From the NCBI GenBank assembly GCA_963790475.1, contig CAWBOS010000012.1, positions 256,001 through 320,000 of the forward strand: a stretch of DNA of 64,000 nucleotides, read 5' to 3'. Both the position numbers and the translations under genes were made by a program. Origin of the DNA: an uncultured delta proteobacterium. Its GTDB lineage: Bacteria; Desulfobacterota; RBG-13-43-22. Within the stretch, counting starts at the first letter, position 1. Each line of letters starts with the position of its first letter. Under the pieces are notes generated by a model that worked only from the letters and a program-made list of their open reading frames with translations, searched no databases and was not told where the DNA came from. Below, one piece after another: positions 1-64,000 of the stretch.

Positions 1-26
1 ATACCCTGGAAGAGCTTTTCGAATAG
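1..26 (+). CDS. 3' end of probable antitoxin (partial)
   Basis: Reads TLEELFE-stop just upstream of the RelE-like toxin; typical antitoxin C-terminus and position. Confidence 0.5.
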
Positions 27-35
27 ACCGCCCCC

Positions 36-317
36 ATGGTGGACCCCATCTTATATAAGCTAAGGGTTACTGATGATGTAACCCATTTCCTGAGGACTCT
101 TCATCCGGAACTGAAAAGGAAAATAAAGGCAGCGCTGAAAATCCTTATTTCAACCCCGGATGCCGGCAAAACCCTCCGTGATGAACTGGCGGGTTTAAGG
201 AGCTTCAGAGTGAGCCGGTTCCGTATTATTTACAGGATCAGCAGGCGGACTATTGAGATTATCGCCGTGGGACCGCGGGAGAGGATTTATGAAGAGACCT
301 ACCGGCTAATGAAATAG
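36..317 (+). CDS. RelE/ParE family toxin
   Basis: 93 aa basic protein with GKTLRDELAGLRSFRVSRFRIIY motif. Confidence 0.88.
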   Translation: MVDPILYKLRVTDDVTHFLRTLHPELKRKIKAALKILISTPDAGKTLRDELAGLRSFRVSRFRIIYRISRRTIEIIAVGPRERIYEETYRLMK

Positions 318-403
318 GAGGAGACTTTCACCTTGACCCGTCCCTTGGCCTAACTTATACTTCTGGTATTCAATCGATACGGGGTTCGATTATTCCTAAA
401 AAA

Positions 404-928
404 ATGACCTTAAAAGACCAGTTTAAAATATTAACGGAATTCTTTGATCGCCAGCATATTGATTATGCGGTCATCGGCGCCTTTGCTCTATATGCTTACG
501 GATATACTCGGGCAACAAGGGATATCGATTTTATCACCAGATTTAAATATCAAGACAAAATAGTCGAATATCTGGAATCCCTTGGTTTCGAAACATTAAA
601 CCGATCAGAAGGGTTTTCCAATCATCTACATTCGATTGACTCCGCAAGAATTGATTTGGTTTATATAGACGATGAAACCGCCGATATTATTTTTGGAGCG
701 ACTCAAAAGAGATCTATTTTTGAAAATTCTGAACTGCCGGTCGTCAGCCCGGAACATTTGATAGCCCTTAAATTATTCGCAATCCAGAATGATCCCGACA
801 GAAAGCACAAAGAATTAGCGGATATTAAGGAAATTTTACGGATTACGCAGGTTAATAAAGATCCTATTCGAGAGTATTTCAGGAAGTACGGGTTGGAGGA
901 TTATTATGGAGAAATCGCGGAAGAATAA
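404..928 (+). CDS. Nucleotidyltransferase, AbiEii/DUF6036-like
   Basis: IGAFAL...RATRDIDF motif and C-terminal LIALK...RKHKELADI. Confidence 0.8.
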   Translation: MTLKDQFKILTEFFDRQHIDYAVIGAFALYAYGYTRATRDIDFITRFKYQDKIVEYLESLGFETLNRSEGFSNHLHSIDSARIDLVYIDDETADIIFGATQKRSIFENSELPVVSPEHLIALKLFAIQNDPDRKHKELADIKEILRITQVNKDPIREYFRKYGLEDYYGEIAEE

Positions 929-1115
929 AATCGATAACCTTCAATTCCCCTGGGATCACAAAGCAGCACAGACTCTTCAGGCGAAACAAACACGTTTTAA
1001 CTTGGAACTGGATCTTGATGGGTATTTTGATTGGCTGGCCGAGATCAAACCAAGCCGGCAGGAATTACGTCAGACAAAAATCTTCGACCAACCTTTTACT
1101 CTCAGGTCACGGTAA
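906..1115 (+). CDS. Small hypothetical protein, likely partner of the nucleotidyltransferase
   Basis: Overlaps upstream gene end; GGAGGA RBS before the ATG. Confidence 0.6.
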   Translation: MEKSRKNKIDNLQFPWDHKAAQTLQAKQTRFNLELDLDGYFDWLAEIKPSRQELRQTKIFDQPFTLRSR

Positions 1116-1139
1116 CGCATAAATCATTCCGAGAAATAA

Positions 1140-1185
1140 GGGACACATTCCTAATTTCCATAGGTTAAAATAGGGGATGTGTCCC
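1140..1185. repeat. GGGACACAT...ATGTGTCCC inverted repeat
   Basis: Imperfect IR; arm 1173-1185 is the exact reverse complement of GGGACACATCCCC at 9171-9183. Confidence 0.7.
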
Positions 1186-1330
1186 TGGTTTCCTAAAAGA
1201 GTTCTTCTGCAAACTGTTAAATAACTTGGGCGGCATCATAAAGGATCTTAAGGATGCCGGGACTCTAAGCAGGATGGCGCCCCTTCAGCCGGCCTCAATG
1301 GCCCTAAACGGGCCGATAGGCTTTTCTTTC

Positions 1331-2888
1331 TCAACACCGCTTGTAATCAACTAAATTCAACACCTTTTCCAACAAGGCCAGCTTTAGATGGGTTTGTTGC
1401 CGGAATTCCCCGTGATAAGCCTCCTTTTCCTGATTCAGTTCGTAGCAGGTCGTATTTTCAATATCGATCAGCAACCCCGGAAGCCCGGCCTGTTTAAAGG
1501 TTTCCTGACGTTTTAATTGAAAGGCGTCACAACAACAACCGATATAGGCCCGGATCCCCTTCCTTTTTTCTTCTTCCAGGGTTTCGACCAGATGTTCATA
1601 ATTCTGGATGGTCAAGATTTTAAGATCTTTTCCTTCGGCCAGGGCAAAGGCCTCTCCGGTGGTACAATCACCGCACTGGATGCAGCCGTTTTTATCCCGA
1701 TACTCGCATTCCGGTAATTTTGAACAATAGGGCAGCAAAAGAAGATCGCACTGCTTCAGGACCTCCGGCAGGGTGCCGTTAAAAACGGTCATCGCCTTGG
1801 ACTCTTCAAAAGAAAAGCCGAAATCGGGATAGGTCATTTTATCCAGTGCCAGGCGGATGGCCCGGTAAAAATCCATAAAATGCAAACCCAGCGACTTCCA
1901 CCTGGTTTTCCTGAAAAAAATTTCCCACTTTACTTTTCAAATCGTTAATCAAGGTATTCTTGAGGGCGGCCTCCAGATCATAGATCGCCCGCCGGGGATG
2001 AATAAAAAAATCTCCGGTTATCAGGAGGTCTTTGATCCGTCCTTTTCTCAGGTCAACCTTGACTGCAGTCCTGACCAATCCCCCGTCTTCTTTATGAATG
2101 GAATGAAGCACCTCCTGAGGCCGGAAAGGAATCCTGGTCCCTTGAATCCAATCGGTTGATCGCATCTTAGGCAATAGCCCCCGGAATAAAGCCCGTTCCT
2201 GTTCTGTGATTTGACCTGGTTGAAAGGACAGGCCCAGGCCGATTTTGAAACCTTTTTCCAGGGCTTCTTTAACTTTTTCCAGGGGGGGAGTCCGGCCCAA
2301 TTGTTCCTTTAAACTGGTCACCCGCTCCCGGGCCGAGGCCAGCTCCTTATGGCTCAATTTTTCAATGGGAATGCGCAAGGCCTTGATCAGGTGTTCGAGA
2401 TTGACATCAATCAGCAAGGTCCCTTGAAAGAGGAATACGTCCCCTTCAAAGGCCGCTCCGGTCCCGGAAATCTTTCGACCTTCAATCTCGATATCATTGC
2501 GGGGTCGAAATCCGGCCTCAAGTCCCAGGGTCTTCAAGCCCAAGGCCGCAGCCCGGCAGATGGCCTCGGTGATCTTCTCCTGGGTCAGACCGAGACCAAG
2601 GGATTTTCTGGAGGCGATCAGCTCCCAACCCAGTTGACCCTGGTCAAAATAAATAGCGCCGCCCCCGGTAACCCGGCGATTGATTTCAATCCCCTCCTGC
2701 CGGCAGTAATCAATCCGGATTTCTTCCGCCACAGCCTGATGATAGCCAACCAGGGCAACGGGAGGGGAAAACCTTAAATATCGCAAGGTATCCGGAATGC
2801 CCCTATGAGACCGGGCGGTCAGCAGGGCCTCATCCCAAGCCATGTTCTCCGCTCCGGTTAATAATCCGGTGTCGATAATGCGCATCAT
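1331..2888 (-). pseudogene. lplA: Lipoate-protein ligase A fused to Cys-rich DUF116-like domain, split by one extra base near 1886
   Basis: ENMAWDEAL, RRVTGGGAIYFD, KISGTG motifs; removing one T in GGGTTTG joins ORF 1839-2888 to ORF 1331-1885 (LLLPYC..C..CxxCxxC, GCCC); may be a sequencing error. Confidence 0.8.
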
Positions 2889-2923
2889 GGAGTAAAATAT
2901 AAAATAATTTTTTTAAGATTTAT

Positions 2924-3000
2924 TAAATTCCTCCCCACTCTCCCTTTTTCAAAGGAAGTCCCGCCGGCGGGATTTGGAAAAGGGGGAATGAGGGGAATTT
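2924..3000. repeat. Intergenic palindromic repeat
   Basis: AAATTCCTCCCCACTCTCCCTTTT paired with AAAAGGGGGAATGAGGGGAATTT. Confidence 0.55.
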
Positions 3001-3041
3001 TGGAGCTTATGCTTTCAATTTAATTTTTTATTAAACAAATT

Positions 3042-3953
3042 CTATTTTATAAGACCAATCAGCGCGCAACATTCTGTATGATAACTGATATTCATTCTCA
3101 AATCCTCTGCCCTTCGAAGGGCCTGATCGCTGGGATAGGCGATGCCGGCCAGCCCGGCTTCGATAGCCAGAAGGTCGAGCTTTTTGCGGTGAAGTCCCAG
3201 GGGTCGTTCACAACCCAGAATGACCGGTGTCTGAGGAAACAGGGAACGGGCCAACCCAAACAGGTCTCCCATTTCCTCCGGGGACGGAGGCACGGTCCCG
3301 GCCATGAGCGTTTTGAGGATGGGGCGAAATCCAATCAGGACCAGGGCTTTTATCGGGTATCGGGCGATCATTTCCAAGGCCTGGGATTCCCCCCGGATTT
3401 GTCCATAATGAAGACCCATGACCACATGAGGGGCGGTTGGAATGTCCCGATCGGTGAGAAGTTTAAGAGATCGCTCATAGTCCCCAACTGAGGCCTCCAA
3501 GTGATAAATGTCCCGGATGGTCCGGTTATCTCCGATGGTATCCAACAGGGCCATATCGATCCGGGCCTCGGCCAGGGCGTCGGCCAGGGGAGGAGAAACC
3601 AGACCTGTATGGACCAATACCTTCAACCCCAATTCGGAACGGATTTCTTTAATAACCTGAATAAAGTCCAACAAGGGGACCTGGCCTTTTTTATCCGCCC
3701 CGCCGCTGACCAGAATAGTCTCGCCGCCTTTATCGGCAATCCGTCTTGCTGCCTCTTTTAAAGCCGATGGGGTTTCAGCCGCCGCCATATTCCGCAGGAT
3801 ATGTCCCCCGCAATGCTGGCAGTTTAATTGACAACGACCGCCGGTAATAGACACGGCTTTAGTCCCACAGGGAGTTATCCCGGAAAAAGGGAGTTTGTCC
3901 ACCTTTTTTAAGGAAGGAAAGAAAAATGAGATGTTCTTAACGGTGTTGTTCAT
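3042..3953 (-). CDS. Radical SAM protein, LipS1-like lipoyl synthase component
   Basis: CQLNCQHC motif, plus GCERP and C-terminal CC resembling LipS1 GC(M/A)R and CC motifs; next to lplA. Confidence 0.75.
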   Translation of the reverse strand: MNNTVKNISFFFPSLKKVDKLPFSGITPCGTKAVSITGGRCQLNCQHCGGHILRNMAAAETPSALKEAARRIADKGGETILVSGGADKKGQVPLLDFIQVIKEIRSELGLKVLVHTGLVSPPLADALAEARIDMALLDTIGDNRTIRDIYHLEASVGDYERSLKLLTDRDIPTAPHVVMGLHYGQIRGESQALEMIARYPIKALVLIGFRPILKTLMAGTVPPSPEEMGDLFGLARSLFPQTPVILGCERPLGLHRKKLDLLAIEAGLAGIAYPSDQALRRAEDLRMNISYHTECCALIGLIK

Positions 3954-4136
3954 TGGCTCATGTTGTTTAAAAAAAAGGGGCTATGAGAACAACTATAAAA
4001 TAACCTGTTGCCCTTGGTCAAATTTTCTTTTATGATCGATTCCAATTTTATAGACCAGCTATTGGCAACCATCAACCAAGAGAGATAGACGAATCAGAAT
4101 TTCGTCCCTCGGCAATTTCGGATTGAAGATTCTAAT

Positions 4137-4973
4137 ATGATGAAACGTTTATTCTTAATACTGATCCTGATCTGTGCCGGCATCACCCCTGGCCCGGCAC
4201 TGGGAAAGCAGCTCCCTCTTTGGGAAGCCGGCCTGGGGGGTACGGCTTTACTCATGCCCGATTATCGCGGGTCCGATGAATACCGCTGGTACCTTTTGCC
4301 TTTTCCTTTCCTGACTTACCGGGGAGATATCCTTAAAATCGATCGGGAACAAATCAGTGGGCTTCTTTTTAAAACCAATCGTCTGCAACTGGAAATGAGT
4401 TTCAATGGGGCCGTGCCGGTTGACAGTTCAAAAAACAAGGCCCGCCAGGGCATGCCGAATCTGGACCCCACCTTTGAAATAGGCCCGTCTTTACAGGTGA
4501 TGTTGGCTGAGGATAAGAATGCGGAATATAAAATCACTTTGACTTTTCCGATTCGAGCCGTATTCAGCACCGATTTCTATGGATTGAAGCCCGCCGGCTG
4601 GGACTTTAGTCCACGCTTTAATATAGACCAGTATAATATCGGCGGAAAGGGGTGGGACTTCGGATTGAGTATCGGTCCGATTTTCGGCGACGCGACCTAT
4701 CACAATTATTATTACCAGGTGGATCAGGCTTTTGCCACTCCGGACCGTCCGGCTTATTCGGCTCAAGCGGGATACGGTGGGATACAATGCGCCCTCTCTC
4801 TCAGTAAACAATTTAAAAAAGTATTGATTGGTGGATTCCTTCGAGCTGAAAGTTTACAGGGTGCTGTTTTTTCCGACAGCCCTTTGGTGAAAACAAACAC
4901 CTCCTTCTTGGCCGGACTATATTTTTACTGGACCTTTATGAAATCCAAAACCTTGGTTGAGGCGGACAAATAA
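4137..4973 (+). CDS. MipA/OmpV family outer membrane protein
   Basis: Signal peptide; PDYRGSD, RQGMPNLDPTFEIGP, YYYQV motifs. Confidence 0.85.
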   Translation: MMKRLFLILILICAGITPGPALGKQLPLWEAGLGGTALLMPDYRGSDEYRWYLLPFPFLTYRGDILKIDREQISGLLFKTNRLQLEMSFNGAVPVDSSKNKARQGMPNLDPTFEIGPSLQVMLAEDKNAEYKITLTFPIRAVFSTDFYGLKPAGWDFSPRFNIDQYNIGGKGWDFGLSIGPIFGDATYHNYYYQVDQAFATPDRPAYSAQAGYGGIQCALSLSKQFKKVLIGGFLRAESLQGAVFSDSPLVKTNTSFLAGLYFYWTFMKSKTLVEADK

Positions 4974-4979
4974 CCATTT

Positions 4980-5121
4980 GAGACCTTTGAAAAATGCCCC
5001 CTTTTACTCAATCTCTGTGTCAGGCTCAAATTTCAATACTCGAAATATTCAATATATGCCTGCGGTTGAAATTTTTGCCTTCCTTGATCTTGACCGAAAT
5101 TGAACTTTTTTCAAAGGTCTC
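4980..5121. mobile_element. MITE-like element
   Basis: Perfect 15 bp terminal IR GAGACCTTTGAAAAA / TTTTTCAAAGGTCTC; non-coding. Confidence 0.7.
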
Positions 5122-5191
5122 CTTTCATTCTTTTGCCTTTCTAATTGATTATTGAATTTTTGAATTGATAAATCATGAGCCGGAAACCCTG

Positions 5192-6049
5192 ATGAACCCC
5201 ATTGGCGCCCACATGTCCATTGTCGGAGGCCCGTCCAAGGCCTTTCAAAGGATCCAGACCGTGGGAGGCGAATGCTTCCAGATTTTCGTCAAACCCAGTG
5301 TCCAATGGCAGGCCGGAGAATTATCCCTGGAAGAGGCGGCCGAATTTATTGCCGAAAGGGAAAGGACCGGAATCGCAACGGTGGTGGCCCATGCCTCCTA
5401 TCTTCTGAATCTGGCATCCCCGGAGAAAGAACAACGAAACAGGTCCATCCTGACTCTGGCTTTGGAGCTGGTCCGCTCGGCCCGTCTGGGCATAGAGTCT
5501 CTGGTCCTCCATCCCGGCAGTCACCGGGAAGCCGGAGAAAAAAAGGGGATTAAATGGATCGCCCAGGGGATTGATCGGGCCCTGGCCAAGGCGGATGTCC
5601 CCAATATCAAAATCCTTTTGGAAATCATGGCCGGCGCCGGAAGCCAACTGGGCTGCCGTTTGGAACAACTAAGGGATATGATCGGCCAAAGCTGCAACCC
5701 CCGGATGATCGGGATTTGCCTGGATACCTGCCATGTTTATGCTGCCGGATTTGATATCGCCGAACCCGAATCCTATCAGGCCTTCTTCCTTTCCTTCCAA
5801 AGACTCATCGGCCTGAACCGGCTAAAGGTAATTCATGTCAATGATTCCAAGAACCCGCTTGGCTCCGGAGTGGACCGACATGAACACATCGGTCTTGGTC
5901 ATTTAGGCCGTGGGACTTTTCAGCGTCTTTTGAATGATCCCCGACTGGACGGCATCCCTTTTGTCCTGGAAACCCCCAAAGGGGAAAAAGGAGGAAAAAA
6001 CTGGGACGCCATCAACATTCGAAAGCTGAAAAAGCTCCGCAGGGCTTAA
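5192..6049 (+). CDS. nfo: Endonuclease IV
   Basis: IGAHMSI, HASYLLNLAS, LHPGS, CLDTCH, HVNDSK, DRHEHIG, LETP metal-binding motifs. Confidence 0.95.
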   Translation: MNPIGAHMSIVGGPSKAFQRIQTVGGECFQIFVKPSVQWQAGELSLEEAAEFIAERERTGIATVVAHASYLLNLASPEKEQRNRSILTLALELVRSARLGIESLVLHPGSHREAGEKKGIKWIAQGIDRALAKADVPNIKILLEIMAGAGSQLGCRLEQLRDMIGQSCNPRMIGICLDTCHVYAAGFDIAEPESYQAFFLSFQRLIGLNRLKVIHVNDSKNPLGSGVDRHEHIGLGHLGRGTFQRLLNDPRLDGIPFVLETPKGEKGGKNWDAINIRKLKKLRRA

Positions 6050-6113
6050 TGACCGAATTATTCATTCTGGTACCCGGTTGGAAATTAGTGAAAATCAAGG
6101 GACTCTAAAAAGT

Positions 6114-6204
6114 CGTCACCCCTGCGAAAGCCGGGGTCCAGACACCGTCCTGTTGGAAGCCAAGAACCAGACCATTGAACGATCCCGGCTTTCGCCGGAA
6201 TGAC
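6114..6204. repeat. REP-like double hairpin (GTCA...TGAC family)
   Basis: GTCACCCCTGCGAAAGCCGGGGTCCA ... GATCCCGGCTTTCGCCGGAATGAC between convergent genes. Confidence 0.8.
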
Positions 6205-6249
6205 CTAAAGCGGGATTCGGCGACTTTTTCGAAGTTCATCAAGGACGAG

Positions 6250-7329
6250 TTAATCACCCGGCTGTTTCCCGAATAACTGACCCATTTTCAGTATCAAAGA
6301 CAAATCGCCGGTGACTGTATATTTTTGTTCCATAAACATCTGCTGGCCGTCGGCCTTGCGGGTCAAAATGTCCATCCACAATTCAAATGGCGACTCAATG
6401 GTCACATCCGGGTTTTCAGCCGAACCCTTGCCGGTAACGATGCCGCCGTTTTCAATTTTAAGATAGCAAGGACCCTCAACTTCTCCGGAGAAGTTGAATT
6501 GCATGACGGCCTTCGAGTCTTGGGCGGCCTCCGGATTAAAGCCCATAGACATCAACAGCAGGAAGGTCTCAATGGTATCCGGACGGGGCATGAGTCCCTT
6601 TTCATCAAATTCCCTGGGGGTCACCCCTTCGGCAATGCAGCTCTTCCAGAATAAATTGCCCAATAGGGGGAAATCTTCCTTTTTCTCAACGGTGTCCTGG
6701 GTGATACGTGACATCGTTTCCGGGGAAACGGATAACTGCTCAACGATTTCTCTGCCGGCCTGCCGGAGAGCGGCAAAGATTTCCTGGGTCTTTTCTCCAA
6801 GCCGAGACAGACTTTCAGCCGCCGGCCGATATATTTCCGCCACCAGACTTTCATTATTTCCGAAAACAAACCGCACCCAGGAAGACAACTGATCGAACAC
6901 AGCCCGTTCCGGAAACCCGGCCACGGAAAGGAAAACTGCCTTGGGGGGTTGATGACGAAGGGGATGATGGGTCCGGTCATTATCCTGTTCAAAGAACGGT
7001 TGAGCAACCGGCAAGGTGCGTTCAATAAAGGCCTTCATGGAGGCGTTGATGGTATAATGGTAAAGGGGTGAGGCATAAACCACCAGGTCGGAGGCCAGCC
7101 ATTTGGGAAAGAGCTCCCGGGTCATATCGTCCTGGTGGATACACAGGCCAGGGGTCTTGGTCCAGCAGGTAAAACACCCGGCGCAATAGCGGATCTTTTT
7201 TTTCCGCAGGTCGATCACCTCGACCTCGGCGCCGGCCTCCCGCATCCCTTGAACCAGATGATTCAGCAATAATTCGGTTTTGCTCTGCCCCTCACCCCGG
7301 GGGCTTGAATTTAAAGCGAGCACTTTCAT
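6250..7329 (-). CDS. Flavodoxin-like NAD(P)H-dependent FMN reductase fused to SCP2 sterol-carrier domain
   Basis: NSSPR, CAGCFTCW..C, SPLY motifs; C-terminal SCP2-like domain; start MKVLAL with AGGAG RBS. Confidence 0.85.
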   Translation of the reverse strand: MKVLALNSSPRGEGQSKTELLLNHLVQGMREAGAEVEVIDLRKKKIRYCAGCFTCWTKTPGLCIHQDDMTRELFPKWLASDLVVYASPLYHYTINASMKAFIERTLPVAQPFFEQDNDRTHHPLRHQPPKAVFLSVAGFPERAVFDQLSSWVRFVFGNNESLVAEIYRPAAESLSRLGEKTQEIFAALRQAGREIVEQLSVSPETMSRITQDTVEKKEDFPLLGNLFWKSCIAEGVTPREFDEKGLMPRPDTIETFLLLMSMGFNPEAAQDSKAVMQFNFSGEVEGPCYLKIENGGIVTGKGSAENPDVTIESPFELWMDILTRKADGQQMFMEQKYTVTGDLSLILKMGQLFGKQPGD

Positions 7330-7704
7330 GGTAGTCTCCTCTTTTGAAAGAGAAAAAACGGCTTTTTCGATCGGATTATTTGCCAATCCCCATTCTTCGA
7401 CTATACACAATTTGAGTTGATTATTGAAGGTTCCAAAATGCAGGACATTCTTATTGATGCCCAAGGACATAAACACTTGAACCGGCTCGTTGCCCGGCCG
7501 ATGAAAATAGCTCATCCTCTCCTGGCAATTTTATTCATCTCTACATTATCCTATCAGCCTTTTCATTAAATTTCCTTAAAAAATTCATGAAAAGATGTAA
7601 TGCCTTTGATCTTGACATTTTTCTTTTTCTCAAAGATAAAGGGTTCAGCTTAAAATTAATTTTTCCCGGTTGCTTCGGGAACCAGTTCAGGTAAAAACGT
7701 CATT

Positions 7705-8937
7705 ATGGTCCTTAACTATATCTGGATAGCCTTCTTTGTCGTCGCCTTTATCCTGGGTCTGATACGACTGATCGTTTTCGGGGATATCGGGGTCTTCCCG
7801 GCCATGATGAACAGTACCTTCGATATGGCCAAAACCGGTTTTGAGGTCTCCCTGGGACTGACCGGGGTGATGACCCTGTGGATGGGACTGATGCGGGTGG
7901 GTGAACAAGGCGGAATTGTGAACCTCATGTCCCGGCTGATGGACCCCCTTTTCCGTCGTCTCTTTCCGGAAATCCCCAAGGGACATCCGGCCGCTGGGTC
8001 GATCATGATGAACATTGCTGCTAACTTGCTGGGACTGGATAACGCGGCCACCCCGCTGGGGTTGAAGGCCATGACCCAGCTCCAGGAGATCAACCCGGAT
8101 AAGGATACCGCCTCCAATGCCATGATCATGTTCCTGGTCCTGAATGCCTCGGGGCTGACCCTCATCCCGGTGAGTATCATGGTTTTCAGGGCCCAACTCG
8201 GCGCAGCCAACCCTTCCGATGTTTTTATCCCCATCCTGCTGGCCACTTTCTGTTCTACCCTGGCCGGCGTGATTTCCGTCGCCCTGATCCAGCGGATCAA
8301 CCTGCTCAACAAAGTTGTCTTGGTCTACCTGGGAGGTTTCACTCTCCTGGTTTCCGGTATCATCTGGTATTTTTCCACCATACCCCAGGCCCGGATCAAT
8401 ACCATTTCTTCCCTTTCAGCCAATATCATCTTATTCGGGGTCATAACTTATTTTATTGTGTTGGCCTTTTTAAAAAAGGTGAACGTTTATGAGGCCTTCA
8501 TCGAAGGGGCCAAGGACGGTTTCTCCATCGCCGTTAAGATCATCCCTTATCTGGTGGCCATTCTGGTGGCGGTAGGGGTCTTCAGAGTCTCCGGGGCCAT
8601 GGATTTCGTGGTAGGCGGAATCGGTTACCTGGTGGCCGCCCTGGGGTTAGACAGCGAATTCGTGAAAGCACTCCCGACGGCCTTTATGAAACCCTTGAGC
8701 GGGTCCGGGGCCCGGGGCATGATGGTGGAGGCCATGAAAAGGTTCGGGGCCGATTCTTTTGTGGGCCGACTGTCATGCGTCTTTCAGGGGGCGTCCGATA
8801 CCACCTTCTATATTCTGGCAATTTATTTCGGTTCAGTCGGAATCCGCAAGACCCGCTATGCGCTGACCTGCGGACTGATCGCCGATTTTGCCGGGGCCCT
8901 GGCCGCTATCTTTATTGCCTACCTTTTTTTCGGTTAG
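7705..8937 (+). CDS. Nucleoside-recognition (Gate) domain membrane protein, SpmA-SpmB fusion
   Basis: ANLLGLDNAATPLGLKAM, KPLSGSG, SDTTFY motifs. Confidence 0.9.
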   Translation: MVLNYIWIAFFVVAFILGLIRLIVFGDIGVFPAMMNSTFDMAKTGFEVSLGLTGVMTLWMGLMRVGEQGGIVNLMSRLMDPLFRRLFPEIPKGHPAAGSIMMNIAANLLGLDNAATPLGLKAMTQLQEINPDKDTASNAMIMFLVLNASGLTLIPVSIMVFRAQLGAANPSDVFIPILLATFCSTLAGVISVALIQRINLLNKVVLVYLGGFTLLVSGIIWYFSTIPQARINTISSLSANIILFGVITYFIVLAFLKKVNVYEAFIEGAKDGFSIAVKIIPYLVAILVAVGVFRVSGAMDFVVGGIGYLVAALGLDSEFVKALPTAFMKPLSGSGARGMMVEAMKRFGADSFVGRLSCVFQGASDTTFYILAIYFGSVGIRKTRYALTCGLIADFAGALAAIFIAYLFFG

Positions 8938-9144
8938 CAGGTTGCTGAAAAAGTCCCATCTATCCCGCCAACGTTATTGCCCTCATCCCTCCCCGCCTTT
9001 CGGCGGGGCAGGCGATGCGGCGTACTTCGATGTACGACTTATTCCTCAGGATTTCTTCGCGTAAAAGACAACGCCCAGTCCCACCCCTTCGGGGCGGGTT
9101 CCCGGTTTCGGGTGCCTTGTATCTGGGCCTTTTTGAGCAACCTG
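8938..9144. mobile_element. MITE-like element
   Basis: 16 bp terminal IR CAGGTTGCTGAAAAAG / CTTTTTGAGCAACCTG (1 mismatch), directly after a TAG stop codon. Confidence 0.7.
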
Positions 9145-9320
9145 ACCTATATGGTGTTTCCACATAAATAGGGACACATCCCCATTTCCAGCCCCGTCAA
9201 ATTTTTCAAACTGCAAAAAAGTCCTCACGGCATAAAGATAAACCGATTGTGAGCAGATTCTGCCTGGAGAAAATCATGGTCCAGCTTTGACCTATTTTTC
9301 ATTCTGGGTTTCCCACTGGT

Positions 9321-10082
9321 CTACGGAGTTATCGTTTGGCCGCCTCCGACGGTAATGGAATAGCCGGTCATATAGGAGGCCTCATCTGAACAAAGCCATA
9401 ATACGGCACTGGCGATTTCTTCGGGTTTTCCGAATCTGCCCATGGGCACCGTGGCCAGGTAAGCCTCTTTCATGGCTGGTCTTTCAATAAATCCTTCTTC
9501 CAGCATGGGGGTCATGATCGGACCAGGGCAGACAGCGTTGATGCGGATGTTTTTGGTGGCGTAATCGGAGGCGGCCGATTTGGTCAGGCCCAAAACCCCA
9601 TGCTTGCTGGCGCTGTAAATGGCCATGCCCGGCGACCCGCTTATTCCGGCGGTGGAGGCCGTGTTGACTATGGCCCCGCCTCCCTGTTTCAACATGAGCT
9701 GGATTTCCTGTTTCAGGCAAAGCCACACCCCCCTGAGGTTGGTGTTGATGACCAGGTCCCAGTTTTCCATGGTTTGTCTGACCAGACGATTCATGGGGCC
9801 GCCCACCCCGGCATTGTTGAAGGCCACATCGAGTTTTCCATATTGATCGATGATCTCTTTAAAAAGGTTTTCTACTGCCGTGGGGTTAGTGACATCGGTC
9901 TTAATGTAATGGGCATAACCGCCTTCTTTCTTAATCTCCCGGACCACGGCTTGACCGAGATCCTCCCGACGCGCGGCTATGACAACACTGGCGCCATCTC
10001 TGGCAAAGGCCAGGGAGGTCGCCCTCCCAATGCCCGAATTACCTCCAGTGACCAGGGCCACTTTATCTTCGAATCTTTTCAT
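9321..10082 (-). CDS. SDR family oxidoreductase
   Basis: TGGNSGIG, NNAG, YSASK. Confidence 0.95.
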   Translation of the reverse strand: MKRFEDKVALVTGGNSGIGRATSLAFARDGASVVIAARREDLGQAVVREIKKEGGYAHYIKTDVTNPTAVENLFKEIIDQYGKLDVAFNNAGVGGPMNRLVRQTMENWDLVINTNLRGVWLCLKQEIQLMLKQGGGAIVNTASTAGISGSPGMAIYSASKHGVLGLTKSAASDYATKNIRINAVCPGPIMTPMLEEGFIERPAMKEAYLATVPMGRFGKPEEIASAVLWLCSDEASYMTGYSITVGGGQTITP

Positions 10083-10231
10083 GATCTTTCCTCCTGTGCG
10101 AAGAATTGATTGGCTGTTGCTTTTGTCTGAAAAGAATATAAAATGGAGATGAAAAGAGAGTCAAGGAGAAAAGGGGGCCGAAGAATAGGAGATAGTTCGA
10201 CATGGTTACGAAGCAGGAGCCAGGAGAGCAG

Positions 10232-12442
10232 ATGGAAAAGCAAAATCATACGGTGAACGATAGGCAAACTCGGGTCGGTCGATTCGTTGATGGGCCGTTG
10301 ATCGGCGCTGATTACAGCACGCCAACCGAGAAAGGTGTAAGCAATGCCGTCGGAGCTTTTCGTTTTCGTGATGGAGAGAGGGTCACCTGGAACATCGGAC
10401 GGCTTTCTTTAGGCACCTCTGAGGCCAAAGACCGGATCACCCCTGCCGATCTGGTCCTTATTGCTTGCGATCATCCCTCACCCCTAACGGATCAACGGGT
10501 GATCAACCGGGCGCGATTTCTGCACAGCCTTGCTTCGGAAACCGATCTGGCCCGGGGTATTATGATCAGCCCGGCTATCAGGGCCGAAATCGATCAAGCG
10601 GCCGACCAGATCAATTTTGACCAGGACGAGGAAGGCTTTATCGCCGATCCATCGGTACGGAGACTTTTCGAGAAGCTCGGGCTGAGATTGCGCAGCGTCG
10701 AGGAGTCTCGCAACCATCTTCGTCGCAGTATGGCCGGTATCAAGAAGATTTTCGACGTCAAAGTCCCCACCCGGGACGGCTCTTATCTCCTGGCGGACGT
10801 CTATCGCCCTTTGGATGAGGGGCGTTATCCGGTTATTCTGCGGCTAAGTGTTTACGGCAAGGCCTTCGGTACCGGTTCTATCTGTTCCCCTGAGGATTAC
10901 CTGCGCAGTGAAAAGCGGGAGGATGCCTGGTTCCAGGAACGCCGCAAGGGCCTGGCCCCTTCTCTAAGATACGCCGAAAATGTCGTCAGCGCCAATACCA
11001 TGGACTGGGTACCGCGCGGGTATGTACTGGTGCGTGTTGACTGCCGGGGTGTCGGACGCACACCCGGCAAGCTTAATCCCTTTTCCAAACGAGAAGCGGA
11101 AGATTATTTCGATGTAATCGAATGGGCCGCGGTCCAGCCCTGGAGCAGCGGGAAGGTCGGTCTCCACGGGGCCTCTTATGCGGCCACCATCCAATGGAAC
11201 GTTGCCGCCCTCGGGCCTCCTTCCCTGAAAGCCATGATTCCCTGGACCGGAGATGCCGATTCGTACCGCGATCTCTCCTACCCCGGCGGTATCTTCAACG
11301 AGGGATACCGGCGTCAATGGTGGGCCAACCTGTTAGGGAACTCTTGCGGGGCCGAGACCGTTAATCTGATCGGCGATATGCTGGCCCATCCCTTTGACGA
11401 TCCCGAGGTCTACGGACCCCAGGGTAGCGGCCCGCTCAGTGCTGATTTCAACCGCATCACCACTCCCTTTTTGACGGCCGTCAGTCAGACAGGGGTATTG
11501 CATGCCCGGGCCGGTTTCGAGGCTTTTTCATTATCGCCCTCCCCGTACAAGCGGCTGGTCGTGGTTGACGCCAATTACTTCAAGTTTCTTTACCGGGATT
11601 GTCTGAAGGACCAGTTCGCCTTTTTCGATCGTTGGCTTAAAGAAATAGACGACGAGACCACATCGTTACCGCCGGTTCGGATGATCATGCGGATCGGTCA
11701 AGGCGGCTTCGAATGGCGGGACGAAGAGACCTGGCCTGTTCCCGACACCCTATATCGAAGTTTCTTTCTTGATGCCGGGGCCAAGGGTCCCTTGATAGAG
11801 GTTGATCCGGCCAGACCGTATTTGAAACTAGCCGACTCATTGCCGTTGTCCGGGGCCCAGGTCGTATACCCGGCTGAGGTCGATGATGAAGGAGGGTATG
11901 CCCAATCGGGCGTGTCCTTCCTTTCGGATGTTCTGGTCGAAGACCTCGAGCTGGCCGGCCACTTCACAACTACCCTTTGGGTTTCCTCCACTTCTTTTGA
12001 CATGGATGTCTATGTGGCCCTAAGAGTAATCGGACCGGACGGTGTTGAAGTGCCTTATGCCGTTTATGCCCGCCAGTCCAAGGCCCCGGTGACCTGGGGG
12101 TGTCTCAAGGTTTCTCAAAGGAAGCTCGATCTTATCCGTTCTACAATTGATCGTCCCTGGCATACCCATCGTAATCTCGACCAGCAACTACTTGGATCAC
12201 CGGACGGGATCGTTCAGATCGAGGTGGAGCTGATGCCGGCCACAGCCAGGATTTCCGCGGGAAATCGCCTTCGCCTCGACGTCCAACCGGTGGAAGGGGA
12301 AGGGGGTTTTCTCGACGCCCAGGGCCGTCCGGCCCGCCGTGCCTATGATTCAAGTTATCACCAGGGGGCGGAAAATGTTATTCACACCGGGAGCAAGTTC
12401 CCGAGTTCAATCCGGGTTCCTGTTGTGACGCGCCGTTCTTGA
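10232..12442 (+). CDS. CocE/NonD family serine hydrolase with extra N-terminal domain
   Basis: TRDGSYLLADVYRP, DCRGVG, GASYAA nucleophile motif, PepX_C-like C-terminus. Confidence 0.88.
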   Translation: MEKQNHTVNDRQTRVGRFVDGPLIGADYSTPTEKGVSNAVGAFRFRDGERVTWNIGRLSLGTSEAKDRITPADLVLIACDHPSPLTDQRVINRARFLHSLASETDLARGIMISPAIRAEIDQAADQINFDQDEEGFIADPSVRRLFEKLGLRLRSVEESRNHLRRSMAGIKKIFDVKVPTRDGSYLLADVYRPLDEGRYPVILRLSVYGKAFGTGSICSPEDYLRSEKREDAWFQERRKGLAPSLRYAENVVSANTMDWVPRGYVLVRVDCRGVGRTPGKLNPFSKREAEDYFDVIEWAAVQPWSSGKVGLHGASYAATIQWNVAALGPPSLKAMIPWTGDADSYRDLSYPGGIFNEGYRRQWWANLLGNSCGAETVNLIGDMLAHPFDDPEVYGPQGSGPLSADFNRITTPFLTAVSQTGVLHARAGFEAFSLSPSPYKRLVVVDANYFKFLYRDCLKDQFAFFDRWLKEIDDETTSLPPVRMIMRIGQGGFEWRDEETWPVPDTLYRSFFLDAGAKGPLIEVDPARPYLKLADSLPLSGAQVVYPAEVDDEGGYAQSGVSFLSDVLVEDLELAGHFTTTLWVSSTSFDMDVYVALRVIGPDGVEVPYAVYARQSKAPVTWGCLKVSQRKLDLIRSTIDRPWHTHRNLDQQLLGSPDGIVQIEVELMPATARISAGNRLRLDVQPVEGEGGFLDAQGRPARRAYDSSYHQGAENVIHTGSKFPSSIRVPVVTRRS

Positions 12443-12470
12443 TCCGCAAAAAAATATTGAGGAGGAACAG

Positions 12471-13433
12471 ATGAAAGCAGCCGTATACTATGAAACAGGC
12501 AAGCCTGATGTTTTTAAATATGAAGACGTTCCGGACCCGTCCTGTGGTCCTTGGGATATTGTTATCGATATCAAAGCGATTTCCATTGAAGGCGGTGACG
12601 TGCTCAATCGGGCCGGAGGCCTTATGCCAAAAGTTCCCCACATTGTCGGATATGATGCCGCCGGCGTTATTTGCCAGGTAGGACAAAAAGTCACCAATCG
12701 CCAAATCGGGCAGAGGGTGACCACCTTGAGTCCCTTCGGCTCCCATGCTGAAAAACGCGCCGCGCCAGCGATCACCTCCTGGCTCATTCCGGATAAGGTA
12801 TCTTTTGAAGAGGCCGCTTGCGTGCCGGTGACTTTCGGTACCGCCCATGAATGCCTGTTCGAATTCGGCCATTTAAAGGCCGGGGAGACTGTTCTCATCC
12901 AGGCCGGGGCCGGCGGTGTGGGCCTGGCGGCCATTCAGTTGGCCAAACGAGCCGGGGCCAGGGTGCTGGCCACCGCTTCCAGTAATCAACGATTGGAACG
13001 ATTGAAAGAATATGGATTGGATGAAGGTATAAATTATGGAGAAAAGGATCTCGTGGCCGAGGTCAGGCGATTGACCGACAACCAGGGAGTGGATCTGGTG
13101 GTCGACGGAGTCGGGGGCGAGGTACTGCAAAAAAGTATTGATGCAGCACGTGCCCGAGGCCGTATTATTACCTTCGGCCAGGCCGGACGCGGCTTTCGCA
13201 GGGTGGATGTCAGCAGCCTGGCCATGGGCAACAAAACGCTGACCGGGGTTTTCCTGGGTGCCGAGATCGCTACTGAGCGGGTGCAGAAAATGATCAATCA
13301 GTTATTGGAGGATATCGCCGCCGGAGATATCAAGGTGCCTATCGATCGAAAGTTTCCCCTCTCCCAGGCGGCTGAGGCTCATGCCTATATCGAGAGCCGT
13401 CAGGCGGTGGGCCGGGTGCTGTTGATACCCTAA
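12471..13433 (+). CDS. MDR family NADPH:quinone oxidoreductase
   Basis: GYDAAG, AGAGGVGLAAIQLAK, AHAYIESRQAVGRVLL. Confidence 0.92.
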   Translation: MKAAVYYETGKPDVFKYEDVPDPSCGPWDIVIDIKAISIEGGDVLNRAGGLMPKVPHIVGYDAAGVICQVGQKVTNRQIGQRVTTLSPFGSHAEKRAAPAITSWLIPDKVSFEEAACVPVTFGTAHECLFEFGHLKAGETVLIQAGAGGVGLAAIQLAKRAGARVLATASSNQRLERLKEYGLDEGINYGEKDLVAEVRRLTDNQGVDLVVDGVGGEVLQKSIDAARARGRIITFGQAGRGFRRVDVSSLAMGNKTLTGVFLGAEIATERVQKMINQLLEDIAAGDIKVPIDRKFPLSQAAEAHAYIESRQAVGRVLLIP

Positions 13434-13539
13434 GGGCGAAGAAAAGGTCCATTCCGACAAGTGGGGGGGAATAAGTTGTTTGAGAACCAATGTCCCTCTT
13501 CCCTTACGAATCCGTTATTTTTGAAAGGTTTATTTTCTT

Positions 13540-15693
13540 ATGGTTGAGTTTAAATATTCCAACGTGGAGCGGGAGATGGAGGTTTATGGCTATGATTCGG
13601 TGGTCCGGAGTCATTGCCGTAATTGCCATGGCGGATGCGGGGTCCTGGTCTATGTCAAGGACGATAAAATTGCCAAGATAGCAGGCGACCCCGCTTGTCC
13701 CGTCAGCCACGGGACCCTTTGCAGCAAGGGACTGGCCTCCACCCAGCTCGTCTACCACCCGGACCGGCTTACCTATCCGGTGAAACGGAAAGGCCCCAAG
13801 GGAAGCGGAAAATGGGAGCGCATCACCTGGGATGAGGCCCTGGAGACGATTGCCGGTCGGATCCTGGCCTACAAGGAAGAGTTCGGCGCCGAATCGGTCG
13901 TTTTCGGATACGGGACCGGTCGGGAAAATGAAGCGGTCATCTACCGGATTGCCAATCTGTTGGGGTCTCCTAATGTGTTGACCGCCGGCCATTTCTGCTA
14001 CGGTCCGCGGATTGCCACCAGCATCCTTACCTGCGGCACCAATCCGATCGTCGATTATGAAAATCATCCCCAATGTCTCATGATGTGGGGGAACAATGTG
14101 GTCATCAGCAACCCGGATTGTTACAAGGGCGAACCGTTTTCCGTGGCCCTGGATGCGGGGGCGAAATTGATCGTCGTTGATCCCCGGCTGACTCGGGCCG
14201 CGGCCCGGGCCGACGTCTGGCTCCAGCTCCGTCCGGGAACGGACACGGCCCTGGCCTTGGGTCTGGCCCAGGTCATCGTTAACGAGGGGCTCTATGACCG
14301 GGAATTTGTCGAGAACTATACCCACGGGTGGGAAGAGTTCGTTAGACGGGTGAATGAATATCCCCTGGAAAAGGTGGAACGGATCACCTGGATTCCCCGC
14401 GAAAAGATCGAACAAGCGGCCCGCCTCTTTGCCGAGACCAAACCGGCGGCCATTCAGTGGGGAGTGGCCATCGAGCAACAGAATACCTGTGCCGACAACG
14501 ACCGGATCCTCATGTGTCTCATGGGGATCACCGGCAACATAGATCGGCCCGGCGGCCAGGTGCTCTTCAAGACGCCGCCCATACACAACGTGGGCAAATT
14601 CGGGGCCCATGGGATGCTGCCTCCCGAGCAGGCGGCCAAACGACTGGGAGGGGACCGTTTCCGTCTGGCCGGCCGATTCGCCATCATCCAGCCCAAGGCA
14701 GTCTGGGATGCCATTCTCGATGAAAAACCCTATCCGGTCAAAATGCTCTTCTTCATCAGTTCGAATCCGCTTATGACCAGGGCCAACGCCCGTGAGGTCT
14801 ACCGGGCTTTGGAAAAGGTGGACTTTATGGCCGTGTCTGATTTCTTTTTGACCCCTACCGCGGAATTAGCCGATATCGTCCTGCCGGCCTCCACCTGGCT
14901 GGAGATGGACTACATCGGAGATTTTTGGAAACGTCACGGCCGTCTCCTGCCGCGCCGCAAAGTCGTCCAGATCGGGGAGTGTCGCTCGGACCACGAGATG
15001 CTCAACGACCTGGCTCATCGCCTCGGCCAGGGGCAGTTCTGGTGGGACTCCTTCGAAGGCGGCCTGGACTACATCCTGAGACCCATGGGCATCACCTGGC
15101 AGGAATTTAAAAAAATGGACTGCATCCGGGGAGAGGTAAAATACGAGAAATATAAAGAGGCGGGATTCTCCACCCCTACCCGGAAGTTCGAGCTCTTAAG
15201 CACCACCCTGGAGAAGATGGGCTATGATCCCTTACCGCAATTCAGGGAACCGCCGGAAAGCCCGGTCAGCACACCCCAACTCTATGAGGAATATCCCTAT
15301 ATCCTGATCACCGGCGCCAGGCAGCCGGGGTTTTTTCACACTGAAAATCGACAGGTGCCCTGGCTCAGGGAGCTGCACTCGGACCCGATGGTCGAACTCC
15401 ATCCGGACACGGCCGCCAAAGAAGGCATTCAAGAAGGGGACTGGGTGATCATCGAGTCTTTACGGGGTAAGGTCCGGCAGCGGGCTAAACTTTTTGCCGG
15501 TATGGACCCCCGGGTAGTTGCCGCCCAGCATGCCTGGTGGTTTCCGGAAAAAAAAGATCCCGGCCACGGCTGGGACGAGTCGAACATCAATATCCTGACC
15601 GACAACGCCTATGAAACCATGGACCCGGCCATGGGGGCCAGCAGCATCAGGACGCTGCTAGTCAAAATCTATCCGGAAAGGAGTCGTTCTTAA
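13540..15693 (+). CDS. Molybdopterin (Mo/W-bisPGD) oxidoreductase, acetylene-hydratase-like family
   Basis: CRNCHGGC..C Fe-S motif, NLLGSPN..HFC ligand region, ADIVLPA, ITGAR; no Tat signal. Confidence 0.9.
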   Translation: MVEFKYSNVEREMEVYGYDSVVRSHCRNCHGGCGVLVYVKDDKIAKIAGDPACPVSHGTLCSKGLASTQLVYHPDRLTYPVKRKGPKGSGKWERITWDEALETIAGRILAYKEEFGAESVVFGYGTGRENEAVIYRIANLLGSPNVLTAGHFCYGPRIATSILTCGTNPIVDYENHPQCLMMWGNNVVISNPDCYKGEPFSVALDAGAKLIVVDPRLTRAAARADVWLQLRPGTDTALALGLAQVIVNEGLYDREFVENYTHGWEEFVRRVNEYPLEKVERITWIPREKIEQAARLFAETKPAAIQWGVAIEQQNTCADNDRILMCLMGITGNIDRPGGQVLFKTPPIHNVGKFGAHGMLPPEQAAKRLGGDRFRLAGRFAIIQPKAVWDAILDEKPYPVKMLFFISSNPLMTRANAREVYRALEKVDFMAVSDFFLTPTAELADIVLPASTWLEMDYIGDFWKRHGRLLPRRKVVQIGECRSDHEMLNDLAHRLGQGQFWWDSFEGGLDYILRPMGITWQEFKKMDCIRGEVKYEKYKEAGFSTPTRKFELLSTTLEKMGYDPLPQFREPPESPVSTPQLYEEYPYILITGARQPGFFHTENRQVPWLRELHSDPMVELHPDTAAKEGIQEGDWVIIESLRGKVRQRAKLFAGMDPRVVAAQHAWWFPEKKDPGHGWDESNINILTDNAYETMDPAMGASSIRTLLVKIYPERSRS

Positions 15694-15712
15694 AAGAGTA
15701 TGAATCCAGTAA

Positions 15713-15846
15713 TGATGGACTTGTAAAAAGTTGTCACCCCGGTGAAAACCGGGGTCCAGGTGGTTTTCTAACTTCTTAAAATCCTGGATTCCGACTTTCG
15801 TCGGAATGACGGTCACGGCCTTTGGGCGACTTTCTGCATGACCATA
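15713..15846. repeat. REP-like double hairpin with outer arms
   Basis: GTCACCCCGGTGAAAACCGGGGTCCAG ... CTGGATTCCGACTTTCGTCGGAATGAC; outer GTAAAAAGT / GACTTT arms shared with copies at 6114 and 62017. Confidence 0.8.
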
Positions 15847-16017
15847 TGTATAATTTCTTCTCAAAATTAAAACTTAAAAAAAGTCAGTAGGATTTTTTAC
15901 AATTTAATTGCCGTTGTAATAGAACAGGTGTTGAACCAAGAGGCGGATTTTTTCTTTGTCATTCCGGTCCCGCCTCCCCTGCGGGATAGACTCCAGCCGG
16001 AATCCAGGGAGGCGGGA

Positions 16018-16306
16018 ATGAACAAACAATTCGCGGTATACATTCTGGCAAGCAAAAAAAATGGCACCCTTTATATCGGTGTGACATCAACTTTGGTCAA
16101 AAGAATATGGGAACACAAAAACAATTTAGTAGAGGGATTTACTAAACGCTATAATGTTCATCTGCTGGTTTGGTATGAATTGCATGAGAATATTGAATCC
16201 GCTTATGAGAGAAAAACAATTGAAAGAATGGAAGAGAAAATGGAAACTCGAATTGATTGAGAATATTAATCCGGGATGGGAGGATTTATATTACAAAATT
16301 GTTTGA
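16018..16306 (+). pseudogene. GIY-YIG nuclease, frameshifted near 16204, flanked by REP-like half sites
   Basis: VYILASKKNGTLYIGVT..RIWEHK; second frame continues REKQLKEWKRKWKLELIENINPGWEDLY. Confidence 0.88.
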
Positions 16307-16322
16307 CTGGATTCCGGCTTTC

Positions 16323-16464
16323 GAGACTGTGTCGTAATTGCATCCATGTCATTTCGTGCAAGCGAAGCGCGACACGGAATCCAGTATTTCCAATAAGTTC
16401 TGGATACCGGCTTTCGCCGGTATGACGGCCTTGATGGCACTTTTATTAATTACGACACAGTCTC
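16323..16464. mobile_element. MITE nested in a REP-like hairpin
   Basis: Perfect 17 bp IR GAGACTGTGTCGTAATT / AATTACGACACAGTCTC with TTC duplicated at 16320-16322 and 16465-16467. Confidence 0.85.
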
Positions 16465-16525
16465 TTCGTCTGAATGACGTTGAGATTGAACTGGTTCTTA
16501 CAGGTAAAAAGAGGGAGATGATTCA

Positions 16526-17038
16526 TTGAATCAATATGCAATCATTATTGATGAAAAAGCCTGCTGGGGGTGTAAAAGCTGCGAGGTGGCCTGCAAGCAG
16601 GAAAATAAGGCTCCGATAGGGATCAAATATATTTCCGTTTCGGAAGACGGTCCGAAGATATTCGACGGGAAGCTGAATTTTGTCTACCGGGTCAATCTCT
16701 GCCGCCACTGCGATATTCCTGAATGTGTTGATTCCTGCCCCACGGAAGCGATCACCAGGCGGGACGACGGTCTCGTTATTCTGGATGACGAGGCTTGCAA
16801 CGGCTGCGCCGCCTGCGTCGAGGCCTGTCCCTACCAGGCGATTGCTTTTGATGAACAGGCCGGCAAGGCCCGCAAATGCAATCTCTGTCATCACCGGGTG
16901 GACAAGGGCCTTATCCCGGCCTGTGCCGATAATGTCTGCCTGGCCCACTGTATCTATTTCGGTCAATCCGACCGGATGGAGCAGATGATAGCTGACAAAC
17001 CCTGGTTAAAGGAGCGACTGGCTGCGGATGCCAAATAG
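16526..17038 (+). CDS. 4Fe-4S dicluster protein (DmsB/NrfC-like)
   Basis: Four Cys clusters: CWGCKSCEVAC, CRHC..C..CP, CNGCAACVEACP, KCNLC..C..C. Confidence 0.92.
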   Translation: MNQYAIIIDEKACWGCKSCEVACKQENKAPIGIKYISVSEDGPKIFDGKLNFVYRVNLCRHCDIPECVDSCPTEAITRRDDGLVILDDEACNGCAACVEACPYQAIAFDEQAGKARKCNLCHHRVDKGLIPACADNVCLAHCIYFGQSDRMEQMIADKPWLKERLAADAK

Positions 17039-17187
17039 GGAGCACCTCGTTTGAGGATCGCTTCGCTTAAGGATCGTACGTCTTCGACGAACTTGAGGCA
17101 GAAGATAGTTGCCTCTTCCCTCAAGCGGATCCCGCTGCCCGGGACTCAAGCGTAGCGATCCTTCAGATCGGGTTTAGGAGAAAGCGG

Positions 17188-18771
17188 ATGGCGGATATTT
17201 TTGTTCACATCGGTGAAATGCTGGCGCGGAACAGCCGGATGTATCCGGACGAGGTGGCCCTGGTGGAACGGGACCCCGGGGAAAAGCGGCGTGCCGAGAT
17301 TACCTGGAAGGAGTTTAGCCGGAAGGCTGACCGTATGGCCAATTTCCTTCGGGAAAGAGGCATCGGAAAAACCGACAAGGTTGTTCACCTGATGCACAAC
17401 TCGATCGACTGGCTGGCCGCCTACTTCGGCATTATCCGCACCGGTGCCTGGGTGGTCCCGCTCAACTTCCGGTTTACCAGCGAAGATATCCAATACTGCA
17501 TCGACGTGGCCGAACCCCGGATAGTCCTGTTTGGTGAGGAATTTGCCGAAAGAATAGATTCTATCAGAGATGAACTTTCTTCCGTGGAGATCTTTATCTG
17601 TGCCGGTGAACCTATTCCAACCTACGCGGAATCATTCTCCGAGGCCATTGGGAATTCTCCGGATGAACCCTTTCCCTCGGATTTAGGACCGGATGACCCC
17701 TGCGGACTTTATTTTACTTCCGGTACGACCGGTCAACCAAAACCGATCCTCCTGACCCACAAGAACATGGTCTCTGTCTGTATCACTGAGAACATGCACC
17801 ACAGTCAGACGCACCAGGACAAATTCATTCTCATTCCGCCCCTCTATCACACCGGCGCCAAGATGCACTGGTTCGGAAGTCTGCTTGTCGGCGGACCGGC
17901 TGTCATCCTCAAAGGGTATTCACCCCAGTGGTTACTCGAGGCCGTGAGTGAAGAAAAAGGCACGATCACCTGGCTCCTGGTCCCCTGGGTACAGGACCTG
18001 CTGGTCCAATTGGACAGAGGGGAATTGAAACTGGAAAACTATTCGCTTTCCTCCTGGCGTCTCATGCATATGGGAGCCATGCCCGTTCCACCCTCTCTTA
18101 TCCGGCACTGGAGGGAATATTTCCCCGACATGGCCTACGACACCACCTATGGCCTGAGTGAGTGCACCGGACCTAATTGCATCCACCTCGGGGTTGAAAA
18201 TATCCATAAAGTGGGGGCCATAGGGAAACCTGGTTTTAACTGGGAAGCCCGGATTGTCGATGAGCAGGGAAATAATGTTACCAGGGGGACACCGGGGGAA
18301 CTGGCCCTCCGCGGGGACGGGGTTATGAGGGAGTATTACAAGAATCCCGAGGCAACGGCCGAGGCCTTAAAGGAGGGATGGCTTCACAGCGGAGATATCG
18401 TCCGAGAGGATGAAGACGGCTTCATCTATATTGTGGACCGGAAAAAGGATATCATCATAACCGGCGGCGAAAATGTCTTTCCTGTGGAGGTGGAGGATTT
18501 TTTTCATACTCACCCGGCCGTTAAGGATGTGGCGGCTTTCGGATATCCGGATGAGCGGTTGGGGGAGATCGTTGCCGTGACCATCGATCTGAAACCGGAT
18601 GAGGTCCTGACCGAAGACGAAGCCCTTAGGTTCTCCGAAACGCTGCCGCGTTATAAACGGCCCCGGAAGATTTTTTTCGGTCCGGTCCCCAGAAGCCCCA
18701 CCGGAAAGATCGAGAAACCGAAGCTGAGAAAACAATACTGCGGCCGGGAAGAGGCCGTTAATCCTTTCTAG
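17188..18771 (+). CDS. AMP-forming acyl-CoA synthetase
   Basis: FTSGTTGQPK, YGLSE, HSGD, DRKKD, PTGKI. Confidence 0.95.
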   Translation: MADIFVHIGEMLARNSRMYPDEVALVERDPGEKRRAEITWKEFSRKADRMANFLRERGIGKTDKVVHLMHNSIDWLAAYFGIIRTGAWVVPLNFRFTSEDIQYCIDVAEPRIVLFGEEFAERIDSIRDELSSVEIFICAGEPIPTYAESFSEAIGNSPDEPFPSDLGPDDPCGLYFTSGTTGQPKPILLTHKNMVSVCITENMHHSQTHQDKFILIPPLYHTGAKMHWFGSLLVGGPAVILKGYSPQWLLEAVSEEKGTITWLLVPWVQDLLVQLDRGELKLENYSLSSWRLMHMGAMPVPPSLIRHWREYFPDMAYDTTYGLSECTGPNCIHLGVENIHKVGAIGKPGFNWEARIVDEQGNNVTRGTPGELALRGDGVMREYYKNPEATAEALKEGWLHSGDIVREDEDGFIYIVDRKKDIIITGGENVFPVEVEDFFHTHPAVKDVAAFGYPDERLGEIVAVTIDLKPDEVLTEDEALRFSETLPRYKRPRKIFFGPVPRSPTGKIEKPKLRKQYCGREEAVNPF

Positions 18772-20437
18772 GAGCCTGTCGGACTTAAATTTGTCCGGTT
18801 AAATTTTCGTTTAAAAAATCTATTAAAAATGTGCTCAAAAGACAAGATTTCTCTTGGCATAAGTTGGATTATATGATAAAATACAAATTAATTCAATTAG
18901 TTAAATATATTCGACTTTAAAATTACGTAGAGAGAAAATATGAATCCTCCACGATTTAAGTGTTGTGACCGCGATACCCTATACCTGATGCCTCCCTCTA
19001 TTCATGATTGGCTACCACGAAATCACTTGGCCAGATTTATTGTGGAGGTGGTCACCAAACTTGACTTGAGGCCCATTGAAAACGCCTACGACGGCCGGGG
19101 TTCCGAGGCTTATTCTCCGACCATGCTGGTGGCATTGTTGTTTTACGGTTATGCCACGGGCGTCTTCTCCAGCCGCAAACTGGAATTGGCCACCCATGAG
19201 TCGGTAGCTTTTCGTTATATTACGGCCAATCAACACCCGGATCATGACACGATAGCTGCCTTCCGCAAACGTTTTCTGGAAGAGTTAAAGCCTCTATTCG
19301 CCCAGATCCTGATGATTGCTCAAACAATGGGTATAGCCAAACTGGGCCAAGTGGCCTTAGACGGAACTAAGATCAAGGCCAATGCCTCCCAACATAAGGC
19401 CTTGAGTTGGGATCATGCCTGTAAACTGGAACAACAGATTCAGGCAGAAGTTGACTCGCTCTTACGTCAGGCCGAAGTAGCGGACCGGGAAGCGGTTCCC
19501 GAAGGGATGAGTATCCCGGAGGAACTTTCTCGAAGAGGGAAACGGCTTGAAACTATAGAACTGGCCAAGCGAGAGATTGAACGTCGAGCCGCTGAGCGTT
19601 ATGCCAAAGAGCAAGAAGTCTACGACCAAAAGATGGCCGAACGTTATGCCAAGGAGCAAGAGGGTGGTAAGAAACCCCGAGGACGTGAACCTAAACCACC
19701 CGAGTCCGGCCCTAAAAAAACCGATCAAGTGAATCTGACCGATGAAGATTCCCGGATTATGCCCGCTGCCGGCGGGACCTTTGAACAAGCTTACAACGCC
19801 CAAGCCGGGGTGGATCTTTCAACCATGCTTATTGTCGAAAATCATGTTACCCAACAACCCAATGACAAGCAAGAAATCCAGACGACCTTGGAAAACCTGA
19901 TTTCCTTACCAGACCAGTTAGGCACGGTGGACACCCTAGTGGCCGATTCAGGCTATTTTAGTGAGGCCAACCTGGATAAGTGCGCAGCCGAGCAGATTAC
20001 CCCCTATATTGCTGTAAATCGTGAAAAACACAATATTCCCTTAGAAGAACGTTTCGCCCAGCCCGAACCTTTGCCGGAAGAGGCTGATGTGCTTACCCGA
20101 ATGAAGCATCGGCTAAAAACATCAGAGGGCAAAAAGATATACGCCCGGCGGAAGAGTACGGTCGAACCGCTATTCGGCATTATCAAGGCCATTATGGGCT
20201 TTCGACAATTTTTCCTTCGCGGGTTAGAGATGGTCAGCGGCGAATGGAATTTAGTCTGTATGGCCTACAACTTAAAAAGAATGTATGCCTTAGCTGCCAA
20301 ATAAAAAAATCCACAAAGAAAAATTACAAAAAAAGGCCTTATTCTATTATCTTGAATTTACTATAACCCTTTGGAGTCCTCAAAATAAAATCGGACCTCT
20401 CGGGAGACAATATCTTTAGCTCAAGATCGACAGGCTC
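18772..20437 (+). mobile_element. IS1182-family insertion sequence
   Basis: IRs GAGCCTGTCGGACTT / AAGATCGACAGGCTC, flanked by CTAG at 18768-18771 and 20438-20441. Confidence 0.9.
18940..20304 (+). CDS. IS1182 family DDE transposase
   Basis: SSRKLE, PDHDTIAAFR, LDGTKIKANAS, TDEDSRIM, ADSGY, RKSTVEPLFG. Confidence 0.95.
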   Translation: MNPPRFKCCDRDTLYLMPPSIHDWLPRNHLARFIVEVVTKLDLRPIENAYDGRGSEAYSPTMLVALLFYGYATGVFSSRKLELATHESVAFRYITANQHPDHDTIAAFRKRFLEELKPLFAQILMIAQTMGIAKLGQVALDGTKIKANASQHKALSWDHACKLEQQIQAEVDSLLRQAEVADREAVPEGMSIPEELSRRGKRLETIELAKREIERRAAERYAKEQEVYDQKMAERYAKEQEGGKKPRGREPKPPESGPKKTDQVNLTDEDSRIMPAAGGTFEQAYNAQAGVDLSTMLIVENHVTQQPNDKQEIQTTLENLISLPDQLGTVDTLVADSGYFSEANLDKCAAEQITPYIAVNREKHNIPLEERFAQPEPLPEEADVLTRMKHRLKTSEGKKIYARRKSTVEPLFGIIKAIMGFRQFFLRGLEMVSGEWNLVCMAYNLKRMYALAAK

Positions 20438-20542
20438 CTAGTATCATTGGCCCGTTTCCCTTGCACTGCTTGGTATTTTAAGGGAGGGTTACGGATCTTC
20501 CGCTATGGATCGACCGGGATCCGATGACCCGCCTGTTCCGTT

Positions 20543-21352
20543 TCAGGCTATCCGCCCTCCCGGATAGGGCGGTCCGCCGGCGTAAATCTCTTCCACCTGG
20601 ATAACCCCCGTTCGATTGAATTCCGACCAGTGCCCTTTAGTCTGATAGGAGATAGCTTCCGAGGTGAGGATATTGGCAGCCACCAGGGCCTGGTCCGTGG
20701 GTGAAAGGAACCCGTCCATTTTCCGGTAGATCAGCTTCTTTTGCCCCGCCGGCAGCAACGACAGGGATGGGATCACCTTGGGATATCCATCCAGTCCGAT
20801 CCAGGCCAGGACCTTGACGGCGGCCATCCTGGCAAATTCGCCTCTCACAGCCAGGGGAATGGTCACGTTATTGCCCGATAATTTTTTTTGAACATTGCCT
20901 TGTCTGATAGCCGCCAGCCGGGTCAGCCAATAATCCTTGAGCACCTCGAGTTTGGAGATGGCAAAGGTCCCTTCTACGGAGAGCAGGCGGATGAGCCCCA
21001 CATTACGGACTCCGGTATAGGCGTTATAGCGCAAAAGGGGACTGCCCTTTTGTCGGTCCACATAGGGTCCGGTTGGCTGAAACTCGACAAATTCTCCTTT
21101 GAGGGTCCATCCCTTCAGTTCGGGTGTGACCACCAGAATACCGATTCGCCGGTCTTCCAGGAGGTTTTTGATGCTCTTGCGCAAGAGGAAATTTCCAAAA
21201 AAGAGTGTATCCTCCTGATCTTCAGTCGGAAGCAAAGAGATACAGGGGACGACGTTGGGGATACCCTGGGCCGAGCGGGTGGCCAGAAATTTGGGGGTCA
21301 TCGCTCCGCGCAAAGCGTTCAATAAATTGGGCGTTTGTTTGAGAAGGGACAT
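20543..21352 (-). CDS. Pyridoxamine 5'-phosphate oxidase-like tandem split-barrel protein
   Basis: KFLATRSAQGIPNVVP..KSIKNL and second repeat KVLAWIGLDGYPKVIP. Confidence 0.7.
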   Translation of the reverse strand: MSLLKQTPNLLNALRGAMTPKFLATRSAQGIPNVVPCISLLPTEDQEDTLFFGNFLLRKSIKNLLEDRRIGILVVTPELKGWTLKGEFVEFQPTGPYVDRQKGSPLLRYNAYTGVRNVGLIRLLSVEGTFAISKLEVLKDYWLTRLAAIRQGNVQKKLSGNNVTIPLAVRGEFARMAAVKVLAWIGLDGYPKVIPSLSLLPAGQKKLIYRKMDGFLSPTDQALVAANILTSEAISYQTKGHWSEFNRTGVIQVEEIYAGGPPYPGGRIA

Positions 21353-21513
21353 GACGATCTCCTCCAGATGGTGGTAGTTTCTCAAACACCTTAATCTGAG
21401 AATCTATCTTTAAGGGCCATCTCCAAATTAGTTGGTCAATAATAAACCCTGAATCTTTGGAATCGTCCATCCATCAAGGCTGATTGGATTACAGGTAAAA
21501 ACTGATAACCACC

Positions 21514-21737
21514 TCTCGCCCGTTCCCTTCGGTCTCTTGAGCTCGCAGAGGGCACGGAGAAAGGCAGATTAGATTGGTCCAATTTCCCGAGGGGGGAAAT
21601 TAGACCGGCCGGCTCAGCCTCCGGCCTGGGTGCGCTACAACGCTGGACAGTTTTTTCATTGCGGTCCCCTCAACCGCAATGAAAAAGATAAAGGGTTTTC
21701 TCAGTGAACTCTGTGTCCTCCAGCGAAGCGGGCGAGA
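21514..21737. repeat. Long multi-hairpin repeat related to the CACCGCA family
   Basis: Terminal TCTCGCCCG / CGGGCGAGA; internal TTCATTGCGGT..ACCGCAATGAA hairpin. Confidence 0.6.
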
Positions 21738-21825
21738 GACAAAAAATCTTTCTTGGTCCAACTTCGTCAAGTGCCCAAATCCATTGGTAGAAGAACCATG
21801 ACTGTCAACTGTCATCGGTTTGGGT

Positions 21826-22743
21826 TTATCTGGTCGCCCCGGACCACACGGCGGTCGGCACCAGTTCCACCGCGGTCTGCCAAAGGGATTCCATCTCGGC
21901 CTGGGTTAAGAGGGGCGTTGATTCCAACAGATACGGTAAATCAAGCCGATGGTATTTGGGCTGGCCAAAATTGGTGTAGGCCAGCAAATCCCAACGCTGC
22001 ACGGTCGGCAAGGCTTCGCGGATAAAGCCGCCGATGGTTTGGATATTTTCCGGGTCACTGGTATAACCGGGAATGACCGGGGTTCGAATCCACATCGTTT
22101 TGCCGGCAGCGGCCAGGCGGCGGGCATTCTCCAGGATAGTGGTGTTCGAGAGGCCCGTGGCCCGTTTGTGTCCTTCCTCGTCCATCAGTTTAAGATCGAA
22201 CAGAACCAGGTCCAGCCAGGGTAATATCTTTTCGTAGCGCTCCCAGGGGACAGCGCCGGAGGTATCCAGGGCCACAGGCATCCCGGCTTCCCGGCAGCGA
22301 GGCAGAACTTTCTCCAGGAAATCCGTCTGCAACATCGGCTCGCCCCCGCTAAAGGTGACTCCTCCTCCCGATGTTTCATAAAAAGCCCGATCTTTCAAAA
22401 GCTCAGCGATCAATTCATCGGGGGTAAAGGAACGACCGATAATTTCTATGGCCCCTGCCGGGCAGGCATCCCCGCACTTCCCGCAGAGGGTGCAACGCCC
22501 CCGGTCGATTCCCATCCCCTCGGGCCTGAGATTTAATGCCTTTTCCGGACAAACCTTAAGACAATCCCTGGCGCCGATGCAGCGAACGTCATACCACATG
22601 AGATCGGGTTGGGGACGGAGTCCTTCCGGGTTATGACACCACGGACAGCGCAGGGGGCAGCCTTTGAGAAAGACCGTGGTGCGGATGCCGGGACCATCCT
22701 CGGTACTGAAATGTTGGAGATTAAAGATCAGACCGGTGGACAC
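21826..22743 (-). CDS. Glycyl-radical enzyme activating enzyme with ferredoxin insert
   Basis: DGPGIRTTVFLKGCPLRCPWCHNPE, CTLCGKCGDACP, GGVTFSGGEP. Confidence 0.95.
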   Translation of the reverse strand: MSTGLIFNLQHFSTEDGPGIRTTVFLKGCPLRCPWCHNPEGLRPQPDLMWYDVRCIGARDCLKVCPEKALNLRPEGMGIDRGRCTLCGKCGDACPAGAIEIIGRSFTPDELIAELLKDRAFYETSGGGVTFSGGEPMLQTDFLEKVLPRCREAGMPVALDTSGAVPWERYEKILPWLDLVLFDLKLMDEEGHKRATGLSNTTILENARRLAAAGKTMWIRTPVIPGYTSDPENIQTIGGFIREALPTVQRWDLLAYTNFGQPKYHRLDLPYLLESTPLLTQAEMESLWQTAVELVPTAVWSGATR

Positions 22744-23029
22744 CCTGATTATCCCCTAACTGTGATTGACAAGGCTGTTTTAAGAAATGAATTAGCAATC
22801 TAACCTTTAAAAAGAAATTTTTTGCCACAGACACACAAGGACGCACACAGACTTTTTCCCCTGCGGACTTTCGCAGGAGAAAATCTGCTTAGCCGAGAAG
22901 GCCAGCTGGGTATTAATTGATAGGCCCACCCTTTTCATGAGTTAGCTATTTAACTGGGGTCGTCAATCAGTACACATCCTTACTGTCGGGCGTTGTCTGC
23001 CTTGTCCGCGGTTAAATCCGTTCTAACCA

Positions 23030-25432
23030 TCAAATCGCATGGGACTCCCGGGCGATGATCTCGTCTTGAATCTCTTTCCCCAGGCCTACAAAATAGGCAT
23101 TGTAACCGGTGACCCGCACCAGCAGGTTGTGGTATTCGTCGGGGAACTTTTGGGCCTCCCGCAGGGTATCGGCGTCCAGGACATTGACCTGCAGACAGGT
23201 CCCACCCACTTGGCCATAGGCCCGTAACAGGGCTTTGAGCTTTTGGCGCTGTTCGGGATTCCGCAGCAGGTTCGGGCTGAAGCTCATGGTGTGGCTGGCC
23301 CCGTTGGGCGCGGTCTCCAAACCCAGTTTGCCGACACTCTTGATGATCGAGGTCGGTCCTTTGCGGTCGGCCCCATTGACCGGGCACACCGCATTGGAAA
23401 GGAATTGTCCTCGAAGGCGGCCGTCGGGCGTTGCCGCGGTCGTCGGCGCGTAAGCGATCCAGTAGTTCCAGGAAAGATAGCCGCCGCGATAGTGTTTTCC
23501 GGTTGGTGAAAAGTGCTTAAAGGCCTCTTCGGTCCAAAAGCGGCTGACCTCGCGGGCGATCTCATCGGCGTAACCGTCGTCATTGCCGTACTTGGGTGCT
23601 TTGACCAGCAGGGTCCGGCGCAGATTCTCCTGGCCTTTAAAATTGTCGCGGATGGCCCCAACCAGTTTTTCCATCTCGATCTGCCGGTCTTCATAAACCA
23701 GCTTTTTTACAGCGGCAAGGCTGTCGGCCACAGTGGCCAGGGCCACGCCTTCCACCGTCAGAAAATTATGTCGCGCGCCGCCGGCGTTGCAGTCCTTGCC
23801 GTTTTGCAGACAACCGTCCACCAGGGCGCTGAGGTAGGGGACCGGTTCCCAACGGGCCCGCCCGGCATCGGCCAGGTTGTTGGCGGCGATGAGTTGTTCC
23901 AGGATGGTTTTGAGCTGTTGTTTAAAGGCCTCCATAAACTGAGGGAAGTCTTTAAAATTTTTGGGATCACCGGTGCGCGGTCCGATCCGATGGCCCGTGG
24001 CCATATCGCGGCCGTCATTTAAAACCAGTTCGACGGCTTTGGCCAGGTTCAGGTTGACATCCACAGTGCCGGAGCGGTCGTCACCGATCAAGGTGTTTTC
24101 CAGGCAGCCGACCGGTGCGTAATCCCAGAGCCTTTCTTCCGGCAGGCCCTGCCAACGCAACCCGGCGATGGAATTTTCATCAAAGTTGATCAGGAAGGGT
24201 GAACCCTGGGCCTTGGAGAGCATTTCCACCAGACGATCAAGCAAGCGGTCGGAGGTGCCGGCGTGGACGCGCACATTGGGTTTGGGTTCCAGGAGGTTCA
24301 TCTCTTCGATAACCTCCAGCATCAGATAGGTCAGGTCATTGGCGGCGTCATGGCCCTGGGCATCCATTCCGGCCAGGGTTATAAGCTGGCCAAAGGAAGA
24401 ATTGATGCCCTGATTGGTCCCGGCCCAGCCTTGATAATCATAGACATAATTATGTTTGATCCACCAGCATTGCAGCCATTCGCGGGCGGACTCCTCCGTA
24501 AGGAGTCCCGCCTTTCGATCGGCCTGGAAGAATGGGTAAAGGTATTGATCCACCCGTCCCGGCGACAGGCCCGGTCCCGGATAACTTTCGGCGGCCATGG
24601 CCAGCATGTGCGTGAACCAAAGGGCCTGCAGGGCTTCGGAGAATGTTTCCGGGGGCAGCCAGGGGACCTTTTGGCAGATGCGGGCTATCTCCAGCAACTC
24701 CTGCTCACGTTTCGGATCCGTTTCCATCTCGGCCAGGAGTTTAGCCTGGATGGCGTAGCGGTCGGCCAAATCATGTGTGGCCTCCGCGGAAATCATGATT
24801 GCCCGGGCCATATTCTTTTGCTCGCCCGTACTCCCGGGATCATCGAACAAAACATGGGCCTCGTCCCGGATTCCTTTCCAGCCGATTTTAAGGACCTTGG
24901 GGTAGTTAGGCACCAGATGACCGGGGACGGCAGCGCAGTTTCCCACTCCAAGGTTATTAAGGTCATTCCAGGCCTTCAGGAATGTTTGCTCCTCCCGGTC
25001 CCGGGCCCTGGCTTCGTCTTTTTTGAGACAACGGGAGAGGGCCGTGCTGAAATGGGAGCCGACGACCAGCTCACCATCCAGTATTTCAACAGGCAAGTGA
25101 GAGCGAACCACTTTACGAAAAAACAAGGCTTGTCGAACAGCCAGGGGTTCCTGCCAGAAGTCCGAGGGCAAGTCGACCGGCTGAGACGCCGCCCAGAGGT
25201 AACTGCGAAATCCCTTCTGGAACAGGGCGATTTCAGGAACGTTGGTCCAGTTCCAGATGGAATACACCGTGTCCCAGGGCGTGCCGGTGGTGTAGGCCCG
25301 GACCTCATTGGTATATTCCCGTTCATAGAAGGAAAAAAATTGCCGACGCAAACGCTCCACACGAGGTGAAAGGTTTGAGGACGCCGACCATAATTGCTCG
25401 GGAGAGACGGCGCAGGTTGATTCGCATATCAT
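23030..25432 (-). CDS. Glycyl radical enzyme of unknown substrate (PFL-like superfamily)
   Basis: GRVDQYL, VGCLE Cys loop, PKYGNDD, ATPDGR, LLVRVTGYNAYF glycyl loop. Confidence 0.93.
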   Translation of the reverse strand: MICESTCAVSPEQLWSASSNLSPRVERLRRQFFSFYEREYTNEVRAYTTGTPWDTVYSIWNWTNVPEIALFQKGFRSYLWAASQPVDLPSDFWQEPLAVRQALFFRKVVRSHLPVEILDGELVVGSHFSTALSRCLKKDEARARDREEQTFLKAWNDLNNLGVGNCAAVPGHLVPNYPKVLKIGWKGIRDEAHVLFDDPGSTGEQKNMARAIMISAEATHDLADRYAIQAKLLAEMETDPKREQELLEIARICQKVPWLPPETFSEALQALWFTHMLAMAAESYPGPGLSPGRVDQYLYPFFQADRKAGLLTEESAREWLQCWWIKHNYVYDYQGWAGTNQGINSSFGQLITLAGMDAQGHDAANDLTYLMLEVIEEMNLLEPKPNVRVHAGTSDRLLDRLVEMLSKAQGSPFLINFDENSIAGLRWQGLPEERLWDYAPVGCLENTLIGDDRSGTVDVNLNLAKAVELVLNDGRDMATGHRIGPRTGDPKNFKDFPQFMEAFKQQLKTILEQLIAANNLADAGRARWEPVPYLSALVDGCLQNGKDCNAGGARHNFLTVEGVALATVADSLAAVKKLVYEDRQIEMEKLVGAIRDNFKGQENLRRTLLVKAPKYGNDDGYADEIAREVSRFWTEEAFKHFSPTGKHYRGGYLSWNYWIAYAPTTAATPDGRLRGQFLSNAVCPVNGADRKGPTSIIKSVGKLGLETAPNGASHTMSFSPNLLRNPEQRQKLKALLRAYGQVGGTCLQVNVLDADTLREAQKFPDEYHNLLVRVTGYNAYFVGLGKEIQDEIIARESHAI

Positions 25433-25837
25433 GGATGCACCTCCGTTAAATAAGGGCCCTTTGAAGCCGGTTCCATAAGGATGAGATCACGATCAAGACC
25501 TTTACCTCCTGTTGAAACAGGAATGAAGAAAGAGCAAGGTCACCAATCTGGAAAATACCATGAGGAGGATCAAAAAGCAATGTTCTTGATTTTTAGGGTC
25601 ATTGGGCCGCTTTTATTTAGAAACCTTTGAGGGTCGAGGTGGTTTTGATATGAAAGAGTAATAGAAAAAGGATGGGAGGGGAATGAGGGCACGGGGATTT
25701 GGAGTTGGAGGATTTTTTTGATTTTAAAAAAGGTAAAACAAGAATACTTTTTTTTCAGTCTGCCCCCAATTATTGTCCTTCTAACTAAGATCGAATAAGT
25801 TGTTGAATGAAAGATTTAAAAAGTCTACAATTAACAA

Positions 25838-26011
25838 ATGATTGAGACTTGGGGAAGAATTCTTAATTTAGTTCAGCATCGGAATGTTAGGATCTCCGAA
25901 CATGGATATGACGAACTGGCAGACGATGACATCGCTATCCGGGATATCATGGCCGATATTCCCAGGGCCCTCATTATTGAGCACTAACCAGAATATCCGA
26001 AAGGTCCCTAA
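25838..26011 (+). pseudogene. DUF4258-like remnant
   Basis: ISEHGYDELADDDI..RDI..IIEH*PEYPKGP*; in-frame TAA at 25985 and then truncated. Confidence 0.65.
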
Positions 26012-26069
26012 TTACGACAAACAATTGAAAGAGAAGGCCGGGTCATAAACCACATACAACGAGAGGAAA

Positions 26070-26483
26070 ATGGTTAAGTTCAGTGATCTTGAAGACGCCT
26101 TTCTTTTTGTGAGTTCATCTTCTGACGGAGTGAATTCGGCTTATCTAAACAAGGACACGGGTCAGATCGTCTACCGGTCAGAGATGGGAGATGATGACGA
26201 AATCGCCGATGAGGAACTTGAGGGGGATGGATGGCTGGATATTCCTCATAAGAACGATCTGGACTTGGGTTGGGAGCTTGTATTCGAATTTGTTGAAACC
26301 CACCTGGCCGAAAAACACGAACAAGTCCGGCAAATGTTTCGAAGACCTGGGGGGTACAGACATTTCAAGGCCTTGCTGGAGAACAAGGGGCTGTTGGAAA
26401 CCTGGTACGAATTTGAGAACCGGCGGGAGCAGGAGGCCTTGAGGGAATGGTGCGAAGAAAATGAAGTAAAATGGTCCGACTGA
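26070..26483 (+). CDS. UPF0158 family protein
   Basis: AYLNKDTGQI, RRPGGYRHFKALL, WYEFE, LREWCEEN. Confidence 0.85.
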   Translation: MVKFSDLEDAFLFVSSSSDGVNSAYLNKDTGQIVYRSEMGDDDEIADEELEGDGWLDIPHKNDLDLGWELVFEFVETHLAEKHEQVRQMFRRPGGYRHFKALLENKGLLETWYEFENRREQEALREWCEENEVKWSD

Positions 26484-26597
26484 CGGTTGCCCATCAACGC
26501 AGAATGTTATCAACCCCGCGGACACCTTTCTCGGTTAGTTAAGAAATAAGTATTGTCCACGTGATTTCTCCGATCTACTGCTCACTCTACGAAAACC

Positions 26598-26635
26598 TTG
26601 ACATGGTATGCATATAAAGTTATTATTATGCATAC
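26598..26635 (+). promoter_or_regulatory. vapBC promoter with operator palindrome
   Basis: TTGACA at 26598; inverted GTATGCATA / TATGCATAC. Confidence 0.6.
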
Positions 26636-26649
26636 GAATAAGGAGGCCG

Positions 26650-26856
26650 ATGATGAGAACAACATTGGATTTACCTGAACATTTAATTGATGAGGCCATG
26701 AAGGTGACTCAAATTAAAACAAAAACCCAGGTCATTATAAGCGCCTTGGAAGATTTAATCATAAAGTCGAGGATATCCGGGTTGAAACAGTTTAAAGGTA
26801 AGGTCAATTTGGACATTGATTTGAACGCCATCAGAGGGCGTCAATGTCGGTCTTAG
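26650..26856 (+). CDS. vapB: VapB family antitoxin
   Basis: MRTTLDLPEHLIDEAM..KTKTQVI; AGGAGG RBS; overlaps vapC. Confidence 0.88.
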   Translation: MMRTTLDLPEHLIDEAMKVTQIKTKTQVIISALEDLIIKSRISGLKQFKGKVNLDIDLNAIRGRQCRS

Positions 26857-27224
26857 TTGATACCTCTCTCTGGATAGAATATTTCAGAAGCGGAAATAAT
26901 TCTGAAAAACTGGATCACTTAATAGATAAGAACCTGATTGTTACTAATGACCTTATTCTCTCAGAATTGGTCCCGGCTTTAAGAGTGCGCCGGCAGGGAA
27001 AGATTGTGAATTTATTATTTCAAATTCAAAAGTTGGAACTATCCATAGATTGGAATCAAATTATCGACTTCCAATTCAAATGCTTAAAAAATGGTTTAAA
27101 CGGAATCGGAATTCCGGATCTTATTGTTGCCCAAAACGCGATACAAAATCACTGTGAAATTTATTCACTAGATAACCATTTTAGACTCATAAAGGGCATC
27201 CTTGGACTTCAACTTACCGGTTAA
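26844..27224 (+). CDS. vapC: VapC PIN-domain toxin
   Basis: VLVDTSLWIEYF, IPDLIVA, YSLDNHF. Confidence 0.92.
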   Translation: MSVLVDTSLWIEYFRSGNNSEKLDHLIDKNLIVTNDLILSELVPALRVRRQGKIVNLLFQIQKLELSIDWNQIIDFQFKCLKNGLNGIGIPDLIVAQNAIQNHCEIYSLDNHFRLIKGILGLQLTG

Positions 27225-27590
27225 TAATATTTTTTGAACCCTTCCTTAAAGAAAGGCGTGACCAAGGGATTGTCTGCCGGGGGATGGGACAAACTTCGAT
27301 ATATAAGTCAACAGGGTAGAAATAGACTGTCTGTCGAGAAAATACAATTTACTTTCCGGGAGTCATTATGACGAAAGGGGAAATCTCTTGACGGCTGAGA
27401 ATGAATCTACAGCGCAGTGGAACCCGATTATTGACAATTCTCCAATGATGTTTACTTTCAATGCCGTATGCCAGACGCCTAAAAGGTAACGAATCGATCT
27501 GAAAAGAAGAGTCTTTTAGTTTGGGTTGGTTCAAAAGGGGTATAATAATCGCGTCTCCAAAAACAACGGATGTGAAAAAAGATAGATCCA

Positions 27591-28532
27591 ATGGTCACAA
27601 AAAAGAAAAAAGAAGATCCGGAAGCGGAAATTGAAAAAACAGAAGCTTCCCAAAAGATGCAGGACCTAAAAAAACGGATCATCCGTTTTTGCCGGAATAA
27701 AGGAGTTGATTTAATCGGCTTCGCCCCGGTAGAACGCTGGGCTGAAGCCAAAGAAGTACCCCCGGAATTCTGGCCTCAGGCCATCTGGCCGCCCGCCAGA
27801 ACCGTAATCGTCCTGGGGCTGGAAATGCCGCTGCCTATTGTGGAAACCACTCCATCCGTTGTCCATATGGAGATGTATAAAACCGCCAATGCGGAACTGG
27901 ATCAATTGGCTTACGATCTGACCCGGTATCTCAATCGTCTGGGGCATGCCTCCTTTTTCTTTCCCCGGGACGGTTACGGCAGTATGAGGGCCTTGAAGGA
28001 AAATAATCGGGCGGCCTTTGCCCATATTCCCGCGGCCAAATATGCCGGCCTGGGGACTGTGGGAGCCAGCCATAATCTTTTGACTTCGGAATTCGGCCCC
28101 AGAGTCCGTTTTGTTTCCGTATTCACTTCGGCCAGGATACCTCCGGATCCTATGATTAAAAAAGAGCTCTGCATCAAGTGTGAAGCCTGCGCCAAGTGCT
28201 GTCCCAAAAAAGCGATCAGTATCCGGCCTGACCGGGTAGTCGGCGATTATGACGATCAAGCCTGTCTGGAAATGGCCGAAGAACTCGTGGCCCGGAGGTG
28301 TTTCCCTTGTGGAATCTGCACCAAGGTTTGCCCCGTCGGCCGGGACCGGGCTGTCTATAAGCAACCCGGGATCACGAAAAAATACCTGAGGGAAAAAGAG
28401 GCCCTGGCCGCTAATCCTGAGGACCCCGAATACCGGGCCTGGACCCATCTGCGTAAATACGGGGTTGCTCAGGGGAAAAAGCGTGAAGGGGAAAAGGCCG
28501 GTGCCGGCCCGAATGGCAAGGTGGTTTCCTGA
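27591..28532 (+). CDS. Epoxyqueuosine-reductase-like (QueG/reductive dehalogenase superfamily) Fe-S protein
   Basis: AAKYAGLG..G, EFGPRVRF, CxxCxxCxxxCP and CxxCxxxCP. Confidence 0.8.
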   Translation: MVTKKKKEDPEAEIEKTEASQKMQDLKKRIIRFCRNKGVDLIGFAPVERWAEAKEVPPEFWPQAIWPPARTVIVLGLEMPLPIVETTPSVVHMEMYKTANAELDQLAYDLTRYLNRLGHASFFFPRDGYGSMRALKENNRAAFAHIPAAKYAGLGTVGASHNLLTSEFGPRVRFVSVFTSARIPPDPMIKKELCIKCEACAKCCPKKAISIRPDRVVGDYDDQACLEMAEELVARRCFPCGICTKVCPVGRDRAVYKQPGITKKYLREKEALAANPEDPEYRAWTHLRKYGVAQGKKREGEKAGAGPNGKVVS

Positions 28533-28579
28533 AGGAGTTATGACCTAATCTATTTATTAAGAGGAGCAGATATTAGGTT

Positions 28580-28777
28580 GTTCACCGCAAAGCCGCAAAG
28601 TGCGCAAAGAAAAAAATATTTTTATTGATTGCCGGTGAGGGGGCCGGCAATCAATAGCCTTTGCTACCTTGCGGATAATTGTTTGGCTGGAGGCCAGGGC
28701 TGTTTTGTTCAATCCAACCTCTCATGGGATTGAACAAAAATAATTCTCTCTGCGATCTTTGCGGCTTTGCGGTGAAC
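28580..28777. repeat. CACCGCA-family long inverted repeat element
   Basis: Perfect 21 bp IR GTTCACCGCAAAGCCGCAAAG / CTTTGCGGCTTTGCGGTGAAC. Confidence 0.85.
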
Positions 28778-28837
28778 GTAAACTCTTTTTTCAAATATCT
28801 AAAAAGTTACAGCAAAGCGAATTTGTAGGAGAAGGCT

Positions 28838-29575
28838 ATGAATTTGGAAGAATTCTGCGACCGTTTCCAGGCCCATCTGAACCAGGGTCCCAGTACCCCG
28901 CTATTGGGGGAGGCCGGCCGGCAGCTCTTAAGGGACTTGCTTAAAGATCCCTCCTGGTTCGGGGAATTCCTGCAGAAATACATTGCCGATCCGGCCTTTC
29001 TTTCTGACCCACCGGCATCCATATTCGATAATGAAATAAAACTCTTTCGCAGCCCGGACAAGTCTTTTCTCCTCCTGGCCTACATCTGGGACAACAGCGG
29101 GCTGGGCCCTATTCATGATCACGGGGCCTGGGGTATCATCGGGGGTTTGATCGGTTCCTTACGGGAAATCAAGTACCAAAGAATGGACGATAACCAGGTT
29201 GAAGGATACGCCGAATTGAAACAAATTTCCGATACCCAGATTAAGCCCGAAGATATCCGGATGATCCTTCCCTTGGATAAAGGCATCCATCAGACCGGAG
29301 CGGCGGATGATCGGCTAACTATTACCTTCCATATATATGGGAGAAGCCTTCGGAAGGGATATATTCATTATTTCGATCCCGCTGAAAAAAAAGTCTCCCA
29401 GTCCTACAGGCGACTTCAGTTTCGAAAGGTTTTAGCCCTTCAGGCCTTGGTTGCCCTGGGAGAAGCGGTCGGGAAAAGGTTTTTAACCCTGGATCTGATT
29501 CAATCCTTACCGGAGGATTTAGTCAAAGAGTTTCGGGTGATCTCTTTGGCCTCTGATAAATACCTGCAGGAATAA
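28838..29575 (+). CDS. Cysteine-dioxygenase-like cupin protein
   Basis: PIHDHGAWG, GIH, HIYG metal-binding motifs. Confidence 0.8.
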   Translation: MNLEEFCDRFQAHLNQGPSTPLLGEAGRQLLRDLLKDPSWFGEFLQKYIADPAFLSDPPASIFDNEIKLFRSPDKSFLLLAYIWDNSGLGPIHDHGAWGIIGGLIGSLREIKYQRMDDNQVEGYAELKQISDTQIKPEDIRMILPLDKGIHQTGAADDRLTITFHIYGRSLRKGYIHYFDPAEKKVSQSYRRLQFRKVLALQALVALGEAVGKRFLTLDLIQSLPEDLVKEFRVISLASDKYLQE

Positions 29576-29994
29576 TCATCTGGATGAACAAGGTCCCGGA
29601 TTATATGGTTCACCAATTTAAAAAAATGTATGGTATTTCCCCTCAATTGTATGGTGTAAACAAGCATATTGAACTTGTTAACTCAATACTTTCTTGCAGA
29701 GTGCGGGCTGGACAGTGTAAGGGAAATAGAAATCAATAGGACAATCCTGATAAGGTAAAGTTGGAAAAAATTGTATCCGGGAACAGCACGGACGGCATAT
29801 TTGTTAATGAAATGGAATGGAAGAAGAGAACTTACTGAATCCCGTGAACAACGACCGCTTGTCCCAGGGGATCGGTAATCCAAGAACGGCATCCTGATTC
29901 TTGACCGGGGGAAAAAGAGGCATACTCTTCTGGAATTCCGCATAAAAACCTTTATGCTTGACATAACGCATAAAATCTGGTAAGTTAAATTCTC

Positions 29995-30276
29995 ATGATC
30001 GTAAGCTTTAGAGATAAGCGAACGCAGGAATTTGCACAGGGGAAGCGGGTCAAGACCTTTACCGGATTTGAATACAAGGCGGAAATGAAGCTTGATCAAC
30101 TCGATTCGGCTACTTCATTGCTTGATTTGGACTTGCCCGGAAACCGTCTCGAAGCGCTTAAGGGAGACCGTAAGGGTCAATACAGTATTCGCATTAATGA
30201 CCAATGGCGGATTTGTTTCGAGTGGCCGAAGGGTACCTTGGGGCCGATCAATGTTCAAATCATCGATTATCATTGA
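29995..30276 (+). CDS. higB: HigB toxin (plasmid maintenance killer family)
   Basis: PGNRLEALKGDRKGQYSIRINDQWRICF..IIDYH; TTGACA-17-TAAGTT promoter upstream. Confidence 0.95.
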   Translation: MIVSFRDKRTQEFAQGKRVKTFTGFEYKAEMKLDQLDSATSLLDLDLPGNRLEALKGDRKGQYSIRINDQWRICFEWPKGTLGPINVQIIDYH

Positions 30277-30284
30277 GGTGCAAT

Positions 30285-30602
30285 ATGGGACGTAGTGCTA
30301 TTCATCCCGGCGAACATCTCGCCGAACAACTTCAGGCTCTGGAAATGAGTGCGGCTGAATTGGCCCGCAGGCTCAAGGTTCCTACTAATCGCATAACTGA
30401 AATCCTGAATGGCCAGCGAAGCGTGACCGGGGACACCGCCTTGCGATTGGGACATTTCTTTGGAACGAGCCCGGAATTCTGGCTGAACCTTCAGAAAATA
30501 TTCGAATTGCGTCTGGCCGAGAAGAAATCCGGAGAAATGATCCGGACCTTACCAAAACTCTCCAAACCGATAAACAAACAAAGCAACAATGCGCATCCTT
30601 AA
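30285..30602 (+). CDS. higA: HigA antitoxin
   Basis: IHPGEHL, HTH, TALRLGHFFGTSPEFWLNLQ. Confidence 0.95.
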   Translation: MGRSAIHPGEHLAEQLQALEMSAAELARRLKVPTNRITEILNGQRSVTGDTALRLGHFFGTSPEFWLNLQKIFELRLAEKKSGEMIRTLPKLSKPINKQSNNAHP

Positions 30603-30736
30603 CTGGCCAACTTCCCTTCCATTGTTCAAGTGCATCAGGAAAATGGGGAGGACTGCCCTTAACTAAATAATATGTTTTAATAATTTGTTCAAAAAAGAAA
30701 TCCAAACCTTGAAAGGATGTCCTATGAAGCAGTCCG

Positions 30737-30775
30737 ACAAGACCCCATATTTCTGAAAAAAATATGGGGTCTTGT
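30737..30775. repeat. Perfect 16 bp inverted repeat between TA modules
   Basis: ACAAGACCCCATATTT / AAATATGGGGTCTTGT. Confidence 0.75.
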
Positions 30776-30945
30776 TTTGAGGAGATAGAGTAACAGAAAC
30801 AAACGGGCGGTTGAAGGGAATGAAATAGGTTTTGGTCTGGCTTTAGAACTTGGGTCAATAACAGACTTGATCCTCAGACCTTTGGCCCTTGAAAAAGAAT
30901 AGGAATGATGTATAATGGTGCTGTATAAAATATTTGAGGTGTGAC

Positions 30946-31179
30946 ATGGTACGGACACAAATTTATTTGACAGAGCGTCAGCGTGAAAAACTGGTGGCCA
31001 TCGCCAAGACTGCAGGGAAAAAGCAAAGCGAGCTGATTCGAGAGGCCGTCGATCGCTTCATCAATCAAAAGGGCCGGAGTACCCGGGAGGCCGTATTACG
31101 CGAGGCCGCTGGAATTTGGAAGGACAGGACGGATCTTCCTGACTTCAAGGCAACACGGGCCGGATGGGACAGGGGCTGA
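30946..31179 (+). CDS. CopG/RHH antitoxin
   Basis: MVRTQIYLT..KQSELIREAVD..AAGIWKDR. Confidence 0.9.
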   Translation: MVRTQIYLTERQREKLVAIAKTAGKKQSELIREAVDRFINQKGRSTREAVLREAAGIWKDRTDLPDFKATRAGWDRG

Positions 31180-31181
31180 AC

Positions 31182-31565
31182 ATGGCCAGGGCAATCCTTT
31201 TTGACACTGATGTTCTGGTTGATTTTTTTCGCGGCACAAGGAAAGCCGTGGACTTAGTCAACCTGCACTCAGAGAGGATCATCCTATCCTCAATCGTCGT
31301 TGCGGAGTTGTTCGCCGGTGTGAAAGGGGATACGGAACTGGCTGTTTTGGAAAAGTTTATCTCCCTCTTCCGTGTTGTCCCTGTAAGTACCGAGATTGCC
31401 AAGGTTGGAGGACTTTATAAGCGTGATTACGGCAAGTCTCACGGCGTAGGGCTCGCCGACGCTATACTGGCAGCTACTGCTGAAGCCGAGGATGCTGAGT
31501 TGAAGACGCTCAACATCAGGCACTACCCTATGTTGAAAGGTCTTGAATCAGCGTACAAGAAATGA
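31182..31565 (+). CDS. vapC: VapC PIN-domain toxin
   Basis: LFDTDVLVDFFRG, LADAILAATA, TLNIRHYP. Confidence 0.92.
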   Translation: MARAILFDTDVLVDFFRGTRKAVDLVNLHSERIILSSIVVAELFAGVKGDTELAVLEKFISLFRVVPVSTEIAKVGGLYKRDYGKSHGVGLADAILAATAEAEDAELKTLNIRHYPMLKGLESAYKK

Positions 31566-31633
31566 ATATGAAGGAATATTTACTGAATCCCGTGAAGATG
31601 TCCCCTCGTGACCAAAAAAGGTAGTATAGTTAT

Positions 31634-34600
31634 ATGGCAAATTTACTCGAAATCACCGGAAATGACATCGCTCAACTGGCTGATGCAGATCTTCGCGATT
31701 TAGTCGGTTTATTGTGTGAAGCGGATTATCGTTCAGCCGATCTTCCCATTAAAGGAATAACTTGGAGCGGTCATCAAGATGCTCGTGACGGTGGTCTGGA
31801 TGTTGTTGTTCGAGACGAGGTTCGCCCACCCTCGACTAGCTTCGTTCCAAGAAGGAGAACAGGATTCCAGGTAAAAAAGCCCGACATGAATCGGGGGGCG
31901 ATTCTCAAGGAGATGCGACCCAAAGAAACTTTGCGGGAAGAGATCAAAACTCTAATTCAAGAGAGCGGGGCATATATTATTGTCAGTTCAACCGGGTCAA
32001 CAACTGATTCAGCGTTAAAAAGTCGCCTCGGTGCCATGAGGGAAGCCATAGAGGGAGAAAATAATAACCAAAATCTTCACCTGGATTTTTACGATCGTGG
32101 ACGAATTGCAACCTGGGTGCGTTCACATCCTTCATTGATCCTATGGGTACGCAAAAAGATCGGGCGCGAACTGAGCGGCTGGCGACCCTATGAGAATTGG
32201 GCGAAAGCTCCGGGAGGGATAGAGGAAGAATATCTTTTGGATGACGGATTGAGGCTCCATGATGGGACTAACGCCAGAGATAAAGGGGTGTCAACGAAAG
32301 AGGGTCTACAAAAACTCAGATCGGAACTTTCCATTCCTGGTAATTCTGTTCGGTTAACCGGTTTGTCGGGGGTAGGAAAAACCCGGCTGATTCAAGCCAT
32401 GTTTGACGAAAGAGTCGGAGAACAAGCGCTTAACAGATGCCAAGCATTTTATGCCGATATGTCCGACAGTCCTGATCCTGATCCGAGGACATTTGCCGAA
32501 CAACTTATCGCTCATAAGACAAGAGCAATACTGATTGTCGATAATTGTCCTCCCGATTTGCATCGTCGGTTAACACAATGCTGTTCTGAATCGCATAGCA
32601 CTGTTAGTTTGCTCACAGTTGAATATGATGTTCGGGATAACCTTCCCGAGGAAACAAGCGTATTTAGATTAGAACCGGCCAGTGATGAGATTATTGAAAA
32701 ACTGGTTGAAAAGCATTTTCCACATATCAGCCAGGTTGATGCCCGGACAATCGCAAACTTTTCAGGAGGTAACGCGCGGGTAGCCATTTCACTTGCCAAT
32801 ACAATCCAACATGGTGAGACTCTGTCAGGTCTTCGCGATGAAGAATTATTCGAAAGACTTTTCCGGCAAAGGAATGAACCAAATGAAAACCTGCTCATAT
32901 CGGCAGAGGTATGCTCTCTGGTTTATTCATTTGAAGGTACGGATACTAATTCAGAAAAATCTGAATTAAATTTCCTGGCATCTCTCATTGGCAAGTCGGG
33001 GGCCGAATTGTATCGGGATGTTAAAACGCTTAAGGAACGGGATTTGGTACAATCCCGGGGGTGTGGAGAGCCGTGCTCCCCCACGCTATCGCCAATCGTC
33101 TTGCCCAACGCGCGCTTGAATCCATACCGAAAGACACGCTCGTTCAGGCTTTTCTCCAAAGCGGATCGGAGCGGTTGATAAAATCATTTTCGCGGCGTCT
33201 TAATTATCTTCATGACTGCAATCCAGCCATTGAGATAGTTAATGAGTGGCTGTCGCCTGATAGTTGGCTTGGAAAAGCGAATTGTAATTTTAATGACTTT
33301 GGAATGGAGATATTCAGGAACATAGCCCCAGTATCTCCGGAAAAAGCATTGGAAGCAATAGAACGCGCCGCAAACGGAGAAGGAGGAGCAGGATTTACGT
33401 CCAGAGAGTGTCCGCGCTATTATGAATTTGTGAAGCTCTTGTGGCATTTGGCCTATGATCCTGAGTTGTTCGAGAGAAGCACTAAGCTCTTGTGCCGTTA
33501 TGCGCTTTCAGAAAAATCAGAGGAAAATCGTAATTCTACACGCGACTTTCTTAAATCTCTTTTTTATCTTTACCTGTCCGGCACTCATGCCCCAGTTGAA
33601 GAAAGAGCCAAGATCATTGAGGAGTTGGTAGATTCTGAAGATCAGGATAAGCAAGGACTAGGGCTCTCCCTTTTGGATGCAGCACTGGAAACATGGCACT
33701 TTAGCTCAATTCATGATTTCGGGTTTGGCGCAAGGTCCAGGGATTATGGATATTATCCTAGGACACGCGAGGAAATAGTTAGCTGGTATGAAGTTTTTAT
33801 CGGGATTTGCACCCACTTGGCCCTTTCAGACCAACCGATTGCCAAACAAGCCAAAAAAATCCTATCCGATAATCTGCGCGGCCTATGGACAAAGGCTGGC
33901 ATGTTTGAAGTGTTGGAGAATTCAGTCAAACAAATTCATGAGCGCCAGGCATGGAACGAGGCCTGGATCGCAGTACGGGGAATAATCCGGTATGACAATA
34001 AGGGATTCACAAATGATATTTCAGAAAGACTACATAGGATAGAAAAACTCTTAAAGCCTAATGATCTATTAGAACGTGCACGTACTTTCGCATTATTAGA
34101 TGAACAGTCTACCTTCGATCTGGAAGAGGATGTTGATGTTGATGAGGCTGGAGCCGGAGTATCCGCATGGACACGAACTCAAGAGACTACCCGCGAAATA
34201 GGTGCCCTAGTTGCTCAAAACCCTGACACACTTGAAGCGCTCTTGCCCGAACTCGTTTCCACGGACAATACGCGGCTCTATAGCTTCGGAAGAGGCCTAG
34301 CTGATGGCTGTGATGACAAAAAGGAATTCTGGCAACTCTTGTATGCCCAGCTTGAAAAGACGCCGGCCGAAAAACGGAAAATCAGGATCTTTATGGGCTT
34401 CCTTTCCTCATGCGCGGAAACCGACCCGGTATTCTATAATTCCACACTTGATAACTTAATAACCGATGAATTGCTTGGAGAATGGTTTCCTTTTTTCCAA
34501 ACAACGTCAACCATAGATCAGAGAGGGGTTGAACGCTTACATAAAGCTTTGGATACTGGAAAGGCAAAGATACATACTTTCGGACATCTTGCTTGGGGAC

Positions 34601-35478
34601 GTGTTCATGAATCCATAAGTGATGATGATCTGGCCGAGCTTTTAAGGAAAATCCTCTCCAAGGAGAACGGCTTGGATGTGGTAGTCGAAATTTTGAAGAT
34701 GAGATTTCATTCACCGGAAGAAAAGGCGCGCGATTATTCCGATAATCTGGTTTCGGTCGCGCGCAATGTGTTATCGATATATCCCTTGTCTGAAGGACGC
34801 CGAAGGCATAGCGGTGAGGATTATGCCCTCACACAAATAAGCCACATATGTCTTAAAGGGGAAGGAGGCGCTAACGCTGCCAAAGATATATGCCAACATC
34901 TCGCAGAAGCGATTGCTAATAATCGTGTTTATGTTTTCGATTATCCAAGTCTACTTAACATCCTTGCCAGCACACATCCCATGGTATTTTTGGACATGTT
35001 TGTAGGGAATAAAGACATTAAAGACTACCAGCGAAGAAGGATGTTTGACTATGATTTCAATAATAGGCGCGGTAATCCCCTTGATAACATTTCTGAGAGC
35101 GACCTTATTTCTTGGTGTGATAAGGACCCAGAATCTCGTTATTTAATGATCGCCTCGGCGATGCAGCCTTTTGAGGAATCAGCGGAGGCAGGCAAGTTAG
35201 TCTGGAAGCCTATCGTGGATACCATTTTTGAGAAGGCACCGGATTTGGGCAAAGTTTTTGAATCCCTATCACGGGCCATGAGGCCCACGGGATGGAGTGG
35301 TTCACTCGCGGATATTTTGCAGCAGCGATTGATTTTATTTCATGATCTGTATCAGCATCATAATGCAGAAGTTAGGGCTTGGGCCAAACGTCAGCATTCG
35401 GCGTTGCAGGAATCAATCAAGAGGGAACGTGAATCGGAAGAGAGTCGAAACCCCGATCGAAATGAGAGCTTCGAGTAA
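31634..35478 (+). pseudogene. Restriction-endonuclease-like plus STAND NTPase plus long helical region, frameshifted at G5 run 33057-33061
   Basis: N-terminal DGGLD..FQVK nuclease-like motif, Walker A GLSGVGKT, Walker B ILIVDNC; one extra G fuses ORFs 31634-33178 and 33061-35478 (QSRG-VWRAVLPH). Confidence 0.75.
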
Positions 35479-35828
35479 GATAATTTTAATCTCAATGAGT
35501 TCCTTTTAACTATATGAATGAAGATCTTCAACCAATATTTGAAATCTTGTTACCTGGTTTAGAAAAGTGTGGGATTGATTATTGGGTTTATGGAGGTGTC
35601 AGTATAGCTGCATATGCTAGAAAATTTGTTAGATCAAACAAAGGACGTCGATGTTTTTGTAATTGAAAATGACTTCGAAAAAGGGATAACTAGGGTCTGT
35701 TTTCTTAACAATCTGCTTTAATGTTAAGAAAATAAACCTGTGCTGGTTTGACGAAAGCCAAGGGAAAATTCAAATAAAAAGATGTTGGTTTGGATGGAAA
35801 AACAAAGGCTGACCTCCCCCGGTCGGAT

Positions 35829-37358
35829 CTACCAGTCGATAGGAAAATAATCTTTCAGAAATTTACCGGACCAGTGTTTCCCGGTTAAAATCCCATCAAA
35901 GAAGGGATCGCAGATCCTGGCCGCTCCATCCACAATGTCTAATGGGGGCTGGAAATCATGCACTTCCTGTTTAAATTTAGAAAGCTCCACGGGGTCTTCA
36001 TCGGTAACCCAACCGGTATCAACCGCATTCATATAGATCCCATCTCTGGCTAAATCTTCGGCGGAGGTATGGGTCATCATATTCAAGGCCGCTTTAGCCA
36101 TGTTGGTATGGGGATGTCTATCATCTTTCTTGAATCTGAAAAATTTTCCTTCCATGGCGGTCACATTGACAATATGCTTTTGCCCGGTATAATCGCGCTT
36201 CATTAAAGGGGCTAATCTATTGCATAACACAAAGGGAGCCACGGCATTCACCAATTGAACTTCAAGCATCTCGTCGGTTTGTATTTCTCCAAGCCGTAAA
36301 CGCCAACTGTTGGTCCTGCGCAGATCCACCTGTTGAAGGTCGGCATCCAGCTTTCCTTTTGGAAATACTTCCTTAGAGATCAGGGAATGATCATGACTAT
36401 AAGGAATCTGTGATAGTTGAGCGGATTCACGCAGCCCAATTCCAGGTCCCTGATCCTGCCAGGCTACCGGAAGGGCGGATCCTCGTTCCTGGATAGTAGG
36501 ACAAAAAGACTTAAGCTGATTTTTACACATCTCATGGTCTTCAAGCAGTTTCCGGACCTCAGCGGACCGGGTCCGAATCCCGTTTATTTCATTTTCAATA
36601 AGATGGGCATAAAAACCCGGAGGCCGCCTGACCGTCTGGGCCGCATTATTGATCAATAGGTCAAGACGCCCATACCTTTGTTCTACAAATCTGGTAAAAA
36701 TTTCAACACTGGGAATATGTCTCAGATCGAGACCATGAATCTGCAATCGATCTCCCCATTCAGCAAATCCCTCTTCCTGGGAATATCGGGTGGCGGAATC
36801 GACCGGAAACCGGGTGGTCGCAATAACCCGGGCTCCGGCACGCAGCATCATCAGAGTCGCCTGATACCCGATTTTCACCCGGGCGCCGGTAATCAGAGCC
36901 ACCTGCCCCTGAAGAGAGGCGGTCTGAAAACGTTTCCTATAATTCAGATCACCGCATTTTTTACACAAGGTATCATAGAAAAAGTGCAGATGGGTGAACT
37001 CTTCTTTACAGACATAGCAATTGCGGGGGGCAACTAATTCTTCGTCTTTAGGTTCAGATTCTGACGGATTGAATTCAATCTCTTTCGGTGCAGTAAAGGT
37101 TGTATCAAACCGGGCCATACGAATCCCGGTCGTATTTTTGGCACGGCGGTCTTTTTCAAGAATGGCCAGACTATGTTTTTTATTGGCCGCCTTATTTCTC
37201 TTTTTAATTTCCGCCCTGTCGGGACGGGATATTTTCCCGGTTACTTTCAGAAGGGCAATTCTTTGTTCTTCCGGAAGATTGGCCAGTCGGTCCGTATCTT
37301 CGGCCAGGATTTTAAGAATTGAAATACATTGATCAATTTCTTCGGAAGAATGTTTCAT
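35829..37358 (-). CDS. Extended SDR family oxidoreductase with N-terminal Cys motif domain
   Basis: [37 protein letters not shown]. Confidence 0.88.
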
Positions 37359-37600
37359 GACAATTCATTTTTTACTCTCTTTCATTTATTTCATCTTGAA
37401 AAAAAGTCGGAGTATAGCAAGAATAGACTCTTTAGTCGAATATTTAAATTTCTTGAAATCAAGTTTGAAGGCCGGCCTTTAGATTCTGATTTCATAAATA
37501 AGACATAAGTGATAAAAGATGTTCCAGGTCCAGGCCACCTTGGCATAAGTGGAACCGGTGTTGGTTACCCTGTCAGTTCCCCAATGAGGAGAGAACGCCG

Positions 37601-38611
37601 ATGAAAATGAGAACCTTTCTCAGCCTGATTCGAGATGGCCAGTTTTCTTTGATGTTGAGGCTCAAAAAAAGCTCTGAAGAATTTTATCGGGTCTGTTTTA
37701 TCATGGCCGGGTTAAAAGGAGGGATCTATGATCGGTTGGGGCAAGGGCCGGTCAGCTTTGAGAAACTGAATGCGGAATTCGGATCCAAGCATGACCCGAA
37801 AAAATTAGAAGCCTGGTTGGAAGTAGGGGTTCGCCTGCGGGAATTAAAATACGGCAGGGACGGCTATTCCCTCGGCAGCCGATTATCCAAAAAGTTGGCA
37901 ACACCCTTTTATGATGCGCAACGGGCCTTCCTGGAGGAATTTGTTCTCCTGCATCATACCCTCCTGACCGAGTCGCCGAACAGAATCAAGCAGGACCGGA
38001 TGTTCTCCTGGCCAGACACTGACGGGGAGTTAATTGCCCGCTCATCAAGGGTCCTCGAACCTTTCATCAGGGAAACAATGGACCAGGTAGTCCCCGTGAC
38101 CGGGGAATGCTCTTTGCTGGAAGTGGGCTGCGGATCGGGGGTTTACATCCGGCAGGCCTGCCAACGTAATCCGCGGTTGAAAGCCGTGGGTTTAGAAATA
38201 CAGCCGGAGGTTGGTGCTTTTGCCCGAAAAAATATCCACGATTGGCAACTCGACGATCGGGTAACCATCGAAATCGGAAACATCCTCGACTATCAGACTT
38301 CCCAGAAATTCGATCTGGTTACCCTGCATAACAACATCTATTATTTCCCGGAAGGTAAGCAGGTGGACCTGGCCCGTCACTTAAAAACTTTCTTGAAGTC
38401 GGGAGGCCGTCTGGTGGTTACGACCGGTTGCCGGGACGGTGGAGTCGCCATGAAGGTTATTAACCTATGGGCAATCATGACCGAAGGGGCCGGAACACTT
38501 CCAAAACCGGAAGAATTGCAGGCTAAACTGGTCCAGGCGGGTTTTCAAAACATCCGGATGAAGAACCTTCTGCCCGGTGACCGGTTCTATCAATTCATTG
38601 CCGGTGTTTGA
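37601..38611 (+). CDS. Class I SAM-dependent methyltransferase
   Basis: LLEVGCGSG, FDLVTLHNNIYYF, LKSGG. Confidence 0.88.
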   Translation: MKMRTFLSLIRDGQFSLMLRLKKSSEEFYRVCFIMAGLKGGIYDRLGQGPVSFEKLNAEFGSKHDPKKLEAWLEVGVRLRELKYGRDGYSLGSRLSKKLATPFYDAQRAFLEEFVLLHHTLLTESPNRIKQDRMFSWPDTDGELIARSSRVLEPFIRETMDQVVPVTGECSLLEVGCGSGVYIRQACQRNPRLKAVGLEIQPEVGAFARKNIHDWQLDDRVTIEIGNILDYQTSQKFDLVTLHNNIYYFPEGKQVDLARHLKTFLKSGGRLVVTTGCRDGGVAMKVINLWAIMTEGAGTLPKPEELQAKLVQAGFQNIRMKNLLPGDRFYQFIAGV

Positions 38612-38809
38612 GCAAGTGTTTGTACGAGGGTTGGCCACTTCATTCATTTATTGTGGTAAGAGATAACACGCCCCATAAAATGTTAATTCCCGGGACTTCA
38701 TGAAGCTCCTCCGGTTTGACGAGAAGACAACCTTTATATATTTACATTTACACGGCTCTAATAGTATTCTTAGTAAAATAGGATCCCCCGGCAAGAGGAG
38801 ATCTCAAAA

Positions 38810-41629
38810 ATGCATAGAAACCGATTCCTGGCCCTGTCTTCCATGTCGCTGTTCTTATGGCTCATCCTCTTCACCACCGGCGTGGTTTACGCTGAGGACG
38901 GCTGGAAGCCGGTCAAACTGCCCTCCGGAAAGGTGCTGATCAAGGCGCCTGCCGGTACCTTTGTCTCCGACCTCAACGCCTTCCCCATCAATTCCGCAAT
39001 CAGCAGGGACGGACGATATGTGGCCTTTTTGAACAACGGCTATGGGCATGAGGCGTCGGCATTCCGCAAATCCGTGGCCGTCTATGACCGCACCACAGGA
39101 AAGGTCGCCGATTTTACGGAGCCCGGAACCGGCCTCAACTTCGATGGCCCGGCCGGTATCACAACGCCCTACTACGGCATAGCCTTCAGTTCCAGCGGCG
39201 AGCGTCTTTATGTTTCCATTGCCTCGACCAAGCAAGATCCCAAGTTGGGGGATCGCACCCAAAACGGAATACGCATCTATCGCCTTGGCCAAAAAAGACT
39301 GGATCCGGAGGGTGTAATCGCTCTTCCGCCCGGCGAAATTCCTTTGCCGGCGGGGATCGTCCGGAATAATCCGGCACCGACCCCCTCCGGTCTGGCCGTG
39401 CTCCCTGATCCGGAAAACCCCGGACAGGATTTGATCTATGCCGCCCTGACCCTCAGCGACGCCGTCGTGGAGGTGAGTACCCAGACGAAAAAAATACGAC
39501 GTGTGTTTGATCTGCATAATGCCGCCGTTCATCCGGCCCTGCCTGCGGAATACCCTTATGCCGCGGCTGTCGGACAGGACGGCAGGACGCTCTATGTCAG
39601 CCTCTACAACGGCTCGGCCGTAGCGGTTGTGGACCTTGCCAGCGGCAAGGTCAATTACCTGCCTGTGGGTCTTCAGGTCAGCGGAGCTTCGATGCCCAGC
39701 AGCCATCCCAGTCACCTGGCTTTCCACCCATCGGGCAAGGCGCTTTATGTGGCCGTGGAAAACAGCGACCAGGTCAGCGTTATTGACAACGACCCCCAAT
39801 CGGACCACTACCGAAAAGTCATCGCCAGCCTGGACATCAGACCGGAGGAATTGCAGGTCCGGAAGGTCCTCGGCGCGGGTCCCAATCACCTTACTTTCAC
39901 ACCGGACGGCGGCACTCTCTTTGTTTCCTGCGGCCTGCTCAATGCCCTGGCCGTAGTCGGCATCGAAGGAAATTCAGGCACCGGGAAGCTCTCGATCAGG
40001 GGATATTTGCCTACCCTGTGGTATCCGCATACGGCGGAAGTCAGTATCGATGGAACAACGCTGTACCTGACCAGCGGGAAGGGACGCGGGACAGGACCTA
40101 ACCGACCCCATTGGCCCTATCCTCCAAGACAGCTCCCCTTTACTTACGGCCCGACTCTACTGAAAGGCTCTTTGCATCAGCTTTCCCTGAAGCAGATGGA
40201 CACGGATCTGACCCGGTTTACGGCAGCGGTTAAACGCAACAACCAGATCGATCCCGATTCGCTGGCCTCGGCCCGGGAAGCCATGGACTTCAATCCCATT
40301 CGGCACGTGATTTATGTGATCAAGGAAAATCGGACTTTCGATCAGGTTTTTGGCGACCTCAAGGGCGCCGATACAAATAAAGTATGCCTCCACTTCGGCG
40401 AAAAATATACTCCGAACCAGCATCGGCTGGCCCGTGAGTTCGGTATCTACGACAACTTCTTTGTGAGTGCCGAGGTCAGTTTCAACGGTCATACCTGGTC
40501 CACGGCCGGTATCAACAGCGGCTGGAACGAGCAACAGTGGCAGATCAACTATTCCACGGGGAACTTCACCTTTGATTCAGTAGGCCGAAACAACCTAATT
40601 CTCCCGGTGGAACACCGTCAATCCGATGTGGACACGCCTCAAGGAGGCTATATCTGGGACACGGTCTTAGGGGCAGGAAAGACGATAGGCATCTATGGGG
40701 AGTATTGTGCTAATCCTAAACAACCCCGCAAATCGTTGAAGAAGGGCGACTCGTATCCGGCCTTCCTATCCCACCCGCGTCTTGGTCCGGTGAGCAAATT
40801 TCCGTGGGAGATTCCGCTGTTCGCAGACCTGGATGAGCAGGGGAACGTTTTGGGAGGAAGCATTGCCACCAAAGAAGCCTTCCGCGGCGCCTATCAGCCT
40901 TTATATCCCGATTTTCAATTGAACTACCCGGATATCTTGAGGTTTCTGGTCTGGAAGCGGGATTTTGATCGCATTGCCGGCACCTACGAGGAATCGGGGA
41001 AGGACCTCCTGCCGGCTTTCAGCATTGTAGCCTTGCCAAACAACCACACTCGCGGCGTCGCGCCCGGCGGACCGACACCGGACGCCAGCGTGGCCGACAA
41101 CGACCTGGCCCTCGGCCTGCTGGTGGAAGCGATCTCCGGTAACCCCTACTTTTGGAGCAACACGGCGATCATTGTCGTCGAGGACGATGCCCAGGCCGGC
41201 TGCGATCATGTGGATTCGCATCGCAGCCCAATGCTCTTTATCTCCAAATATAATCCGGGCTCCAGCCGGCAGCCAAAGGTCGATTCTCGATTCCTGACTA
41301 CCGCCAGCGTCATCCGCAGTATCGAAGCGCTTCTGGAACTCCCTTCGAATAACCTAATGACTTCTACGTCGCCTCTTATCTTCACCCGCCTGGAACGCGA
41401 TCCCGGCCTGCTGCATGATCGCTATGTGGCCGACTACCAGAATCTGGAGAACGGGATGATTTTTGAGGAAGGGACCGGGGTCATCCGGGCTCAGTCGGAA
41501 TTACAGGAGCTGGTGGAGCTGACCAAAACTTTGGACCTGGATGAGGCGGATCAAGCCGACGCCTACACCCTGAACTATATCCTTGAGAGATGGGTTGCGG
41601 CGCGCGACCGGCTTCAATACCGGAAATGA
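38810..41629 (+). CDS. Secreted YncE-like beta-propeller / phosphoesterase bifunctional protein
   Basis: Signal peptide, propeller repeats, IRHVIYVIKENRTFDQVFGD, LPNNHT, VEDDAQAGCDHVDSHRS. Confidence 0.88.
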   Translation: MHRNRFLALSSMSLFLWLILFTTGVVYAEDGWKPVKLPSGKVLIKAPAGTFVSDLNAFPINSAISRDGRYVAFLNNGYGHEASAFRKSVAVYDRTTGKVADFTEPGTGLNFDGPAGITTPYYGIAFSSSGERLYVSIASTKQDPKLGDRTQNGIRIYRLGQKRLDPEGVIALPPGEIPLPAGIVRNNPAPTPSGLAVLPDPENPGQDLIYAALTLSDAVVEVSTQTKKIRRVFDLHNAAVHPALPAEYPYAAAVGQDGRTLYVSLYNGSAVAVVDLASGKVNYLPVGLQVSGASMPSSHPSHLAFHPSGKALYVAVENSDQVSVIDNDPQSDHYRKVIASLDIRPEELQVRKVLGAGPNHLTFTPDGGTLFVSCGLLNALAVVGIEGNSGTGKLSIRGYLPTLWYPHTAEVSIDGTTLYLTSGKGRGTGPNRPHWPYPPRQLPFTYGPTLLKGSLHQLSLKQMDTDLTRFTAAVKRNNQIDPDSLASAREAMDFNPIRHVIYVIKENRTFDQVFGDLKGADTNKVCLHFGEKYTPNQHRLAREFGIYDNFFVSAEVSFNGHTWSTAGINSGWNEQQWQINYSTGNFTFDSVGRNNLILPVEHRQSDVDTPQGGYIWDTVLGAGKTIGIYGEYCANPKQPRKSLKKGDSYPAFLSHPRLGPVSKFPWEIPLFADLDEQGNVLGGSIATKEAFRGAYQPLYPDFQLNYPDILRFLVWKRDFDRIAGTYEESGKDLLPAFSIVALPNNHTRGVAPGGPTPDASVADNDLALGLLVEAISGNPYFWSNTAIIVVEDDAQAGCDHVDSHRSPMLFISKYNPGSSRQPKVDSRFLTTASVIRSIEALLELPSNNLMTSTSPLIFTRLERDPGLLHDRYVADYQNLENGMIFEEGTGVIRAQSELQELVELTKTLDLDEADQADAYTLNYILERWVAARDRLQYRK

Positions 41630-41793
41630 CGAATAAATTTCCCCCCATCACTACCACCTGGTTCAGGAAGCTTTTGATCCTGGAGTGGAGGATTTCAAGA
41701 CAGATAGGTTCAGTGGAGTTTGGACCATTCACTCCTCCATGGTTTAGCTGCGGAGAAAGATAAAGAGGAAGTTTTCAACTGCCGCGCCGAGGA

Positions 41794-44406
41794 TCAACCG
41801 GCCGCCAATCTTTTCGCAAAATATTCAGGCATCGGCCCCGCCCAGTCATATTCAAGATCGCCGATCACCTTTTTTTTCTCCAGATCGGCTATTTCTTTGT
41901 CTGTCAGGCCAATCACTTCACGATAAACATAATCATTGTCTTCTCCCAACATGCAGGGCGGATGGGTGACTTTAAGAGGGGTCTTTGGAAAATCGAAAGG
42001 GAAAGCCGCATAACGGTAGGTTCCGATATCAACCCCGGTTATGGTCCGAAAGAAGTTTCTATAATTGAGCTGCGGGTCCATATGGGAGTCTCTGTAGTCT
42101 TCGACCGGTCCGGCGGGCACACCATGGTCTTGCAGCACGTAAAACAATTCAAAGTTGTCCCGTTTTTGGGTGAAGGCTTCAATATGTTCGTCGAATTCAT
42201 CATGATGTTTACGCCGGTTTTCCTGATTGCTGAATTTCGGGTCCTTAGTCCAGTCGGGATTTCCCATGACCCGGCACAGGCCCTCCCATTCCTCATCATT
42301 GGTAATGGTGATATTGATCCACCTTTCACCCCCGTTCATGGCCGTCTCCTCGGTCGGTTCAGGACCCCGGCAGGGGTAACAGCCCTGGACGGCTGTGGGA
42401 TGGCGGTTTCCCATAGTTTTTTGGTCTCTCCCGTTCCAGGCGGCATCCAAATATATTTCCGCGAAATGGTGCGCCATGGCCTGCATCTGGGCGAAATCGA
42501 TCCACTGGCCCTTTCCTGTTTTTAGACGCTGAACCAGGGCCATAATGGCCCCGAAAACAGCCATGGGTGGGGAAGCCGAATCCATGGGATAGCGAAAGGT
42601 ATTATGAAAGGGGTGATCATCATCGTCATACCCCCTGATCCAGTCCTCGCCGCTGATGGCCTGGTGCATAGCCCCTATACCGACATAATCCTTATAGGGC
42701 CCGCTCCGGCCCCAGGCCGGCATGTTAATGCAGATGAGGCGGGGATTGATCGACAACAATACCTCATGGCCCAGCCCCAGGTTTTCCATGACTGTGGCTC
42801 CGTTATTTTCAACAAAGATATCGCTGGCCTGGATCAGCCTTTTAAAAACCTCCTTGCCTTCAGGTTGATCGATATCGATGCAGCAACTGAGCCGGTTCCA
42901 CAAGGCCCGGGTATAAAAGACCTGCCGGTTCCAGGGCCTGGCCCCGGGGTTACCTTCCGGGAAATACATCCCGGCATCCGGTCGATTGAGCTGAGATTCA
43001 GGGGTCCACATCACAAAGCCGCGGCCATAGTCCGGCTGATGGTGGGGGTTATCGACGTGAATCACCTCAGCACCAAGGGCGCCCAAAAGCCAGGCAGCCG
43101 ATGGACCGGCCCAAATGACCCCCATGTCCACGACCCGGATTCCCTCCAGAGGCAGGGATGGCTTGGCTGATTTCTCAATGCCCGGTATAAGGGGTTCATT
43201 AGGACCAGCGATTGATTGAGCGCGGTTTTTCCCGAGCTGGCTCAGGATTTCCTGATTATGCTGGCCAAGAAGGGGCGCCGGCCTTCTGACGCGCCAGGGG
43301 CTCGATTCGGCGTGAAGCGGATCACCCGGATAGATCTGTTTTCCTGTCACCGGATGATCGACTTTCACCCAAAATCCCCGCGCCTTCATCTGCGGATCAT
43401 TGATGAAATCCTTGGGTGTATTGATGGCCGTGACCCAATATTTCACCGACTGACACCTTTCCATAATCTCCTGCTTGGTCCGTTCAGCGCACCATTCATA
43501 CCAGGCCGCGTCTACTTCGGGCTTATTGTTTTCCACATCGAGGACATCCTCCGGATACTTGAATTCTTCGAATTGGGGGAACAGTTTCAAAAACCGTTCC
43601 CAGTGGGTTAAACCACCGTAGGCGCGGATATACCCATCCAGACAGGGATAAACACCGGTCGGATGGATGGCTGTGGCGAATTCCCTGGGATCGATCCGGC
43701 CCAAACCGATGGTTGTTAAAGCCATCCCGGAATAGGCAAAGGAGACCAAATTGGTCATTTTATGGTTGGTATCCGCCGCTAAAACCTGCTGCATGGAGAT
43801 GTCGAGATGCTGTCCCAGACCGTTGTTCAATTGGAACCAGTAAGCGGCTATGGTGGCTACGGCCGACATATGACCCACCAGGTACTGCAGGCAGTTGCCC
43901 CCCAGTTTAAGCGGGTACCGCCCCGGCAGACCGCAGGAGTACATGTCCGCCCCGAGACCGCTCAAGACAAGTTCCGATGCCTTGAAATCCCTGTAAGGAC
44001 CTGCCTGTCCGAAATTGGAGATACTGGTCATAATCAGATTCGGATTTATGGTCTTGAGGACTTCATAGTCAAGGCCCAGCCTTTTCATGACTCCCGGGCT
44101 GAAGCTTTCCACCAGGATATCCGTATCCTTAACCAGGTCTTTAGCGGCTTCCTGTCCGGAGGGGGATTTGAGATCCAGGACAAGACTTCGTTTGTTGAGA
44201 TTCAGATTGGAGAAGAGCAGACTTGTTTCCGGATCCGGGTCATCAAGCAGGAACGGTCCCAAGCTTCTGGATGGATCCCCGTCTATGGGTCTTTCTATCT
44301 TGATGACCTCGGCGCCGAAATCGGCCAAGAGCTTGGTGCAAAAGGGCCCGGCAATATGCCAGGTCAGGTCCAGTACTTTAATATCAGACAGAGTCTGGTC
44401 AGTCAT
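41794..44406 (-). CDS. Family III CoA transferase (CaiB/BaiF), two fused domains
   Basis: Two repeats: LSDIKVLDL..AGP..FGAEVIKIE and LEGIRVVDM..AGP..LGAEVIHVD. Confidence 0.93.
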   Translation of the reverse strand: MTDQTLSDIKVLDLTWHIAGPFCTKLLADFGAEVIKIERPIDGDPSRSLGPFLLDDPDPETSLLFSNLNLNKRSLVLDLKSPSGQEAAKDLVKDTDILVESFSPGVMKRLGLDYEVLKTINPNLIMTSISNFGQAGPYRDFKASELVLSGLGADMYSCGLPGRYPLKLGGNCLQYLVGHMSAVATIAAYWFQLNNGLGQHLDISMQQVLAADTNHKMTNLVSFAYSGMALTTIGLGRIDPREFATAIHPTGVYPCLDGYIRAYGGLTHWERFLKLFPQFEEFKYPEDVLDVENNKPEVDAAWYEWCAERTKQEIMERCQSVKYWVTAINTPKDFINDPQMKARGFWVKVDHPVTGKQIYPGDPLHAESSPWRVRRPAPLLGQHNQEILSQLGKNRAQSIAGPNEPLIPGIEKSAKPSLPLEGIRVVDMGVIWAGPSAAWLLGALGAEVIHVDNPHHQPDYGRGFVMWTPESQLNRPDAGMYFPEGNPGARPWNRQVFYTRALWNRLSCCIDIDQPEGKEVFKRLIQASDIFVENNGATVMENLGLGHEVLLSINPRLICINMPAWGRSGPYKDYVGIGAMHQAISGEDWIRGYDDDDHPFHNTFRYPMDSASPPMAVFGAIMALVQRLKTGKGQWIDFAQMQAMAHHFAEIYLDAAWNGRDQKTMGNRHPTAVQGCYPCRGPEPTEETAMNGGERWINITITNDEEWEGLCRVMGNPDWTKDPKFSNQENRRKHHDEFDEHIEAFTQKRDNFELFYVLQDHGVPAGPVEDYRDSHMDPQLNYRNFFRTITGVDIGTYRYAAFPFDFPKTPLKVTHPPCMLGEDNDYVYREVIGLTDKEIADLEKKKVIGDLEYDWAGPMPEYFAKRLAAG

Positions 44407-45017
44407 ATCTTCCTCCTAATATCAAGATAAAAAAAACAAAATCGCATTTTGTCTCTTCACCAAGAGAAAGGTCAGAGGCCGGGGTAATAAAACAGATTCT
44501 CTTTTTATTACCAAAATAAACGATCAAAAAGACCTGAGCAGTACTATCGGCAGCCAAAGGGCGATCCGGGAAAAAAAATAAACAGACCCATTCTCGCCAA
44601 TTCAACCAGAGTGTAGGGGATAACCGCGCGGTGGATGTCCGCTACGGAAATCCCGGGCGGTACAATTTTTTTGAGAGGGAAGAGATTAATACCAAAAGGC
44701 GAAGTCATGTACCCGATCTCCATTTTTTGGTAAGACCTCGTATTTTGTTATAAAGAGTATAGGGCAGAGAAAAAACAGGGTCAAGAAGAAAAAAAGGTGG
44801 AAAATGTAAAAGGGGACCTTGGCCCAAAAACAATTTACCAAAATAGGAACCGCTCCCAAATAGAAATTCTGGGACCCTTTCGGACTTGCGGTTGAGCCGG
44901 TGCAGAGGGTCTATGGCCAGGAGATCGTTCTTACTTGACATACAGGGGAAGACTCCTCTAAACTCCCATCCCAGACAGGAAATTCTTATTCTTTTATTGG
45001 TAAAGGGAGGTAAAAGG

Positions 45018-45812
45018 ATGGAAGGGAAGGAGACAATTCTGGATAAGGAAGGCCGCATTGCGGTGCTGACCCTGAATCGACCGGAGAAGTTGAACGCGAT
45101 CAATGACGAGATTAGAAAATCGTTAATCTCGACCTTTCAAGAGGTTGAAGACGATGATAACTTAAGGGTCCTTATTATCACGGGCGCGGGACGCGGCTTT
45201 TGTTCCGGGGCGGATGTGGCTGTTCAGGCCGCCCGTGCCTCCGGGCAGCAGATGGAAACCGGACGTAGTGCGCTCTTAAGCCTGGTCGGCGACTTTACAC
45301 TGGCTTTTGGAAAAATAAACAAACCGATTATTGCAGCAATCAACGGGGTCGTCGCCGGGGTCGGATTAACCCTGACCTTATGTTGCGATATCCGCCTGGC
45401 ATCAGAAAGCGCTCGCTTTTCAGCCATCTGGGTTAAGCGCGGATTGATTCCGGATGGCGGGGCGACCTTCTTATTGCCCCTGGTTGTCGGTATGGATAAG
45501 GCCATGGAGATGTCGTATACCGGAGATATTATCGATGCCAGAGAAGCGGAAAGAATTAATCTGGTGACCCGAGTGGTTCCTGACGAAGAGCTGATGACTC
45601 GGGCAAAATCCTTGGCTGAGCGAATTGCCGGAATGCCGCCCGTTACGATCGGCATGATAAAAAAAGTTATGTGGGAGGAAGTCCGCCAAAAGATGCGGCA
45701 AACTCTATTCCTCGAAAGCTACGGACAAAATCTTGTACGCGGCACCGCCGACCAGAAGGAAGCGGTGAAAGCGTTTATGGAAAAAAGAGAGCCGGTGTTT
45801 AGGGGGTGTTAA
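45018..45812 (+). CDS. Enoyl-CoA hydratase/isomerase
   Basis: LNRPEKLNA, FCSGAD, KPIIAAING, GLIPDGG. Confidence 0.93.
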   Translation: MEGKETILDKEGRIAVLTLNRPEKLNAINDEIRKSLISTFQEVEDDDNLRVLIITGAGRGFCSGADVAVQAARASGQQMETGRSALLSLVGDFTLAFGKINKPIIAAINGVVAGVGLTLTLCCDIRLASESARFSAIWVKRGLIPDGGATFLLPLVVGMDKAMEMSYTGDIIDAREAERINLVTRVVPDEELMTRAKSLAERIAGMPPVTIGMIKKVMWEEVRQKMRQTLFLESYGQNLVRGTADQKEAVKAFMEKREPVFRGC

Positions 45813-45875
45813 GCAAGAGGGCCCTCCGGTGGGGCAAGTGGAAGAGGGACGCTCCTCCCTCTCCTTAATAACCGA

Positions 45876-46307
45876 TTAATCTTTTTCCTTGGCCATCAGC
45901 AGCTTCATTTCCATAAAAGCAACAGCCTCATCTTTCTGATTTTTTACGGTTGTCTTCAAGGTGACGATCCCCTCTTTTTCGTTTCGATCCACCTTTTCTT
46001 CAACTTCCATTTCAACCCTGAGTGTGTCTCCGATTTTAGTCGGAGCCATGAACCGGACCCGGTCCATCCCGTAAAAGGCCAAAATAGCCATGTCCGCCAG
46101 CCCCATGAGCCCCGTGGCTACCGAAAGGACCAGGAACCCATGGGCAATCCGCTCGCCAAAAAAGCCTTTTTTGGCGTACTCCTCATCGACATGCAAGGGG
46201 TGCCAGTCCCCGCTGAAGGCCGCGAACATCACAATGTCGGCTTCGGTCACGGTCCGTGATCGGGTCAGGATCTTCTCCCCCAACTGGAAATCGTCATAGT
46301 ATCTCAT
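45876..46307 (-). CDS. MaoC family dehydratase
   Basis: FAAFSGDWHPLHVD..IAHG. Confidence 0.93.
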   Translation of the reverse strand: MRYYDDFQLGEKILTRSRTVTEADIVMFAAFSGDWHPLHVDEEYAKKGFFGERIAHGFLVLSVATGLMGLADMAILAFYGMDRVRFMAPTKIGDTLRVEMEVEEKVDRNEKEGIVTLKTTVKNQKDEAVAFMEMKLLMAKEKD

Positions 46308-46479
46308 TAGTTCCCTCCCAAGTTCCTTTAGTTCGAAAATGGGGTTCGAGGGTTCCAGGATTCACGGGTTTTTGATTCCACGCCTTTCACTCCGCCCGGC
46401 GGCCCTCGACCCCTCGGCCCCTTGAACCCTTTTTCATGTTTCGTAGTGCCGCATCGGGCGGGGTTCGGAGTAACTTTTT

Positions 46480-47289
46480 CTATCTTCTATGATATTCTCG
46501 CGGTAATTTTCGTGGAGGGACCCCTTTATATTCGCCTTCAACCGCCCGAAGACGTGCCTGCTCTTTGATCTCTTCCACCGCATGGGCGATTATTCCAGGC
46601 ATATAGGAAAGGGCCGCAATACCGGCCATCTCCTTGGAGTCGAATCCCATCTCGGTGAGTACACAGCCCATCATGCCATCTATATTAATGGGAAGCGTCT
46701 TGCCGGTTTTTTGTACGAAAATTCTGTGGATCTCCTTATAGAGTTCGGATTTTTCACCCCATACCCCATTCTTCCTGGCCACTTCCTCCAAGGCTATGGC
46801 CCTCGGGTCGCCCGTCGGGTGAAGGGGATGACCCAATCCCGGTATCCGGTTTTTTTTGATTCGGGCATCCTCAACGACCCTTTCAGCCGTCTCTTCCCTT
46901 GAGAGGCCATTTTCTTCTTTGAGCTTCCAGGCCTCCAGTATCAGTTCGGCCGTATCCTGGGGAGAGACGGTCACTGACCCCACCGTAAGGATACCTCCGG
47001 CCACTCCGGGTATAATGTTATCCGGATTGGCCGAAGCCACAATCCTCGCTGCAATACCGGTGGGGGCAAAGAACCCGTGGTCTACAATGCCGCATAAGAC
47101 CGCATCAAAAACCCGGGCATGATTCTTGGAAGGCAATTCTCCTCGAATGGTCAGATAAATCGCCTCGGAAAAGGTCAAATGTTTAATGATCTCTTCCAAG
47201 GCATATCCCCGGATTTCGATTTTATGGAACCCCACTGAACTTATCTCTGTGCTCCAGCCCGGTATCGGAACCGATTTTGTCTGATCCAT
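46480..47289 (-). CDS. Citryl-CoA lyase / citrate synthase family protein
   Basis: IEIRGY, VDHG, IPGLGHPLH..DPR, LPINIDG. Confidence 0.85.
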   Translation of the reverse strand: MDQTKSVPIPGWSTEISSVGFHKIEIRGYALEEIIKHLTFSEAIYLTIRGELPSKNHARVFDAVLCGIVDHGFFAPTGIAARIVASANPDNIIPGVAGGILTVGSVTVSPQDTAELILEAWKLKEENGLSREETAERVVEDARIKKNRIPGLGHPLHPTGDPRAIALEEVARKNGVWGEKSELYKEIHRIFVQKTGKTLPINIDGMMGCVLTEMGFDSKEMAGIAALSYMPGIIAHAVEEIKEQARLRAVEGEYKGVPPRKLPREYHRR

Positions 47290-47316
47290 TTTTTCTCCCC
47301 TTTTATTTGTATCGGT

Positions 47317-48105
47317 TTAGCGGCCCTGGTACTTCGGCGGGCGTTTCTCCAGGAAGGCCTCTAACCCCTCCCGGGCATCATCGCTGGTCATCACCCGCAC
47401 CAGGAGTTCACCCATCTCCACTGAAAAGCGGTCTGCTTCCGGGAGTGATGCCTTCCGGACTCCCTCCTTCAAAGCGCGCATGGCCAGAGGGGCATTGGCC
47501 GCCAGTTCCTCGGCCAAGGCCATGGTTTCCACCTCCAGATGGGCCGGGGGAAGGGCTTGGTTGACCAGGCCCAATTCCCGGGCACGGGCTGCGTTAAGCG
47601 GCGCCCCCCTGATCAGGATCTCGGCCGCAGCGAACGGTCCGACCACCTGCGCCAGCTTGCGAATGAGCGGAAAGGGGACCATCAATCCGCGCTTGACGAT
47701 CGGCATACCGATCTGGGCGGTATCCGCCATGAGACGGAAATCACAGTGCAAAGCCAGCTCACAGCCGCCGGCCAAGGCATCCCCGTTGATCAGGGCTATC
47801 ACCGGATTGGGATGCACCTCTACCGCCTGCATGGCCGTGTGAATCAGCTCATGGTCAAGCGGGGAAGCAGGACGCCCCTTAACATCCTCTAATATGCTGT
47901 TTAGATCCATGCCGGATGAAAACGACCGTTCGCCCGCACCGCGCAACACCACCACGCGAGTGCCCTGATCATCGGCGAGGCCTTCCAGTGTCTCTTTGAG
48001 AGTACGCAAGAGTTCGTAGGTCAGGGCATTGCGTTTGTGCGGTCGGTTAATGGTCAGGAGGGTAACAAAATTACGGGTCGAAACTTGCAGGTCCTTCTCA
48101 GCCAT
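47317..48105 (-). CDS. Enoyl-CoA hydratase/isomerase
   Basis: INRPHKRNAL, FSSGMDL, AGGCELALHCDFR. Confidence 0.92.
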   Translation of the reverse strand: MAEKDLQVSTRNFVTLLTINRPHKRNALTYELLRTLKETLEGLADDQGTRVVVLRGAGERSFSSGMDLNSILEDVKGRPASPLDHELIHTAMQAVEVHPNPVIALINGDALAGGCELALHCDFRLMADTAQIGMPIVKRGLMVPFPLIRKLAQVVGPFAAAEILIRGAPLNAARARELGLVNQALPPAHLEVETMALAEELAANAPLAMRALKEGVRKASLPEADRFSVEMGELLVRVMTSDDAREGLEAFLEKRPPKYQGR

Positions 48106-48306
48106 AACGGATCCCTTCGCTTCTTTATTCAGGTGAGAAAAGATAACCGGTGACAGATGCAAGGTCAAGGAGTCAATTTAGGAATTTTAGCCTGAATGGA
48201 TAGATAGTGGTACAAATTTTCCTTGACCCAAGAGGAATATATTCTTACACTTTTCTTTTTAAAAGGGAAATATTTTCATCTAACCCTTCATAAAAAGGAG
48301 CTGAAA

Positions 48307-49311
48307 ATGCATCCAGCACTGAAAACGCCGATTTGCGCTTTGTTGAATATAGAAAAACCTGTGGTCCAGGCGGGAATGGGTTTTGTGGCCCGGTCCGAAT
48401 TGGCTGCCGCCGTATCCCGGGCAGGGGGGCTGGGTGTTTTGGGCGCGGCCTTCTTATCTCCGGATGAACTTCGTCAAGAGATCCGAAAGACCAAAGACAT
48501 GACCGATAATCCCTTTGGGGTGGACATACTCTTCGCCACCTACGGCCGGCCTTCGGCTGACCCGAGGGTGGAGGAATTCACCGCTGAGGTCCGAAAGCAG
48601 ATCGATATAACCTTTGAGGAGGCCGTGCCCATAATCGCTTCAGGTCTGGGCAACCCTGCTGCCATCGTTCCCCAGGCCCATGAAATGGGGATAAAGGTCA
48701 TTTCCCTGGTGGGGGATATCAAAAACGCAAAACGAGTGGCCGCCGGAGGGGTTGATGTTATTGTGGCCCAGGGATACGATGCCGGCGGTCATACCGGGAC
48801 GGTAGGTACTTTGAGCTTGGTACCGGCGATAGTAGATTGCGTCGAACAACCGGTACTGGCAGCGGGCGGTATAGCCGACGGACGGGGGTTGATCGCTGCG
48901 CTGGCTATGGGAGCGGTCGGTGTCTGGATGGGAACTCGCTTTGTAGCCAGCAGGGAGGCTTATGCCCATATTAATTACAAGAACTTGATTACCGAGATCG
49001 ACGACCAGGGGACAACGCGCACTCGCTGCTTTACGGGAAAGCCTTGCCGGGTAATCAAAAACAAGACCACGGTCGAATGGGAAGGTCGAGAAGCTGAGAT
49101 CGAGCCTTTTCCTGTGCAGATTAGAAAAATCAGCGAATATATCGGCGAAGACGTCTATAAGGCTTCCCGGCTGTATGGCAAAGTTGACATCGGCACCTGT
49201 GCGGCAGGGCAATCGTCCGTCCTCATCCACGAAATCAAAGGGGCTGGTGAGTTGGTGAATGAAATAATCTCAGAGGCCGAAGAGATTCTATACAGGTTCT
49301 GCAGTCCTTGA
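48307..49311 (+). CDS. Nitronate monooxygenase / FabK-like flavoprotein
   Basis: VQAGMG, QGYDAGGHTG, AAGGIADGRG, GVWMGTRF. Confidence 0.92.
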   Translation: MHPALKTPICALLNIEKPVVQAGMGFVARSELAAAVSRAGGLGVLGAAFLSPDELRQEIRKTKDMTDNPFGVDILFATYGRPSADPRVEEFTAEVRKQIDITFEEAVPIIASGLGNPAAIVPQAHEMGIKVISLVGDIKNAKRVAAGGVDVIVAQGYDAGGHTGTVGTLSLVPAIVDCVEQPVLAAGGIADGRGLIAALAMGAVGVWMGTRFVASREAYAHINYKNLITEIDDQGTTRTRCFTGKPCRVIKNKTTVEWEGREAEIEPFPVQIRKISEYIGEDVYKASRLYGKVDIGTCAAGQSSVLIHEIKGAGELVNEIISEAEEILYRFCSP

Positions 49312-49459
49312 AATAAGCATTCTTATCTGCGAAACCGATCGATAATCCCCTTCAAATACCTGCTTAGGCTAGTCCTCTGCTTAATCAGATTCGCCCTGTA
49401 TCGACAGACTTTAAGTTGTCTTGTTTCCCCCTTTGACGACGGTGGGGATGAATTTCTTC

Positions 49460-49505
49460 TTGACAATACTTGCCATGATAAATATTTTACTTATCCGTCA
49501 AGATA
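49460..49505 (+). promoter_or_regulatory. Promoter of tetR with partial operator
   Basis: TTGACA-17-TATTTT; TATTTTACTT arm identical to the site at 50350. Confidence 0.55.
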
Positions 49506-49535
49506 TACTGAAATCTCTGGATACGACAGGGTAAG

Positions 49536-50201
49536 GTGATAACAATGGGAAGGGAACAGATACGGAAGAAAAGAGATCTGGACCGAGATCAGATTACAAA
49601 AATGGCAACAAAAATATTTGCCGAAAAAGGCTATCATGCCGGCACCCTGGACGATGTTGCCCGGAAACTGGATGTGACTAGGGCTTCTCTATATTATCAC
49701 GTTAAGAACAAGGAAGAGCTTCTCAAGGGCATCTGCAATAATTTTATGGGGGTTGCTCTTAAAAATTCCAAAGAAATTTTAAAATCGGACCTTTCAACAA
49801 GAGAGAAGCTGCAAGAGTATATTCGTGGTCAGGTGATTGCTGCGGCTACCCGTAAGGAACTGTGTATCGTTCTATTTGAACAGGCCAATGCCCTTAATAG
49901 CCGAACTTTAAAAAAGCTCAAAAGACAGATGAGAGATTTTGATCAAGTATTAATAGAAATTCTTGAGGAGGGAGTTAAAGAAGGGATTTTTAAAATAAAT
50001 GATACTAGGTTAGCCTCTTTTCTAATTTTAGGTGCCTGTTTTTGGACCTATCACTGGTTTTACTCCGGAGGACGTTTGACTCCCGAGCAAATAGCTGATG
50101 AAGTCATAACGTTATTTGAAAACGGTTACCTATCCCCGTCATCTTCTGACCATCAACCCGTACGTAGACACAAAAATCAAAAGCGTCCGTTTGACCAATA
50201 A
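49536..50201 (+). CDS. TetR family regulator (KstR2-like C-terminus)
   Basis: FAEKGY..TLDDVA..ASLYYHVKNKEELL; WTYHWF..GRLTPEQIA. Confidence 0.92.
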   Translation: MITMGREQIRKKRDLDRDQITKMATKIFAEKGYHAGTLDDVARKLDVTRASLYYHVKNKEELLKGICNNFMGVALKNSKEILKSDLSTREKLQEYIRGQVIAAATRKELCIVLFEQANALNSRTLKKLKRQMRDFDQVLIEILEEGVKEGIFKINDTRLASFLILGACFWTYHWFYSGGRLTPEQIADEVITLFENGYLSPSSSDHQPVRRHKNQKRPFDQ

Positions 50202-50329
50202 TAACCAGCTTTATAAAAGAATTCCTCTCCGAATCTTCCGTCCCGCCCTGGTCCTGAATAATCGGATATTTCAATATAAAAACATCTAGTTAGAAGTAAT
50301 TCTCTTTTTTCTCTCGGGTCAAATTATTC

Positions 50330-50375
50330 TTGACAACACATCATAAATATATTTTACTTGCTTGTAAGTAAAATA
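50330..50375 (+). promoter_or_regulatory. Probable promoter and TetR operator
   Basis: TTGACA at 50330; palindrome TATTTTACTT-N6-AAGTAAAATA at 50350-50375. Confidence 0.65.
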
Positions 50376-50507
50376 AGTAGGCCATTTTTATTCCCGCTCC
50401 AGAAAAATTAAAGACAAGGGAAAAGAAATAATTGATAGAGGGCGGGAAATTGACGAATTCTTTTGTTGGCAACCTTCAGTAAAGGAGTGTCGATGAAATG
50501 ATAAGAG

Positions 50508-50541
50508 GCCCCATTTCTTAAAAGAGAGGTGGGGTTTTTTT
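50508..50541 (+). terminator. Intrinsic terminator-like hairpin in the leader of the acyl-CoA dehydrogenase genes
   Basis: GCCCCATTTCT / AGAGGTGGGGT stem followed by a T run. Confidence 0.6.
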
Positions 50542-50627
50542 GTTTGAGCAAAAAATAGGATACATCGGAAAAGACAGACTACTCTAATTAAAGTGTTTTG
50601 AAAAAAGAAGTACAGAGGAGACCTATT

Positions 50628-51812
50628 ATGGATTTTTCATTCAGCAGGGAAACAGAAGCTCTCCGTGAAGAGATCCGCCAGTTCATCAAGGATTATCCCC
50701 CCGACGAATTCCCCGTGCAGGCCGCCGACGATTTCTGGGGTAACGGCGGGTACTCCTATGAATATACCCGAAAGATGGGAGAGGCGGGATGGCTGAGTCT
50801 CACTTGGCCGGAAGAGTGGGGAGGACGGGGAAGAACCATCCTGGACAAAATGGTGGTAGCCGAAGAACTGGCCTACTGCCGGGCCCCGAGCGCCTTTAAC
50901 CTTATGTTGGACGGGATGTCCAACCATATTATAAGTCATGGGAATGATCATTTGAGAAAAGAGATTTTACCTAAAATCGCTAAGGGCAGCATTGTTTTTT
51001 GGCTGGCGCTCAGCGAACCCAACGCCGGTTCCGACCTTTTGGCCCTTCAAACCAAGGCTGAAGACCGAGGCGATGTTTTTGTCGTCAACGGCCAAAAAAT
51101 ATGGAGCGCCAGAGCCCACCTGGCGGATTACGGATACTTGATAACCAGAACAGATCCGAATGTCCCGCGGCATAGAGGCCTGAGTATGTTTATCGTCGAT
51201 CGTAAACTTCCCGGGATTACCATTGAACCGATTATCAACCTGGTCGGGGAAAATTATCATAATCATGTCTATTTCGACAATGTCGAAATCCCCAAGGAAT
51301 TTTTGCTGGGTAAAAAAAATGAAGGATTTTATCAAATGCTCAAGGGTTTGGAGATGGATAGATTCTGGGCCAGATATCAGAAACCCGCTATTTGCAAAAG
51401 GGTTTTGGATGAGTTGATCGATTACTGTAAAAACAATTCCAGGAACGGCAAACCCCTTTATCAGAACACGGTTATCAGGCAAAAGATGGCCCAAACAGCG
51501 ACTGAAATCGAGACCTGCCGGCTGGCCTTTTACCGTATAGCCTGGATGCTGGATCAAAAAGTTCCCATCAGGCATGAAACGGCACTGGGAAAAACCTTTG
51601 CCGATGAGATGGGTCAACGGTTAATGGATCTGGCCATGGAGATACTCGGACTGGATTGCCAGCTTGAAGAGGGTTCAAAATCAGCGCCTTTTAAGGGGCT
51701 CTTCGAAAGATGGTATCTGATCTGCCGGGGACATACCATAGCCGGCGGAACAACCGAAGTCCTGAAAGATACCATTGCTCGAATGGGTTTGGGTCTTACT
51801 AAAAAAGGATAA
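50628..51812 (+). CDS. Acyl-CoA dehydrogenase (alpha-type subunit)
   Basis: LSEPNAGSDL, VNGQKIWS, TIAGGTTEV. Confidence 0.93.
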   Translation: MDFSFSRETEALREEIRQFIKDYPPDEFPVQAADDFWGNGGYSYEYTRKMGEAGWLSLTWPEEWGGRGRTILDKMVVAEELAYCRAPSAFNLMLDGMSNHIISHGNDHLRKEILPKIAKGSIVFWLALSEPNAGSDLLALQTKAEDRGDVFVVNGQKIWSARAHLADYGYLITRTDPNVPRHRGLSMFIVDRKLPGITIEPIINLVGENYHNHVYFDNVEIPKEFLLGKKNEGFYQMLKGLEMDRFWARYQKPAICKRVLDELIDYCKNNSRNGKPLYQNTVIRQKMAQTATEIETCRLAFYRIAWMLDQKVPIRHETALGKTFADEMGQRLMDLAMEILGLDCQLEEGSKSAPFKGLFERWYLICRGHTIAGGTTEVLKDTIARMGLGLTKKG

Positions 51813-51961
51813 ACAATGCTCATCCGGAAAAGAGTATTTCCGGATGAGAGCTTTCAGCGATTAGCGATCAGCTTTCAGAAGACCCTTAAAAAATCGCTTT
51901 TGCTGACTGCTTAATGCTGACAGCTATTCGCCCCATCAGGAAACTAAGAGGAGAAGCCATC

Positions 51962-53077
51962 ATGGACTTTAGACTTTCTGAAGAACAACAGCTATTCAAA
52001 ACATCGGTTAATAATTTTCTTTCCAAGAATTACCAGACCGATGTACTTCGAAAAATGTTAAAAGGAGAGATGGAATTTCCATCCGAGCTATGGGAAAAAA
52101 TATCGGAACTGGGATGGCTGGGCGTGGCCATTCCGGAGGATTATAGGGGAAGCGGGATGGGATTTCAAGAGCTGGTCATCCTTTTTGAGGAAATGGGAAG
52201 CGCCTGCCTGATCAGTCCCGTCCTTTCGACGGTGCTTTCTTCTTTGATCATTCTTGATGCCGGAAACAAGAAACAAAAAGAGGATTTTTTACCTAAGCTG
52301 GCGGCAGGGGAACTCGTCTTTGCCCTGGCCCTGCATGAACCGGGTTTTTATTATCAGGAAGGTGGAATTAATCTTAAGGCCTCCAAGGTCAATGACGACT
52401 TTGTCCTCGACGGCATAAAGGCCCCTGTTCCGAGTGGAGGAATAGCGGATTATTTTATCTGTCTGGCCAATACCGGCGACCGGAAGACCACACTTTTTAT
52501 CTTGAAAGCCGATACGCCCGGTATCACCTTGTCCCCTCTTAAGACCATGGCCGGCGACAGCCAAGCCGAGGTCCGTTTTGATCAGGTGACGGTTTCCCTT
52601 GAAAATATTTTAGGAGAGGCGAACCGGGGCTGGGCCTATGTGGAAAAAATAATATCAAAAGCAGCGCTTTTAAAAAGTGCCGAGATGCTGGGCGGGTCAC
52701 GAAAAACCCTGGAGATGTGTGTGGAGTATATGAAAGTGCGGGAACAGTTCGGGCAGACCCTGAGCAATTTCCAGGCGGTTCAGCACAAATGTGCGGAGAT
52801 GCTTACCTATGTCGAACTTTCAAAGGATATTGTTTACAAGCCGGCCTGGATGATCGATCGGGGGATGGCCTGCGACCTGGATATCGCCATGGCCAAGGCC
52901 TGGACCAGCGATGCCTATCGGAGGGTGGTCCAAACTTCTTTTCAGTTGTTCGGGGCCATCGCTTTTTGCGAAGAACATGACATGCACTTGTACTTACGCC
53001 AGGCCAAAGCGAGCGAAGTGAGTTTTGGGGATTCTACCTTTCAGCGCGATGTGATTGCTGACCATTTGTTTGCCTGA
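51962..53077 (+). CDS. Acyl-CoA dehydrogenase (beta-type subunit)
   Basis: REQFGQTLSNFQAVQHKCA, QLFGAIAF..EHD. Confidence 0.92.
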   Translation: MDFRLSEEQQLFKTSVNNFLSKNYQTDVLRKMLKGEMEFPSELWEKISELGWLGVAIPEDYRGSGMGFQELVILFEEMGSACLISPVLSTVLSSLIILDAGNKKQKEDFLPKLAAGELVFALALHEPGFYYQEGGINLKASKVNDDFVLDGIKAPVPSGGIADYFICLANTGDRKTTLFILKADTPGITLSPLKTMAGDSQAEVRFDQVTVSLENILGEANRGWAYVEKIISKAALLKSAEMLGGSRKTLEMCVEYMKVREQFGQTLSNFQAVQHKCAEMLTYVELSKDIVYKPAWMIDRGMACDLDIAMAKAWTSDAYRRVVQTSFQLFGAIAFCEEHDMHLYLRQAKASEVSFGDSTFQRDVIADHLFA

Positions 53078-53135
53078 CCATCGTTCTCCTGCCCCGGGTG
53101 TATAATTATCGTGTCGATTCAGCTTCTTAAAACTG

Positions 53136-53298
53136 TTATCACCGCAGAGATACGGAGTTCACAGAGAAGAAAATTTAACAATAGCCGTTGAGAGGCCGGC
53201 ATCGGCCGAAGGCCAGAACCGGTTAGAACAATCCCGCCTCGCATGGGATTGTTCTAAAAAAATTCTCTCTGCGCTCTTGGCGCCTCAGCGGTGAATAA
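53136..53298. repeat. CACCGCA-family inverted repeat element
   Basis: TCACCGCAGAG / CTCAGCGGTGA ends; internal AGAACAATCCC..GGGATTGTTCT shared with the copy at 62200. Confidence 0.75.
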
Positions 53299-53351
53299 TA
53301 GCTCTTTTTAAGCACCTGAAATCGAGTTTCAATTATATAAAAGGAGATATC

Positions 53352-54107
53352 ATGGAACGATTCAAGGATAAAGTGGCCGTGGTGACCGGGGGAGCCCAGG
53401 GCATAGGCGAGGCAATAGCCAAAAGGCTGGCCGCTGAAGGCGCTGCCATCGGCATCTTTGATATTCAGTCCGGAAAGGCCCAGGAAGTGGTAGACGATAT
53501 CGCCTCTCGGGGAGGAAAGTCCGCAGCTTTTACAGCGGACATCACGATTGCCAAAGATGTTCGGCAGGCGGTTGCCGGCGCGGAAAATAGATTTGGGAAA
53601 ATAGACATCCTGATAAATAACGCCGGTTGGAGCAAGTTGGTGCCGTTTCTGGATATTAACGACGAGCTGTGTGACCAACTGATAGCCGTCAACCTCAAAG
53701 GGCTCATAACCATCACCAAAGCGGTGGTCGGCGGTATGATAAAGAGGAACTATGGGCGGATTGTCAACATTGCTTCGGATGCGGGCCGAGTCGGGGCCAC
53801 GAAGGAATCTGTATATTCAGCCTGTAAGGGCGGCGTGATCGCTATCACCAAAACGCTGGCCCAGGAATTGGCCAGATATAATATCCTGGTAAATTGTGTG
53901 GCGCCGGGAGTTATCCAGACTCCTTTGCTGGCCAGTACGACTGAACCCAATTTGAAACGTTCCGAGGCTTTCATGAAGCGGATACCGCTGCGGCGAAAGG
54001 GGAAGCCTGAAGAAATAGCGGCGGCTGTAGCTTTCCTGACCTCAGAGGACGCTGACTATATTACCGGCCAAACCCTGAGCGTGAGCGGAGGGCTAACTAT
54101 GATATAG
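53352..54107 (+). CDS. SDR family oxidoreductase (FabG/BadH-like)
   Basis: TGGAQGIG, NNAG, ASDAGRVG, YSACK. Confidence 0.93.
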   Translation: MERFKDKVAVVTGGAQGIGEAIAKRLAAEGAAIGIFDIQSGKAQEVVDDIASRGGKSAAFTADITIAKDVRQAVAGAENRFGKIDILINNAGWSKLVPFLDINDELCDQLIAVNLKGLITITKAVVGGMIKRNYGRIVNIASDAGRVGATKESVYSACKGGVIAITKTLAQELARYNILVNCVAPGVIQTPLLASTTEPNLKRSEAFMKRIPLRRKGKPEEIAAAVAFLTSEDADYITGQTLSVSGGLTMI

Positions 54108-54256
54108 GGCCGTTGAATTGCCGGACATTTCACTACTTTTTACAAATTCATCATTTTACCTTGCTCTCTTTTTTATTGATAAAGAAATGATTAAATAGAT
54201 TTGAACGGGACCTTTGATAAAAAAACCATAAATCATTAGAGAAGGGAACCAAAGCC

Positions 54257-55063
54257 ATGACCGATTACAGTCGCTACGAATTCATTAAGGTTGAAAAAGA
54301 AGGGAAGTTGGCCACCTTAACCCTAAACCGTCCGGAGTCGCTCAACGCCATCCACCCTCAGTTGCACCGGGAGATCGAGAATATCTGGATGGATGTGGCC
54401 CGTGATGAGGCGGTTAATGCTGTTATTCTTACCGGTGCCGGAAAAGCCTTTAGCGCCGGTGGGGATGTAAAAGGTATGGACTCAAGAAATGATCCAGACG
54501 CAGCGAGACGTTATTCCCTTATGACCGTAGCCAACGCTCGCCGGTTGATTCAGAATATGTTGATGGTCGAACAACCGATTATCGGGGCCATTAACGGGGA
54601 TGCCGTGGGACTTGGGGCCACCATCGCCCTCTTTTGCGACGTGGTCATCGCCGCGGAAAAGGCCCGCTTCGGGGACCCCCATGTAAAAGTCGGCATTGTG
54701 GCCGGGGATGGAGGGGCGATCATTTGGCCGGCGTTGATCGGTGTTTCCCGGGCCAAGGAGTTTCTGATGACCGGAAAGCTCATCAATGCCGTTGAGGCAG
54801 AACGGCTGGGCCTGGTCAACCATGCCGTCCCTTCAGATGAAGTCCTGCCAAAGGCCCGTGAGCTGGCCGGGGAATTAGCCGAGGGGCCCACCTGGGCCAT
54901 ACGCTACACCAAGGTGGCGGTCAACAAATGGTTGAGTCATCAGGTGAATTTGATTCTTGATGCGTCTCTCGGCCTGGAAATGCTTACCTTCGGAACGACC
55001 GATCATAAAGAGGCCACCCGCGCCTGGATGGAGAAGAGGAAACCCCAATTTAAAGGATTCTAA
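54257..55063 (+). CDS. Enoyl-CoA hydratase/isomerase
   Basis: LNRPESLNA, FSAGGD, DPHVKVGIVAGDGG. Confidence 0.92.
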   Translation: MTDYSRYEFIKVEKEGKLATLTLNRPESLNAIHPQLHREIENIWMDVARDEAVNAVILTGAGKAFSAGGDVKGMDSRNDPDAARRYSLMTVANARRLIQNMLMVEQPIIGAINGDAVGLGATIALFCDVVIAAEKARFGDPHVKVGIVAGDGGAIIWPALIGVSRAKEFLMTGKLINAVEAERLGLVNHAVPSDEVLPKARELAGELAEGPTWAIRYTKVAVNKWLSHQVNLILDASLGLEMLTFGTTDHKEATRAWMEKRKPQFKGF

Positions 55064-55153
55064 ACGCGGTTCTCCCTCAGTTTGATCGTCTTATGTTCGA
55101 GGAAGGGAGGTTGCTTTCTATATTATCAAAAGGTTTCTATGGAGGTAAAAGAA

Positions 55154-55582
55154 ATGAAAGTTGAAAAGATAGATCATGTTCATATCTTTGTAAAGAATCT
55201 GGATAAAGCCCTAAAGTTTTTCGAAGAGGCGCTGGGCACAAGATTCGCCGGACCCCGTAATTCCAAAAATCTGGATGCCAGGACCACACTTGACCCCATC
55301 GGACTGGAAATTATTGAAGGTGTCTCCCCGGACGGTCCGGTCAACAAGACCATCGAGCGAAGGGGGGAGGGCCTGGCCGCCATCTCCCTGAAAGTTCCTG
55401 ACATTGAGGAGGCCATCGCCCACCTGGAATCACTTGGTGTCAGGCTTGTGCGACGCATAGAAACCGGCAAGATAAAAGAGGCTCAATTCCATCCCAAGGA
55501 TACATTCGGGGTAATGATTGAGCTTTGCGAATATGAACTTGAGCACGGGGCGCATATAGCCAGCAGCTTTGGGCGGAAATGA
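55154..55582 (+). CDS. VOC family protein (methylmalonyl-CoA epimerase-like)
   Basis: IDHVHIFV, LEIIE, RRGEGL, HPKDTFGVMIELCE. Confidence 0.88.
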   Translation: MKVEKIDHVHIFVKNLDKALKFFEEALGTRFAGPRNSKNLDARTTLDPIGLEIIEGVSPDGPVNKTIERRGEGLAAISLKVPDIEEAIAHLESLGVRLVRRIETGKIKEAQFHPKDTFGVMIELCEYELEHGAHIASSFGRK

Positions 55583-55608
55583 AGGCAGTGTTTTCTCCTA
55601 AATTAACC

Positions 55609-55707
55609 ATCGCCACCGTCGCCCATTTTCTGGCCTCGGAGGCTTCATCCTATATGACCGGAGAGGCCATCCTGGTGGATGGCGGCGTTTTATTGTCGCG
55701 CCCGTAA
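55609..55707 (+). pseudogene. C-terminal remnant of an SDR gene
   Basis: Reads IATVAHFLASEASSYMTGEAILVDGG...stop with no N-terminal part. Confidence 0.75.
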
Positions 55708-55975
55708 ACCCCTGCCTTTCCGGTCCGTTGGACGATGAGGGTGAAGAATCCGCCTCCCCGGCCCAGGTCGGCCAAGGTCTTGGCTTCCCGGATGTCATGA
55801 ATAAAAGAAATTCTCTGCTTAAATTTGTCTTCCGAGGGCTTCGAATCTTTATGATACCTCCTGGTATCGAAAATCATCATGCGATCTGAAAGTTTGAGCT
55901 GAATTTTGGCTGAGGTTTCGTATCCTTCTACTATTGAGGCGGTAATGGTGATGACCACCCCCCAAAGGCTTATCG

Positions 55976-56370
55976 CTACACCTTTCTATGAACCAATTCA
56001 ATGCTCACTCCATCCGGGGCTTCGATAAAAGCGATACGCGCCGCGGGACCAAAATCCATGGGATCGACCGTAAACTTAACCCCGTTTTTCTTGAGGTCCC
56101 CGCAAAACTCGTCGAAATCACAATCCACCCGGAACCCGAAATGATCCGTTCCCCACTCTATTCCGGTTTTCCCCTTAACCTGTTCTCCCGGCCTCTGGCC
56201 GCGAATAATAATGGTGGCCCTTTGAAGGAGACAACAATTGAAGGCGCACCGCGGACTTCAGAGCTGTTGACCACCCTTCCTCCCAGTTTTTCCTCGTACC
56301 AGGCTGCTGAAGATTTAGGGTCTTTGCTGACCAGGTGAACGTGATCGAATACCATGTTTGGGTTACTCAT
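55976..56370 (-). pseudogene. VOC/glyoxalase family protein, frameshifted near 56219
   Basis: FDHVHL..WY; one extra G continues as GTDHFGFRVD..IAFIEAPDGVSIELV. Confidence 0.82.
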
Positions 56371-56473
56371 AATAGTCTTCCTTTCTCAGAATAATGTTGA
56401 AATGGGATCACCTATAAAATGGCATTGTTAAGAGAAAAAAGATCTCCAAAGTAAAGAGGGGTACCGATTCTAT

Positions 56474-56698
56474 TCAGGTGGCCCTTTCAAGGCGCTCGGC
56501 TACCCAGACCTTGATGATGGACTGCCGAGGAACACCTAATCGTTTTGCTTCTTTATCCAACAGCTGAATCATCCATAAAGGAAAATCTACGTTTACCCTC
56601 TTCTGTTCCCGTCCAAGTTTTTTAGACTTTGAGAGATCAAGATTTTTAGAGATGTCTTTCCCTTCATCAAATTGTTTGTCGAATTCTTTAGCTTTCAT
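56474..56698 (-). CDS. brnA: BrnA/CopG-type antitoxin
   Basis: MKAKEFDKQFDEG..KRVNVDFP..LGVPRQSIIKVW. Confidence 0.88.
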   Translation of the reverse strand: MKAKEFDKQFDEGKDISKNLDLSKSKKLGREQKRVNVDFPLWMIQLLDKEAKRLGVPRQSIIKVWVAERLERAT

Positions 56699-56948
56699 AA
56701 ATTTCAACCTCTTCTTTTCGGGAACGGCGAACTGAAATAATTCTCTGGTTATTATTTCGGTAAGTAATTACACCTGACCAATGTTTTCCAGCAATCTTTC
56801 CGATAACCAGATATCTGGGTTCATCAATGATCTTGACCGGAATCTCAATAATCTCAGGATCATCCCATAAAGCCTGGGCCTCATAGAAATCAATGCCATG
56901 TTTTTTCTTATTCCTCAGACTTTTTCCGGGATCGAACTCAAAATCCAT
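56688..56948 (-). CDS. brnT: BrnT toxin
   Basis: FEFDPGKS..NKKKHGIDF..RIISVRRSR..E. Confidence 0.92.
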   Translation of the reverse strand: MDFEFDPGKSLRNKKKHGIDFYEAQALWDDPEIIEIPVKIIDEPRYLVIGKIAGKHWSGVITYRNNNQRIISVRRSRKEEVEIYES

Positions 56949-57144
56949 AGTATAATTATTATACCTTTTATGTATAAAAAGTCAATAGGGTATAATCATA
57001 ACAGGAGATGTAGTTTTATGTCGAATAACCAGGGCGAAGGTTGAATGGGAGGCAGGTATCAGCAATAATGTATTTAGCAGATCTTTTTCTCTTCAAAACA
57101 AGCGGCAACGTTCAAAGGCGAGGGGGGATCATCTTTTCAACTCC

Positions 57145-57915
57145 TTAACGCAAACTGCGGATAAAGTCTCCCACCGCTCCGCTCCCCTGTTGCTCCACGA
57201 TCCGGATCGTCTGGGAACCGATGACGGCGATGTCCGCCTTCCCTTTTATAAAATCGATGTCCCCTTTTTCTTTGATCCCAAAACCCAGGGCCAAAGGAAG
57301 AGAGGTGGCCTGTCGGCATCGGGCCAGATAGCCGGCCAGGTCTGAAGAAAATTGCGTATCGGCGCCGGTGACCCCTTTTCGGCTCAGGCAATAGATAAAT
57401 CCCTGACCCAGGGAAGCGATAAATTGCATCCGGTCGTCGGGCGTGGTGGGGGAAAAGAAAAGGATCGGGGAAAGGGTGAGTTTTTTCATCACCTCGAGAT
57501 ACTCCTGCCCTTCTTCCGGCGGAAGATCGGGGACAATGGCGCCCTGCAGATTCCTTTGCTTTAAGGTTTGGGCGAATCGTTCCACCCCGTATTTGAAAAG
57601 GATATTGTAATAGCTCATGATGAAAAAAGGGATATCAAATGTCCCGGTCACCTTTTGGGCAAAATCAAGACAGGCTTTTACGGTTACTCCATTCTCCAGG
57701 GCCTTCTGATTGGCCTGAAGGATCACCGGCCCGTCAGCCATAGGTTCGGAAAAAGGGATCTGGAGTTCCATAAGATCCACCCCGGCCTCGACCATGGCCT
57801 CGATAACCTGAAAACAGGTCTCCCAGGATGGATACCCGAGCACGATATGGGTCATAAGCAGGATATCTTTTTCGGCCATTCTTTTTTTGAGATAAGCATC
57901 AAAGGGTATATTCAT
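57145..57915 (-). CDS. trpA: Tryptophan synthase alpha chain
   Basis: ELQIPFSEPMADGPVI, VPDLPPEE, GVTG, GFGI. Confidence 0.96.
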   Translation of the reverse strand: MNIPFDAYLKKRMAEKDILLMTHIVLGYPSWETCFQVIEAMVEAGVDLMELQIPFSEPMADGPVILQANQKALENGVTVKACLDFAQKVTGTFDIPFFIMSYYNILFKYGVERFAQTLKQRNLQGAIVPDLPPEEGQEYLEVMKKLTLSPILFFSPTTPDDRMQFIASLGQGFIYCLSRKGVTGADTQFSSDLAGYLARCRQATSLPLALGFGIKEKGDIDFIKGKADIAVIGSQTIRIVEQQGSGAVGDFIRSLR

Positions 57916-59125
57916 GGGCTTTCTCCCGGATAAATTCTTTCCAGCTCGGGTCGTCAAAGGCATCGGCAATGGTGAAGATGTCCTTGTCTCCCCGCCCCGA
58001 TTGGTTGATGATGATACTCTCGTCTCGGGGTAATCGGCCGGCTTCCTTAAAGGCCTGGACAAAGCCGTGGGCCGACTCCAGGGCCGGGATCAATCCTTCT
58101 TTCTTCAGGGTAAGGGATAAGGCATCGATGACTTCCTGATCGGTGGCCGCTTCCACCCGAATCCTGCCCTGCTCTTTAAGGGAGGATAAAATGGGAGAGA
58201 CCCCGACATAATCCAGCCCGGCGGCCACGCTGTGGGTCTCTTTCATCTGCCCGTCACTATCCTGCAGGAAATAGCTTTTATAACCCTGGGCTACGCCGAT
58301 AGAGCCGTCCTTGGAGGCCAGCCTCGATGCATGACGGCCGCTGGTGAGTCCCTTCCCTCCGGCCTCCACACCGACCAGTTCCACAGGATCATTCAGGAAG
58401 GCATTAAAAATGCCCAAGGCGTTGGAGCCGCCCCCGACACAGGCATAAATCCGCTGGGGCAGTTTACCTTCCCTATCCAAAATCTGTTTCCGGGCTTCCT
58501 GGCCGATGATGGACTGAAAATAGGAGACCATTTCCGGAAAAGGGTGAGGGCCGCAGGCCGTGCCCAAAACATAATGGGTATCATCCATGTGGGTGATCCA
58601 ATCCCGGAAGGCCTCATTGATGGCATCTTTAAGTATGGCTGTCCCGTCTTTGACCGGAACGACTTCGGCGCCCAGGCGCTGCATCCAGAAGACATTGGGC
58701 CGTTGCCTTTTGACATCCACTTCTCCCATATAAATGGTACAACGAAAACCGAATTTGGCGGCCATGGTGGCCGTGGCTACGCCGTGCTGACCGGCCCCGG
58801 TTTCGGCAATGACCCGGGTCTTTTTCATCCGTTTCACCAGGAGCCCCTGACCCATGACGTTGTTGGCCTTGTGGGCCCCGGTGTGGTTCAGATCTTCTCT
58901 TTTAATGTAAATGCGAGCCCCTCCGAAATGGTTGGTCAGATTTTCGGCAAAGGTCAAAGGCGTAGGCCGGCAGGAATAGGTGGACATGATCTCCACATAT
59001 TCTTTCCAAAAGGCTGGATCGCCTTTGGCTTTTTCGAAGGCCTCCACCAGTTCATCAAAAGTGGCTACCAGGATTTCGGGAATAAAGGCTCCACCGAACT
59101 CCCCATAATAACCGCGGTTTTTCAT
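57899..59125 (-). CDS. trpB: Tryptophan synthase beta chain
   Basis: KREDLNHTGAHKANN, AETGAGQHG, CVGGGSN, SGRGDKD. Confidence 0.98.
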   Translation of the reverse strand: MKNRGYYGEFGGAFIPEILVATFDELVEAFEKAKGDPAFWKEYVEIMSTYSCRPTPLTFAENLTNHFGGARIYIKREDLNHTGAHKANNVMGQGLLVKRMKKTRVIAETGAGQHGVATATMAAKFGFRCTIYMGEVDVKRQRPNVFWMQRLGAEVVPVKDGTAILKDAINEAFRDWITHMDDTHYVLGTACGPHPFPEMVSYFQSIIGQEARKQILDREGKLPQRIYACVGGGSNALGIFNAFLNDPVELVGVEAGGKGLTSGRHASRLASKDGSIGVAQGYKSYFLQDSDGQMKETHSVAAGLDYVGVSPILSSLKEQGRIRVEAATDQEVIDALSLTLKKEGLIPALESAHGFVQAFKEAGRLPRDESIIINQSGRGDKDIFTIADAFDDPSWKEFIREKAHEYTL

Positions 59126-59229
59126 CGTTGTTCGCTCCTTGAGATTAAGTTTCGAAGGCTGAAGACTGAAGGCAGAAGGAGAAATTTCAGAATCCAAATC
59201 TTCACAACTTCGTGCAAATCACAGAGATA

Positions 59230-59315
59230 GTCACCCCGGCGAAAGCCGGTCTCGCCAAAGGCGGGATGGATTCCGGCTGGAGTCTATCCCGCGCTTGATG
59301 CGGGACCGGAATGAC
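59230..59315. repeat. REP-like double hairpin
   Basis: Right half GGATTCCGGCTGGAGTCTATCCCGC..GCGGGACCGGAATGAC is the reverse complement of 15958-16005. Confidence 0.8.
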
Positions 59316-59337
59316 GTAAAAAAGGATCGCCGACCTT

Positions 59338-59994
59338 TTACGATTCTGTCATTCTACTTTCATTCTGGCTTCTGGATTCTGTCTTCTTAATTTTTTCCAT
59401 CAACTGCTTCATCAATATGGGATCCTTCTTTCCCGGCCGGTTCTCAACCCCGCTGTTTACATCCACGGCGTAAGGATCGACTGTTCTGATAGCCTCTTGA
59501 ATATTTTCAGGCCCCAATCCCCCGGCTAGGATAACAGGGATTCCTGCTTCCTTGGCCTTAAGGGCCAGAGGCCAGTCAAAGGTCTGGCCCGTACCTCCGG
59601 ATTTCCCCTGCTGAAAGGTATCCAGAAGTACGGCCCTTACGATTCCCTGGTATCTGTTAATATTTTTTATGTCTCTTTCGTCCTGAATACGAAAGGCCTT
59701 GATAGCCTGAGGCATCAAGTCTCGACACATTCCCGGTGATTCCTCCCCGTGCAATTGAATAAGGTCAAGGCCGCAAAAGGATCTAATCTCCTTGATCCTG
59801 GACGGCTCTTCATTGACGAAGACCCCCACGGTCTTAACCAAAGGCGGCAGAGAATGAATAATTGTCCTGGCATCTATCGGCTTTATCCGTCTGGGACTTT
59901 CGGCGAAAATAAATCCAAGGGCGTCAGCTCCCATTCCTATAGCCAGCAGCGCATCTTCCAAATTCGTTATGCCGCAAATTTTTACTCTGGTCAT
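59338..59994 (-). CDS. trpF: Phosphoribosylanthranilate isomerase
   Basis: VKICGIT, QLHGEE, GGTGQTFDW, LAGGL, DVNSGVE. Confidence 0.97.
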   Translation of the reverse strand: MTRVKICGITNLEDALLAIGMGADALGFIFAESPRRIKPIDARTIIHSLPPLVKTVGVFVNEEPSRIKEIRSFCGLDLIQLHGEESPGMCRDLMPQAIKAFRIQDERDIKNINRYQGIVRAVLLDTFQQGKSGGTGQTFDWPLALKAKEAGIPVILAGGLGPENIQEAIRTVDPYAVDVNSGVENRPGKKDPILMKQLMEKIKKTESRSQNESRMTES

Positions 59995-60066
59995 CTCCCA
60001 TTCCCCTTAAACAGGAACATCTTAGGCGCTTAGTGAATCAACATCGACAAAGTTTTGTCGATAATA

Positions 60067-61725
60067 TTATGCTGCCATTTTATAAATTTCAAAAATTTGT
60101 TGCATCTCATGTTGGATATTTTTGTAATGAATATCGATAGTAGAGAAGTTTCCAGGTTTTGGTCCGGGATGATGCTTTTCAGCGCCAGCGAGCAGAGGAA
60201 TCAATATTTTTTCCCGCAGAACAAGGACAGCCGTCATCGAACGCAAGCCCACCGGGGTGGCCATATAACAGCGCGAATGGCCGATCATTTGAACCAGATC
60301 TTTACCTCTAAACTTTTTCAAGTCATAAGAAGCCTGCCGAGCCTGATACCGGCTCTGCGGGATTCTGAGAATTTCCCGGACTTTTTCTGCCAGATTCGCA
60401 GCCGTAAATCCACGGGGATGGATAGAAAGAGCAATAACAGCTTCCATGACCGCCCGGATACGAGGCCGATTGATATCGACCCCTCCCACGGAGGTGGCTC
60501 CAACCTTAGAGGGCAGAGGCCACTTCTCCAAGGTACCGTTATCAATAAAAGAAACATCGACCCCGTTCAGAACGGTGAGGAATCTTTCCAGGACTTCTTT
60601 AAGGGATTCGCAGATCTGTGGGAAACGATCGATCCGTTTTCCGCAACGCAACTGACTCGTATTGTGAATAATAACCTCGGTTCGGAGAACCCTTTCGCCT
60701 TTGCTATACATCTTGACCGTCATTTTTCCAAAATGGATTTTGAAGATCGTCAGATCATAGACAGGTCTCTCGACCGTGATCTCGAATCGAGGCAACGGTT
60801 TCTTGCCGTGATGACTGAATGGCCGGTGTCGATAGCCAAAAATAGTTCGAACCGTCTTGAGATTCAAAGGGGCTCTGGTTCGATCGATCAAGCCCTGGAA
60901 CACCTGATCCAAAGTTCGGCCTCGGTTAAAAAGCAGATTGCGGCTATACTCCATCTGATAAACAGAATAACTGTAATGGAAGCCACTGGCTTTCTGCTCC
61001 GAAAGATCCAAGGCAAAACAAAGACAGGCCGAATAAATCCATTGATCGCAGGTCCGAACCAGACGCCCTACAGAGCACGAGGCCCTCATGGTATCCGCGA
61101 TGTGGTCCAGACCTGCGCTATCGGTCACTGCCGTAAAGCAGTTACCTTCTTTAGTAAAGACAAGCCCTTGTTTCATGGCCTGACGGGATAGATATTCATG
61201 TCCGTTCAGGATGATCTGGGCATTAAAAGGAGGATGGGGACAGAGTTTGATGGTCAGATGTCCCCATTCCGGATCCATTATGTGGAACGAATAATGGTTG
61301 ACATAGGGGTAAGGGGTCTTGGTGGAAATGTTACTGATCCCCCCGCTTTTAGATCGCTGAATGTGGAAAAGGGGTGCCGGAGCAATCCCGGCCAGAATAC
61401 AAAATACACCCCGAAAGTTCGGATCCCCGGGAATATATTGCTCGGCCACCTCGTGCTTTCGTTCACCGCGCTGGCAATGGATCAAGGGAATACCTTCTTT
61501 CTTAGCATAGGCATGAATCCGTCGGCTGAGTCGTCCGGCAAAACGCATCAGGTTGGTATCATTCAGATCGTTATCTGTTCCCTTCAAGGCCCGCCACCAG
61601 GTTCTAAATCCTCCAGGGGACTGGCCAAAAATGAAATAGGCATTGAGCACAATACGATCAATACAATCATAAATGCCGTCAAGGTAGTCTTGATATTGCT
61701 TGCAAAATTCATCTGCCATGATCAT
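60067..61725 (-). CDS. Putative transposase/replication-initiator-like protein with C-terminal winged helix
   Basis: 552 aa; KMYSKGERVLRTEV motif; GFTAANL..QASYDLKKFRGKDLV..Y winged-helix-like end; no recognisable DDE motifs. Confidence 0.7.
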   Translation of the reverse strand: MIMADEFCKQYQDYLDGIYDCIDRIVLNAYFIFGQSPGGFRTWWRALKGTDNDLNDTNLMRFAGRLSRRIHAYAKKEGIPLIHCQRGERKHEVAEQYIPGDPNFRGVFCILAGIAPAPLFHIQRSKSGGISNISTKTPYPYVNHYSFHIMDPEWGHLTIKLCPHPPFNAQIILNGHEYLSRQAMKQGLVFTKEGNCFTAVTDSAGLDHIADTMRASCSVGRLVRTCDQWIYSACLCFALDLSEQKASGFHYSYSVYQMEYSRNLLFNRGRTLDQVFQGLIDRTRAPLNLKTVRTIFGYRHRPFSHHGKKPLPRFEITVERPVYDLTIFKIHFGKMTVKMYSKGERVLRTEVIIHNTSQLRCGKRIDRFPQICESLKEVLERFLTVLNGVDVSFIDNGTLEKWPLPSKVGATSVGGVDINRPRIRAVMEAVIALSIHPRGFTAANLAEKVREILRIPQSRYQARQASYDLKKFRGKDLVQMIGHSRCYMATPVGLRSMTAVLVLREKILIPLLAGAEKHHPGPKPGNFSTIDIHYKNIQHEMQQIFEIYKMAA

Positions 61726-61891
61726 CGGTCTTTCCCTGGTCGATCTTTTGATATGGAGGGCTCCCCAGTCATTGCCGGGGCCCCTTCTCGGCGGCTGCGA
61801 GAATGGGCCCCTGAGCGGCTCGTCGGAGCAGCCGCCTCAATTAGAGGTTCTTTTACAGCTAATATCGGGGCTACCCCTTAAGGGAAAGACC

Positions 61892-61920
61892 AGATTAAAG
61901 ACTCCGGGCTTTTAAGTCAA
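61892..61920 (-). promoter_or_regulatory. Sigma70-like promoter of the inserted element
   Basis: TTGACT-N17-TAATCT on the minus strand. Confidence 0.6.
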
Positions 61921-62016
61921 CTGCCCTGTTAGGGGCCACCTCTTCCGGGGAACTCCCGGACGAGGCGTAGTAACTTAGGAATAGAATTCTACTCAAATTG
62001 GATAGAATATTTCGTC

Positions 62017-62134
62017 GTCATAAGGTCTCGCGGAGGCGGGAATCCAGGCTATTCTCAACTTATTAAAAACACTGGATTCCCTTTTTCAAGGGAATGACGA
62101 AAATAGGCTTTCGGTGACTTTTTACGAATCCACC
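62017..62134. repeat. REP-like double hairpin
   Basis: GCGGGAATCCAG ... CTGGATTCCC..GGGAATGACG then GACTTTTTACGA. Confidence 0.72.
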
Positions 62135-62199
62135 AAATGTTACAATATTTCAAATATGGTTCCGGCTTGTCCGGGTTAGGTGTTTGAAAATAAATTCTC

Positions 62200-62422
62200 G
62201 TTCACTGCAAAGCCGCAAAGAAGGCAAAGAGAATTTTCTTAGAACAATCCCGTGAGTGGCAGGATTGTTCTAACCGACTCTATCCTTCGGATAGAAAAAT
62301 TCAAAGAGGGCTTCGGCCCGAAGGGGACTACTCCCGAAGGGTTGCCAAGCGTATCGATTGCCAGCCTCTCACTGGCAATCGATACATATTATTCTTTGCG
62401 ACCTCTGCGGCTTTGCGGTGAA
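62200..62422. repeat. CACCGCA-family inverted repeat element
   Basis: GTTCACTGCAAAGCCGCAAAG / CTCTGCGGCTTTGCGGTGAA, near-identical to the ends at 28580-28777. Confidence 0.82.
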
Positions 62423-62476
62423 AACAAGTTTTCAAAAAACTAAACTGATACCGTAAACCGAATGGGTTAAGTATTC

Positions 62477-63256
62477 TCATCTTCCTGCCTCGACCATCTC
62501 TATGGTTTTTGATTCAATGTCGGTACTGCTCATCAAGGCCGAACCGACCAGGACGGCATTAAGCTTTAATCCTTTCAGACCCTCTATATGTTTTTGGTTG
62601 TGGATGCCGCTCTCACCCACGATGATATGGCCTTCAGGAATCTGGGCGGCCAGCTCACGGGTAGTCTGCAGGTTAATCTCGAAAGTATCCAGGTCCCGGT
62701 TATTTATACCGATAATTTCCGCCTTGGCATCAAGGGCCTTTTCCAGGTCTTCCCGGTCATGGACCTCAACCAGCGCGGCCAGGCCGCATTCATGAGAGAT
62801 ATGGAGCAACTCCTTTAACTGCGCCTCGGAAAGGATTCTGACAATCAACAGGATGGCATCCGCCCCCCAGGCCAGGGCCTCCCTAATCTGTATCCCATCG
62901 ATAATGAAATCCTTCCTCAGGACAGGCAGGTTTACCGCCTGCTTCACTTCGGGCAGATTTTCCAAGTGCCCGTGAAAAAATTTTTGATCCGTCAATAAGG
63001 ATATGGCGGACGCTCCGCCCCGTTCATAAATCCGGCCGATTTTTATCGGGTCTGTCTTTTCCCGAATCCTGCCAGCCGAAGGAGAGGCAAACTTAATCTC
63101 GGCGATCAGATTGATCCGGCCCGGTTGAGATATGGCGGATTTGAAATCGCGGATTCCGGGGATCTTTCTTTGACCGGGAGAGGATAGGCCGTTTTTTTTC
63201 AGTTGGGCCACTTCCTGCTTTTTTGTTTCAAGTATTTCTATCAGCCGTGAATGCAT
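62477..63256 (-). CDS. trpC: Indole-3-glycerol phosphate synthase
   Basis: IAEIKFASPS, LRKDFI, LVEVH, GINNRDL, ESGI. Confidence 0.97.
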   Translation of the reverse strand: MHSRLIEILETKKQEVAQLKKNGLSSPGQRKIPGIRDFKSAISQPGRINLIAEIKFASPSAGRIREKTDPIKIGRIYERGGASAISLLTDQKFFHGHLENLPEVKQAVNLPVLRKDFIIDGIQIREALAWGADAILLIVRILSEAQLKELLHISHECGLAALVEVHDREDLEKALDAKAEIIGINNRDLDTFEINLQTTRELAAQIPEGHIIVGESGIHNQKHIEGLKGLKLNAVLVGSALMSSTDIESKTIEMVEAGR

Positions 63257-63349
63257 AATAATTTCCGAAATATTACGTTAATATTAGTTCCTCATGTCCC
63301 TTGAGGTCGTCATGAATCTTGAAATTAATATTATGCTGAGGAGAGGTTT

Positions 63350-63426
63350 GTCATTCCGGCGAAAGCCGGAATCCAGGTTAAAGAAAGCATCCATAGCCCT
63401 GGATGCCGGATCAAGTCCGGCATGAC
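63350..63426. repeat. REP-like double hairpin
   Basis: GTCATTCCGGCGAAAGCCGGAATCCAG ... CTGGATGCCGGATCAAGTCCGGCATGAC. Confidence 0.82.
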
Positions 63427-63470
63427 GGGAAACAAACATGCTCCCAGAGTAATGTAGAATTGTTCTCGTA

Positions 63471-64000
63471 TTAAACCTTAATGCTGTTAGTAAATTCGAT
63501 CAATTGTTCCAACTTATGTTTGGCCTTACCGGAGTCAATCACATCCCGGGCACGTTCAATGCCGGCCTTCAGGTCTTGATCGAGTCCGGCAGCCACGAAG
63601 GCCGCAGCCGCGTTCAATAGAACAATATCCTTTCTGGCCCCCTCCTGGCCGTCCAGGATATTTCGAATGATCCAGGCGTTTTCCTGGGCGTCTCCGCCTT
63701 TTATAGCATCAATCGTAGCCCTTTGAAATCCGTAATCTTCGGGGGAAATTTGATAACTATGAACATCTCCGTCCTTGAGATGAGAGATCCGGGTCGGGCT
63801 GCAGATGCTGATCTCATCGAAGATTCCTTCTCCGCAAACCACAAAGGCTTCTTTCGAACCCAATCTACCGAGGACCCGGGCCATCTTTTCCGTTAAATCG
63901 GGGGAGTAGACTCCAAGGACCTGGGCGGTAGCCCCGGCCGGGTTGGTCAGAGGTCCAAGGATATTGAATATGGTCCGTAATCCGATCTCTTTCCTGGGCC
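63471..64000 (-). CDS. trpD: Anthranilate phosphoribosyltransferase (5' part outside window)
   Basis: RTIFNILGPLTNP, GVYS, DEIS, LLNAAAA. Confidence 0.95.
   Translation of the reverse strand, partial: PRKEIGLRTIFNILGPLTNPAGATAQVLGVYSPDLTEKMARVLGRLGSKEAFVVCGEGIFDEISICSPTRISHLKDGDVHSYQISPEDYGFQRATIDAIKGGDAQENAWIIRNILDGQEGARKDIVLLNAAAAFVAAGLDQDLKAGIERARDVIDSGKAKHKLEQLIEFTNSIKV

Follow-up and report, generated by a model that had tools for sequence, protein, structure and literature searches.

The window, a 64,000-nucleotide stretch of DNA from an uncultured delta proteobacterium, carries trpF at 59338-59994 and trpC at 62477-63256, assigned on the basis of Pfam PRAI and IGPS, respectively. In three congeneric relatives these genes either overlap or are separated by 5 nt, whereas in the source genome a foreign block stands between them and leaves a gap of 2,482 nt. 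The insert between trpC and trpF recognised in the first-pass annotation is real and is present in multiple copies. Within the gap lies an insertion sequence (IS) on the minus strand, which measures 1,945 bp from cut point to cut point (60026-61970) according to a comparison of five copies. It is adjoined by a 209-bp non-autonomous element on the same strand (61971-62179), here called MITE-B, whose 3′ junction is the landing site of the IS. The only long open reading frame of the IS (60067-61725, minus strand) contains KMYSKGERVLRTEV and encodes a protein of 552 amino acids. It is preceded by a 5′ non-coding end of 245 nt (61726-61970, minus strand), which starts with CTACGCC and contains two conserved hairpins; a promoter and terminator scan upstream of the reading frame returned nothing convincing.

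The source genome contains five copies of the IS, on contigs 6, 10, 12 (two copies) and 15, which are 99.4-100% identical and sit in different flanks, so that the proposal of a mobile element has held: this is a mobile, multi-copy insertion sequence. The sequence common to all five copies comprises 60026-61970 plus a TAG on each side and nothing more. Leftward of (T)TAG the copies diverge, and the left cut point was placed between 60025 and 60026, although the limits could equally be 60023-61967 because TAG is present on both sides. CTTAGG does occur at 60021-60026 and 61974-61979, but its initial interpretation as the junction bounding the insert, like a reading as a duplication, is incompatible with the block shared by the five copies. 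The right-hand CTTAGG is part of the separate 209-bp repeat, and the contig 15 copy, which lies in unique DNA, has no CTTAGG pair (it reads ATAG^...TAG^AATCTTATT, where ^ marks the cut point, with TAG^AATCTTA as its site). For these two reasons the empty site predicted earlier, GAACAT-CTTAGG-AATAGA, was wrong, and the right-hand boundary given with it overshot by 9 nt; the empty site is ...GAACATCTTAG^TAACTTAGGAATAGA.... No exact empty site was recovered from relatives, none of the seven loci examined having kept the same spacer, and lone MITE-B copies stand in for it.

The MITE-B anchor has 15 matches in the genome, four beside the IS and 11 alone, and 10 of the 11 lone copies read (T)TAG TAACTTAGG. 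At its ends, MITE-B agrees with a second IS type, a distant relative that occurs in another genome (CCTAACCCGGACAAGCCGGAACC against CCTAAGCCGGCGGAGCCGGAACC of L100:3711-5345). The protein gene of this second type is absent from the source genome, where all five matches are the IS copies described above. Next to three IS copies, the MITE-B stretches share 100% identity with one another, whereas lone copies are 94-98% identical to them. Identical units of IS plus MITE (2.16 kb) in the source genome, and identical 3.46-kb units in an alphaproteobacterial genome (G041), suggest that flanking DNA can be transferred together with the IS. An Rfam match to tracrRNA inside the small element scored 23.6 bits against a cut-off of 70 and was taken as chance.

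The IS has no terminal inverted repeats, as had been noted at the outset: none of the 25 longest among 94 inverted pairs joins the two ends. Its ends are asymmetric, structured and conserved across phyla. In gene orientation, the 3′ terminus (60026-60042, minus strand) reads ...CACTAAGCGC and is followed by CTAA of the flank. The palindrome ATCGACAAA..TTTGTCGAT reported just past the stop codon (60067-60069) was located at 60043-60062, where it forms the 3′-subterminal hairpin ATCGACAAA-GT-TTTGTCGAT (fold z = -1.7), and most of the 64 loci listed carry CGACAA..TTGTCG beyond the stop codon. At the 5′ end, the GC-rich hairpin was likewise confirmed at 61939-61965 (fold z = -3.1), with the second hairpin at 61923-61936. 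The cut points lie 17 nt and 5 nt outside the subterminal hairpins at the 3′ and 5′ ends, respectively. In an alignment of 30 5′ ends from different genomes, 95.4% of the cells were paired, and helix 1 of the 5′ hairpin showed compensatory changes in 8 of its 11 pairs and no one-sided (wobble) change. The covariation score of 0.395, compared with 0.118 in shuffles, was reached by none of 500 shuffles. That wobble pairs are lacking speaks for structured DNA and against structured RNA.

A 10-bp site flanks the IS as two direct copies, one at each end; it reads TAG^NNNCTTA on the plus strand or TAAGNNN^CTA on the gene strand, seven of its positions are fixed and its core is constant across the family. 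The left copy, TAG^GCGCTTA (60023-60032, plus strand; TAAGCGC^CTA on the gene strand), includes a TAG at 60023-60025 that is either flank or shared, and the NNNCTTA half of the right copy, TAG^TAACTTA (61968-61977, plus strand), belongs to the neighbouring small element. Many phyla are represented among the flanks in which the site recurs, 33 distinct ones upstream and 56 downstream, and every copy has a TAG at either end. On the gene strand, the upstream flanks read (T/A)AAG NNN ^CTACGC, with counts of T21 A28 A28 G25 among the 33 before NNN^CTACGC. The terminal 7 nt of the 56 distinct downstream ends are T49 A55 A56 G55 C45 G56 C53, followed by CTA and then, in 40 of 56, by A, giving TAAGCGC^CTA(A). 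The target motif is thus asymmetric, with TAAG upstream only, and resembles the element's own other end. Insertion occurs into TAAGNNN^CTA sites, among them those at the 3′ junctions of related elements already in place, so that elements stack head to tail. Four of the five source-genome copies are inserted at a MITE-B 3′ junction, and 18 of the 24 full copies of the family in the alphaproteobacterial genome at the 3′ junction of the second IS type; mini-elements stand in tandem at a further locus (L035), and reiterated 8-nt terminal units were seen among the family loci.

The family extends well beyond these genomes. Relatives of the 552-residue protein number 7,445 at the 50% cluster level, most of them on contigs of about 2 kb, and two copies of the IS family reside on a Mycobacterium plasmid. 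The gene and both ends co-occur across at least three phyla in a unit that carries no other gene, and alignment of the flanks of homologs from three phyla showed the ends and the site to be conserved. Internally deleted derivatives of about 225 bp retain unchanged ends. The family is widespread but unannotated: the protein has no family match in Pfam, NCBIfam or PHROGs, four diverse relatives have none in Pfam or NCBIfam, an ESM Atlas search returned unnamed clusters only, and plasmid-borne relatives are labelled 'hypothetical protein' or 'ArsR family' in RefSeq. The suggestion that DDE, serine or tyrosine recombinase motifs are missing agrees with these searches, in which no transposase or recombinase model of Pfam, NCBIfam or PHROGs, no IS-family model of Pfam or NCBIfam and no DEDD domain in Pfam matched. 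In a literature search that covered few subscription journals, we found no paper describing an IS with a Rep_trans or TBP-like transposase.

The full-length structure model of the protein had a pLDDT of 65.6 and its fold search was swamped by winged-helix matches; the putative catalytic domain was resolved only when residues 1-400 were folded anew from an alignment of greater diversity. The resulting AlphaFold model (pLDDT 90.3, pTM 0.89) displays a TBP-like sheet, and its top Foldseek match was RepSTK1 (4cij; E 7.5e-4, probability 0.97). With VIA-align, TATA-box-binding-type proteins (TBPs), which are not enzymes, scored Z 9.1-7.6 and thus above the Rep proteins, followed by RepSTK1 (4cij; Z 7.5, 197 residues aligned, rmsd 4.9) and RepDE (Z 7.1-7.3; 4cwc, Z 7.1); Z values of 7 to 9 are moderate, and VIA-align warns that such scores can reflect a common arrangement. 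Among the matches shown below these, all but one span half the domain only. Viral structural matches include inovirus replication proteins. The Rep-like fold that had been proposed is therefore found, as is a winged helix-turn-helix (at about residues 395-513) after the candidate motif. Altogether, the protein is predicted to carry the TBP-like fold of Rep_trans rolling-circle initiators at residues 1-400, followed by a winged helix.

The segment KMYSKG..LRTEV, initially likened to a Y-x-K..R-x-E motif, maps to two adjacent predicted strands, and the motif K-x-Y-x-K...R-x-E is nearly invariant among 44 relatives. K338 (41/44), Y340 (43/44) and K342 (42/44) lie on predicted strand 335-342, which adjoins in the model the strand 346-353 carrying V346-L347-R348-x-E350, with R348 kept in 42/44 and E350 in 41/44; the exceptions are broken fragments. 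D23 is present in 44/44 on strand 1 and D151 in 43/44 at the end of strand 141-151, and the domain also carries R24, N174, N195, Q257 and E259. According to the available text of PMC5714925 and PMC4797284, Rep_trans motif III is Y-x-K-x-x-E, with the catalytic Tyr on a β-strand and a basic residue two places ahead of it, and motif IV is W/L-x-R-x-E, on the strand adjoining that of the Tyr. Rep_trans enzymes bind their metal through a first-strand Asp, the Asp of motif I (R-x-D) and the motif IV Glu, gathered around the Tyr, and nick site-specifically with a divalent metal through a 5′-phosphotyrosine link. [quoted passage not shown] In HUH enzymes, by contrast, the available portions of PMC4797284 and PMC5714925 place the Tyr on a helix beside the HUH sheet.

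The Rep_trans initiators (pT181 RepC/RepD, pSTK1 RepSTK1; PF02486) count among their kin the MOB_T relaxases of ICEs, inovirus gpII/Phage_CRI and archaeal Rep-Arvir. They appear to share with the IS protein the TBP-like curved sheet, a β-strand Tyr in (R/K)-x-Y-x-K with a neighbouring R-x-E, a first-strand Asp with another mid-domain, a separate C-terminal DNA-binding module and a hairpin DNA substrate. The differences are considerable as well. The Rep_trans motifs were checked on the pT181 RepC family. Motif I of the IS protein lacks the Arg (I149 stands two residues before D151), and motif III reads YxKxE, with E344 kept in 20/44 and one position nearer than the trailing Glu of Rep_trans. 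The distance from the Tyr to R-x-E is 8 residues as opposed to 21, and the domain, at 400 residues, is about twice as long, with large inserts. The IS protein serves a dispersed chromosomal IS, while the sources, in their available text, list Rep_trans for plasmids, phages and conjugative elements. Sequence homology between them was not detectable. PF02486 matched neither the protein nor anything else in the whole source genome at E up to 1, nor 44 relatives at E up to 10, nor two distant relatives, and PDB profile searches gave no match. An hhalign comparison of the family alignment with a 12-sequence RepC-family profile gave a probability of 0.5%, a weak test because the retrieved RepC relatives are all at least 81% identical and the profile is shallow; hhalign against RepC alone was also negative.

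We favour, with a probability of roughly 0.6, an autonomous IS of a large family without found annotation that is moved by a Rep_trans-like tyrosine nickase. The Rep-type transposon envisaged in the first-pass annotation thus stands in its mobility, its lack of inverted repeats, its structured asymmetric ends and its predicted TBP-like Rep_trans fold; profile searches give the protein no place in Pfam Rep_trans. Several points weigh against this reading: sequence methods provide no link between the protein and Rep_trans, the structural scores are middling, motifs I and III depart from those of Rep_trans, public contigs showed no circle junction or empty site, the copies showed no orientation bias of the kind expected from targeting of single strands at replication forks, and the flanking TAG would also be expected from a 3-bp target duplication. 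At somewhat better than even odds, the enzyme would define a mechanistically new class of transposase, namely a tyrosine nickase that has the TBP fold, is not of the HUH type and is related to Rep_trans. It would move a bare IS, probably via a single-strand circle, site-specifically to TAAGNNN^CTA, and would be widespread in at least eight bacterial phyla but invisible to current annotation.

In such a mechanism, the hairpins at the ends, extruded or in single-stranded form, would be bound by the winged helix and the curved sheet. Tyr340 would have K338 and K342 on either side and R348 and E350 opposite it on the neighbouring strand; together with a metal that D23, D151 and E350 would hold, it would nick one strand at ^ in both junction sites to form a 5′-phosphotyrosine link. 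The strand between the nicks might then be displaced or replicated off to yield a circle with the junction TAAGCGC^CTACGCC, which the reverse chemistry would join into a target TAAGNNN^CTA, the second strand being completed by host replication. Skipping of the middle site would allow the IS and the adjoining small element to move as one 2.16-kb unit. Public Logan contigs from four runs contained no circle junction or other end-to-end joint of the IS and no empty site, and are uninformative on circles; the sole joint listed in them is internal to the small element and stems from a different variant.

An integrated rolling-circle replicon, in which the protein would be the initiator, the junction sites its origin and terminator and the circle an episome whose chromosomal copies arise by occasional re-integration, is unlikely but the best placed of the alternatives. 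The predicted fold and motifs are those of plasmid and phage initiators, two direct copies of one site are what a rolling-circle origin uses to start and end, and the head-to-tail tandems and reiterated terminal units resemble skipped termination. Against this, all copies seen are chromosomal or in large plasmids, with distinct flanks, and they are dispersed at 5 to 24 per genome. A search for a free circular contig was negative: in the genome and the family loci, the only 3′-to-5′ junction is a tandem with a different copy. Neither a second-strand origin nor any further plasmid function was recognised.

Nearly as unlikely is cut-and-paste transposition with a true 3-bp duplication (TAG/CTA) by an unrecognised double-strand cutter with a strict target, in which the TBP-like domain would do no more than bind or bend DNA. 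The TAG flanking every copy fits this explanation, as does the best structural match, a pure DNA-binding protein. It is at odds with the asymmetric target, whose upstream TAAG mimics the element's other end, with the absence both of inverted repeats for symmetric end recognition and of any matching transposase or recombinase model in Pfam, NCBIfam or PHROGs, and with an invariant Tyr-Lys/Arg-Glu cluster plus three invariant acidic residues, which are unexpected in a mere DNA-binding domain.

We consider it very improbable that the protein is a winged-helix regulator or domesticated DNA-binding protein and that the repeat owes its mobility to enzymes of the host or of other origin, or to a recombinase that is guided by RNA and uses the structured 5′ region. 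Some relatives do bear ArsR-type names in their sources, and the 5′ region is structured and conserved. IS110/IS1111 elements (DEDD plus guide RNA) similarly lack inverted repeats, insert site-specifically and have a long structured non-coding end. The IS differs from them in having no DEDD or other recombinase domain in Pfam and no wobble pairs in its helices, which favours DNA over RNA structure; the constant core of the site across the family implies no programmable guide, and the gene travels with both ends across at least three phyla as the sole gene of the unit.

Least probable of these is an HUH-type single-strand transposon whose enzyme has diverged beyond recognition, despite a closely similar anatomy. 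IS91 lacks inverted repeats and makes no ordinary duplication, carries a hairpin near one end and a specific short sequence abutting one end, and co-transfers neighbouring DNA when an end is skipped. The IS resembles IS91, ISCR and Helitron (HUH Y2) in its lack of inverted repeats and of an ordinary duplication, its hairpin near the end, its specific abutting sequence and its apparent co-transfer of adjacent DNA. It resembles IS200/IS605 (IS608 and ISDra2, with HUH Y1 TnpA) in its subterminal hairpins with cut points a fixed short distance outside, its insertion beside a specific sequence, by which one end is flanked thereafter, and its many hairpin-bearing miniatures. In contrast to the former group, the predicted enzyme is of unrelated fold and lacks an HUH motif, the target is not a tetranucleotide but a site of 10 bp, seven of them fixed, and both ends bear the same site. 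In contrast to the latter, the 552-residue protein is not HUH, the target resembles the element's own end junction, and no replication-direction bias was seen. Y1_Tnp, Y2_Tnp with its two tyrosines and all other HUH families went unmatched in Pfam and NCBIfam, and the conserved Tyr of the model is on a β-strand of the TBP-like sheet, not on a helix. In the alphaproteobacterial genome, copies point both ways over a span of 120 kb (on contig 5, those at about 597, 625, 683, 691 and 707 kb run -, -, +, +, -), and 20 elements of the source genome bear no clear relation to GC skew, the skew being weak and the copies few. A group II intron (no reverse transcriptase, no Rfam match), a Xer-dependent element (target not dif-like) and a toxin-antitoxin or defence island (single gene, multi-copy) were rejected.

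To our knowledge, the recognised transposase chemistries are few, namely DDE, DEDD, HUH, serine and tyrosine recombinases, Cas1 and reverse transcriptase. If the tyrosine-nickase reading is true, a Rep_trans-like enzyme driving a plain IS would add one chemistry to this list, and the second great lineage of rolling-circle initiators would also have given rise to transposons, as the HUH lineage did. A 10-bp landing site served by a single protein is a potentially useful compact system for site-directed DNA insertion. In the source organism, the IS splits a trp operon; its family, labelled 'hypothetical' or 'ArsR regulator', is therefore missed by genome annotation, by IS counts and in the diagnosis of assembly breaks.

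The trpF gene (59338-59994, minus strand; Pfam PRAI, E 2.5e-46) and the trpC gene (62477-63256, minus strand; IGPS, E 6.1e-84) lie 2,482 nt apart in the window. In seven loci of the same genus, with gene positions taken from BLAST coordinates, the two genes overlap in two (L117, L122), and the gap measures 5 nt in L121 and 112-467 nt in the other four, which indicates that the spacer in the window is laden with insertions. It contains the 1,945-bp element considered here (60026-61970; the IS), a 209-bp repeat immediately to its right (61971-62179) and a third repeat of about 270 bp (62201-62422, within 62181-62476) with 30-nt inverted ends (62201-62230 and 62393-62422, 83% complementary). This third repeat is mobile-looking and contains inner hairpins, and BLAST finds 59 matches to it in the genome (64-82% identity). 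The IS gene shares the minus strand with the trp operon that it interrupts (trpC, IS, trpF, trpB), thus expression of trpF, trpB and trpA would need read-through or a promoter inside the inserts.

We consider the element to be an insertion sequence with a probability of about 0.97. The host genome (reported completeness 100%, contamination 9.68%) carries five copies of 99.4-100% identity. The first-pass annotation had described a single long ORF, a palindrome, a GC-rich hairpin and a CTTAGG word on either side, and all of these were found (ORF at 60067-61725, minus strand, 552 aa; palindrome at 60043-60062; hairpin at 61939-61965; CTTAGG at 60021-60026 and 61974-61979). A search for terminal inverted repeats in the IS gave none, again as described. 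Its boundaries, however, were misplaced, since the sequence common to the five aligned copies runs from GCGCTTAGTG... (60026) through ...GGCGTAG (61970). To the left, the five copies agree only in (T/A)TAG, and to the right four of the five are flanked by the 209-bp repeat. This repeat occurs 11 more times without the IS, reading (T)TAG and then directly TAACTTAGGAATAG in 10 instances, and the fifth IS copy (contig 15), which lies in unique DNA, reads ...CATCATAG^IS^AATCTTATTAGG (^, putative cut point). These junctions show that the right-hand CTTAGG is part of the 209-bp neighbour and that the left-hand word straddles the junction, so a 6-bp duplication does not exist. In the public run X1, a 1,903-nt contig spans exactly the IS interior (60095-61997) at a depth of 15; over window positions 59700-62400 the small element reaches a depth of about 34 and the flanks 1.3-4.6, as is typical when a multi-copy repeat is assembled.

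Both IS junctions read TAG^NNNCTTA on the plus strand, i.e., TAAGNNN^CTA on the gene strand, with plus-strand copies of this 10-bp site at 60023-60032 (TAGGCGCTTA) and 61968-61977 (TAGTAACTTA); the site at the contig-15 copy is TAGAATCTTA. We gathered IS ends from 80 loci of a genome collection, the host genome and a plasmid. Aligning the flanks of homologs, a check put forward in the first-pass annotation, revealed conserved ends, with TAAGNNN^CTA as the conserved motif. Upstream of the 5' end CTACGC, positions -7 to -4 are T (21/33 distinct flanks), A (28/33), A (28/33) and G (25/33), and positions -3 to -1 have no base preference. The 3' end reads TAAG(C)GC, at 45 to 56 of 56 distinct flanks per position, followed by CTA and then A (40/56). 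The upstream flank varies both in the host genome (TAAGTTA, TAAGATT) and in an alphaproteobacterial genome, G041 (TAAGGGA, TAACGAT, TAAGACC), and because copies within a single genome differ there, the upstream TAAG lies outside the mobile unit. The IS therefore inserts into a site that resembles its own 3' junction, and two direct copies of this site come to flank it. The TAG/CTA common to both sides may belong to the element or to the flank, or may be a 3-bp duplication.

The ends are recognizable in distant hosts. G041 contains 24 full copies (protein 53% identical) with ends CTACGCTTTTCC...GTGGCCCCTGCGGGGCAGTT and ...CGACAAATTTTTTGTCG...CTTAAGCGC^CTA, and a Mycobacterium riyadhense plasmid contains two (protein 50% identical, annotated 'hypothetical protein') with ends CTACGCCGCC...GTGGCCCTTCGGGCAGTT and ...CTCAAGCGG^CTA. 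Thirty different 5' ends were aligned, and in 8 of the 11 pairs of the first hairpin both sides change while pairing is retained. Paired cells amount to 95.4% overall (shuffles, 80.9%), and the covariation score of 0.395 (shuffles, 0.118) was reached by none of 500 shuffles; shifting the partners by 1-3 columns lowers the score to at most 0.113. One-sided (wobble) changes were found in 0 of 478 cells, which fits an RNA less well than a structure that is read in DNA form or from both strands.

Copies of the IS are frequently stacked on other elements. Four of the five host copies coincide precisely with the 3' junction of the 209-bp repeat. In G041, 18 of the 24 full copies occupy precisely this position relative to a 1,635-bp element (L100:3711-5345), whose 501-aa protein is 22% identical to the 552-aa IS protein (E 4e-26) and shares its K-x-Y-D-K...L-R-x-E segment. 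The far end of the 209-bp repeat (CCTAACCCGGACAAGCCGGAACC) matches this second type's 5' end (CCTAAGCCGGCGGAGCCGGAACC), which identifies the repeat as a miniature of the second type. The host genome has no autonomous second-type member, all five matches being IS copies. Next to three IS copies, the 209-bp parts show 100% mutual identity, compared with 94-98% identity between them and lone copies, indicating that the 2.16-kb pair travelled as one, as did the 3.46-kb pair in G041. Head-to-tail 138-nt mini-elements follow the IS at L035 (2328-2572), and all of them have a CTATGCG hairpin 5' end and a ...TTTAAGCGC 3' end; the 3' end of another, different copy stands upstream of the IS. The terminal 8-nt unit occurs in two or three tandem copies at the 3' ends of L023, L080 and L082 and in the 5' flank of L029 (e.g., CTAAGGGC), every unit bounded by TAAGNNN^CTA, and repeated rounds of nicking and joining may have produced them.

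The host genome also contains IS derivatives of about 225 bp with an internal deletion and the same ends and flanks (contig 10: 1,336,843-1,337,066, 801,064-801,286 and about 871,430-871,640; contig 6: about 568,365). They begin TTAG^GCGCTTAGTG... and end ...GGGGC(G/C)TAG^, and their GC-rich core is unrelated to the IS and common to many other small repeats of the genome. At about 519,250-519,290 of contig 10 (L007), a lone 209-bp element is preceded by TTAGGCGTAG, the first and last few bases of the IS with nothing between; this 6-nt remnant may be a scar of excision, or may stem from a deletion between the CGCCT words that both IS ends contain. At about 1,521,100-1,521,320 of the same contig, the terminal 9-10 nt of a 209-bp copy are replaced by the terminal 14 nt of the IS (GCGCTTAGTG...), a hybrid end suggesting recombination or deletion inside an IS-plus-miniature pair. 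Another genome, G004, has three copies (L011, L015, L017) of a 1,734-bp element encoding a 515-aa distant relative (25% identical; KIYDKEGQVLRVETT), in which the first ~20 nt of the 5' end vary among otherwise 99.5% identical copies.

The full-length model of the protein was mediocre (pLDDT 65.6) and resolved only a C-terminal winged helix (residues ~395-513; Z 9-10 to ArsR/MarR-like proteins). Residues 1-400, modelled with a more diverse alignment, gave a pLDDT of 90.3 and a pTM of 0.89. With this model, the best Foldseek match in the PDB was the rolling-circle initiator RepSTK1 (4cij; E 7.5e-4, probability 0.97). VIA-align ranked TBPs first (Z 9.1-7.6), followed by RepSTK1 (Z 7.5 over 197 residues; rmsd 4.9) and then RepDE/RepDN (Z 7.1-7.3); the lower matches listed span half the domain, except for one vaccinia transcription-complex chain (Z 6.7). 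Matches among viral models were giant-virus TBPs and inovirus replication proteins. According to Carr et al. (PMC4797284), the sheet of Rep_trans initiators has TBP connectivity, its inner face carries Y191, R189, K193, R140, D142, R212 and E214, and E214, D142 and D46 are metal ligands. The motifs N' (D), I (RxD), II, III (YxKxxE) and IV (W/LxRxE) are listed in a review (PMC5714925), and we verified the motif residues on pT181 RepC and 12 relatives. Across 44 sequences of the IS family, with identity down to 21%, D23, R24, N174, N195 and Q257 are present in all, D151, E259 and Y340 in 43, K342 and R348 in 42, and K338 and E350 in 41, the missing residues being confined to broken fragments. 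In the model, adjacent hairpin strands carry K338/Y340/K342 and R348/E350, the first strand carries D23, and D151 sits where a strand ends. The modelled parallel to Rep_trans is close but not complete: the IS family has Ile where motif I has Arg, its Tyr-to-Arg spacing is 8 rather than 21, and no sequence profile links the two families. Fold and motif support the Rep-type enzyme proposed in the first-pass annotation. Altogether, we regard a TBP/Rep_trans-like catalytic domain as very likely.

The observed site, ends, stacking and unit transfer, together with the predicted fold, are consistent with a model in which Tyr340 would nick one strand at ^ in both junction sites, like Rep_trans proteins at a plasmid origin. 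Release or copying of the strand between the nicks would be followed by its closure into a circle, whose junction (TAAGCGC^CTACGCC) would then be exchanged into a target TAAGNNN^CTA. This would explain the direct rather than inverted end sites, the likeness of the target to the element's own end, the landing at 3' junctions of relatives and the tandem terminal units, and skipping of the middle site would transfer two elements as one. We somewhat favour nicking by Y340 with a circular intermediate; contigs of four public runs included neither a circle nor an empty site. Replication-fork targeting of the IS608 kind is unsupported, as no clear orientation bias was evident among copies in the host genome and G041.

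The 552-aa protein has no match in Pfam, NCBIfam (including its curated IS models) or PHROGs. Four diverse relatives have none in NCBIfam, two of them (L010, L011) also none in Pfam, and relatives are unnamed in RefSeq. One of the 44 alignment members matches DEDD_Tnp_IS110 (Pfam, E 8e-6), probably a called protein running into a neighbouring IS110-type element rather than a family domain. In a literature search lying mostly outside subscription journals, no description of an insertion sequence that uses a Rep_trans or TBP-like enzyme came up, and the consulted parts of reviews and a 2026 paper mention Rep_trans proteins in connection with plasmids, phages and conjugative elements only. Homologs occur in only 4 of 40 relatives of the host and are distant (23-25% identity), a patchy, mobile pattern. 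Relatives number 5,854 among 8,000 scored candidates, and 0 of the 120 listed carry a Pfam domain, their names being 'hypothetical' or regulator-like; at the 50% cluster level, there are 7,445 representatives (E up to 1e-3). Record titles assign relatives to Thermodesulfobacteriota, Planctomycetota, Chloroflexota, Acidobacteriota, Alpha- and Gammaproteobacteria, Caldithrix and Nitrospirales, among others. The IS is an active-looking member of a widespread family that is unannotated in the databases compared (Pfam, NCBIfam, PHROGs and RefSeq).
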